Program-made: the position numbers and the translations under genes
NCBI GenBank assembly: GCA_964035545.1
Contig: OZ037766.1
Coordinates: forward strand, 9,166,722 to 9,230,721
DNA: 64,000 nucleotides
Reading direction: 5' to 3'
DNA from: Bugula neritina
Lineage: Eukaryota > Animalia > Bryozoa
The notes under the pieces: model-generated
Seen by the model: only the letters and a program-made list of their open reading frames with translations
Told to the model about the DNA's origin: nothing
The model's database searches: none
Part shown: one piece after another, positions 1-64,000 of the stretch
How positions within the stretch are numbered: position 1 is the first letter of the stretch
How the letters are laid out: every line of letters starts with the position of its first letter

Positions 1-457
1 TTGGGCAGTTTGGTCTTACTGAATAACGTCATGTGATTTTGGGATGGTTGGTAAAATCATTAAGTTTTGAGCTTTCCAATGATGCAGTATATTTCTATAT
101 GGCAGAAGACCTTCAATGTATAATGGCTAGTTGCATTGATATTGCACAGCTTAGCCTACAGGCTTAATAAAAAAGAAAATTTTAAATTTAGCTATTAGCA
201 ATCTTTTTCTGTGATTCATTAATACAAATTTGTATGATATATTTCAATTCTCTAGAAATTTGTTCATACTTGACTTGTGAATAGCAGCACTCACTGTACG
301 CTGCCTGCTGTTTTGTACCTACTATAAAGGAGCTATGGTCTACATTTGACTTTCCTGCAGGCCATGAAAAATATTCACAATTTCTAGCAGGTATTTTTTT
401 AATTTCTAAGCTGCAAATGTAACCCTTAAGATCACAACTATTTGTTTTTTATTTCAG

Positions 458-1791
458 TTGTTAATTGTAAAAGCAAAGACTCTACAGAATATGATTGCCG
501 CGGTAATGTGGCAGACTCATCAACAAATGTAAGATTAGTTCAACATTGCGAGTTTGACACTGTGCGATGTGGGGAAATCATTTTGGATGCTTTTTCAGAA
601 AAATCTAATTCTGTTGTTCGAGGATACACTGCGGTAAGCTCAAAAGACTATTGCAAATGCTATTTGAGAGTAATGGTTGTAGATTGTGAACTGCTACAAA
701 TTTTTGTTGCACGGTATTATATTTTTGTTTAATTATTTTCCTATTATAAATGGATGGTGATCCATGCAGAAGTCAGTAAGGGTTTATGAAGAAGTGTAAT
801 GATTGTTGAACAATGATAAATTTGAAAATGAACTTTAACTTTTAACTGTTCTATGAAGTATTTATTGGCACTAATAAAATATATGTAAAAGTTGTTGTTT
901 CTGATGAATTTATTAAAGTTGTGCAATACAGTTCAAATCACATGAATGTGTGATGTTGAGTTAATAGCTGGTCATTATATGATGTTTATGCTTGACAAAC
1001 TAACTAGGGTTGCCTTCTTTTGCCACCTATCTTGTTTATGAGACCCTGAGATTTGACTATTTCAGACTTTCTGTGTACTGGAGGGGGCAGTTTTGCTCAC
1101 AATAAACAGCAATAATAAGAAGCTGATAACCAATCATGACAGCTTTATTGTTCCAGAAGGTTGGTACTCTGTCATATTAAGCCTAAAGTTGTGCCATGTT
1201 TACATTGGCAGCGAATATATGCGTTTTCCTTTCTGTGAATATTTGCTTGCAAAACAATGTTTTTCCTATAATAACTCAGGTAACGTTCTTGAAAATGCCC
1301 AGTTGTATAATATATTACAGCATGTTTATAAGTGTAATATAATAAAAACAACATCATGTTATACTTTAGGAGCTAATTATACAGGCTAGGTTTATTGCAG
1401 TCACTGCATTTCCATGAATGTGCATTATGGGAATGGATGCCGTAGGGATTAATTTGTGATTGTGGTTTCCTTCACTGTAACTTTCCATAAGACAAATGAA
1501 AAATCCATTTGCATAATGTGAATCATGGAAATATAGTGAATGTACAGAGTGCTATAACCTGTTTGACTGAAAAGTTGGATTCTGAATAATTTTGTTCTCA
1601 GGCCATCAGTTTATGTTTACCCGTTGGATTAATTTTGGTGCAAACCAACTCGAATTTTATGTACCAAATTTGGTGTCTAAAACATCCTTTTCCAAATTTG
1701 CTATTGTTTTTTTTCAGGTAACAGCTATCAATTGAAGAACTTGAAAAAATCTACTGCCAAAATATTTTACACAGTTACGTCAATGTCTTGA
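458..1791 (+). CDS. CENPC: 3' end of CENP-C/Mif2-like gene (C-terminal cupin domain), 5' truncated by window edge
   Basis: Phase-compatible exons 458-633, 1066-1159 and 1718-1791 (TGA) give ...VRCGEIILDAFSEK...TFCVLEGAVLLTINSNNKKLITNHDSFIVPEGNSYQLKNLKKSTAKIFYTVTSMS*. This fits the Mif2/CENP-C cupin pattern (F.V..G.v..ti...F.VP.GN.Y.l.N) at the protein C-terminus. Confidence 0.75.
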
Positions 1792-2428
1792 GGAAAAAAG
1801 AAACACTTTTTCATAATTGCTGGTACTAGCAAAGTTTATAACTTGTGTAACAATTTTCTTTACTTTGGCTCACTTTTTGGTATGTCTCTGGAAATAATAA
1901 CATTAAGATAATATATAATGCAAATATTATTATGTTGAAAAATGTTGATTTCTATGATTTTTACATAGTCTGGCTCTCATTTGTTATAGATTTTAATGAC
2001 TATAATCATAGTAAATATTTTTTGTATAAACATAGGATGTGCATTGTATATAATATGTCAATCTAAAAATGTATGTTACTGCACTATAAATGCTTGTGCT
2101 AGTGATGTTAAAACGGATGAATTATTACTATTTATTACTATTTAAAAACCCCAAGTAACCATCAATAAAGATTGCTAAGGTTGCTCTGTAGTTTTTAACA
2201 TATTTTTGAAATCAATAAAATATACAAAGCATCTTAGGGTGAACTAGTGCTGAGTTGGTAAAAGCATCATCAGAAAATAGTTAATATAGTGCAACTAGAA
2301 AATTGTAAATAATATGTAGACACCAAATTCCAAGGGCATCCTAAATGTTCAGCACTTTGGTGACATATATATTTATTTGCCATTGAAAAACAACTTGCTG
2401 TTATGATCTCGAAACCTCAGCTTTTTAT

Positions 2429-2753
2429 TTCAGCGTGTTCACAGGATGTCGCTAGAAGCAGCACCAATCTGGGTAACTCGATGCAGTATCCTTATTGAAA
2501 TCCTTGTTCAATCTCGAGATCCCCGAACCAATGTACTCGGTGCTGCTTCAAGCGAATTCCTGTCTCGAAACACTGAATTGGACCAACGAACGCTATTTCT
2601 TTGCAGCACAGTTATAATAATAATAGAAATCATCCATAAGCAGCCTCGAGTTAGGGGTGACCAAGTGTAGTAGTTTAGAATCTCGAGTTTAGAGCTTCTT
2701 TAGAAATTTTGGTTTGGGGCCAGTTGAAATTTCTACAAAAGCTTTACTTTTTT
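2429..2753. repeat. CpG-containing fold-back element (long imperfect hairpin plus a second hairpin and T6); related sequence at about 34625-34790
   Basis: GAAGCAGCACC (2455-2465) pairs with GGTGCTGCTTC (2539-2549), extended by TCGCT/AGCGA and ACAGGA/TCCTGT. TAGAAATTT (2701-2709) pairs with AAATTTCTA (2727-2735), followed by T6 at 2748-2753. Confidence 0.55.
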
Positions 2754-2834
2754 GCTACATTTCCAATCTAGAGCGCAGGCTTTTCTCAATTTCTCAAAGC
2801 TGAAAATGTCATGCTGGTCATGCTCAGTCTCACC

Positions 2835-3500
2835 CATACTAATACTAATAGTAGTACTGCACCTACATCTAGTAGCAAACCTCATCGTGGTCCCTCTACT
2901 ATACTAACATTAATAATATAATACGGTTATAGTTTTAGTTTATACTTATACTTATAGTAATACTATCAGCACCACTATCACCTTCACTGATTCAGTTTCA
3001 CTACCAGTACCGGTATCAGTATGAGTATTATTTCAAGTCATTTTGATTGTCACACTCACTTGGATTAGTTTTACTTTTAGCTTAATCATAATCACTTCAA
3101 GTCTGTTATAATAATAATCGTAATCATAATGGTTATTAGATGATAATTATATTTTAATTTTACCTATAGTTATAGTTAATAATAATAATTAATGTTATAT
3201 TTGTAATTATTGAATCAAGCATGAAATTGAGTAGTCAAAAATCATAATGATAATGGTAATGACTAATGAGTTATACTGACAATCATAATTGATAATGGTG
3301 ATGTTGGTGATAAATATAATATTAATATGCTCATATTGATATTCATAATGATAATTATAAGGATGTTGGTAATCATCATGATTATCATAACATTTTATTA
3401 ATAGATAATAAATAAAGGATGCTAATTGCTATAAAGTATAGATACTCATAATTTTAATATTAATTATATTACTGTAATACTAAGTCTAATATTAATACTA
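2835..3500. repeat. Low-complexity AT-rich tract with 3/6-bp periodicity (ANT/ATN triplets)
   Basis: Runs such as aatactaatagtagtact, tatacttatactt, agtatcagtatgagtatt and aataataat. Confidence 0.6.
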
Positions 3501-4069
3501 TTAGCAATGCCATGGTTTGATGGTAAGACTCGAACCGTAAAACTCAACGCAAGTGTGTTTGACTATTTCTACTTCATCTACACTATGATTTTACTGGTAG
3601 CTGCATGCGTATGCCTAGTTCAAGTTCTGGGAAACATTGTTTCAATTTTATACTTATAGTGAGCTAATGGTTTTAGTAATAGCCTACTAGTAATAAATCT
3701 CCAGAATTCGAGTAAAACTAAATTACTTACGGCATGAGTATGAGCACAATGATTGTATATTATTATTGTATGTGTATATTGACATTCATGATAGCAAAAA
3801 ATCAAAGTGCTGATGCAACTACAAACCAATGATTAAATTAGTATTACCCATTTTAAATTGAAAACTCCAGCTAACAGGTGGCCCCATACTTTTATAATTA
3901 TCTTGATAGTATATGCAGGTGGCAGAAGCTGAGGGAGTGTGTGCCTATTTTGGGTTATACAAACTCAAAGGGTTTAGGAATTGGTTGCAGCGTACGCAAA
4001 ATCCCGTTTTTCAACAAAATTAAGACTTCTGGTTACTTGAACATAGATTTTTCTATTGAATAAGAGTTA

Positions 4070-4186
4070 GCCTGGTCTGTGCCCTGGCCTGGTCTGTGCC
4101 CTGGCCTGGTCTGTGCCCTGGCCTGGTCTGTGCCCTGGCCTGGTCTGTGCCCTGGCCTGGTCTGTGCCCTGGCCTGGTCTGTGCCC
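4070..4186. repeat. 17-bp minisatellite (GCCTGGTCTGTGCCCTG) x about 6.9
   Basis: Six perfect units plus one 15/17 partial unit, read directly. Confidence 0.95.
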
Positions 4187-4316
4187 GCTGTATCAAAACC
4201 CTTCCCACTGTCTTGGACACTACAGCTACTTTAAATGATTCCAGCTCTGGACAGTCTCTGCCAAAGCATTGAGTGCTACCACATCTATAGCAGCTTTTTT
4301 TTTCTAGAATACTCAA
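4187..4316 (-). mobile_element. Degenerate gag-like zinc-knuckle fragment
   Basis: CYRCGSTQCFGRDC has the C-x2-C-x4-(H>C)-x4-C spacing. No surrounding gene structure. Confidence 0.4.
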
Positions 4317-4589
4317 GACCTCACTCTGTTCATTGCATTATTTCACACTGAAAACTTGCTAAAGCATATATCTCTTCAATGGCTGAAATTGTTATTACAT
4401 TCAAATATGCTGATCCATTTCAAAATTTTTAGTTAGTTAGATGTGGGTTGTCTAAAAGTTTTTGCCGTGAAATTCCAACAGATTTTTAACTTGGATTTAT
4501 TTTTACTACCATTTCAAAGCAATGTATCAAATATTATTTTAGATCTGTTTGATTGAGCCGGTAAATGCTTCTGGTTTCAAATCATTACC

Positions 4590-7500
4590 ATGAGTGACCA
4601 TGACTCTGATCGTGAGTTGCCTGCTGCTCAAAAGTGTGGTGAGCTGTGCGAAGAGTTCTCGGAGGTTTGCCAAATCTTCTGTGTTTACATTTATATAAAA
4701 ACTTGGTATTGTCAAGTCAAATATACACGCAAAGGACCACTTAAATCTTAAATAAGAATCATTGCTAGCAGATATCTTTTACATGCATCTTTTTTTATCT
4801 GCATGTATTTTAGGTAGATTTTTCAGGGCTTGGTTAAAGTAAAGCAAGCGGGATCAATTGTTAATTTAACTGATTTTAGCCAATTATAATCTACCTGTGA
4901 CTCCTTTGAGATAAGTTAGTGGTTGTAATGCTTAGTTATATAGTATGAACTGCTGCCTACACATATGTAGGCAGCAGTTCAAATAAGAACAATAAATTGA
5001 ATATTTTAATTAAAGTTCTCTTAATATTTATAAAGAGTTTACATTCAATGAAAAATGTTCAAGTATCTATCAGAAAACTGTAACGATGACACATAATTAA
5101 TATAACTGTAAAATATAGTAATATTGCATTTTTTTATCAATAATCGACTTATTTTAATAGTGCTCATTAAACTACTACTATATTATCAAAAATTACCAAA
5201 TTTCTTTCATGTTCACTGTAAAAGTTAGAAGTTAAATTGAATGTAGCAGTTTGATTGATTGATTGATTTTATTTCTATCACTAACATGATATATGTTGTG
5301 AAAAAAAGGTGTTAAATACCGATGCCCATGATATTAAAAATGAAAACAGTGTAACATACATGGCTTAAACAATTAACAAAAATTATTATACAGGTTTATT
5401 TAGCTTGAGTGCTGCCTGGCGTATAAAAGAATCTCTGCCTCAAGTGCTTCTGTATTTAATATTAATCCGTGCAGTTCATCTAGCTTGTACCGTACAGATT
5501 GTGTATTTGTCAGTATGATGGCTGGCAGGGAAACTATTGAGTTTTTAACTTGATGAACCCCCCCTCGTTTTTCTCTTTTTCTTGCTCTAAGTATTCCAGG
5601 GTCAACATTTTTAACTAGAGTTTTGAATTGTCTATTCCATATATCCTTCAGATAGTCTCTGTTTATAGAGTTTTTAACGTCCAGCAGAGAATTAACGTCC
5701 ATGTACGCTAGGCTCGTCACACCTCTTGATTGGTTCATGAGGGTGAATATGAGTAGAGCCAGTAATAACAAAGGCTGCAAAAGCTAAATAGCTAGCTATG
5801 AGTAGCACCAGTAATAACAAAATATTTAGCAGATAAATTTGGCTAAATTTTATCAGCATATTTGATTATTCTAATTTGGCTGAATTTTATTAGCATATTA
5901 AGTTTTTTTTGCTAGCGAAAGCGATGGAATAAAGCTAGTAAATCTCATTAAATGAAGCTAGTAATTTTGAATAAATGAAGCTAGTAAATTAGGATAAAAA
6001 TAAATAGCAAATCTTATTTGATTTTTGGTTGCTGCGGATACAGCAGAAACTAAGCTACAAGATTTCTATTGGTTAAAAGTTTACTGCGGGCTAGAGACAG
6101 TTAGTTTTCATAGTTTGTAGTGAACTGTAGTGTGACCAGCAAAAAGTAGGAAGTGACGTTGAAGGTATGCGGGAGCAGCTCCAAAAACTCACAGTTGAGT
6201 TTCGACTGTAGTGGGCATAAGTGTGAATGAGGGGTATAACCTCAAAGCAGCATATATTAAAAATGAATCAAATAGTTCAATGACTTATTACTCTGAGCAT
6301 ATTTCTGTGTATCAATTTTTATAGTTATTTAATGATTTGTGATTGAATTTATCATCTTATTTAGCACACTTACTGCAACTATGTATTGTTTCTTTCATTT
6401 GACCAAATACAGAGTTTTTAGTTGTTCTATCTGCTTTCTTGATAGCTAAATGCTTTTCATTTAATTTATCAAGTAATCACTTTTGTTTCACTGTTGAAAG
6501 TACGAATTTACTGTCCATGAAATTCAGATCATGGCATGTGCTCAGCCTATCTCTGTATGCACTGTAATTTCTTCCCACATAAAAATACCTTCTATGCTTA
6601 GGCCATCCTCCTGTAATGAGATTATTCGGAAGTTGCATTTCCTTGTCTTCATGATTGACCTGTTTATTTTCAACTCGTGCCTTATCTAGCAAGAACAAAC
6701 TAGCCATGTCATTTACCATAGCGTCACAACTGTTCTCAACAGAATCGTTTATTGCCGTCTGCTCTGTTTCTAATTTTCGCAGATGTTCAGCTTTCTGTTG
6801 TAATTTAACTTGCATGTACACAGAAACCTTTCTACTAGCACAGACTACTGGTACAGAAGATTCACTTACCGGAATTTCATCTTTGTTGATTTTACTTTCA
6901 CCTTCAAAATCATTCTTGAACTTAGCCAATGGATTGTTTGTCAAGCCAGTTTCTACAGAGAGCATGAATTGTGTTGTGATTTCTGTTGTGATTTCTGGCG
7001 CTATGAACCAGTTCTCTGTCATACATAATATTAAGAAATAAGATTGGTGACATTTGATTACAGATAACTGGAGCAAATAGTGCAGAGGCCCAAATGTATT
7101 TGCAACAGCACGATTGGAATCTAGAAGCTTCCATTGCATACTATTATGAAGATAGGCCCTCTGACTCTGATGAACCTTCTGCCAAAGTTAGAAAAGTATG
7201 AAAATTTAAAGTTGTAAGGTTTTTAGAAATTTATTTCTGTTATCAAAGGTTGATGACCGTTGGGTATAAGTTAGCTGTAGCTCTTCTAATATGCTGTTTA
7301 GACATGTTTACCCCATATCAGGTGTTTTATTATAATGTATTCTTTTGACTAGAACTTTAAAAGTTATTGCATGCCTAATACTTTTATGAAATGTCCACAG
7401 ATTAAAATTTTCATCAATTTTTTAGATCAATTTCTTTTGATAGGTTTAGCATTTTTAACACTTGCTCATAGCATAAAATGACTTACAAGCAGAAAGTAAT

Positions 7501-8390
7501 ATAAGGAGAACTTTTCATTCACATTTCGAAACCCATTTTTCTTAGATTCTGATTCTAATTTCTTAGGTAATAACTGTATGTAATGTGTATATTTTTAGTC
7601 AGCTGCTACACGTGAAGACCCTAGCAGACTGAGTGTGCTTTCATGGAATTTAGATGGCTTAGATAATGTGAGTTTATTAACTCGAACAAAAGCTGCCATA
7701 GAAACTTTGAAAAAAGAAGATGCTGATGTTGTCTTTTTGCAAGAAGTTGTTCATAAATCTTGGCAAATATTTCAAGATGACTTGTCTACTCTGTATCACC
7801 TGATTCCAGCTAGTACTAGTGATCCATACTTCACTGCAGTTCTGCTGAAAATTACCACTGTTTTTCTAGATAGTCAAAAAGTCCAATCGTTCTTTACTAG
7901 CGTCATGATGCGAAAACTCCAAATTTTACGTGTCAATGTCAAAGGAATTGATGTTAAGCTTATGAATACACATTTGGAAAGTACTGCGTCTCATTCAGTA
8001 GAAAGGCTTCGTCAGCTAAAAATTTGTTTTGATGAGATAGTTTCCACCGACCCTAAATATAATGTCATATTTGGAGGAGATTTAAATCTCAACGCAAATG
8101 ACATGAGATCTACCACTATACCGAAGAGTGTAGTGGATATCTGGGAGACATTGGGTAGCAAACCAGAGACCAGATACACTTGGGACACAAAGTATAATAC
8201 TAATAAACAAATGGATGGACCAGGCCGTCCTCGTTGTAGGTTTGACCGCTTCTATTTCCGAAGTTCGTGCACTAAAAACATTGTTCCATATGGCTTCAAA
8301 CTTACTGGCGTTGAAAAGATTAAAAATTGCAGCAGATTTGTTAGTGATCACTGGGGGATTCACAGCCATTTTCACATTGTTTCTGAATAA
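4590..8390 (+). CDS. TDP2: Tyrosyl-DNA phosphodiesterase 2 (about 332 aa, 3 exons)
   Basis: Exons 4590-4664, 7064-7195 and 7599-8390, all phase 0. UBA-like N-terminus (ELCEEFSEITGANSAEAQMYLQQHDWNLEASIAYYYE). EEP motifs SWNLDGL, FLQEV, NTHLES, GGDLN, RFDR and SDHWG are intact. Confidence 0.93.
4946..4981. repeat. Perfect 16-bp hairpin in TDP2 intron 1
   Basis: TGAACTGCTGCCTACA-cata-TGTAGGCAGCAGTTCA. Confidence 0.85.
5252..5820 (-). mobile_element. Internally deleted non-LTR retrotransposon (CR1/L2-group-like) in TDP2 intron 1
   Basis: RKREKRGG...SLPAIILTNTQSVRYKLDEL resembles the start of an APE endonuclease ORF. (TCAA)n tail on the minus strand at about 5252-5268. Confidence 0.6.
6480..6930 (-). 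mobile_element. Gypsy/Ty3 pol fragment (K02A2.6-like), degenerate
   Basis: KFKNDFEG...PVVCASRKVSVYMQVKLQQK resembles the pre-RT linker. It is fused to DKEMQL...ITGGWP...YSAYRDRLS, which resembles the pre-integrase region; RT and RNase H are missing. Confidence 0.6.
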
Positions 8391-8920
8391 TGCGGTACCA
8401 CTAAACACAATAAATCTGTTAAAATGGTTGAATAAATTGTAAATATTTTTTTGTTGGAGTTTATTAATTAGTTTTTTACTGTTGGAAGAATTTACTTTTC
8501 ATACAATGTTAATAAACTTTTGTTACCAAATCCAGTGCCCTTGTTTGCTTTATGGTATGACTTTTACTGATAAATTTGCCTTATACTCTCTATTACATTA
8601 CATTGCTTATATCACAAGTATGATAATAGAGATCCAGCTCAGTTAGTTCATGCATCTGGAAGCTCAGAATGAAGTCTCTGAATTGTCATAATTGAAACCA
8701 TGGTTATCACAAGTCAATTAGCTGAAGTTACAAACTTCATTTCTTTATAAATAGGATGCAATTAAAACTACATGTTGCTTAAATACCAGCAGTTGCACAT
8801 TTGTAAATTATGTTTTTACCAATTATTGAAACACACCTGTTTTTGCTGTACTCCTTTTAGTATTTTATATTAAATCGACTCAGAGATACCAGAAAAACAT
8901 TTGAATACTAGACTAGAGAG

Positions 8921-9098
8921 CAAGGGTAGGCAACTTCTTTTGCATAAGGGTCAAGTTCAAAAGTAAGCCAAAACAAAGTACACGTAAGTCAAGTAAGGCT
9001 AATCAGATTGCATACACAACAGTTTTCACTTAGCATTATAAGGGCCACTGAAAACATGGGCAAAAGGCTGCAGGTAACCCCTAGTTGCCCAACCTCTG
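8921..9098. mobile_element. Degenerate hAT/Charlie-like MITE
   Basis: Ends CAAGGGTAGGCAAC and GTTGCCCAACCTCTG, internal GGGCCAC. No clean TSD. Confidence 0.45.
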
Positions 9099-9735
9099 GA
9101 GGGTCCTAGAGGTCTTGAAATTCTTGTCATTCACATTACCTTATTGGGTTGAACTCTAGCTCCCTAATGTCCACCAGCCAAATAAAATATGTAAATAATT
9201 ACAACTAGGCAAATGAGCCCGATTTAAAACAAGTTGCTTTGAAAAACTACCAGACTTCAATTTATCAATATTATTATAATTGACGTTTTGGAGGGTGTAT
9301 AGTATGCTGTACAGCTTATGATATTCCATTCAAACTGATATCATTTTTTAAATTACTCAAAACTCCACAGCTTTACTCATGGTGATCTATAAAGATTGGA
9401 GAATAAACAGATTTTCGGCCTCGTACAGTTATACTTGAAGAGCAATATTTAGGCTGTAAGCTAAAATAGCTGGCTGTACATCAATCAACTTAAGGCATGT
9501 AAAGCATAAATTCTGAAGAGAACAGGTAAAGCTGTGCATGCTGATAAGGGAGTAAAATGTAATAGGTTAAGACAACATTAAAAAATTATCGTCAGACAAA
9601 ATGGAGGAGGGGGGGGAGAGACATGCCCCAACAAACGAATGTGGCTATACACATTAATGGTACAACATTGTTGCACATGACTGAAAAATAGTGTTTAGGT
9701 ATACACAGTATAAATGCATGCAATATGTGTGATAG

Positions 9736-11195
9736 TTAGGATTTATCTTGTTTGCTAGGTTGAAGAACAAAGACAATGTCATACAATATGTAGAATGATG
9801 TCGTAAGGTCCCCTTCACATAAATATGGTACGCGACTAAATGTCAAAAGTTCGAAGCCAGAGGGAATGAAAACATTTTTCACCATTAAATTAATTTGTTC
9901 TTCAATAGAAGATGCTGTTATATCAAGACTTTCCGATGGTTTATAATTGGATGATGAATTTTCTTCAACATATGGAGAATATGGATAGACGGAAGCAACT
10001 ATTACTCTACCATTTTCTTTAACAGATTGGCGAATATTTTGTAATAAGGTAAGAGGTTTATCACATCTATCCAGCAGGTTTAAACAGGATATGACCTCAA
10101 ATTTATGATGAGTCCATTCAGTTAAACCAAGCAGATTATACTTCTTTCTAATTAGTTGCTTCTGCATTTGGGTGGCTATTTCAGTCACATAGATGCGATG
10201 GAAATGAGAAGCCATAACATCTGTCACTTTTCCATCTCCTGCCCCCAGGTCTAGCAGAGAATCTCCCACCCAGTCATCTTCTATAGACATTAAGCTTCTG
10301 AATTGAGCCGATGAAAACACAAACATAGAGCCACGATCTAGAAAGAAAAATATTTTAGATGTATTATTTATTCAAGAAACCATTTGGTATACAAAACGTG
10401 TTTGAAATAATACAATTTAGAAAAATGAAAAAATAAATGAAAATCACCATGAACAACTTACCTAAATACCCATTCACATTGGTTTGAGTCATGAACATTT
10501 TGAGAACTGGAACAGCTAGTGCGTGCCAAAATTGCAATAAAAATGCATCTGATTTGTTGTAACAAGTATCAAGAAAATTCTGTGTTTGCTCGTCTTGATT
10601 TAGTTGAACAAACTTTGACCTTTCAGTTTCATCAATCCCATCCATTCTAATCTAGAGTAAAACCATTGCAACTTGATAGAGCATCATCTAACACAATAAG
10701 AGAAAGATGCCTTCAGGGATATTATATTCAATTACATATTCAAAATCAAGTTAATTATGAACATAAAGCAATAAAGAATTGAGAAAATACAATGTTTAGT
10801 CAGTGAATTCTTATTTTGAGCCAAGTAGTGTTATGAAGATTAACATACTTTGTATAACAGTGAAGTAATGAAAAGCAAGCATTCATTGTTTCCTAAACTT
10901 GCAAAATTATGTAGATTAAAACGCATCATTATGGTTTCACTAGCTTTATCTTGAAACAAAAATATTTTAAAAAACAATAACCTCTGCTCATGAGACAGCG
11001 ATATTTTTTTTAAATAAGCAACAAATACGCAAGCAGTACCTGATACCAGTAGAAGTGGTTATCATTTCGATGCTGAAGATCAAGCTGCTGTTTCTCCAAC
11101 ATTACTTCAGTTAACCTAGATCTTCGCATCTTTGATAAAATATGGATAAGAATCCAGGAGTAGATTATTCCCAGAACACAGATCTTCCACAGCAT
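9736..11195 (-). CDS. METTL9: Protein-L-histidine N-pros-methyltransferase METTL9/DREV (about 315 aa, 3 exons)
   Basis: Exons 11195-11040, 10651-10462 and 10337-9736 are phase-compatible. Hydrophobic N-terminus. Motifs TQTNVNGYLDRGSMFVFS, LLDLGAGDG, SCLNLLDRCDKP and PYLCEGD. Confidence 0.93.
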
Positions 11196-11484
11196 TAAAC
11201 ACAGCTAACTGCAAAACCAAAGTCAGCTAAGATAAATTTTATGATTTCTAAAATGTTATTGCAACATCATCTTTCTCATTAGGTTTGTCACAGTCATTGC
11301 ATCATATTTAATTTGTAGGTGAGATATTACTGGAAGGGCACAATTTACAAATACACCACATTAATTTTATTTATTGTTGTGTTATCTAGTATAAGTATAA
11401 CTATAAGTATAACTATAAGTATAAGATTAAGTATAAGATTACCTCCTAAGTTTATGAGTGTTTATCATTATTAAGTATTATTAT

Positions 11485-11709
11485 TGGTTGTATCACAACT
11501 TTTAGCTGGTGTAACCTTCTACCATCGGCCTAGTTCCACTAGGCTGGGATGGAGAGAACTTTCCTCAAGATGAAGATGTGAGCTGATCCTAGTAAGGCTG
11601 TCTGCTGAATCAGTGGGTATTTGTTTTCAGCTACTCCAAGTATTGCCATCCAGTCTACAGTCTTGTATGAAGCTCCAAGGGCTCCAATTACAATGGGGAT
11701 GACTTGAGT
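11485..11709 (-). mobile_element. 5'-truncated REL-type non-LTR retrotransposon 3' end (R4/Dong/Hero-like) in a (TAA)n tract
   Basis: Minus-strand translation TQVIPIVIGALGASYK...IQQTALLGSAHIFILRKVLSIPA* (stop 11539-11541). Flanked by TATTATTATT on both sides. Confidence 0.75.
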
Positions 11710-11726
11710 ATTATTATTATTATTAA

Positions 11727-12200
11727 GTATTATTATTAACTTTAACTTTAAGTATAAGATTAACTCCTAAGAGTAAGTTTATGAGTGTTTATCATAATCA
11801 TTTTCACTTTAGTTTAAGTTTATAATATTGATTATCAGTATGATTATGAGTATCAGTATCACTATCAGTATCAGGATAAGTATCAGTATGACTATGAGTA
11901 TGACTATGACTGATACTATGACAGTATGAGTATGAGTATGAGAATCACTAAACTGAGTAAGTATTATTATTAACTTTAACTTTAAGTATAAGATTAACTC
12001 CTAAGAGTAAGTTTATGAGTGTTTATCATAATCATTTTCACTTTAGTTTAAGTTTATAATATTGATTATCAGTATGATTATGAGTATCAGTATCACTATC
12101 AGTATCAGGATAAGTATCAGTATGACTATGAGTATGACTATGACTGATACTATGACAGTATGAGTATGAGTATGAGTATGAGAATCACTAAACTGAGTAA
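11727..12200. repeat. Near-perfect tandem duplication of about 234/240 bp of hexamer-periodic sequence
   Basis: Copy 1 starts gtattattattaactttaac at 11727 and copy 2 at 11961. Both end agaatcactaaactgagtaa; copy 2 has one extra GAGTAT. Confidence 0.9.
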
Positions 12201-13644
12201 CTCTAAAGTTTATTGTTATACTTATTTATTCAACTCATATTACTTAATCAGTTAATGCTATAGCTATATAATAACACCCACTGAATTTAAAATCTCCCAT
12301 TTCAATGAGTCATATTTCAAAATTCAATGATTACACCACGCTATATGAAACCTACCTCCTTTCACTAGCATCTACCTCTAGTTCTACCAGATGTCAAACA
12401 GCATGGTTATGTTCACACTCTCCCAGCAATGTCGAAAAGTGGTGAGGAGACAACTCCGTATTTTTTAACTTGGGTACTTGATGCAGTTGTTGTCAGATAT
12501 TTATAACCACTGAAATAGTGGGGATAACTTCATAATTGGTACGTATCAAGCAGTATATTATAATAATAATATTTTCAACAAAGAGAAAACGGTTTCGGTT
12601 TGGATGTCAAGGTCATAAAACTAAACGCACACCACTACTCCATCAACTGCATTCATTTTCAAGACAGTAACTCTAATGGCACACATAACAACAACATGAA
12701 CATAAGCATGGATTTTCTGATAAGTGATAATTATGCTCACTTTTGAGTCAGATGTCAAAACCAAATCGAATGTGAAATGATACATTTACAATTTACAATC
12801 GTACTTAGTCTTACTCTTAAGTCGTAATTTATAATATCAATTAATCTTTTAGTTTTAGTTTTAGTTTTACTTTTAAGTTTTAGGGTTATTAAATTTGAAT
12901 TAACCCGATATGAATCTCATAACATTAACTGTAAGTTTATATGGTTTTATGATTTTTAGTTATAGTATAATATTAAACACTAATATTTAATATAAATGAT
13001 ATTAATTATTTAATTATTGTTATACCTAATCTAATACTTATACTAATACTTATAGTAATTTAGTTTTATATTTATCAGTTGATGTTGAGGTTATTGGTTC
13101 TCTTGCTATTACATTTACATGCACAACTCTGCTATGCCTATGGTTGGTGGGTTTTTAGATCTCTCAAGCAGTTGTCTCTGCAGCCTGGAACTTAACCTAA
13201 AGGCTAAAGCTGAACTGTTTGCTTTTCTGTAAGATTAAGAGCGTCAACTCCGTGATAAAAAATAGCTTTAGTGTTTTATACCAATTTTTTTATAAATGCC
13301 ACTAAGTTGAGGAACAAAAGCCCAACTTTTACAGCACCTGAATAGATGGCACCGGTCACCACATGTAGCCATTATGTGACAGAAAATGCTATACAATTGG
13401 GTTATGAAAATTTGTCTAGGCCTATATATGTTTAGCTATTTCTGTATGCGCAGTGCACATAATTTAGTGTTGGTTTCCACCCTGTTTAAATGTCAAATTG
13501 CGTATGAATAATAATTATAGTGAGTCAAGGTATAAAAAAGGTAGAAATTTAACAAATTCAACTTTCATGGTAAGCCTTACAAATAAAATACAGAAACACC
13601 TAGCTAAAATCCTGCAGTGGTGCTAGTGATGAGTTTACCCAGTG

Positions 13645-13716
13645 GTCCCCGTGGTGTAATGGTTAGCACACTTGCTTGCAAGCCAGAGGTCTCGGGTTCA
13701 AATCTCAGTGGGGGCA
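13645..13716 (+). mobile_element. tRNA-derived SINE head / pseudo-tRNA
   Basis: A box TGGTGTAATGG, B box GGTTCAAATC, acceptor-like GTCCCCG/TGGGGGC. Anticodon and T stems do not pair properly. Confidence 0.65.
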
Positions 13717-13792
13717 ATTATTTTTCAAGAAAGAATTGCTGAATTCCACCAAATGATGTTAGATTTATTTGTGAACTCACCAAATAATATTA

Positions 13793-14217
13793 TGTTGTAA
13801 CCTTCGGGGTTTGCTCAGAAGTTGATGTATTGATACGAATTGCTTGGCTAGGCTGCAAGGTAACTCTAGCTCTTGTCAATTTGTAGGGGAGTCAGAACTC
13901 CAGGTTAGGGTGTTCATCTAATGATGCTTCACAGTCTAGGATCTTTAGTTGAGAACATACTCGCACACTCTCGCACATTTTTACAAGTTTTTCTATATAC
14001 ACCCAGGTTCTGTGTACTCAGAACTTTATTCTATCTCTTTCACTATATTCTCTATATTGTTCTCTCTCTATTGTCGTCTTCTCTGACACAGAAAATCTCT
14101 TTTGCACTTATTGTATTGATGTGAACTATATTAAATAGGCCTAAATAAAGTTGTGCTCTCTATGTATGTAGTAGCAAGAGAAGATAACCATAACCAAGTT
14201 TAAATTCGGATATAACA
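13793..14217 (+). mobile_element. Possible solo LTR
   Basis: TGTTGTA...TATAACA termini, CT-rich stretch and AATAAA near 14145. Flanks ATTA/AGTA only partly match. Confidence 0.35.
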
Positions 14218-15274
14218 AGTACAAAGCTGCCAAGTGTTTGAGATTTTTTATTATAAGGTAGCGAATTTACACTTTTCAGTTAACTAATCAGGAATTATTT
14301 TCAGATTTTTTCAGGGTACCTTCTACTAAAGCTTTTCGAATTTAAAGTAAATGAAGAATAACAAATTTTATGTCTAAAGAGGTGCAACTATGTTTGAAAT
14401 TGTTCTAGTGCAAAAGGAAATGCCTTTCTTTATTACCTACTTTTTTGTAGAGATGTGCTCAAAGGTATGCAATTGTATGGAAAATGGTAGATTTTTTAAC
14501 TTGGATGTGTCTAAATAAACCAACAGTCTTTTAATTATTACACTTTCAAAGAAAGTAACCCAATGCATAATAAACAATTCTTATAATTTTTATCCTTGTA
14601 GAATTCCATATTCAATTTATGGATTTAAAGCTATGGACTGGCTTTTAGGATGAATAAAAAGTATTCATGGCAGTATGACTTTATACACAATAGAAATGGG
14701 GTTTTACTGTTCCTGAATTTCAGCAATTCAAAGGTAATAGACCCAGCTGTTAATAGTAACCTGTAAAGTAACAAGATACCACCAAAACCTGGTACTACAG
14801 ACAACACGCACATATTATGTATTCATCTACACACATGCACGTACCTAGGTGTGTGTGTGTAGCAACACTTTCAAGCACATAAAACAAATCTCGGAGAACT
14901 TTTTTTTAGTATTTTTATGTATTCTGAGAGTTTTGTTTTGCTTTTTTCCCCTCGGAAGTCTTTCTGCAGAACAGTTATCTTTTTCCTGTTTAGCTTGCTG
15001 TTTCCTGTGTTGTTAAGCAAATGGAAAATATTTTGTAAATGAGTGTCTGTTGTACCTTGAAAAATAGTGTAAATGCTCTTTAATTTTCGATCTGGAAAGG
15101 GTTTACTCAGATTTAGTGCTAATTTCAGTTGAATTACTAGTTCTATTATAAAATATGTATATTTGCATATATACGCTACGTGCAAGTTATCTATAGTTGT
15201 GGAAGTGATGTATGCATTGCTAGTTTTCTCTCTTGCATATTGCACATTGCTGCATATCTAGAATTATCTCGTGT

Positions 15275-15461
15275 TAGTGCTGCGCCAATTCAACATATTT
15301 ATAATAATTTGCAACTTTTTATCATAAACTTGCAACTAATTTTTTAATTTATCTAACAAGTAAGTGACATCAATTTTATTTATTATAAAATATTACACAC
15401 CACACTAATAATTTATTCTATAAGGGGTGGAGAAGTTTTAACAACAATTGGCGCAGCACTA
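15275..15461. mobile_element. MITE with 16-bp perfect TIR (hAT-like)
   Basis: TAGTGCTGCGCCAATT (15275-15290) and AATTGGCGCAGCACTA (15446-15461). Flanks TCTCGTGT/TCTCCTCT match 6/8. Confidence 0.75.
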
Positions 15462-16397
15462 TCTCCTCTTGAATGAATGAGCATTGCAAGGAGTCCTGCA
15501 TGTCATTCATACATTAGTACTAATAATTTAGTGTAGACTGTGTGTATGCACTGTGTTTGCATAAGTATGCATATAAGTTATTCTGCTATTCCAACACTAT
15601 CTTGCATTTCCTTACTGGTTATAATTGCTGCTATTATATAATAATTCATTTCACTTGCATTTCATTCACGTATAAATTTTGTACTTTTTTGAGTGGTATG
15701 CTTTCAGAATTCTGTTCTCATATAATTTTCTCAGTGCCATTACTTCGCTGTGATATTTCTTGTATATATTATATTTGTCTACTTGAAATGCTTTTGTGAT
15801 GAAGCAGAACAAAGTAGGACCCTATATATGCAACAGATGTCCTGCATGGTCTTAGCTAATGTTTACTCACTCTTTTGGAATGTCAGATTCACTGTCCAGA
15901 AGCAATTTCAAAAACTTTCATTTGTATAATTTCTCTAGAAAATTTAATATGTTAGTAATTTTAATATGATGTAAATCGGAGATTCCGTTGAAGATTTGTA
16001 ATATTTGCAGAAATGTCATTGGCAATATGGCAGCTATAAGGCATAGGGATGAAATTACACTATTGATGTTACTAATACACTTTGTTTATTTCTCCATCTT
16101 TTCTGTTACTTTTAGCTATGACTGCATGCTATACATTTAAATTTGAATTAATTTCCAACTAGCATTATTATAAAGAGTGTATTCTTTACATTTGTCTGAA
16201 AAGCAAAGGCATGAAAACAAAATGGCATCATAAACTTAGTAGAGTTGACTGGTAGTATACTAGTGAGTCCATTAGCTTGAGTTATATATTACTGATATGT
16301 TGCATTTACTCAATAATTACTCTTTGCAGAAATTTAAATGGGTGATCACTGCATGAAACTTCCACCCACTCCTAATGCTGCACGATAACCTGATATC

Positions 16398-16566
16398 CCT
16401 TATTTGGTATTATGTGTGGAAATGATGAGGATAAAGTGCCTGCTCTATGCTCATTATCATTGGCTAAGTGTCTATCTCACAGCCAATCACCATCAATATT
16501 AGCAGGTATATGCATATAAAAGCACTAACTACTCAACTGACCACACACTCGATCAACAGCATCTTA
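16398..16566 (+). promoter_or_regulatory. Myosin heavy chain core promoter and non-coding exon 1
   Basis: CArG box CCTTATTTGG (16398-16407), ATTGG and CCAAT boxes (about 16459-16487), TATAAAA (16515-16521), donor GTAAGT at 16567, acceptor before 16751. Confidence 0.7.
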
Positions 16567-16827
16567 GTAAGTAGTTTGCACCATAGTCATCTTTTGTAAC
16601 TTGATGCTTTTGGAGTTGTTCACCTTTCTAGTTGTGGCACTTGACTTTACTAATTGCTAAGGCATAGCAGGTTTCAAACCTTTTAATTAAGAAATAAGCG
16701 TTTGGAATTTTTGGAGTTGTGGGTTTTATTTCTTCCATGATTCCTTGTAGGTACGGGCACTAAAGGGCTGTCTTCGTGTGTTTCAAGTAACTCTTCTTCG
16801 TTCAAGCACATCAACACCTGATTTGTC

Positions 16828-19800
16828 ATGGCGTATGATCCAAACTATGCACCGTGGAAGGAGTACCTTGCTATTGACCGCAAGGCTCTGATCAAGGAGC
16901 AAGGCACGACTCCATTCGATGGCAAGAAGGCCTGCTTCGTACCTGACGAGAAGGACGGGTTCGTTGTGGCTGATATTGTCTCGTCTAAAGGAGATGAAAT
17001 CACTGTTCAAATTCAGGGAGCTGGGGTTAGTAAGCAAGTCTAGTTTATTACTAAATGTAGTTGTAGTTTATGTTATGTAATGTATTTTATGTTGTACATC
17101 CTATTGCATTCTCTCATTGAAATATACACTAAATTACCCTGTTATTTCTTCTAGATATTAGAAACACCAACTTTGCTGCTAAAGTTTACTTTCATGTAAA
17201 ATAATTATTATAGTTCAGGTTGTGAATTTTTAAATTTTATGGTTTTTTCATAATTTGATTAAGTGGAGGCCATTACAAATTTTTTAGTTTAACTTGAATT
17301 TAAATATATATGTTTATTTATATTTGTATGATAGCTGCCAGTGTATATTATTCTTTTTGATGTATGGGTATTCCTATTGCATATATTACAGTGTATTTAT
17401 AAAGTGTTTTATGTACTACATAACTACATGTTATATAACAGCAAAAGACCGTGAACAAGGATGTGGTTCACCAGAGAAACCCTCCTAAGTTTGAGAAATG
17501 TGAGGACATGTCCAACTTGACCTATTTGTCTGAGGCTGCCATCTTGCACAACCTCAGGTCCAGATACACCAGCAACAGGATTTATGTGAGTACAAAACTT
17601 CATTATTACTGTTACAGTGTACTATACTGTAATAAATCATTTTATAGGATATAGTATAATGTTTAGCTCTTTGTGTTCCATTAAACTTTGTTATGTATCA
17701 AAGTATGTTAAAAATAGTGTAATACTACAGAGTAATATACTAACTAGTTATATAATTATTACTGTTATTATATTGCAAACTAGATTATAACTTATATTAT
17801 TAGTTGGAATTACATAAAAATTTTGTTGCTATTTATTATTTGTGCCATTATTTGAACCTCATGATTCTCAAAAAAATTTCTAAACTTTGTTCTGATGCAA
17901 TTTCTATCTCTATCTGTCTGCTAGGTAGACCTAGTTATAAAATATATGCAACTGTGCTAAAGCCTCTTTTATGTGGCTAATAATCAGTATGCTGATGTGC
18001 ATATAATGACAGCAATGCTGTTCTAATAAGTGCAGTGGAAATGATGTTAAATACTTATTTGAGGGTTTTCTTCAAACTATATAGTTTTCTACTCAATTAC
18101 TGTATTACAAGCTTGTATGACTTCCTTTCTAATTAGCTTCATAATTAGTAAAATACACTCTCTGTCTAAATTAATACCCAATAATATACTTGCAAGACAA
18201 TGAGCTTGAAGTTGCATGATTTATTAATTGTTCTGTAGGTTTATTAACAGCAGATTAAATCAGACTAAGCTTGTACCTGCAAGCTATAAGCATATGCTAA
18301 CATCTTGTGCTCAGTTTAAAGTCCTGCAGTTGCATTGTCAGCATGCTGTTAATATACTGCAAAATAAACTAACTAGGGAAGCTTGCAGGCAGTCTGTTGC
18401 AGGGATCTTTTACTTAGCCTAGTCATTGTATTTGATTACCCTCCTGTGTCTATATTAATTCTACTTGCTTAATAGCAGTAAGTTAGTAGCTTGTGTTTGC
18501 AATCAGCTTTTTGTATAACTATCGGCACTACATTTCCATATTTGGAAGTTGCATTATATGTGACCCGAGTAATATAATATTTTGTAAATGTTTTGTGTTT
18601 AAGTAGAAGATTAAGTTTACTGGATTATCTATATATAACAATTAGATAATATAAGTAGAGATATAGGTGAAACCTAATAATTGTATGCATAACATTCTAT
18701 CAATATGATATAATACACTCATTGCTTAAATATTGACTGTGGGGCACTCACATGTAGGAGGCTTTGTTTTTAATTGTGGGAATAATTTCATTTCTATTTC
18801 AAATGATTATTTAGAGATAAATAATTTTAAAAATAATTTTTAAATGTCCTTTGCCATCAAAAGAAGTCTCTCAATGTTAATCATAGAAGTGTAGATGTGA
18901 GAGCATGCAGGCACTTGTTCCTATATTATTATGTTAACCCTGGCAGGTGATGAGGAAGTGTATGTATATCAACTGTATTTGTTATACCCGACCTGTCTCT
19001 TGTAGACTTACTCTGGGCTCTTCTGTGTGGCTATCAACCCATACAGGAGGTTCCCCATCTACACCCAGGAAGTTATTGACTCCTACAAGGGCAAGAGAAG
19101 GAATGAAACTCCACCTCACATCTTCTCAGTGGCTGACAATGCCTACAGTGACATGTTGATTGACCGTGAAAACCAGTCAATTCTTATTACGTATGTATTA
19201 TTCCGCTCGGTCACCATCACTGTCCTCTTGTAGCTCATGAGAGTGGATTTGTGGTTGCAGTTGGCATTAACTTATGGTTGTGGTCTCATTTGATACAACT
19301 GTTCCCAAACATGAGTGAAAAACCCATTCAAATAATGGAAAACAATGGGACTGTTGTGTATATGGTATATTTGATTACAAGTGCTATTGTGGGGAAATTA
19401 ATATTTTTTGGTTTTCATAATATTGTGCTGCTTGTTGTAAGGTCATTAGCTTTATTTATTAAATAAGTCTTCCCTATTTTTCACACTTTTAAAGACTGTG
19501 TTTTGGGTTATTTGCTTCTTACAGTAATACTATTGTGCTGTGTTTAAGATTTCCCTTGTTATTGGAACTTGGAAGTAAACAGTAAAAATATTTTTTCCTT
19601 TCAACAGTGGAGAGTCTGGAGCTGGAAAGACTGAGAACACTAAGAAAGTAATTTCTTACTTCGCAAACGTAGCTGCTGCTTCCAAGAAGGGAGACGAGGA
19701 GGAGAAGACCTCTCTGGAGGACCAGATTGTGCAAGCCAACCCCGTTCTTGAAGCTTACGGCAATGCCAAGACTACTCGTAACAACAACTCCTCAAGATTC

Positions 19801-22800
19801 GTAAGTTTTCCTGAGTTTATAGTCTTTAGAACCAATTTCTAACCCTTCCCGAGTTTTCTTTCATCTGTTTTCATTTCCCTTATCTTGGTCTCATAAACTA
19901 CAATCTGAAGTCAAATATGTTACATTCAGAAACATAAGTGACCACTATTTTTTATACCATTTAATAAAATTTTAAATAGACATTTTGAATATATGTTTTG
20001 CATAAAACAAATACATCTTTGGCTAATGAGTTTCTTATTGGGAATAAAATATGATAAATAATTGTGATTTCAAAGTTTATGTTGTCATGCTTCCCTTACC
20101 ATACCCTTGCTTGCAAACCTTGTAAAATATCACCTTCCATGATGTGTTAGTGTTGATTAAGTACATACAATATGCAAGTTGTCATCTCTTGTATAGCTTA
20201 GAGAGGACAATTCAACATGACTCTTGTTATAAATACAATCTTATAAGTATAATATTAATATAGCATATGGCTTTTGGAAAGAGAATTATTAAATATTGAT
20301 CAATAATATATTTAGAATATATGTGCAGTATATAATTGATATTTCTATGTTAATTTAAACATGTGTGTCTTCCCTCTAAGAAATTTTATGTTGCATGACG
20401 GTGTTTCCACATGTAGATGTTTATTTTTCTTCTATTACCCGTGTGATTTATTTACAATGCAGACTGTGGTGATTGCAATAACATACGGCTTACCCTATAC
20501 TCTCCCTGATGTTATACCCTGCCAGCTACATGGTTAGTTTATTCCTAGTGAGTAGTGTGACCATTGTACCAACTGTCTCAAGTATTATAGTTTCTTCAGT
20601 ATCAATTTTTTACACATTTATTTCTTTTAAAAACTGTGAAGTATCGATTTTGCAAAGATATAATATTTTAATATTAGACCTTATACAGCATTTTAAGGTA
20701 GATTTTGGTAAGGCCAGCTTTTATTAAAGTTTTGCATATAGTTCAAGTTTTTATACAAAATGCTTTAACATTACGGTATATAGTATTTTCATGTGCAAGA
20801 ACTGTTTTATTTATTCATGGTGTGAATTTTCCATGTTTAGGGAAAGTTCATCAGAATCCACTTTGGTACTACTGGTAAGATCGCTGGAGCTGACATTGAA
20901 TTCTATTTACTGGAGAAATCAAGAGTCACCAGTCAGATGAAAGCCGAGCGTAATTACCACATTTTCTACCAGCTGCTTTCACCAGCCCTTCCTGGGCTAC
21001 ACGAGAAGCTGCTGGTGGCGCCTGATCCTGGCCTTTACTCCATGATCAACCAGGGTGTGCTCACTGTTGACGGTATTGATGACGTTGAGGAAATGAAAAT
21101 GTGCGATGAGGCTTTTGCTGTTCTTGGATTCACGGCTGAAGAGAAATTGTCTCTCTTTAAAGCAACGGCTTCTATCCTCCATTTTGGTGAAATGAAGTTC
21201 AAACAAAGGCCAAGGGAGGAGCAGGCTGAAGCTGATGGTACAGCTGAAGCTGAAAAGGTTAATAATATAAATTCTTGCTAGTTGTGGTGATTCCATTTTA
21301 GCTCCTGTGAAAATTAAAGTCTTGCTATGCTAGTTTTGCTCAAAGAATATGCTTGTCACGTTTTGTCCAAATATTTTGTCAGGTTGCTTTCCTTCTCGGT
21401 GTCAATGCCAAGGATCTGTTGCAAAACATCCTGAAGCCCAGAGTAAAGGTTGGAACAGAGTTTGTAACTAAGGGACAAACAATGGCACAGTGTGACTACT
21501 GTATCCAAGCCACCGTCAAATCTCTCTACCATCGTATGTTTGCCTGGCTGGTTGAACGTGTGAACAAGACTCTTGATACCAAAGTCAAAAGGCAGTTCTT
21601 TATTGGTGTGCTGGATATTGCTGGTTTCGAGATCTTTGAGGTAGATCAAAATTTTAATTACAAAACTTTTTAATTTGCAAAAAATTACCTTGAACCTATT
21701 GTAGTCAAATTTTTAATTGAACAAAGTAGTGTAGTCATTGTTTCTTTCAACTCTAAATTATAAATTGTTATGCATGTTTGTAATCTTTTGTTTTTTCTTT
21801 ATTTTTTAGTACAATGGATTTGAGCAGATTTGCATCAACTTCACCAATGAACGTCTCCAGCAGTTCTTTAACCACCACATGTTTGTCCTGGAACAGGAAG
21901 AGTACAAAAAGGAAGGAATTCACTGGGAGTTCATCAATTTCGGCATGGATCTTCAAGAATGTATTGACTTTATTGAGAAGGTGAGAAATTCTCGGCTGTA
22001 ATACATAAAATCTTGTTATATAGATATACATGTTATTTTAATTTGTGTAGTTTTGTTAACATAGTGTTTCACTACATTTTTACACTTGGACTGTAAATAT
22101 ATGCAATTTTAATGTTTTTTAGCCTATGGGTCTGTTTTCCACTCTGGAAGAAGAGTGTATTGTGCCAAAAGCAAATGACAACACTTTCAAAGAGAAACTT
22201 TATCAGCAGCATCTTGGCAAGACTCCGTGCTTCACCAAGCCCAAGCCTGTCAAGGGGCGCGAGGCTCATTTTGAGTTGAGGCATTACGCTGGTACGGTGC
22301 ACTACTCCATAACTGGCTGGCTTGAAAAGAACAAGGATCCAATCAACGAGTGTATTGTCACTTTACTCTCTGAATCTAAAGAGGCTCTCATTGCCTTCCT
22401 CTTCAAGAAACCTGAAGAAGTTAAAGGTGGTGGTGGAAAGAAGAAGAAAGGTGGTGCTTTCCAGACCATTTCCTCAGCTCACAGAGAGTCTTTGGGAAAG
22501 CTCATGATCAATCTGAATAGTACATCTCCTCATTTCATCAGATGTATTATTCCTAATGAAACCAAGTCACCTGGAGTAATTGATGCTGAGCTTGTACTCA
22601 ACCAGCTCCAGTGTAATGGTGTGCTTGAGGGCATTCGTATTTGCCGAAAAGGATTCCCCAACAGGATCGTCTACTCTGAGTTCAAACAGAGATACACAAT
22701 TCTTGCTCCCAATGCTGTCCCCGCTGGCTTTGCTGATGGCAAAGTTGTAGCTGAGAAAGTTCTGGGATCTTTGGCTCTTGATGCTAATGAATATCGTCTG

Positions 22801-25800
22801 GGAATCACCAAAGTTTTCTTCAAAGCCGGAGTTCTTGGAGGTCTTGAAGATCTGAGAGACGAAGCTTTGACCAAGATTATTTCTAGATTCCAGGCCTTCA
22901 TTAGAGGTTATTTGATGAGGAAGAACTACAAGAAACTGCAAGATCAACGAGTTGCTCTTTCCGTCATCCAGAGAAACATCAGAAAATGGCTACTTCTGAG
23001 AAATTGGCAATGGTGGAAACTGTATCTCCGTGTCAAGCCTCTACTCAACGTTGCCCGTGCTGAAGATGAGATGAAGAAGAAGGAAGAGGAATGGGCAAAG
23101 ACAAAGGAGGAGTTGGAGAAGATTACCAAGCGGTACAAGGAGCTGGAAGAGCAGAACTTTGACCTGACCAGAGCCAAGAATGACCTGACCTTGGAGTTGG
23201 CTACTTACGAAGAGGGTGCAGCCGATTCTGATGAGAAGATGGCCGGCCTCATTACTCAGAAGGCAGATCTGGAGGCTCAGCTGAAGGAAATGGAGGATCG
23301 GCTGATGGACGAAGAAGATGCCGTTTCTGATCTGGAAGGAGCCAAGAAGAAGCTGATTGGTGATTGCGAAGAACTGCGCAAAGATGTTGAAGATCTTGAG
23401 CAGGCTTTGTCCAAGGCAGAGACTGAGAAGCAGAGCAAGGATCACCAGATTTCCACTCTGCAGGGCGAGATGGCACAGCTGGACCAGCAGATTGCTAAAC
23501 TGCAGAAGGAAAAGAAGAATAGCGAGGAGAATAGCAAGAAACTCACCGAAGATTTGCAGGCAGAAGAGGACAAAGTCAACCATCTTAACAAGATCAAACA
23601 AAAACTTGAGGCCAATCTTGATGAGGTGAGTTATATGATTATTTAGAGATCATCGATTTTGATTACTTTGATCATCAAGTGTCAATCAGTTTGTGATGTA
23701 TTCAGCTAATTTTGATTAATAACTTATAAAATCGGTAAAAATAACTCATCAACTTTTTGTAGCTGGAAGATTCTCTTGAGAGAGAAAAGAAGGTGCGTGG
23801 AGATGTGGAGAAGGCAAAGAGGAAGGTTGAAGGAGATCTGAAGATGACTCAAGAAACAGTTGAAGATCTTGAGCGAGTGAAACGTGAAATGGAGGAGTTG
23901 GTTCGTAAGAAGGAAGGCGAGATCAATGGACTGAACGGGCGTCTAGAAGATGATGCTGGTCTGATTGCTAAACTGCAGAAAACTATCAAGGAACTTCAGG
24001 TATTGCAATTCATGTGTATTCTTTAGTATAATGTACTTACATTGGTGCATGATAGAAACTTCACAATAACTTATTTGATTTAAAAAATTGTTTTGCTATA
24101 CATTTGATCAAAGCAACAAAATTTTCATTATTTTATATATTATATTACTCTATACTCTATATTACTCTGCCCACTACTTTGTTTAAAAAATCAATTTTAA
24201 TCATGTAAATATTTACTCTATTTTTTGTGCACTGAATTAATCATCTATTCCGCATGTAGTGTGCTAGTGCTAGTGTGCTAGTGCTAGTGTGCTAGTGCCT
24301 ACCAAATTTATCAGTGATACTAATTACTCTTTAATTTATGGTTTAATACGATTTTGGCTGTTAGTATGTTATCACAGCTTGCTAATTACGCCATATGGTG
24401 TGTTAAAAAATGTTAACTTTTACACTCAGTTAAAAATCAATTATTTTATCTTTTCGTATAAGAGTATCCCTAACTATATCATGTACTGTGAGCTGTAAAA
24501 TAATCAGTGCATTAGGCTGCAGCTCGCAATGTAGAATGGCTTCATCTGACAGACGCGGCTCACACATAGAACTTTATTCGGATATTGAATCAGAGTTTTC
24601 CGACAGTCAAAGCATGATAAATAACGGGGATAGTTCGCGCAAGTCTTCAGATTCCGCTTGGGGGTTAGATACTGGGGATGCTGGTCTTACCGATGCGTTT
24701 TATGAAGTGCCTCTTCCTCACACACCAGCACCAGAAGTCTTCATGCCAGTTTCAAGTACAAAGCTGCCTCCCGTTGGCAGATACATATCACAAGTTTATA
24801 TTAGTAACAATATTTCACACAGAAGCAAACGTCACATCCGTGATAGCCGAGAGTTGGAAACGATACCTCAAGTTAATCGCAATTTGCTTGAAGTAAATTT
24901 TACTGAAATACCACATTTTTTACTATATGTTCAGGTGCTCAAATTGGCTGACCATATAAAGTGGTCAGCTGTATTTACTTTTTGACATTTATAGAAAATC
25001 AAATGGAGTATTACGTGTTTTACAGGCTCGCATTGAAGAGCTCGAAGAGGAGCTTGAAGCAGAGCGTGCTGCTAGATCTAAGGTTGAGAAACAACGCAAT
25101 GAGTTGCAGCACGAGCTTGAGGATCTCTCAGACCGTCTGGATGAGGCTGGTGGCGCAACCGCTGCTCAGGTAACTTGCTACATTCTGTAGAATTAAGGCT
25201 ACATTGTATATTGTATAACCTGTGTAGTTGAATTGTAAGTTTTTTAAGCTACACTCTTTTATAATTTTGCAGTTGATAGTCCTTTGGTTTATTAAATTTC
25301 AAATTAAATATAAAGTTATAGTTTTATATTTTTATGGTACTTTTATCTCATGGTTCATTAATATGATATGCAGGTTGAGTTGAACAAGAAGAGAGAGTTG
25401 GAGTTGCAGAAACTAAGGCGGGATCTCGATGAGCAAGCTATGCAGAGCGAGGCTACCTCAGCATCTCTCCGCAAGAAGCAACAAGATGCCGTTAATGAGC
25501 TCTCCGATCAAATGGATCAGCTTACAAAGACTAAACAGAAGTAAGTGTTGTTGGATTATTTAGTTTAAACTAACCTCTTTTTAATAGACAAAGTCCTAAA
25601 TTTTGCACTAGCATTGTTTAGAAGTATGTACGTAGTTTTAGGTTTGAATATAATCATTATTATCAACTTTATTCATGTAAACTTTATGAAAAAATTCTTT
25701 AATTCACTTATGCAATTTTTAAAGGTCCAAGATAGTTTTTTAAATTAAGATGATTCAACAGCTTATTTGTATACTCTGATGGTCTAGTAGTGATAATGAT

Positions 25801-28800
25801 ACTTTGTACATGAATAGATATATGAATTACTAAGAGTTTTTTCTCTACACAGGGTTGAGAAAGAAAAAGCTCAACTCAAATCTGAATTGGATGACCTTGC
25901 CGGACAACTGGAGATGATGGGTCGCAGCAAGGTAAGCTTTCAAGCAGGAATGTGCTTTTGCAATCAAATCTTTTACAGCTATTTGTGTTTGCTCAAATAA
26001 CCAGTAAATTTATAAGTTGTAGACTACAGGTATATTAATTCAACATTGACACTAGGATAGCCATGAAATTAATTAACTTCTAATACTAAAATGTTGTATT
26101 TAACAGAGTAATGCTGAAAAGCTTGCCAAGTCTCTGGAAGCCCAACTGTCAGAGTTGCAATCTCGATTGGATGAACAAGGACGCCAGATAGTTGACTTGA
26201 ACAGCAGCAAGAGCCGCATGGGTCAAGAAAACCAGGATCTGTCCAGACAGCTTGAGGAGGCTGAGCACTCAGTCGGAGCTCTCACCAAACTCAAGGCTAA
26301 GCTGCAGTCTGAACTAGAAGAACTCAAGCGTAGTCTTGAGGATGAGACCCGCATGAGATCCAAACTTAGTAACGAAGTACGTAACCTGCAAGCTGATAAT
26401 GACACTCTCAGAGATCAAGTTGAGGAAGAGAGTGAAGGCAAAGCTGAAGTGCAAAGACACATGGCTAAAGTTCAGGGAGAGTTGGCATCATTGAGGGCTA
26501 AGATCAATAGTGGTGAATTCGGAAGTGGTGAAGCCAGTGAAGAAATGAAGAGGAAGATGGCAGCACGCGTTGCTGATATGGAGGCTCAACTGGAACAGGC
26601 AAATGCTAAATGCAGCAGTCTGGAGAAGGTCAAGAACCGATTAACCATTGAGATTGAAGATTTGATGGTAGAAGTGGAGCGCGCAAATTCTGCAGCCTCT
26701 GCATTGGAGAAAAGAGAGAAGCAATTTGATCGTACGTTGCAAGAATGGCAAGCAAAGTACCGTGATGCTCAAGCAGAACTTGAAGCTTCTCAGCGTGAAG
26801 CTCGAGGCTACTCCACCGAAGTATTCAGATACAGGTCGCAGATTGATGAGATTAATGATGTTGTTGAGTCTCTTCGAAGAGAAAACAAGAACTTGAATGA
26901 GGAAATTCATGACATCACTGATCAGTTGAGTGAAGGAGGACGCAATACTCATGAACTAGACAAGGCCAGGCGAAGATTGGAGAAAGAAAAGGAAGAGCTT
27001 CAATCTGCCTTGGAAGAAGCTGAGGCAGCGCTTGAACAAGAAGAGGCCAAGGTCATGAGGTTCCAACTTGAGCTCAGTTCTGTTAGATCTGAAATTGAGA
27101 AAAGAATCTCAGAAAAGGAAGAAGAATTTGATAACACCAGACGTAATCATGCCCGTACTCTGGAGTCAATGCAAGTTACTCTAGATGCTGAATCTAAGGG
27201 AAGGTCTGAAACACTCAGGCTGAAGAAGAAACTGGAACAAGACATCAATGAACTTGAAGTTGCTCTTGATGTGGCCAACAGAGGACGGGCAGATGCAGAG
27301 AAATCTGCCAAGAAATATCAAATCGATCTTCGAGATATCCAATCTTCATTGGAGGAAGAAGTTAGACAGAGAGATGACTTGCGTGAGCAACATGCTCTTT
27401 CAGAGCGAAGATGCACCATGCTCAACGGAGAGATTGAAGAGATGAGAACCTTGCTGGAGCAGGCTGAAAGAGGCCGCAAATCTGCAGAAGGTGAGCTTCT
27501 TGAAGCCGCTGACCGTGTGAATGAGCTGTCGGCATCTAATGCTCATGCCAACGCTCAGAAGAGGAAACTTGAGGGTGATCTGTCTTCTCTCAACTCCGAC
27601 CTGGAAGAGGCTAGCAATGAGCTGAGAGCGGCTGAGGATAGAGCCAAGAAAGCTGCTCAAGATGCAGCTCGTCTTGCTGAGGAACTTAGAGCTGAGCAAG
27701 ACCACAGCATGCACTTGGAAAAAATGCGCAAACAGTTGGATATGCAACAGAAAGAATTGCAAACCCGTCTGGATGATGCTGAAGCTAATGCTTTGAGAGG
27801 CGGTAAACGTGCTCTAGCTAAGTTGGAGGAGAGAGTCAGATATTTGGAAGCCGAACTCGATGGTGAACAGCGACGACACCAAGAAGAAATCAAAGTATCT
27901 AGAAAAACCGAGAGACGTCTCAAGGAGTTGCAAATGGCTGCTGATGAGGACAAAAAGAGCCAAGAAAGACTCACTGAACTTATTGACAAGTTGCAGAAGA
28001 AGATCCAAGTTTACAAACGTCAAGTTGAAGAAGCTGTAAGTTGGACAATACTTCTGTCTATACTTATATACTACTTGCAGTTGTGCATTTACTGAATGAT
28101 TAAGTGTGCTACTGCTTTATAACTGTTGATATCTGTAGTGGGATAATTTAGATTGCGTTGCATTGCTTCTAAACAATCAGAAATAGTTTAATTTCACCAC
28201 ATATTAGCTTAGCTATGAATTAAATTTGCTCTAACTTGATGATCGACTCTCTTGTGAAATTATAGGAGGAGATTGCTGCTGTCAACCTTGCTAAGTACCG
28301 CAAGGTACAGCACGAGCTTGAAGAAGCAGAGAACCGAGCTGATGAGGCAGAAAACAGTGTTGCCAAACTTCGCAGCAAAAGCCGCAGCAGCATGAGCCAA
28401 TCACGAACAGTTTCTGGTGGTGGTCCAGGAGTAAGTGTTTTAGTTAAAAACATTATATTCACTATGCCATAATCATAAATATCAAGTTTTGAGTAATAGA
28501 AAACCTTCCTTATGATAGCAAATGCCTTACGCTAAACATTGTGTTGTTAGAGCTCTGTGGTGATTAAAACAACCCGAAAAGTTGTCAGCAGCTCTACTAC
28601 TGAGCAATAAATGAAGTGTAAGTTTTCTTGTCAACTGTTGGTCTTACTGCTTTAGAAATGTGTCCTTGTGCCTAGCATGTAAATGTAGCTTTGCAAGCTG
28701 TCAATCTCTTGCAATTCATGTTTTATTTCTACTGGCTAGCCAGCACTTCATACATTTGTTCATTATTTACAGTTCTAAATCATACTTGGGTATGTTGGTA

Positions 28801-29183
28801 TTGAGTGTTAGTAGGTATTGCTGCATGTTATCATTCCCTTCCCAGAAGTACTTATAGTCTGCATCACTAAATATTATTATATTATTCCACATATTACTTT
28901 TTTTTTAAAATATGAAACTTTGACTCGCTTTCTTTTTTAAATATTAACTCACACCATAAGCTTACTTTGTTATGTGTGGCTAAGCATGCAAATAACCAAC
29001 AATGACATTTCAGATTAAATAGAATAATATAGTATATACAATTATCAAACTCTTTTGCATTTTGTAACTGTTACATATAAATTGTTATTTCAGTATGCTA
29101 GTGGTTACTCCAGCTCCAAGTATAGCCAAAATTCACGAACTGCTTCACAAGCTGAGTATGATGGAGAAAGTCAACAGGAATAA
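16828..29183 (+). CDS. Mhc: Striated-muscle myosin II heavy chain (about 1949 or 1959 aa depending on tail exon)
   Basis: Exons 16828-17025, 17442-17585, 19006-19190, 19608-19800, 20841-21257, 21383-21640, 21810-21980, 22123-23625, 23763-23999, 25026-25169, 25374-25540, 25853-25931, 26107-28035 and 28266-28430, then 28551-28610 or 29094-29183; all phases consistent. [43 protein letters not shown] and the coiled-coil rod are present. Confidence 0.97.
24536..24892 (+). CDS. Alternative first exon of a headless catchin/myorod-like myosin isoform (119 aa unique N-terminus)
   Basis: ATG at 24536, open for 119 codons ([16 protein letters not shown]...PQVNRNLLE). Phase-0 donor GTAAAT at 24893 matches the phase-0 acceptor at 25026 ([14 protein letters not shown]). 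About 16 CpG against almost none in the distal flanking intron sequence. Confidence 0.72.
28551..28610 (+). CDS. Myosin alternative terminal exon A ([19 protein letters not shown])
   Basis: Acceptor gttag, phase 0 after GGGPG, AATAAA overlapping the stop. Confidence 0.7.
   Translation, partial: SSVVIKTTRKVVSSSTTEQ
29094..29183 (+). CDS. Myosin alternative terminal exon B ([29 protein letters not shown])
   Basis: Acceptor ttatttcag, phase 0, Ser-rich/acidic tailpiece. AATAAA overlaps the stop and recurs near 29309. Confidence 0.75.
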   Translation, partial: YASGYSSSKYSQNSRTASQAEYDGESQQE

Positions 29184-29791
29184 ATATTTTATTCAAGCCA
29201 ACCTTTGTGTCCTCAAATACAGAAACACTCATTTATCTATACTAGTATTTCAATCAAATGATACAGGATGCCCGACCTGTGCATTATTGAATTCTGTGTT
29301 ATAGATAAAATAAAGGCACACACTATTTATATATGTTTTAGTTTTTTGTCTTGGTTTCATTGTTTGAAGAAAATTAGAATAATTATGATATTTTTTGTTA
29401 TAGTTCAGCTTTTGTACTTTTAGTAGTAAAAGAGTGTGACCACTGCATATCTTTATCTTCTTTATTAGATAAAAATAAATTGATTAACAATAATAATTAT
29501 CAATCATTTGTACTTTGTTCAGTAACTCAAAATACATAAAAAACATCATAGTGATATGATAAAAGATAACTTGATAAGCATTGTAGGTCGCAGTATACTT
29601 TTAACCAAAATAGAATATTCCAAATCAAGTAAAACCTTTGAAAAATCGGAAGGGGTACATAAATTATTATATATCTATTAGATTATAGTTTTCATTGAAA
29701 TAAAATGTATGAAAATAATGCATATTTAGTAACATAAGTAATGTAATTGATGAAGTATGCTTGGGTGAACAAGTAAGAGCAACAAGAAAGA

Positions 29792-32767
29792 TTAATTCAC
29801 CTCTCCAAACGCTGGTTGGGCCTGTGCTTGCGGGACCAAAAGCTCAGCAGGCAGTGGGGGTGCATCAGGAGTGGTGACTTCAAATTGCATCAGATCTTCC
29901 TGTTCTTGTCCTGTGCTAATCTCAACAAGGATGGCTTCAGGAATCACTCTCGCAGTTTCCTGCTGCACAACTGAAACGGTTCCTGGAGTATCCTGTTCTA
30001 CAGCCGGAAGCGTACGAATTCTAGATGAAGGTGCATCATGATAGAAGACAAAACCATTATATGACGGTTCTTGTGAAATTTGATGAAAGTTTGACGCAGG
30101 ATGATATGACTCAGAGGCAGCAGCCTGCGACAGCGATCTCACACTGTGGTATGGGGGCGGAGGGTCGTGCTGTATTTGAGACCCTGATGGGGGTGGCAAC
30201 CTACTCTGTTGTTGATTGGGTGGTGGTTGACTAAAGATATCTCTTGTTTCTTCTTGGCGTAAGATCGGGGTTGTGTCGCCAATAGCACCATAGCTTCTTG
30301 TGACCGAATAACCTGAGCAGAATTTTACAGTAATATAATATTATATATGACTATATATGGAGACGATGTGAACCAACCACTTTTTGTACTCTTGAGTTCA
30401 TACAATGTTAAAGAGCAGAGATAATGAAAAACGAATGATGTTATCAACATTCATGATAAGCAGTAAACTGTTCAACATGGCAGCTAAATGCAAACAAAGT
30501 AAATTTATTCGAAATTTTGTGGTTTATTATATAATTTAAAATATTCACAAACGATCTTAAATTTTCAGCATGTACAATAAAAACTATGCATTAGAAATCT
30601 ACCTTCTTTGCGGAGTTGTCTTATAATTCTCTCTTGCCGCTCACTTCGAGCTCTCTCCTTGTCTGAACAGCAGCAGCAATAACAGGCAACACATAGCAAA
30701 GTCAATACAGTGACACCACCCAAACACAGGGCTATAACTCCACAAGCGAATGAGAGCGGATAATCTATAAGCAAAAATAGAGCTGTCCATTAATGATTCC
30801 AACAGAGTATTTCAACTAACTCACAAATTTTACATTACCAACTGTTAAACTCATTATTATATTCAATACCAGACTTCAACACCCTTTGATAATTTCATCT
30901 TGGAAAAACCAATCTTTTTATTCCAGATTATTTTTTAATAAATCATAGAATTTCGGAACAATCAAATACATAATAATCATTGGTCGACATTTTGAGCTAG
31001 AATGGAAATAATCTTTAACCAGTTCAACAAAATTCTTTATGACTTCAAAGTTTATTATATAGTATAACTATTATTAACAAACTAAACTTGAAGGTACCTG
31101 TTATTGGACCATCAGCTGATTTCACGGTGAAATGAATAGCCCATGGCCAAGCATCTCCAACATTACCATTAATTATCACCATCGTCAGTCTGTTTGTCTG
31201 CAGCGTTTTACTATCTGAAATGTCTCCAACCATATCGCCAGAAGTAACCGAAGTAAAGTTCTTTAGCTACAACAAGAGTCACATGATGTTGGTTTTTATA
31301 GCCGAGTAGTAGGTCGTATATAGGACAACTTGGCGACAAGATGATGTCTTATCTCGCAGCTATTACAATCAACAGAGCCATTGTGTCATCATTCACAGTG
31401 TATTTTTATAAAGTTGAATGATAACTATGAGTAAGCAGCTGTGGTTTAGGGTGCTATTTATTGAGACGCATGTTGTTCAAGGATGGCAGGCTAGACCCTA
31501 TTGCTAATGTCAGTCGAAACATCTGTCTATAACTGCTTTTGTGCTACTTTGATGTTTGCAATACGGCTTGAGACAGAGTGTATAGCCCGGCTAAAAACCC
31601 TTGCAATTAGGGGTTCTCACATGGATTGAGACTATAAAACAGGTCCAGGAATGATAAGAATCATGGTCTATAGTCATGATAACACTGGAATGACTAGATG
31701 AACCAGTTGACATACAAATTATGACTCTCTAGTCTCTAGTTATATTAACATTATAACAAGAATGAAGTAAACCACTTACATCATCTTAGCAGAAAGAATG
31801 CAACTAAAATGTATCAAATAATGGGACAAACCCTGATAACTTCAATGACATACATTTATGCAACATATAACATATTTGTAAGCATTGATTTAATTGGTTG
31901 TAGAAAAAATGTAAACACCCTGATTGAAAAAAATACTTACCCAATGCATTGGTCTGATCAAGTTTGTTGTTAGAGAAAAATATTAAGATAGTTCGGTATG
32001 TTAGCATGTTCTGACTATTTGGAAACTTCCAATACGAGTACCCAAGTAGTTATCAAATTAAAGGTAACTTGAATGCTTTTATTTTCAAACATATTTAATT
32101 AGAATAAACTACTTTTTAATGAAGCATAAATTACACAAGATAGTAATATGAAAATAGAAACTAACCAGCACACGGTTAGATGACGTATCATCTGCATACA
32201 TCAGGATAGAAGTAATGTGGGAGTTTATATAACTTTTAAATCCATCACTCTCAGAAAACTTAAACACAATATTAGCAAATTTATCTGCTGTGGAAAACGT
32301 AACCATGCAGGTATCATTGAAAAAATGGAAAAGTGGCTGAGCCTTCACTTCAGTAACTTCATGGTTCAAAGGGAGAGTAAAGTCACTGGAGCAATCTTTT
32401 GACTTAAGATTAATGACTTGGACTAAAAAAGGAAGAAAACCATTAAGCTGAAAGATATGGTGAATATGATATTAACATTATAAATCAACATTATTTATTA
32501 ACAATATAATATTAGGTCTACATAAAATAACTGTAAAGACGCTTATAAAATATATATTTGCTGTCAACATTATACATACGAAGAAAACTAACAGAGCTAT
32601 AGCTATGGAATATCTATTTCAGGCTACATAAAGTATAATTCGCAGTTGCATTAATTAACTGGTTACTAAATAAGCATGTAGCAAATCTACTTTTTGTTAT
32701 TGCACCCACCTGCCCATGAGTTCCAAGCCAGTGATGCAACCAGACCAAGTATATAACAAGTTTTCAT
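29792..32767 (-). CDS. Uncharacterised type I single-pass membrane protein (about 427 aa) with Cys-rich juxtamembrane segment and PPxY tail
   Basis: Exons 32767-32710 (signal peptide MKTCYILGLVASLAWNSWA), 32422-32166, 32010-31941, 31667-31621, 31266-31098, 30764-30603 (TM ...GVTVLTLLCVACYCCCC) and 30312-29792 (PPPPY). Phases are consistent; the small middle exons are least certain. Confidence 0.7.
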
Positions 32768-33914
32768 ACTGAATCTAGTCTTTTTAAATCAAAATGAATA
32801 AATAACACCTACAGCAGAAATAAATATCAACTTTTAAAAACATTTGAGGAAAAATCAATGCATTACTTATGTTTATGGAATTTATCTATTAAAAATGCAA
32901 GCATGGCTTAAAATATTGTAATATTATTAATAAAAATAACTGATATTTTGATTTTTAACTACCTTTGTAAGTTTTGTGCCATATTCTTAACCTTGTATTT
33001 ACTTTCCACAAAGTGGCATGTATCTGATTACATAGTGCTCAAGTGCATGTGAACGTTTATTCTACAGGATTTACTGAAGTGATTAGTAAACAAACCTTGT
33101 AGCATAGGATGTAAAAATAATCATGAATATTGAACGAATCATCTTAAGGTAAATGAGCTAATAATGGCACAGTTCACATTGCTATACACAATGTATGATG
33201 CTATAATGATTTAAACTTTTTTGTAACTTATATACTATGGTGATGAGATCCTCAGAAAATAAATCATATGTTCTATAACCGAAGCAGCTTGCAGCAGTAC
33301 ATAGAACTGCATGTGTATTTAAACTTATATATTAGAGGTATATTGTGGAATTCATATTGAGTTTTTAATCAACCGAGCAATTGACCATTTTAAATGTTGT
33401 TCTGATGATACAATGTACAAGAGCACAATACACACAGTAAGGAAATTTGGGATATTATGGTTCAAACCCTACACCATGTTTCAACAAGTTATTACCAATA
33501 TTGTATAGAAATACAAACAAACGTCAACATGTTACTTGCAAGACTCAATTGCTGTGGAAACACTTGTATTGCAAAACACTAAACATATTTTTAACAAAAG
33601 AATTTTTTCAAATTCATAATAAAACACCAGTGGAGAGCTTCAAGTTTAGAACTTGAGCCATTTAAGTTTTACAATGAGAGCTTCCAATATCATATGCAGC
33701 TCTAAACATTATTTAAATATGGTATTATACTACAAATCCTCCCCTTGCTTTACCAACCAGCTCTGGCAACTCTAACCTTTGAATTGACCTTTACATCAAG
33801 GGTTTCAGTGACAGTTTGAATCAGTCAATCATACTCCATCACTATAAAACCAACCCCTGAACAGTCTCATCAAAAACAAGTTCAAGCCCTAGATTTAAGT
33901 AGGCAGTGATAAGT

Positions 33915-36520
33915 TACCTACTACTACTACTAGTAGTAGTACTATTAATAATATTATATTTTGATTGCTCATTAACTTCAAGTTTATTTTCATTCTTTCA
34001 CTTTCAGCAAGGTTGTGCAAGTAACAACCACAATCACAATAGCCAGTCATCTAATTCCATAGCCAATCATTGATTTTGAATGGGAAATTTCATATTTTTA
34101 CTTTGATTAACGATATTGATAAATTCATAAAAGTAAAAGCAAAACTAAAGGAGGCAACAGTCAAGTCGGTGATAGATTAGTAAATTTAATGTATTATCAT
34201 TATGTAATATTAATATAGTAATAGTAAAACAAAATGTAATATAATAGTTAAAGTTTAGTTACTTACTTAATTACTAATACTAATACGTCTAATAGTAATA
34301 GTAATTAATAATAAAAATTACTCTTAGCAATGCCAATTGAAATAAAAATACTCGGAAATATTAATAATAATATCATTTAAATTATTATTATATCCTTATA
34401 GTTATAGTTATAATAAAGTGATTATCATTATGATATTGCTTATAAACTAAAATAAATATAAAATAGATTAAATATTATCATTTTATTATGATTATCAATT
34501 TTACTTTCAGATCATTCAGTTTTACGATTTAATTTCCTTATAAATTATGATGAATGTGATTTTAATTAAATTTAATAATTCAACTCGATATTTCATATAT
34601 CAAGGTCATGATATTGATTGATGATTCAGGAAATCGCTAGAACTAGAAGCAGTGCGGGTGCCAAGTTAGGGATGACTGAGTGCAGCATCTGTAGAAACAT
34701 TTTTGTCCAAACTCCAAACTTGAGACCCGCGAATCACTGCAATGATTGACCACCAACTCAGTGCTGTTCGGTAGTTCAAGTTATTGGAAGATTTTTGGCT
34801 TTGAAATTATAGTAGCCATGATGATTAAGTGAACACAAACTTCTAGTTGTAACCTACAATCCAGGCTAATAATAATGATCACATGGTTGTGTTGATGTTT
34901 CCAGTGGCTTTTCATACGGTCATATGACGGAGAGAGTTCGAAATACGAAACCAAAGCTCCTGTAGACGACTGTAGAACTTAGGCTTTTATAATTAGATTG
35001 AAATGAAATAAGAATTGTTTTATAAACAGCTTCGAGCTGAGAGCACTAAACTCAAACTTTTCTAGTTCAATAACTGGGAGTGGATATTCAAAGTTTAAAG
35101 TTGGGGGTTTTGAGAAACCCCCAACTCCGAACTTGAATTATAAACTACTGCACTTAGTCACTCCCAACTTGGAGTTGCTTATAGAACAACTGAGCTTATC
35201 GATAATAACCAAATATTATTATATAATAATTATTATAATAATAAACTCTGGGTGTGGAGCTCACGAATTACTTTATAGAGTTGTCCTTTCTTAAATTGAG
35301 TTGCCTGATAACAATAGGAGTGATATAATATAGAGTTATCCTTAAATAATTCAAAGGAAAATAACTCTAAATTTAGTTTCTTTTGACGAGTTCTAATATA
35401 TCGTTTTATTTGGTTTCCAGGTTTCAGTACTACCACAACTTTGAGTACTTATAAATATAAGTAATGGATTTGAAAACCTTGCAGAAGTCTACGGGCGGTG
35501 AGAGAAGCATCAGCTGCTAGTTTCACTTTGGTAACGCCTTGAATTTAACTATCGAACTTGGTAAATTTTCATTTTAATACCATAATCACAATGACCAAAA
35601 TATTTATACTAGATTTAATAATAATATTAATAATATAATCACTTTATCAGTTTATGATCATGATGATATTCAATTTCATATTGATTCATTAATTTTAAAA
35701 GATCTGTTAGTGTTAATACAATAAATATAATACTTTAATATTAATACTAATAGTAATACTACTAGCTTCAGTATCACTAATCACTAATCAGTAACACTAA
35801 CTCGACTGTAATGCTCAGTCATAGTCATACTCTTATTAGTTATTACTATTAGTATTATCATATGAATCTTGTACTTGTACTCTTGTAGTGATATACCATT
35901 CACTAATTAAGTTTTTATTTTCTTTTATGTTGTTTCAAGTATTATCTCAACTAAAGTTTTACTAGTTATTTACTATTGGGTTTAGTCATCACCTTAGGCT
36001 TATCATTGTAGCGACCAAATGAAAACATGATAAACGAAAATATAAAGCAAATAACACTTACCTCTTATTTGTTTAAAAACAATTTTTATGACTGTGATTA
36101 TTATCAGAATCATTAATTTTAACTTTAAGTGATAATTAGACTAAGTAAAACAATATTTCATTGATGATTATAAGTTTAGTCATTGTACCTAGTTATAATT
36201 ATCAGTAATTTTATATTAGTCGCTACTATCACCATGTCAACTTGAGGGTAGAACTAGTTTTAAAATAATGCTATGTAGATTATTATGATTTTAGTGTGTG
36301 AATTTTGTTTGTTATAATCAATGATGGAATGATCATGATGGTTATGGTTATGCTTCCCATTGTAATTATTAAATATGATTTAATGATAGCAAAGTTTCAT
36401 AATTGAATTAAATGCATGAAATAGTACAATTATCATAAAGTCATATACAAATTATACAGAAGAAAGATGTTGATGTCATTCATTATTAAAAGCATCAATA
36501 CCGGCATAGCTAAAGAATAA
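33915..36520. promoter_or_regulatory. Putative bidirectional promoter region: CpG-containing core (about 34620-35560) between two triplet-periodic AT tracts
   Basis: Lies between the divergent 5' ends of the minus-strand TM gene and ZnT1. Candidate non-coding exon donor G|GTAAAT at 35561. One MRE core, GAGTGCA (34678-34684). Confidence 0.4.
35099..35126. repeat. 12-bp perfect hairpin within a longer imperfect palindrome
   Basis: AGTTGGGGGTTT-tgag-AAACCCCCAACT. Outer TGGGAGTG/CACTCCCA arms near 35075 and 35159. Confidence 0.75.
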
Positions 36521-36679
36521 TATTGTTATTAGATGATTGTTTTGTTTCATTATTTATTTGCTAAAGTGTGACTCTTACCAATCGTTATTATACTGATTTT
36601 TTATATGTCAAAATAATTAGGCTTAAGTCCTACTTTTGTGAATTCCACTGGTTGCATTACAGCTTTTTGCTTGTGGACT

Positions 36680-36800
36680 CTCCTATCAACAATCTAGTTC
36701 TACTACGTTGGAAAGAATAGAACTTTTGTTCAGATATGAGCTGATCTTAGTGCGGCTGTCTGTTGGGTCAATGGGTATTTTTTCTCAGCTGTTCCAATTA
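36680..36800 (-). mobile_element. Older copy of the REL-type retrotransposon 3' end seen at 11485-11709
   Basis: Shares tagttc.acta, gagctgatc.tagt..ggctgtctg.tg, and tgggtatt...tcagct with the first copy. Confidence 0.6.
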
Positions 36801-37136
36801 GGGCTATTAAATGTAGTCTTGCATGTGGACCAAAGGGCTTCAATTACTAGTGTGACTTATTTTAAAAAGTTTCTAAAAGCAGGTGAGCTCTGGTGTCAGA
36901 TCCTTGTATTTTACTAACTTTTTTTATTTCTTTTTATCCAGTAGTCACCAGGGACAGCTATATCAATAATCATTGTTTCTGCATTATGCTTGTTCACTAT
37001 CACTATGCCTCTATACTTTTCATTATGGGACCGGTGTCATCTAAATGAAACCATGACCTATAAGCAAAAATTCATTCCAATAAAATAACTGTTTAAATTC
37101 ATTCAACGTACAGGAACAAGGGACTTGATTATAGTC

Positions 37137-37418
37137 CAGGGGTGTCCAACCTTTTCAGAGAGAGGGCCACTAAAAGAGAATATTCCAGTGGCTAGGGCTA
37201 CATTGTAAACTTTAGCTTGTTCCAAATTCTTATTAATCATTGCACAATGAAGTTTCAATAATTCATGCAGACTGCTGTTTTGTAGCATGTGTATAAATAA
37301 GATATATTTTAAAAGCTTGTTTTTTACTCGAATCCGTGTATACAGTGAAAAATAATTTTAATTTTATGCCGTTGCGGGCCACATAAATGTAGGCTGGGCC
37401 TGCCTGTCGACAGCCCTG
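37137..37418. mobile_element. hAT (Charlie-like) non-autonomous element with perfect 8-bp TSD
   Basis: TSD TTATAGTC at 37129-37136 and 37419-37426. Termini CAGGGGTGTCCAAC and TGTCGACAGCCCTG; internal GGGCCAC motifs. Confidence 0.88.
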
Positions 37419-38420
37419 TTATAGTCAAAGAAAATGTTTGGTAACTGGGACAGGGCTCAGCAATTTTGGTAGCTAATTGTTACAAAGTATAAACAATATT
37501 TATAAGTATCTGTTGTAAATTGTGCATATTAAGTTATGACAATTTTTGTTCAATTATTTTATTTATCTTGGCTGCTATTATTTCAGATAATTAGTAGTCA
37601 TCTTGAATCTTTATTCTGTAAGCTAAAGCATAACAAAGCTATTTTTATTTTGAAAACTGTTTATAAACCTTTATTTTTACATAATATAAATATGTTTAGG
37701 TTTTCATTAGTTTATTCTTGTTATAAATTTAAAAAGTACAACTCCGTGCTTTTCTGTTCAATAATTTATATTTAGCGAAAACCAAAGCAGAGTGAGTGAA
37801 GTGTTAACACTGAATCAATATTGACCGCGTTTGTTTACATTAAGGTGCAACAACCCTTTTTCTTTTCAAAATTAAAGCAGTGGGGTCTTTTTGAGTACTG
37901 TAGTTGTAGCTGTAAATTAGAACAAGCCAGATCTAGTCTTAATGAAATTTCTTTATCAGATGCATGTATATTACAACCCCAGGGCGCGCCTTGTTAGCAA
38001 GATTAAATTGTTTTGTCTATTTAGCTTCTGTATTTAAGGAAAACAAAATTTGCTGATACAAATGCTATTTATTTTTGGTTGCATTTACTGTAGTGTTCAT
38101 TTAATTATTCAGCATATTATTATTAAGATCAACAGGTTGAATTTATTTGAACAATGTTCCAGTTTTATCGTTATACCCATCTACATTGTATTCGAAAGCA
38201 AAGAAGTTTATCAAAATAATTATTTATTATTAATTATAGTTTATTGACATTGCTTATTTTCATTCTTGCTTCTGTTGTTGGAGTATAAATGTTATTAGGT
38301 TCAAATATTTTAGATATATGCAACTTGAATATTTAGGTTGTATGCTTTATTTTTTAAAGTTAATAAAGATTATAATCATGTTGTAGAATGCATTACTGAT
38401 TGGGTACTCTAGCAGTCAGA

Positions 38421-41400
38421 ATGGGGAAATGGACCGGCAAAGCCTGCCGTCTTATCGCTATGCTTTCCCTTACATTCAGCTTCTTCCTCGTGGAACTAAT
38501 AGTAGGATATACTACCAACTCTCTAGCACTGGTAGCTGACTCCTTCCACATGTTATCAGATGTAGTTGCTCTTATAGTAGGCCTATTGTCAGTCACCGTA
38601 AGTAAATTCTGCCGCTTTTTGCTTTATTCAAAAAAATTTAGTGTCAGCTCAAACAAGGTGCTTACATAAATTTGCAAATTTGCCAAAGCTTTTTTACATT
38701 GTCAATAAAAATTATCCACTGTATGAATAATGTGCCATTGAACTAATTTCCATTTTTCACATCTGCTTTTACAGTATGCAAAGAAGGGTTCATCAAAGAG
38801 CAACACGTTTGGTTGGGCAAGAGCTGAAGTTCTGGGGGCGAATGTAAATGCTGTGTTTCTGGTAGCCTTATGCTTTACTATATTGGTGGAAGCCATTCAG
38901 AGGATGGTAGAGTTAGAGCCCATAACCAATTCCAAACTGCTGCTCATTGTTGGAGGTGTGGGTCTAGGAATCAACCTCATAGGCCTGGCATTGTTCCACA
39001 ATCAAGGTAATTGATCATCTGCATATGGTAGAACATCTGGCCTGCGTTCATCATGCTTTTTGATCTGCAACATTGTACACAAGGCCATTCTGTTGGAATT
39101 GAAAGCTGTACAGAGATATGTATGTATGTATGTATGCATGCATGCGAGATAGTATTGTATAATTAGCCTATTAGTGAATGAGAGAGGTGGATCAATATAA
39201 ATGTGTGTCAAATACAACTTTGAGTTTGCATGATTTTCTAGCTCATGGCCATTCACATGGAGGGGGTGGGCATGGCCACTCCCATGGTGGGGGACATAGT
39301 CATGGTAAAAAAGCCAAAGGGCATGGCCACTCTCATAATGGAAACTCTAACAGTCATGAGAGAAAACCCCTCCAAGGTTGGTATAATTATCCTCATTATC
39401 TTTGTTTGTTCTAAAAGTACATATTTATTATACATTTTCTCTTTTAATTCAAGATATTTAGTTAAGTTCCTCATCCTTGATGTTATACTCACAATAATTT
39501 TTCAACTTTGATATATCTTTAGATCATGCTTTCTAAACTTAGTTCCAAAAATTATTTTAATGAATGTTTAGACAAAACAACCTCAAAATTTGCTAGGACA
39601 GCTAATTAACAATAATGACTTGTAGAAGCTGAGTCCAGACCTGAGATTGAGAACGAGGACTCAGATGAAGATAATGCTGAAATATCTATTGATGTGAAAC
39701 AAATGGATGGAACCATCAAAAATGTTATACTCACAAAAGATCCTAAACAAAGTAAGGTGTGGCGCTGATGCTTAACACATCATATGATATAGTAGCCTTA
39801 CTAGGTACAAGTAAACCTCCTATCACTACAGTCACAACTGAGGGGTTGAAGTGTTCAGTTTTACACGTTGTTGAACCCATCAATTTGATTAGTTGATTAT
39901 TCTCTGGCAAAGCATGCTAAATGTCTCATTTAAAGTTGCTTTGATAGGCTGACATATATATAAAATATGTGAGTTGATTTATGAATATACTAAAACTATT
40001 TTTAAGTTCAATAAATTCCATGCCATTCACTCTGTGCATGTAGTAATTAAGTGTGGTTACTTTCTAGGCTATTCTTTGTTATCTGTAAGGCAGTGCAATG
40101 AGTTTAAGCTACTAAACTTACCAGATAAATTTAGCTGCTTTCAGTACTGGCATAGGCAGAATTTTTTAGTAATTTTTCAAATCAAACCAAACCGGCAAAA
40201 TAGACTCTAAAATTCAAAATTCTTATACTTAGGTTTGGTAGCTTCAATCTACCACCTTTTTGGTGAAGGAAACTTGAAAAGCTAACTCAGAATTGTATAG
40301 ATGTGTATATATTTTGGCTAAATACAGCTCTACAAACTGATGGTTCTACATATTTGCAACCTGCAGACTTATTTCTTTTACTAGAAGTACTGGAGTGTTA
40401 TTAATACTGGATTTGAATCTGCCAAAAATTCAAGTGGCTAAAATGTCACAAAAAGTTCAAACAAAATTTATAGCATCGGTAGTTGATTTGATTGTATAAA
40501 TTAATGAACCAACTTATGTAGACTATACATGTTATATACAGTTCTACAAGCTTCTCGCATTACAATACTAGCTTAGATAGTTATTCTGTTCCCAATAGTC
40601 AACTGTTGCCAGCTGTAAGGCTTTGGATCAGCTGATTTAATGACTATAAGCGCTTTTTATGACTGCGAATGTGTTAAGCAAATACACAAAGCAGAATTTC
40701 TTTGTTTTACTACTGAGCAATTGTTAACCCATTATACTATCTAAAGGGTTTGGCTACTTTCTATGGACTCCTACTTTCTATAAGTTATGGTTGAGAGTAT
40801 CAATCAGCTGTATTTATCTATAAAAAGTTAGTACGACTGTACTTAGCTCTTCCTCCACACCATGGAGCAATTGCCTCGTGACCGTAGAATTGAGATTTAG
40901 TAATACTATTCCCACTTCCTTAATAATTCAATCTATTCAGATGCACCGCAGTTACTATCTGCTGTATACTAGTGTATAGTGATTTAATCTAATAAGAAAC
41001 TGCTTAGTATTATCAGTTTCATAACATGGCAAGCATAAGCTCTAGTATATATATAAGCTGGTCTCGCTGGTTGCCAATATGAGTTACTTCTTCCTAGCTT
41101 ATGTCACGTACAACATTTTCCAGAAAATGATATCATTGTAAACTTATAATATCTTATCCACTGTGATAGAATACAAAGCACTTTAGATTATTATTATTAA
41201 TCATTGATACTATTTATAGTTATTGTAGGCTTGTTTGTGTAATATTAGAGTTAGAGTGTGACTCAAGTTGCAAGTTGTAGGAGTTGTTTAGTGGAGATTT
41301 TAGCATTCAACTTCAAAAATATATTTGCTGAGTTAACCAAAAACATACTTTATGCTTATATTTGTATATATAAAATATTAATTTGAAATAGTATTGTAAG

Positions 41401-44400
41401 CCTTCAGTAATTAACAGTAGGAGTCGACAGAGTAAAGGAATTCCCCCCCCCCCCCTAACTTTCACCCTTTTGTTTTACCACTAGCCTTGTAAGTTTCCTT
41501 TAGTTGACAGCTATGAGCTTAAGATGGGGCACAAATTGGGTACAAAATATCTCTCATCATTTCTAATTGATTTTGTAGCTATTTTAGTTGTATATGTGGT
41601 TAGTTAATGTTTTCACTTTAAACTATCAATTGGTCTTTCAGCAGGAAAATAATGCTATAAATACAAACTTATTATCACTGTCATTGGTGTCCATCCTTTG
41701 TGTTGTTTATGGAGTTAATTTAAGCATCCTGTTGCTTTTTCTATCAACACATACAGTGATAGTAAATCAGTAGAGACCCCAGGGGCACTCCTGGTGAAAT
41801 ATGTAAGGTCAGGGGTTGTGACATAAAGGTAGCTGCACCTGCTCTATACTGGAAGTTTATGTTGCCAACAAAGTCTACCATCTCCTTTTAAGAAATGGCA
41901 TATGATATATAGCATTCAGCATAATATGATATATAGTATCCAGCATAATATGATATATAGCATTCAGCATAATATGAAATATAGTATCCAGGTATACATT
42001 ATATATTATCCAGTTATATAATATATAGTATTCAGCATGTTATAATATATATTATTCAACGTAATATTTTATTCAACATACTATGATATATAGTATTACT
42101 CAACATATAATATATAGTATTCAACGTAATATAATGATGATTCTAGGGTCAGCGGAGCAGTTAAACATGAAGGGAGTTTTCTTGCACGTGCTCGGTGATG
42201 CTCTGGGTTCAGTAGTTGTGATGATCAGCGCTATCATTTATATGGCAACAGAGCGCTGTGAACGGAGAGATTTTGAGATAGGAGGAGAGCGTGGCTCGGA
42301 CATGTTACGTCGTACAACTACCACCTCATTGACCACTCTCTCAAATTCTCTCAATATCTCCACAATCTCTGCTCTTATCAACGTCACCACTGAAGCCCCT
42401 GAGTGTTTCAAAACTGCACCTCATTGGATTAATTTTGTTGATCCAGTACTCAGGTAAGTTTATTCCACTCAAATTCAATTTAGGTTATGATGTCTTTCTC
42501 CATTAGCAGAATACAATGGGACTATGTGAATATTCAATATATTTTGAAAGTGTTTTACGCAGTAGCTTATAAATAGAAAGATGAGTTATAAGTTTCAGGA
42601 TAACGTTGAAAAAAACATTATATCTGCACTGCTCTACCATTTAGCGTTCTGATTCAATTTAATTTTAGCAATATTATTTATTAGCTATATTATTTTGTGA
42701 GAATGGGTTTTCAAATTGCTGAATTTTAGTCTTTAATCCTAATTTTTTAAATATACAACTAAGGCTGAGACTGATATCTTTAAGAAAAAATAATTTTCTC
42801 AAATGATGATAGTTGGATAGAAGCTATTTACTGAAAATAATTTAACAAGCTTCTAATTTTGAGGATCCAAATGAGATTCAAGTATGTTTCGTAGACTACA
42901 AAATTGAGTATTGATAAAATCAGCCGTTTCCATCAAAGAAATCAAAACCAAAAATACTCGTATATTGTAATAATTATTTTCGAATGCACTTTAAATTCTT
43001 CAACAGTATTATATTTCCACGACATGCCTTAAGCAACAGATAATGTTTAGTATTGTATAAATGTTAGCTCAGTGCAGCTGGTAGTAGGGTAGTTTGTAAC
43101 ATTCAAAAATTTTAAAGCCTGAATTCATACTTCTGTATTCATGCAAGTCACCATGTGATGAATGATTCTATAAGTTCATATAATGTTGAAGTAAAGTTTG
43201 TTATATCAAATTGTTGTCTGATTCAAAGTTTAATTTGCAATTATCTGTAGTTTCATAAGTTCAGGTTATGCCTGTAGGAAATATGGTGATAGCATTATCT
43301 GCGTCATGCTACTCAAATTAAGTAGTTTATCGAGTATATTTTCAGTACATTCAACACGCTTGTTTGGTTAGTTATTTTATCATAATTTCAAGTAAAGTCT
43401 TACATAGAATTGATGGCATATGCAGTGAATTGGTTTGCCAGGTCTATGGTTTTGTCGCCAGTCTATGTTTGTTCATCTTATAATTTAATCTTTTCAATAT
43501 TTGTAGCATATTTCTGGTGGTCATAATTCTCTCAACTTCCATACCATTAGGTAAGATACTGTTTCCAACTCACTTTGATTAAAATCCTTGTAAATCTTTT
43601 ACTCAGACTACTTGACACCATGACTTAACTTGTCTGCTTAACTATAGTTTGAATCTAAGTTCTTAAAATTTAAGCAAGTCCTAGTTTGAAGATATGTAAA
43701 TAATTCTCACTTATTTAATAACTTTTCAATCAATGATAAAGTAAATCAATTTATTAAGTAGTTTTGTGTTCAAAGTGTTTAAAAAGAATTGTAGTAATAT
43801 GGTAGTTATCTCATTATTCTTTGACTGTAAACAAACAAGCTTCCACAACTGGCACAACAGATCATCAATATTTATTAAAAACAAGATCAGCGGCAGAGAC
43901 TTGTAAATATAAAGTAATGATGATTAAATCTTGTGTGTCGCCAACACTTCATTTACCATCCTAAGACTTCAAGTAGGATTCAGTCTTAGCAAATTGTTAA
44001 TTGCATTTAGATCTCTTTGTTGTTAAACTTGGGACATAGATTTTATTAAATGCTAACAATAGTGCACTTGGCCAGCGTGTGAAACAACACGTGTTATTCC
44101 AGTAGCTAACAATACCTTATTAAATATAGATATATCAACATCACAGTTCATAAATGAGTATCAGTACTACAGTTTCAAGTTTGGTTGGCTGACTTCCACC
44201 ACATGTTGCCTAACAGATTAGCTTCAAGTTCCTCTCCATAATATCTACTTTATCTGCTCCTCTGCCAACTATGCAGTGCATTCACATTAAATGTTAAAAC
44301 ACTCAGTAAAAAGAGACAATATAGGACATAGGTGTTGAAAAGCAGGAGGGGGGGGGTGAATCCAATAATGTGGTCTTTTTGATTAGGTAAAAATTCTTTC

Positions 44401-47366
44401 ATATTTCATTAAATGGCATTTTGAGGTTTGAAACTTCTATCAATGTAAATTATGTTGTAGAAATATTAGCCATGATTTCAAAATACAACGTGTGATATTA
44501 GCAATTTGTAGTGCTAAGAAATTTTATTAGCCTAAGTTCTTTAATTTTCCCAATAAATTTTGGTTCAAAATTAGGGCGAGATTATAACTTTTTTCATATT
44601 TCTTCTCCTAAACAAAGTTCACCCTAACTTCCCTATTTGTTGCACTGCAAACCTTGAAGTATATAGTTCCAGGTTATATTGGGCAGACAATAACAGTATC
44701 TCATCTACTCACCTAATATTCATTATATCTATTCTAAAAGCAGTACTTAGTTATCTTCACTCAAGTTTTACAGCTGCTCAATTCTCAGCTCACTTATTGT
44801 ATTCTGCAGTGAAAGATTCTGGCTTGATCTTAATGCAGACAGTACCAACCCACATTGTTGTGTCCACCATGCAGGCTCATCTGGAGAAGGTAGTACTTTA
44901 ACTAAACTAGTCCTCAAATAGGTTCCAGTGAATCAGTCACTTGCACCTCTGTTTGTCATAATTAGTTGGCATTAGCTTTCAATAAATATTTCTTGTGTTT
45001 TTTGCATTTCATGCAGGTTTGACTGCACTGCTCTCAGAAATGCTCCGAGATTATTTGCACCTTTTTAGTTGTATAGCATTTAGTATTCTTAGTTTAATTT
45101 TTTGTTATTATATCACACCCCCATGTGCTACAACTGTGTTACACCCCTTGTGCTGCAACTATATTATGTTATATAGGTATAATAGAGTATATTTTGCCAC
45201 TGGTTAAAAACTAGCTGCTAGGATTTTCTGCATATCCCCTTCAACTGATTACCCTGAAAGTTGCAGTTTGTTTCCGTGATGTTGCAGATGGATGGTATAA
45301 TGGCTGTACACGAGTTCCACGTGTGGAGTTTGGCTGGAGACAAGATAGTTGCCTCTTTGCACATTCACCTCAGGACTTTAGAAGATTATATCAGAGTGTC
45401 TAATCAGGTCAAAGAGTATTTCCACGATGAAGGAATACATTCAGTCACTATACAGCCAGAGTTTGTGGATGTAAGATTTTAATGCTAAGTTTTTAGACTA
45501 TCTTTTCATCATAGGTTGAATTCGCTTGCAAGATTTTCCACAATGTGATGCTTTCAGCTGTTTCAAGTTTAAACACAGTGAAATAAAACACCATTGACTG
45601 TTGGCTGTAACTTTAAACAAATATATATTTGAAATATTGATAGCCTGTTGGGTAAAATGGCTTTACAATGATAAGCCACTAGCCTCCCTTTGCCATGCTT
45701 TGAAATAATATGAGGTCTTCCTAAAACTTTTAGTTTGGTACCACATTATTTTTTATCAAAATATACAAATTTTCTAATAGATACTTGATACAAAGTTCAA
45801 ATTCAACGGAGTTTTTGCACTTGAGTAGAGCTGATGAAATCTGCTTAAGTGTGTGACATTTGGCAAGCATATGTGCCGTGATAGCTTGTACTAATAGATA
45901 GCTTGGTGTAATACGATAGATCTGCACTTATTCTGAAGAGTGTTGCAAAACCTTTGCCATGTATTTCTACATTGCTAAAAGAATTGTTTGGATATAATTG
46001 TCAGTTCTTGACACTTGTACTAACAAAATATAGGGTCTATAAAGGTTCACACATCTTTATATACAGCTGTATTGTGATGCAATATACTGCCCCTGTCAGG
46101 CTGGTATTTTTATCCAGTCTGCAGTGTTGCAATGAAGCTATCCCATATTATCTTATATATTTCTGGCTAGGAATTTAGCTTGGTCACGGAAGCTGCTATG
46201 GTGTCTTTCAATAAACCTCTTAGTTGTAGCTGTGCGTTTGGCTTATGCTATTTTAAGTGTCATCTTTAGTGGATTGGCAACATTTTAATTGCAGCAAATA
46301 CTTCTCCAATGGGTTTTATTTGAACATAAGCTCATTAAATGATATTGCAATGTTTAAATATGGTGACAGTAGCTAAACAATGACTACCCTCCCCCCACCT
46401 CTTCCTACTGTTTAGTTGTGACATGTTGTTGAAGCAACTAACTTTGTACGAGACTGCAGAGTTTTTACTAAAATTTTGTAATTTTTCATAGCATTTTAGC
46501 TTTTATTAAAACTGATTCAAACTTTATATCTTGCAGCAGATCAGTAACAACAATTTTCAATATATTAACATAAATGGTAGAAGAAACGGAAATTACCTAA
46601 TCCACTCAATATTCAGTTAAATTTGTCAGTCACGTTAAGTCTAGAAAATATTTTGGTTTGCTGTTTATTAATTTTACACATTTGCCAATGGTATTCTTTT
46701 CTCTGAGTAATACCCTGTATGATTTCAGTTTATGGAACGAATTTTGAATATCATGCTTTTTACATTCCTCATGAAACATGCTGGCAAAGGTTTCTTTGTT
46801 GTGTAGGATTTGTCTTCTCATACTCATTGTATAGTCATTGAACTCTAAGGCTGCTGGGTGGGTTTCAGCTCTATTTTGGTCATATAAATTGAATTCTGAT
46901 TCACACACACAACTATAAGGATAGCTGTAATGGCATTAAATACAGGAGGTGGTTTATGGAGCTACCCATATAAATACTGAAACTGAGTTCTTACAAGTGA
47001 AAGGGTGTATATGTAGGGGAATAAGTGTTGCTACTTTGTGTTATTGATTGTAGTGGTAATATTTCTACTCAATATTGATTCAAATCTAATTTTAATGAAA
47101 TTTATTTGATGCATTACAATTGACTGTTTTAACTAAATTGTTGTTTGTTATTGCAGCTGCATGTAAAGAAAGCCGGTAGAGAATGTGTGTTAGAATGTGG
47201 TCCAGAAAAAGACTGTCACCCTGCTACATGTTGCAGTGTTAATCAGAAGACATTAGATGTCTCGGCTACAGGTTCACAGGCTAAAACTATGGATAATGAT
47301 GAAATTCGGCTACAGGATATCACTGTAATACCTGATGCCATAACTGCCAACTCTTCCCATGCATAA
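38421..47366 (+). CDS. SLC30A1: ZnT1/SLC30A1-like CDF zinc exporter (about 497 aa, 9 coding exons)
   Basis: Exons 38421-38597, 38775-39006, 39242-39376, 39626-39751, 42147-42453, 43507-43550, 44810-44889, 45288-45470 and 47157-47366. Motifs DSFHMLSD, TFGWARAEVLG, His-Gly loop, LNMKGVFLHVLGDALGS, HEFHVW, GIHSVTIQPEF and C-terminal C..EC....C....CC. Confidence 0.93.
41900..42135. repeat. Degenerate 24-bp tandem repeat abutting a ZnT1 splice acceptor
   Basis: Unit ATATGATATATAG(C/T)AT(T/C)CAGCATA at 41900, 41924, 41948 and 41972, decaying towards 42135. Confidence 0.8.
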
Positions 47367-49485
47367 GTTGTCTAGCATCACCAGCTTGCTGCTCTCAAAG
47401 CTGTGTATATATAATATCAGGATGAATCTGTTTATTATCATAGGTAATAAATCTAGGCTCTATAATTTGTCAAAAAAGCCGATTAAATTGTATTTCTCAA
47501 ATGAATTTCATTTTTTCAGGTCTGCTGGTTTCCAAAGCTGTATATAAGATTATTTATCTATTATATATTTAACTTCCATCTTATGAAACTGGTTTTAAGC
47601 AACGTCTCTCTCTATATGCTGTTATAGTTTGCCTCGTCTATGTATGGGATCGCAACCCCAACATATCTTTTAGACTAGCATATGAAAATTTAATAGGTCA
47701 TTATTTCATTTATATTGTTTTTTTTCATTTATTTGTGTTATTATTCATAGGTTGTGTGATGAAAATCTAAAGTATGTTTTTATTACACTGATGTAAAATT
47801 GTATTTTACTTGCCATCCTTATGTGTAACTTCTGCTGTTTGTGTTGTTTTTTCTGGCCTGGATAGTGCATGCAAGGCCATGTGATATATGAACACTTATA
47901 TACTAAGATCTAATGATAAGGTATATTTTTATTTAATATATTGTTGTGATAATGCTAAAGTTATTTAATTTGTTTATGTTACTATTGCTGCAATAGTTGC
48001 CTCTAACACGCATTTGTATGACAATCAGTTCATTGCTTCACTGGAGATCTAATTTAAGCAATGTGTAATGCAATAAAATGTTTGAAAAACCAACACAAGT
48101 TACTTACTTCTTTTCAAGTTATATTTATCTGCCATTTATGACACCTTTTGGGCAGTTTGTGACACTTTTAGGCAGTGGTTGCTACTTAAGGAAACTTGGT
48201 GAGTTTTAGCTGTTGGTGCATTTTATGGATGTTATGCAACGGTGATGTTGCTAATTTTGGTTTAAAGCAAGGCTTATAGATTATTGATATACACAGTGTG
48301 CATAGGAAGCTGCATTGTATGTAGTATGATACTGTATTGTCAAACTAAAAAATACAATTAGCATAATACAGAAACACAAATCACATCATGTTATCAGATT
48401 AAATAAAAGTAAATTTAAAGGAATTATAATCATCACACTTATAGTAATTCATTGCATTGCCATTTCTGCCAACTATCTTAGCAGATAAATTGAATGCCTA
48501 TAAACAAGCCTGCAATGACAGAGCAAACTAAAATAACATGCTAAACTGTGTTATACGTTCCAGAAAACCTGGTAATATTGTAGCTAACCAGTAGGAAAAA
48601 GTTTGAAAATAATGGGCTGTTCTATAAATTCTTTGTATTTTGAGCTAAATCTCATTTACTCTATGGAAAGTTAAAATGGTAATGAATTTAATTATTTTTA
48701 TTTTATCAAATGCCATACTTTCTTTAGACTTCAGTTGTTGCTTTGGACTTTAGATCGCCATTTGCCATGATTATTACTACATGACTGTAACGTTATGCTT
48801 ATGAAGTTTACCAAGTAAATTTAACTGACTACGCTGAACTGATCTGGGTATGAAAATAGTAGTTAGCAGTCTTTAAATATTGGGTAGCCAATAGCCCTAT
48901 TGGGTAGGGGTATGGATTTAAATCAGAAACATGAGTACACAAATCCAAATTATAACCAAGTGTAACTTTTAAACACACTAAAACTTGACAGAATATTAAA
49001 ATCTTGTACATCAGTAAAGTCTGCAGCCAACAAAATAATTGTAATAATATTTGCCCATATACATACAAACGAAACGCAATTGAAATTCTCTAAGATTATC
49101 AAGTTTGGTATTTGGAACAAGGAATTGTCTTCACAGGATTGTTGACCCTGTAAACACTGTTCTTCCCTGCAAACTAATGTATAAGTATGTTTCATACACA
49201 GATTAATTTCTGGTGAGTGTTGATAACTGTTTCTATTGCATTTAGTCTAGTGAGAAGTGCAGTCCTCAACATTCTCTATCTGCTCCAGTTTATAGTGCAT
49301 ACATATCTGCTGATACTAGGTGAAAGATAGGGTAACTCCTTAACCTTTCCTAAATGATTGCTGCTCTCTCACTGCAACTTTATATACTCATTACGACTGA
49401 AAACAAATTTCCCATGTCTTTTACCAGTTGTTACAATTACGAACTATTACAGCCTAAGAAAAGACTCAGTAACAAACCAGATTGA

Positions 49486-49834
<349 letters not shown>

Positions 49835-51105
49835 TTTCACTGTCTTTTTTTAATTAAAGCCATAGTGCTTGCTTATAAATAATTCCAATTTTAGAAGTAT
49901 TGTGGTTTGCATTTCTGCATTTTTCTTTTAAATTGACACAAGTCTACAAAAGCAAGGATGTAGCATACTGTATATTAGAAGTACAACATCAAAAATGTGA
50001 CTACTACTCAACTATACTCTCTCATTGGAGACTGCAAATATCCAAAGTTTACAGCTTCAGAGACACCTCGGATTTTGCTAAGAAGAGCAACCACAACTCC
50101 TAAGCTAGCAATTATGCACTTGGTGAGTCTGTTACAAAAATAAGTTGCAGATAGCTACAACAGCTTTTCCTGCAGACTTAGCTCCATGATAGAACAAAGA
50201 AATTTCATGCTGAAGCTGAACTACCTTCTATAATTATCATACTTCAAGCATTACACTTCCATGTATAAGTTACTCATACTAGGAGCTTAAGGAATGTCTC
50301 TGTAATATAAACTAATACTGGTTTGCTGGTACCTCTTCATGCAATGTGCTACCCTCAAATGACGAGCTATAAGACTTAGTTCAAGGAGACACTCATGGCA
50401 AGGTAACATGGACTCTTTAGTAACATGGAGACAAGGTAGTACTAGCATTTCTTATTTGTTACCAAAATTAATATTGTATTCACTTATCTTAGCTAACGGT
50501 AAATGCTTATACAATTATCACAATCATTATGTTTTTGCAATCGACTATTTGATGAATTTTTTCACTTTGTTCTAATGCTATATTGTGTTGATGCACCAAA
50601 TCAAACTTCTGAACAACTACTATCACTTTCATAGTAAGCTATATTACTGTGCAGCTATTACATGATACCAAACAATCAATATCTTTTAAAGTAACACTAT
50701 TGAAAAAAAAAAAAAACTTAAAAAGTATTGCTATTGCTGTAATGATTATGCCGTTATAAACTTTGCAAGTTTCAACAATACATGTAATTGTAATTGTATT
50801 ATTTTATATTCTATAATGGTTAAATCATTCTGAATGGAAATGTCATTATTAACAGATTAAGGCAACATAGAATACCTAAAGTTTAAACAGAATTTTGGCA
50901 GCTTCGAAACTAAATTATGCAATTTGTATGGTTGGTTGTTAGGAACAGCAGCTTTTAAGTTGTAACTCAAAGAAGCCTCCAGTTATAGGAAATGAGTACA
51001 ACATAATTGCCTAAATCATATAAATTCGACCAGAAGCCTTATAAACTTGGACATGTTGAAATAGTGTGAAGTGCACACAGAGTTAATACTGAGAATGTGA
51101 GAGTT

Positions 51106-51203
51106 GATACTGGAGGTGTAGATACTGGGGGTGTAGATACTAGGGGGTGTAGATACTGGGGGTGTGAGAGTACATAATGGGGGTGTATAGATACTGGGGG
51201 GTG
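51106..51203. repeat. G-rich about 15-bp tandem repeat (GATACTGGGGGTGTA)
   Basis: About six degenerate copies with G5-G6 runs. Confidence 0.8.
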
Positions 51204-52841
51204 TGCAGCAAATAATATGGCAGGGAGATGAGAGGTAACAATAGCTATAGGGGAATGAATAATGAGTAGACAAATAAGAAAGGTACCGTAAGCACATAGG
51301 GCTATGAAATTAAATGTCATAGCAAAGAGGAGAATAATACTAATTAGGAAATAAATAAAAGCAATATAAAACCAAATAATAAATTTAAAAGCATCAACAA
51401 TGCAAGTGTGAAAACAAATTATAGATATAGAGAAGTCTTCTTCGAGCATAAAATTAAATATTTTATTGTGAGCATTCGGGATATAATTAGTAACTTTTTG
51501 ACCAAAAAAGAATGTCTATGAACATGAAAATTAAATTGATATCAACTGTGACAGCCGATAATGGTTATTGTATCAGCTGATAATTGTTGCTGCGTTAGCA
51601 CGGGTGCTGTTTAGCACGGGTGCCTATGTATTGTGATTCACTTAATGAAGGGTGAATAAATGGAGGATACAGATGCAGGCCACAACTCTATTTTTGTCTA
51701 TTGCCAGCAGTATAATTATTTTCTAAGTTAGACTTCATTCATACTTAGACTCATACTCGTACTTTACTAGTACTCATACTTTACTGTAACCTATAACCAT
51801 AAAAATTACAAAAATCTTGTTAACTTAACATTAATTACATAGCTGACAAAACATTTAGTTAATAAAGTTCAAAACAAAAGATAATATAATACTTACAATT
51901 ATTTTGACAATTAAGTATAGATTGCCTGCATCTTTAGCAGGAGGAAAACTGAGCCACACTGACTCATCTACCAAAAACTGTCAATAAATAGCTATCGCGA
52001 AAGCTTTCACAAATAGCTTTCGTTACACAATGATTTTTGGAAAGCTGCCAAAAAGCCACTGCAAAAAAATTGTAATCACAATTTGGTCACTTAATAATCA
52101 AACCCAATATGGGGTATATTTGAAACTTATAAGTGTTGTTTTATATTGTAGCTACTATGTTATATATAATGTTGAATACCCAAATTTTTTGTTAACATTT
52201 AGCACTTAACATGGTAAAAAGGTTTACTGTTTACATTGACAATGAATCTGAGCCTTTGCTAATTTTGGGGTCTCAACATTTGCAACAATATTTTACCAAC
52301 ATCTACTTTCAATACTACAAGCCAAAACTCAGACACTATTGATCAAATGCTGAGATACATTTTGATAAATTAACATTTATTTAAAAGATGCTTTAAACAT
52401 TTATAAAAAGTTCACAATAGTATGTTTTGAAATATAGCAAGGTGAGAAGTATTTAATTGAAACAAATTCCCAAATCATGCTTGCATAAATAGTACCTATA
52501 AATGTTAAAATCAAAACTATTAAAAAGCTATAATTGTTTAATGAAATGCTTTACTACACATTTACAGTTTCCAATAAGGTTCTGCAATTGCTAATGAGTT
52601 GTCATGAGACATATGCAAAATTTTTGTAGTTTTGGTATAACATGTGTTGCCATACATACAGGTCTGTAAGTGTAGCACTTCACATCAAAGAACTTGCATC
52701 ATATGCTTGTGTTAGTAAGTTTAACTGCTACCAGCTATGTTACCTGAAAACAGTTTATTAACAATTAATACTTATCATTATACAGAATGCTAGTTGAACC
52801 TGGACAACTAAAGATGCTGGAATAAGCTCAAACCTCAAACC

Positions 52842-55800
52842 ATGGAGAATCCAAAAAGCTCAAAGTTAGAAACAATTATTTCTCAGCTTTTGAAAATACA
52901 TGTAGTTGGAATGAGTCAGACGTCATATAAATCTATTGCCTCTTTATGTGTGTTAACTCAAGGTTCCCTTGTCAGCCATTGTTATTATTCCATTCTTTCA
53001 ATTTCCTGGTTATCCACAAAAGCTAGCTCTCTTTTTAAGTATCATAATTTCATAGAAAGCTGTAGAACAAAATGCCCAGCATTTTTGAAAGTCTATTTTC
53101 TGCACTTGTTTATTATATATAGGACAGGTTACGTAATTCACAGACATAGCCTGCTGAACCACTCACATCTGCATAGCCTAAGAACTAAATATTGTTTAAA
53201 CTCTAAAGCCTTCCCTTTAGCTATCATGTAGTGTAACATCAACATTATAGGATGTTTATAACTGTTAGTTGCTGATGGTATAGTAATTATTGACATATTG
53301 AATGTAACCAAATAATATTTTATGGAATGTGAACTTTATTCAGCGCGATCTAACTTCACTGTGCTAATTGTTACAAAGTATTTGATTTGCCAACTCTTTA
53401 TAATATGACTGTGAGAGGTTATAGGTATATAACATTTAGAAATAGGACGAATTTGATTAGCTGTTTTTTGAAATATTTAAAACAAGTATTTTAGGTAAAA
53501 GCTGATTTTGGCTAATCAGAATTGAAAGCACTTCTGCATTTCTGCCTTTCAGCAAGTTAAATTCATTGTATTTTGCGGTTTTCATTTCGCTATGTTTGCT
53601 GCAATATAAATTATTATGTTATTATATATAATAATTGAACAAAAACATTTTGCGCATTGCATATACATGTAACAGTTAATAGAGCAGGTTTTACTAAAGT
53701 TATACTTGTGTGTCTTTCCTCCCAGAACCGTACCAGATAGCTCAGCCTCCGCGTCTGGAAAATCCAATGAAGAACCTACAGATGATTCCCGCGGTACCAA
53801 ATTCAGTTGTGGCTGTAGCTATAGTTGGACAATAGTGGTTCTGCTATCAGTTGCAATGATATTCGATTATGTTCAGAGAGTTAACTTGTCAGTCACATTG
53901 CTCTCTGTTGCTCCATCAAAAGAACCCAATGCTACTACTATTGGCCCCATCGTGGACCAAGTAAGTGTCGTATCTAAAGCTGCAACAATTTTCATAATAA
54001 TACGTGTCGCAGTAAATATGTTTTTGCTATTCGTAAAAGCTGAAAAGTGAGTTTTTTTTTATAAAGAAGCTTATTGTAATACATAACAAAATATCATAAG
54101 TTTGTTCCCAAGGCTAAAAATTGAATTTTCCAGTTTTGTTCTTTTCTATTTTTATCTCAATAGTATATGTCATGGCATCTCTCATGAGTTATAATGCCGG
54201 CAGTAAAATGCACTACTTTTCAGCTCACTATACAGTGTCTCTCTGTTTAATAATAATAATAGCAACAATAACCCAGTATGGTTGAGCATGCAGTGTCATA
54301 GTAGGATGTTGCTCAACTAGCTGATAGCTGCTCTCGAATTTTATCAAAAAAACTGGAAGTAGAATCTCTTGAAACACTGGATGATGTTTAATCATAACAA
54401 ATATGAATTGATTAAACTTAGAAAATTAGGTTAATGGTGATTCATGATTTTTTCATTGAGCTGCAATATAATATTACAAATTGTTTTCATAAATATGAAT
54501 ATATCTCGAGTAAGTATAAGTATTAGTGATTCAACTAAACAAAACTCGGTCTTCAATTTTAGTAGCTTTTGAAATAATGCTCTGTTAAAAAAATGTGCAA
54601 TTTTTGTCCAGCCATGTCATTTATGCTGATTTTTATGGTTTTTTGTATTTTTGTAAACACACAAGTTGATAAAGTTGCACTGATTTACAGTGAATTATTT
54701 TTTTATGATGAGTGAATGTATTCCAGGTTGTCAAAACAACTTACAGAGTCAACTTGTATATCATTTGCATATTCTTTCAAAAACTGCTGGGTACAAATGA
54801 AGTTTATATAAGTGCAACTTTTTGATACCAGGTAAAAAGCATGACCAATCGTCATAATATATAAGCAGCTCAAGTGGGCAATGTGCAACCAAACTCGATA
54901 CCTGTTACAGTCTCGCCTATATAATATTTTCGTAGTCTTTGAAACGTCTTCTTTTGAATACATTGACTGTGTACAGCCTATATATACCAGCAGCAATGCA
55001 GTAAATAATACTAACATTACATCTTCCTTAACCTTACCAGCATAGCTGAAAATATCAACCCTTGCTGTATTCTTCTCTCTAAATAAATTAACAGATACTT
55101 ATTTGTTTATTTATTAAATATTTAATTATAGATTTTTGTTAATGAAGTTAGGGAATAAGTGAATTTTGTCTGTTATCTGAAATATGGAAGGGGAAAAGCT
55201 ACTTGTTATGGAGTATTTTACAAATATATAATACATAATAGGCCCTGAAAATTACTAAAAAGTAAAGCATAAGTAAATGCAGGAATATTGTTACAATGTA
55301 ATGCTACTTAGCGTTGAGTTTCTGCCATTTAGATTTTCGTTACAGGAAGAAAATTTAATGTTCATTTAATTTTGAATCTTATTAAAGCACTGATCATGCA
55401 CCTAGCGCTTATATTTTTACTTTCTGTTCTACCCGTTATATTAATGCATTGTAGGAGTTTGCCAGCACATTTTGGACGCCAGTAGAGATTGGTTTACTCC
55501 ACAGCAGCTACTATGCTGGTTTCCTAATCTCACAGGTTCCAGCAGCAATAGCAAGCTATTACTTTATGCCCCACAGGTTGAGTATTATATTATATGTGCT
55601 TTTTATGTAATACCTTTAGACCATTTTCAATGTTTATAACCAGTAAACGAAAACTATAAATAATATTTATTTACTATAAATAAGCCAATAGTGAAACTAG
55701 CTGCCAAAGTTATAGAAAAAATATATTTTGCTATTCGGAATTTATTTCTTCTTTTGTTCCTTTTGTCAGGTTTAGATTTTTATATGGCTGAGCAGTTAAG

Positions 55801-58800
55801 TGTTATGCAGCCATTGCAGTTAGCAATTTAACTTTTTTATTCCAAAATTTGAAATCAGAGTATTTATTTTTGCAAAATATTTTACTTTACATTACATTTT
55901 AGGACACTGGCTGTTGGCTTGCTTATTTCAGGTTCATTAAACCTGCTACTCCCGTTTCTCATAATCCATGAGATATACTGTTTAGTTCTCATCGTAAGAT
56001 TTCTCCAGGGTTTATTGGAGGTATGTTTACTTTACTTACACTTACTTTACTTACAGTTACTTTACGTTACACTTGCATTACTTAGACTTACTTTACTTAC
56101 CAAAGTTCATCATACACTGCAATATGCTACATATGTAACATTAGCATAAGCATTGTTTTTACTCTGCTCATACAACCAGCTGTATGTGTACAGTTATACT
56201 TTCAGCAAAAGGGCTACGAGCTTAGTTATGCACCATGTTGTATTTATATCATGTATTACTAAGGACTAGATTAGATGTTTCAGACTAACCAATTATTGCA
56301 AGTCACTAAAACTTTTGGTTTATTACAGCCTTGAAGTTTTGAATAGAGAAACATAGCAGTCTTATGAATTTTAAAAGGTTTCTTTTCTAAATACTTGCAT
56401 CAAGCTTTATTTTGACTCGGTGCAATTTTATTTGAATTTGTAGGTGAAGATCATAGCTATGATCTTCACCTACAAATTTAAATAAAATTGCATTGACAAA
56501 TCTATTGTAGAAGTCAAATTATTTATTAACATGCATAATCACTATATGAAGCCATTTTGTTTTACTTCAACTTATCGGTATAGCTACTTATGTGTTAATG
56601 TGATAATCAGCATAATATCTAAACTTCAACTAATTTATTTTATACAGGGTGTATTGTGGCCAGCCTCCTATGTCCTGTTGAATAGCTGGACAGCACAGAA
56701 AGAGAGATATAGAGCATCTGGCATAGTCGCTGCAGGTATCTTTAAGTACACTTAGTTGATCTGTTTCTAACCATACACTAAAAAAGTTCTAATAAAAATT
56801 TCAATTTCTTTTAATGGGGGGGGGAGGGGGTTAATCTAACATAAGAGAACTTTAGCTTTACAAGGGAGGTTAATGCTGAATAGGCCTAATAAATAAATAA
56901 TCTGCTAATCAAGAACAGTACAAGCATTTAGCAGTAATTTAGTAACGTAAAATTATAATGTATGATATATTGTGGCAATTCTAAATTGGCTAATGTTTTA
57001 CACAGTCACACTCAAAGTTGAAAGAAAAATTCTTTAATTGGTCCTGAGAGTTGAACTATTTGCAATAAAATTGTTTTTACTAAATCAGGTTGTCCCAGCA
57101 AGTCTCTTTAAATTTGTGGCCAATAAATTCCATCTCCCAACCTGTACGCCTCACAATCAAATAGAATTTGAACCTGCAGTTAGTTGCACTGGTTGTAAAT
57201 TCTGCTAAAATTGTAATAACACATTTGCACGTGATTGTTTTTTTTTGGTACACAATAACCAGCTATGAGATGCAACTGTAATGGCCAATGGGGACGCAGA
57301 AATTATCAAAATAAATTTTTACTTTTCGTTGCTAGGCTATTCCAATTAGGTTTCGTGCAGCTAAATAATGATCATTAATGAGCCTGCGATAACTTTTTAG
57401 GATCCTATGCAGGGCCTATTGTAGGCTTCCCTCTCTGTAGTTTGATAGCAGCCAACCTCGGATGGCCATACGTCTTCTATATTTCAGGTTTGATTATATC
57501 TATATATAGTAAAACTGCATAAAATTTGAATTGTGAAATGAGAGCTATGGTATAACATTCAATACAATGTAGTTACTGATATTTTTCAGCAGCTGCTAAA
57601 CATTTATTACTGCAGGTGGTGCCTGCATAGTGTGGACTATTTGTTGGATGATATTCTCTTCTGATAAACCAGAGAATCATCCGTATATTTCAGAACAGGA
57701 AATGATGTATTTGAAAAATGAAAATGTCCAATTAAGTGCTGACGTAAGTAGGCAATCGTTTTATGCAAGAGCAGTACATGCTGACAGTGCATTGCAACAT
57801 GCTTACAGAATGTTGGAGAAAAGTTACAGTAGCATTTCGTGTTTGTCTATCTATTATACAATGACTAGATGCTCTTCCTAACACCACCAATGGCCTTTGT
57901 CAGGGGGTCATGGGTTTGAACCCTACAAAGGCCATTGGTGATGTTAGAAAGAGCACCCAGTCATAATTGCTCCTGTGCCTCATCTGAATAAGTCCTTAGC
58001 CCCGATTAAACAAAAAAAAACCTTTTCATCTGGGGTTTCTCACAGGGGTGGTGACTATAAACTTGCATGAGTTTTTATCTATTATACAATAACTATTTAC
58101 AGTGTCATTCTCATATTTTATACCTATACGGTGTGCTGTACAGTCATGCATGCGTTATTATAGTGGAAGAGCACACCTTGGAGAAGCATGCTGAGATCCA
58201 AACCATTCATAGCCTTGTGCCTCTGTGGCTTTGCAAAAGGTTGGGTGTTTGACCTCTTACTTGCAGAAACACCAACTTTCTTGAATGCTTTTAATTTAAC
58301 CATTGAGGAGGTAAGACTTTAGAAAATAACCAGTTTGTGTGCGAGTTCACATGAGCAGTATAATGTAGACAGACTTTTCATCCACTGCAAGCACTATAAA
58401 AGTTACTCCCTAAATATTCTTAATTTTAACCTAATTATACTAATTCTGTACATTTATTATTCTATATAATATTATGATTACTTTTGTCGTGTAATTTTTG
58501 GCATGAGAAAAACTAGATCTTGGAACATGTGCTAATATTTAGCATATTTTGATGCATTAATATAAGTAGTAGTATTATATGTGGGACATATTATATTGTA
58601 TTGTATAATAACTGCTTATTTCTTTGTGATAAAACTTATCGATGTTTTGTAGATTGGACTTTTCTCTGCTCTACCGTTTGCACTACGACTAGCTATGTCC
58701 TACCTCAGTGCAATAATAGGAGACTATTTTATAAACAGAAATATTTTGAGTCAAACCACAGCCAGAAAACTGCTCAACACTATAGGTAATACAGCTGACT

Positions 58801-61800
58801 CACACCAACATAACTACTCACTTTAAGAGCTAAAATTATAAGAAATTTCAAGCTTTACTAACTGGTTCAGCAAGTATAGCAATTACCTTTTTATCTTCAG
58901 TCAATCTGCTTATTGAGTGCTAGAGTATTTGTTATCAAATGAGTTATCATAAACAAATTATATTATTTATATTATATCAAAATATATTGTAGACTGTTGT
59001 ATTATATTAATTTATAATATTATTTAGGTTTTGGTACAGAAGCAGCTTGTTTGTTTTCAATGGGGTTTATATATTCTGGCTCTGCCTGTGTGGTTCTGCT
59101 GACTATTGGCTCAGGGGCAGCAGGACTATATGTATCTGGTGAATATATTATCAACTATTATCATGATATTTAATCTGCTTTTAAGTGTTATTATATAGAT
59201 TGATGATGACAATATTTTGTTGAACAATGCAGAAGCAGTCAATAATTAAATGACCATTGCTACATATTCTATGGTATGTGACACATGGTGTATATGTCAC
59301 ATGATATATGTCACATGGTATATGTCACTTGATGAATATAGTTTTGATAAGAAAAACCTACAGCTATAGACATACACCAAGAGTAAAATATCATCTGAAG
59401 CTGTTGACAAAAATATGTTTGTATGCTCTTGGGTTCATTAAAAAGGAAGTGTTTTTACTTCTGTTTCTTTCTACAAAACTCATCTTTGAATAGCCCACAA
59501 TTTGCTTTATCAATCTCTTGGGTTGGTGCTATTGCCCACTTTCCAATACATACAAGTGTCAACAATGAACCTGACATCGTAAATTATTGAGTTTATTTTC
59601 TATAATTCTATTATTTTAGGATGGCAGACCAATCATCTTGATTTGGCTCCACAATACGTTGGGATATTAGTTGCCATTACTCAATCAGCATCAAATTTAG
59701 GTGGAATTATCAGCCCTCTTTTGGCTACATATTTCATATCCATAAGTGTAAGTTCTACCAATACAGTTAAAACATAGTTAGACAATAATATAGTAATATA
59801 TTTAGTCTACCATGTCTACATCGTATCGACCAGTTATCTGTTATAGCAACTATGGTATGATAGAACTTTCTGGTAGAAATTTCAATAAACAGGGTAAAAT
59901 AACTCTAGAGAAGTCATAAGTCAAACAACCAAGTTTCTGTAAACACTGACTACTAGCACACGCAACATAGCATAGAAGACTAACAAATTTTTATTTTTAT
60001 GCCCCGGTCTAATTTACATATCAAAGAAACAAATAAATTTATTCTGTGATTCAACAAAAGTCTTATCCAAAGCTTTTTTTAAAAAATAAAACTTCTTTCA
60101 TGGCTCTAAAACCTTATAAAATTAAAGAATTAAAATCGTCATAGCCTACGTATATTATTATATCATATTTTAGATGCCTATTTGATTACACTTTAATTTG
60201 CTATAAACCAGCTTTATAAACTTCCTGTGTGATTCTGTAACAGCATGTCTACCATTATGTCATAAAGCAGGATGTACAGCATTTTCTGATTATCTAAAAC
60301 AGAACAACACAGCTACTTGCTTATTGCTTTTAGGTGACAAGAATAAGCAGAATTAAAACCATTTGAAGTTATTTAAAATACTTTTACAATTTTATGTTTA
60401 TTTTTTTGTTTTTCAAACTTGTATAAAAGCAGAATAAAATTAAGGTTTTTCTTACTTGTCGTATAGCTATCAGCTCAACCTACAGTACCACCACTTTCTA
60501 GTGTGCAATTATTATAACTTATAGTATTATAGGCACTCTATACTGCATACATATATTATAAAAAATTATTTATCTGAAATGATATATGTATAAAAATACA
60601 TAAGAAATATAGTATGTGAATAAATTTCAACTTGATTCCCATCTAAGAGAGGATAATTGTAAGTAATACAAGTGTAAATCAATGATGTTAATTTTTTGCA
60701 GTATAATATTCTTATAATTATTAACTAAAAGCAAATAATAATTACAGTTATAATTGAATCAACTTCTTTTACGAGCTAGTTCAGTAATATAATTATACGT
60801 AGTATTTATCCTACTATTTCAGGGCAAGTTAACATTTGGTAGAGAAATTCCCCCAACTATTTCAGAGGTGAGTGCAAGCTTACAGACATATTCTCACTTC
60901 GACTATGAAAATTCACTCATTGTTTTATCTTGCAAGACAATAAAGTATCTATAGGTATGGACAAAAATAATAACAGAAGACCTAAAAGCATGAATAATGA
61001 GAGTATGAGAGCAAATTATAGACCTATGGGAGCTTTTTTAAGCATATGAGGAAGAATAATGGTTAGATACTTTATTGCAAGGATATGAGATAAAATAGTG
61101 AGTGAATTTTCCATATTCCACTACATGTGTTGTTCAGTTTGTGAACTTTATGTAGGCATTTAAGTATAGGTGTAGTGATATACTGTAAGCTGGCCATTCA
61201 AACTTTTGGATTTCAAGATACCTCGTGAAAGTTTTCTATTTGCACGACAGCAAAAAATACAAGAAGTGAACAAAAAAGTTGAAGTACATGAGTTGCTGAA
61301 ATTAAGCTTGTTCATACAAAACCTTTAGTTAAAATATAAAAAATAGAAAAATAAGAAAAAGAAAGGCCCAGAAACTATGTCCGTACATGAAGCAAAAAAC
61401 TCTTTTGAGTATATTTTAGGGCATATACGCATGGCACATGACGTTCCTGATTTCAGCTTTGATTAATGCCACAGGATGTGCCTTTTACGCGACATTTGCA
61501 TCAGGTAGGCAGATCAAACTAGTTTTATATAATAAATGACATAATAAGTTGTACTTGCTAATTAATAAGAATAAACTTATTTTAAAATCCCTGGCAACAA
61601 ATATCTCCGAATGGCATTTGTAAATTTTAACAAAATATTATGTTAAAAATGCCATATCAGTAGAACCAAAAAGCCAAGCTATGCTATCTAGAGCCTGCGC
61701 AGTGGGACAGGGGTTGTGTCCCCTTTTTGGGACAAGCTTTGGTTACTGCAAACCTAATGTGCTATAAATGTGTTCTAATTAACAAGCTTTTCTTTAAAAC

Positions 61801-62269
61801 CAGCTTAATAAAATGCCTCACCTGTACTAATTTAATTATCAAATAAATTGAAAATTTGATCTAACAAAAAATTAACAAGTATAAAAAGTATAAGTTGTAC
61901 TCGCATAATATGCTACTTAGTATTTTACAATAAAATTTTATTTCTCTGTCAAACTTATTTGTTTCTGTGAGCTTATTTTACTTATCAGCAATACTCCTGC
62001 AGGCTCTAGCAATAGTCTAAGGGCAATTTGCAATAGTCCTGGAACGATGCAAGCAGCGGCCTTTTTCTAGGTGACAGTTACTAGATTATATACTAGTTTA
62101 TAGGCTGTTAGATATTGTACCAGCTGAGTACATGCTATATATGATATTATTAGGAGATCTGCAACCTTGGGCCGCAGAAGAAGAAAGTCTAGATGAGCTT
62201 TCACCTGTTGCTTCAACGTCAGGTGCCAAGTTGTCTTATAATGCAATCAATCAAAATAAAATAAGATGA
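52842..62269 (+). CDS. SLC17 anion transporter, divergent VGLUT-like (about 506 aa, 13 coding exons)
   Basis: Exons 52842-52864, 53726-53960, 55455-55576, 55903-56020, 56648-56735, 57401-57487, 57616-57743, 58164-58310, 58653-58785, 59028-59138, 59620-59747, 61420-61504 and 62154-62269, all phase-consistent. Motifs QRVNLSV, RFLQGLLEGVLWPA, GSYAG, HPYISEQE, TPWRSML, GFGTEA, NHLDLAPQYVG and ASGDLQPWA. The first micro-exon is least certain. Confidence 0.9.
56421..56492. repeat. 72-bp loopless palindrome (1 mismatch)
   Basis: TGCAATTTTATTTGAATTTGTAGGTGAAGATCATAG|CTATGATCTTCACCTACAAATTTAAATAAAATTGCA. Confidence 0.92.
57861..57964. mobile_element. Inverted pair of SINE-like segments (40-bp arms, 36/40)
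   Basis: 57861-57900 is the reverse complement of 57925-57964. The spacer contains a B-box-like GGGTTTGAACCC. Confidence 0.65.
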
Positions 62270-63681
62270 AAGGAACCGTATTACCATGTTGGTTTGATGT
62301 CCCTGTATTTTGACTTGAATATGTTATAATAAAAAATACATCAAGGTACAGCCTATTTGAATTAATAGTATTTGATTAATTGATTAATTATATAAGCTCC
62401 ATCGTATAGCATTTACCTATGAAGATATAATGTGTCTCCACAGGTCAGTTCTGACCATACAATGGGTAAACATACACCAACATATTTTAAATACATAAAA
62501 TGGTGTGTTAAAAAGCTTTGATTCAACATAGCAGATAGAATTCTTCTGCACCACGATTATAAGCAAATCAATGCATGAGGATTACAGTAAAAAACTAATT
62601 TATTCATGCATATGAAAAACTGTGTAATTTTGCTTTTACAAAATTTTTATTAATATAATAAGTGACAACCAGTTGTTAAAGTTAAACTCTGGCAATATAG
62701 AAATTAATTTTCAATAAAATTGAATTTAAAGAGTAATTTATTAAAATCAATTTTGCTAATAAGGATAAATATTTCATCTGGTAAATTTGAAAAATCTTTC
62801 TATAGTCTATCTTTTACAGTTGCTGCTTACACATTTTAACTTATGCACATTTCAAACTAAACAACCCAGTCTTTCGAGTTATCTAAGCATACACTGGAAG
62901 AGTTTGAATCAGCTAATCAGCTTGCAGGCAAGAAAACATTTAAGTTGTTAGATTTAACTGTAACTTGTATGACACACTTTTTCGCACAAGGCATTATTTT
63001 CGTATAGCAATTTACTTGTGTTTAATGATGTAGTCTTAACTTTTGAAATAATAATCTTTATGAATTAGGCCGCTTATTTTGAAGTTTAGATATCTTTATG
63101 AAATAAGTTGTGTAATTTTGAAACAGCGCTGCTAATATCTATCAATAAAAATAACATATTTGTATGTAAAAAATATTGATACTGGAGCTACTTCCTGCAA
63201 ACAATTTAGTATTTTTGAAGGGACTTTCTTAATTAGGGTAGAAACTAATGCAGTAAAACAAAAAACAGGAAAATATTGACAATGATGGTTAGGCTATGCA
63301 TGTTTTGTCAGACACTAATTTTATACACAAACCTAAACCTTGGCACACTTAGGTGTTGCCATAGTTATCACTATATTATTATATATATCCACATGCACTG
63401 TAAATATCAATATAAGTATATATAAATCTATGTCAGTATGAATATATTATAAACATGCACACAACACTCACACACTTATTGTTAGATAAAAATAACAAAT
63501 TGTAAGGCAAGTGAATACAGTATATGCTTTCATTGTTTTCACCACCATAAAAGAACTGCCCATAGTACAGGCAAATTGCATTCCATCAAATTATTTATGG
63601 GGTTTTCACCCCTTTTTTCCAATCTCCACAGGGAGCCAACTCATTATTTAGAAAGACAACTCCACTGCCTTACTTTATCCG

Positions 63682-63866
63682 CTAGCTAAGAGGGATAATT
63701 CCAGATGATGGATTTCTTGTAGTTTCTTTTTTAATCATTCTAGTCATCTCAACACTAAGGAACTGATCATCACTGTTGGTAGTTTTAAGGTATGTGCGCT
63801 TTGGACCAACTTCAAGTGTGTAGTTGTTGAAACAAATCGTAGTACTTGTTGAATATGTCTTATGCC
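63682..63866 (-). CDS. Possible terminal coding exon of a minus-strand gene starting beyond the window
   Basis: Acceptor cttttag, then an open frame HKTYSTSTTICFNNYTLEVGPKRTYLK...SSGIIPLS*. No recognised family. Confidence 0.3.
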
Positions 63867-64000
63867 CTAAAAGATTGGTTCATAACCCAAAAGTCATTAC
63901 AAGCTGGATAGAAGTGGTCCAATAACGTTTGCAGTCTCCCAGATTTTGAATAACAAATGCATTGGATCATACATGTAACTTTCCACAATACAATATATTT

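Follow-up and report, generated by a model that had tools for sequence, protein, structure and literature searches.

A muscle myosin heavy chain (Mhc) gene of Bugula neritina, which is a cheilostome bryozoan and not a mollusc (assembly tzBugNeri2.1; PMC11480708), carries in one of its rod introns an exon that is very probably the bryozoan homologue of the first exon of molluscan catchin (myorod), transcribed from an internal promoter and encoding a headless rod product. The assignment is supported by sequence homology with catchin at the junction with the rod, beyond the shared architecture alone. Positions are those of the window, by which we mean the whole 64,000-nucleotide stretch of DNA that was analysed; the features of the locus are collected in Table 1.

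Structure of the locus

The coding part of the exon opens with an ATG (24536 through 24538) and closes with a phase 0 donor (GAA/gtaaat after 24892); the acceptor of the rod exon that follows reads ttacag/GCT (25025/25026). A sequence-only reading of the window had described an ATG-led, CpG-rich, non-helical frame of 119 codons between 24000 and 25025, ending in a phase 0 donor, and had put the product at about 966 to 976 residues with 828 from the rod. The analysis bears this out. The coordinates and codon count agree, and the observed/expected CpG ratio is 0.93 in the exon versus 0.34 to 0.36 in the flanking intron and 0.38 in the window as a whole. AlphaFold2 assigned the 119-residue arm a mean pLDDT of 56, with a single helix of four residues. 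By exon arithmetic, the rod shared by five exons amounts to 828 codons, which with a tailpiece of 19 or 29 residues gives 966 or 976 aa. The same reading had noted that none of the nearby AG acceptors upstream of the ATG (24507 through 24535) is in phase 0, and indeed the interval from the upstream in-frame stop to codon 20 contains none in that phase. A Pfam scan with the exon alignment matched no family, and a search of the ESM Atlas gave no usable match.

RNA joints back the shared rod exons up to position 26300. Within the host intron, a TGCTAG-type repeat at 24265 through 24300 varies between B. neritina types. Elsewhere in the window, genes recognised by eye encode a TDP2-like phosphodiesterase (7599 through 8387, + strand), a METTL9-like methyltransferase (9739 through 10651, - strand), a ZnT/SLC30 zinc transporter with a His-rich loop (38400 through 47363, + strand) and an SLC17-like transporter (53673 through 59774, + strand); there is also a short tandem repeat array at 4060 through 4230 and a long (CA)n microsatellite at 49440 through 49850.

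Table 1. Features of the Mhc locus in the window and of the corresponding exon in the second Mhc gene
Feature	Position	Strand	Remarks
Host intron of the muscle Mhc gene	24000-25025	+	1026 nt, GT..AG; removed by splicing in RNA contigs from three runs
Conserved non-coding motif GCCATATGG with E-box, candidate promoter element	24390-24398	+	
Conserved non-coding motif AAATCAAT with adjoining TTATCT (GATA-like); candidate promoter element	24434-24451	+	
Probable 5' leader of the internal transcript	24451-24535	+	RNA contigs begin at ~24451 (X3) and 24476 (X1)
Probable catchin-type alternative first exon, coding part	24536-24892	+	119 codons, 357 nt; mostly disordered
Junction motif homologous to mollusc catchin, last 27 codons	24812-24892	+	Ungapped, junction-anchored comparison
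Ser104, aligned with myorod Thr141	24845-24847	+	Lies 16 residues ahead of the junction; aligned by position
Predicted intron of the headless transcript	24893-25025	+	GTAAAT...TTACAG
First shared rod exon (ARIEEL...), catchin/rod joining point	25026-25169	+	
Shared rod exon	25374-25540	+	RNA joints
Shared rod exon	25853-25931	+	RNA joints
Large shared rod exon	26107-28035	+	5' joint in RNA; frame and donor
Last rod exon	28266-28430	+	Prediction; beyond the stretch compared with reads
Candidate last exon A, 19-aa tailpiece	28551-28610	+	Predicted; AATAAA at 28606; L019 conserves it and L034 has a similar exon
Candidate last exon B, 29-aa tailpiece	29094-29183	+	Predicted; AATAAA at 29179; conserved in L019, whose copy differs by one change
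Catchin-type exon in the same intron of the second Mhc gene	L012:7144-7569 = C1:10727143-10727568		142 codons

Conservation and coding constraint

The exon is single-copy in the B. neritina genome and, by its substitution pattern, is under strong purifying selection. Between the window and a second B. neritina type (L019) the exon shows 16 synonymous substitutions, a single non-synonymous one and no indels (dN/dS = 0.015), and dN/dS between species is 0.07 to 0.18 where unsaturated. Introns are 6 to 18% different between the B. neritina types, with indels in each; the intron immediately downstream of the exon (24893 through 25025) shows 14% substitutions and three indels. Over 23600 through 26300, public B. 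neritina runs and L019 differ from the assembly by ~2.5% in exons and 6 to 18% in introns, a level of sequence divergence that fits a different cryptic type of B. neritina.

A search with the 119-residue query returned eight diverged homologues (44 to 62% identity, E = 1e-35 to 2e-8), to which a profile search added three more. In all, nine other lineages were found to carry the exon in this myosin intron, and a second muscle Mhc gene has one too. At every locus that could be fetched it adjoins the ARIEEL exon of a myosin gene on the 5' side, and the matching upstream myosin exon precedes it wherever the locus contig reaches that far. The rods of the orthologous loci are 84 to 91% identical to the window rod and form one clade with it in the tree, from which we infer that the source animals are other bryozoans. 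The sequence-only reading had proposed examining the orthologous intron of relatives for frames with dN/dS below 1, and the conserved exon found there, with the between-species values given above, agrees with that proposal.

All 13 loci start with ATG and end in GAA/GTA, and conservation begins at the Met and stops exactly at the donor. Arm length ranges from 95 to 142 aa across loci. The downstream intron spans 66 to 380 nt in the 13 loci, and read-through to the first stop would add 2 to 31 residues that are not conserved. An in-frame stop lies 0 to 3 codons 5' of the ATG in four loci, and this, with no conserved in-frame acceptor, speaks against a cassette exon.

The second muscle Mhc gene lies at C1:10.72-10.73 Mb and its rod is 69% identical to the window rod. 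A genome-wide search with the exon profile gave two matches only, the window exon and the one in this paralogue, whose junction motif begins ISARSK, as in scallop catchin. Neither AAATCAAT nor GCCATATGG accompanies the paralogous exon; a MEF2-like site lies 88 nt upstream of it. Since a run from another species holds both exon types (L032 and L033), the exon appears to be older than the duplication.

Homology with mollusc catchin

Mollusc catchin exons join the rod at LLE/ARIEEL (PMC3912159, Fig. S3). The nearest known counterparts are the catchin (myorod) of the bivalves Mytilus, Argopecten and Crassostrea and the catchin exon of the gastropods Aplysia, Biomphalaria and Lottia (Mhc6) (PMC3912159, PMC12040844). 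Identities over the last 27 residues of the window exon were counted by reading, against mollusc sequences that are machine-read figure text with visible errors: there are 11 each for Mytilus and Argopecten, 10 for Crassostrea and 9 for Aplysia, without gaps; 11 identities in 27 correspond to a binomial p of 1e-6 to 3e-5, and the 9 to 11 found with five mollusc sequences to a p of 9e-4 or lower. The identities span the whole 27-mer, including the final NLLE. The unique segment had seemed, by eye, not recognisably similar to catchin in the sequence-only reading; that judgement is reversed for these 27 residues, which match mollusc catchins ungapped (11 of 27 in Mytilus). Its suggestion of a catchin-like architecture in an animal other than a mollusc stands, the host being a bryozoan with a conserved, ATG-led and donor-terminated exon in the catchin intron.

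The core of the motif is SARSKKILRDT in Mytilus catchin (PMC3912159). The unique part of myorod comprises 156 residues, and its phosphorylated Thr141 lies 16 residues ahead of the junction (PMC12040844, PMC4410989). The bryozoan residue at this position, Ser104, is invariant in 13 bryozoan-type sequences; Argopecten has Ala at the Thr141-equivalent position. Beyond the ~27 junction residues, the rest of the 119-residue arm does not align with molluscs, and a block found upstream in molluscs (RDYRG.SP ... HP) is absent from the bryozoan exons. The bryozoan exon profile matched no mollusc protein in a 50% library, and the rod search returned neither a named catchin nor a full-length bryozoan isoform.

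The bryozoan exon thus resembles that of catchin/myorod in being a unique first exon inside a muscle Mhc gene, in the intron before the ARIEEL exon, and in encoding a non-helical arm with the same basic residues in the 27-residue junction motif and a Ser in place of Thr141. The predicted product would likewise lack the motor domain and contain 828 rod residues, against ~830 in catchin. It differs in the length and composition of the arm (119 aa and acidic, versus ~156 aa and Thr/Pro-rich in catchin), in the presence of the exon in two Mhc paralogues and in an RNA share of at most a few percent.

RNA coverage and promoter candidates

Contigs from three runs of three studies, classed as RNA by guess alone, cover the exon (24476 through 25052, ~24451 through 24663 and 24559 through 24849). 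In those three runs no RNA contig covers 24055 through 24418 or the other introns; a DNA-like run, by contrast, covers the whole region including introns. Depth over the exon relative to the myosin exons is 14 vs. 4820, 2.6 vs. 92 and 5 vs. 344, equivalent to 0.3 to 3% in these whole-animal contigs. The joint between 24892 and 25026 is absent from the RNA contigs of the three runs, such contigs dropping rare variants, and the sole contig that crosses this interval (X1, depth 14) retains the intron. The same contigs contain no joint from 23999 into the exon.

Two conserved motifs precede the exon. The copy of GCCATATGG in the host intron is the only one on the + strand of the window; five of ten orthologous loci have the motif 125 to 211 nt 5' of the ATG, and seven have its CATATG core. 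All ten loci have AAATCAAT 64 to 133 nt 5' of the ATG (background, 0.125 per kb), and in seven it forms a composite with TTATCT, which occurs once in the window. Both motifs may be promoter elements, and, taken with the ends of the RNA contigs, their conservation points to an internal promoter in the rod intron. A TATA-like TATAAGAG at 24457 is not taken as the core promoter, since an RNA contig reaches upstream of it and it is not conserved.

Related headless proteins

Five full-length headless proteins of 990 to 1025 aa were found (P0030, P0032 [L035, SRR10938839], P0041, P0155 and P0156). They form a clade of their own (100/100), with rods only 42 to 52% identical to the window rod, and are apparently the products of stand-alone headless genes; they were left out of the phylum count. 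For one of them the contig contains an intron-free ORF with in-frame stops 5' of the ATG. In these proteins, as in Lottia Mhc8, the rod begins at the same junction as here. A related motif is present in four of the five, which are above chance in the junction register (p ~0.001), although Ser/Thr at -16 is found in P0156 only; Lottia Mhc8 differs in lacking the long arm. By eye, these four also match mollusc catchin further upstream, and the RDYRG.SP ... HP block is partly present in P0030-type proteins. The unique region of P0030, used as a query, returned its own group only and no named mollusc protein. Two members of the clade are labelled chromosome segregation ATPase by their source, and the tailpiece of candidate last exon A resembles the tails of the P0030 group.

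Paramyosin, which forms the filament core, is similar in that its first coding exons in B. neritina end E/gt and join AR.RELE at the same rod position. Unlike the exon described here, these belong to a separate gene and encode a headpiece of ~30 aa that does not match the exon profile. A locus on C7 was rejected as a myosin gene, its sequence reading as paramyosin. This paramyosin-like gene (L036, C7:14276646-14274077, minus strand) has two alternative first coding exons, both of which end ...YRG(T/M)SPTTSNRME/gt and join the rod at the catchin position. Mollusc catchin arms contain YRGTSP as well, ~50 residues ahead of the junction (PMC3912159), through either shared origin or coincidence.

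Drosophila Mrp is likewise a headless product with an internal start in a muscle Mhc gene, but it exceeds catchin by ~260 residues, begins with the exon that follows the light-chain region and has an N terminus that is unconserved even among insects (PMC3912159). The bryozoan exon starts at the catchin position and not at that of Drosophila-type Mrp.

Alternative explanations

The headless isoform could be real and yet independent of mollusc catchin, with the shared intron and motif arising by convergence on a convenient entry point into the coiled coil and a basic kinase site. Similarity to molluscs that is confined to ~27 residues, with no mollusc match to the exon profile, would suit such an origin, and the start of the paramyosin rod at the same junction suggests that this position may be favoured. 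We nevertheless consider convergence unlikely: the splice site fixes a register that needs no gaps, the identities extend beyond the kinase site through the whole 27-mer to NLLE, ISARSK is common to the C1 paralogue and scallop catchin, and four of five unrelated headless proteins exceed chance in the same register (p ~0.001). It is less likely still that most of the RNA from the exon stays unspliced and is translated into a short free peptide (~146 to 149 aa), or is simply degraded, with no rod protein made. The low depth and the retained intron in the only donor-crossing contig are what this would predict, but the read-through part is unconserved (2 to 31 aa, with indels between types) while the GTA donor is invariant, conservation ends exactly at that donor, and contigs drop rare variants.

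The phase 0 donors of both the upstream exon and the exon itself, together with an in-frame AG upstream in L019, L016, L017 and L029, would allow a cassette exon, through which full-length myosin would gain ~120 disordered residues within its rod. There is, however, no in-frame AG in the window, in L015, L024 or L033, or in the paralogue; L024 has a stop directly 5' of the ATG, and the AG of L019 is out of frame in the window. With the start Met invariant and no RNA joint from 23999 to the exon, we regard a cassette as highly improbable. As for a transposon remnant or a chance open frame in the intron, which the CpG richness relative to the flanks might suggest, it is refuted by a single-copy exon with dN/dS of 0.015 to 0.18 that is syntenic in all loci. 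The sequence-only reading had itself named a multi-copy transposable element as the outcome that would count against it, and the exon is nothing of the kind.

Proposed product and its role

That a headless isoform is made from this exon remains the strongly favoured reading of the sequence. Transcription would start near 24450 to 24476, from the internal promoter in the rod intron, and the exon would join the rod exon at 25026 by phase 0 splicing, as the invariant donor suggests. The product would be a motor-less myosin of 966 or 976 aa, forming a headless dimer of ~110-kDa chains, in which a disordered, acidic, Ser-rich arm is followed by the conserved basic motif with its Ser and then by the rod as in motor myosin. 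A proline 8 to 9 residues before the junction would end the coiled coil, leaving the basic motif and Ser104 just outside it as a putative switch.

Myorod forms co-filaments with myosin and has phosphorylation-dependent effects on actin binding and ATPase (PMC12040844, PMC4410989). By analogy, in a subset of muscle cells the rod dimer would co-assemble on thick filaments that have a paramyosin core, and phosphorylation of Ser104 would tune contacts with actin or myosin; for such a phospho-switch role of the Ser104 motif, drawn from the likeness to myorod, we see roughly even chances. Given the low RNA share, a minor or cell-restricted component fits better than the 1:1 ratio of bivalve catch muscle.

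Discussion

Myorod/catchin has been described as specific to molluscan catch muscle (PMC4410989, PMC12040844), although the exon is also present in gastropods (PMC3912159) and the protein occurs in the striated larval muscle of oysters (PMC13762225). A targeted literature search, with most subscription papers outside its reach, returned no catchin outside molluscs. A 2025 review makes no mention of bryozoans, annelids or brachiopods, and the literature searched holds no description of a catch state for bryozoans. On the sequence comparisons made here, the exon is a catchin-type exon in a new phylum, Bryozoa, and would encode a known kind of protein.

If this is true, the origin of catchin predates the split between molluscs and bryozoans and is separate from catch as found in bivalves. 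Within the arm, the conserved core is narrowed to ~27 residues around the Thr141 site, which makes it a precise target for asking what myorod does and whether catch needs it. More speculatively, a headless myosin switchable by phosphorylation may have been an ancestral thick-filament component of lophotrochozoans, kept in both bryozoan Mhc paralogues and converted into stand-alone genes elsewhere. On this tentative view, which we think possible but rather less than probable, the holding muscles of bryozoans would use a low-cost, catch-like tension, and paramyosin, with its entry into the rod at the same splice junction, may derive from a headless transcript of this kind.
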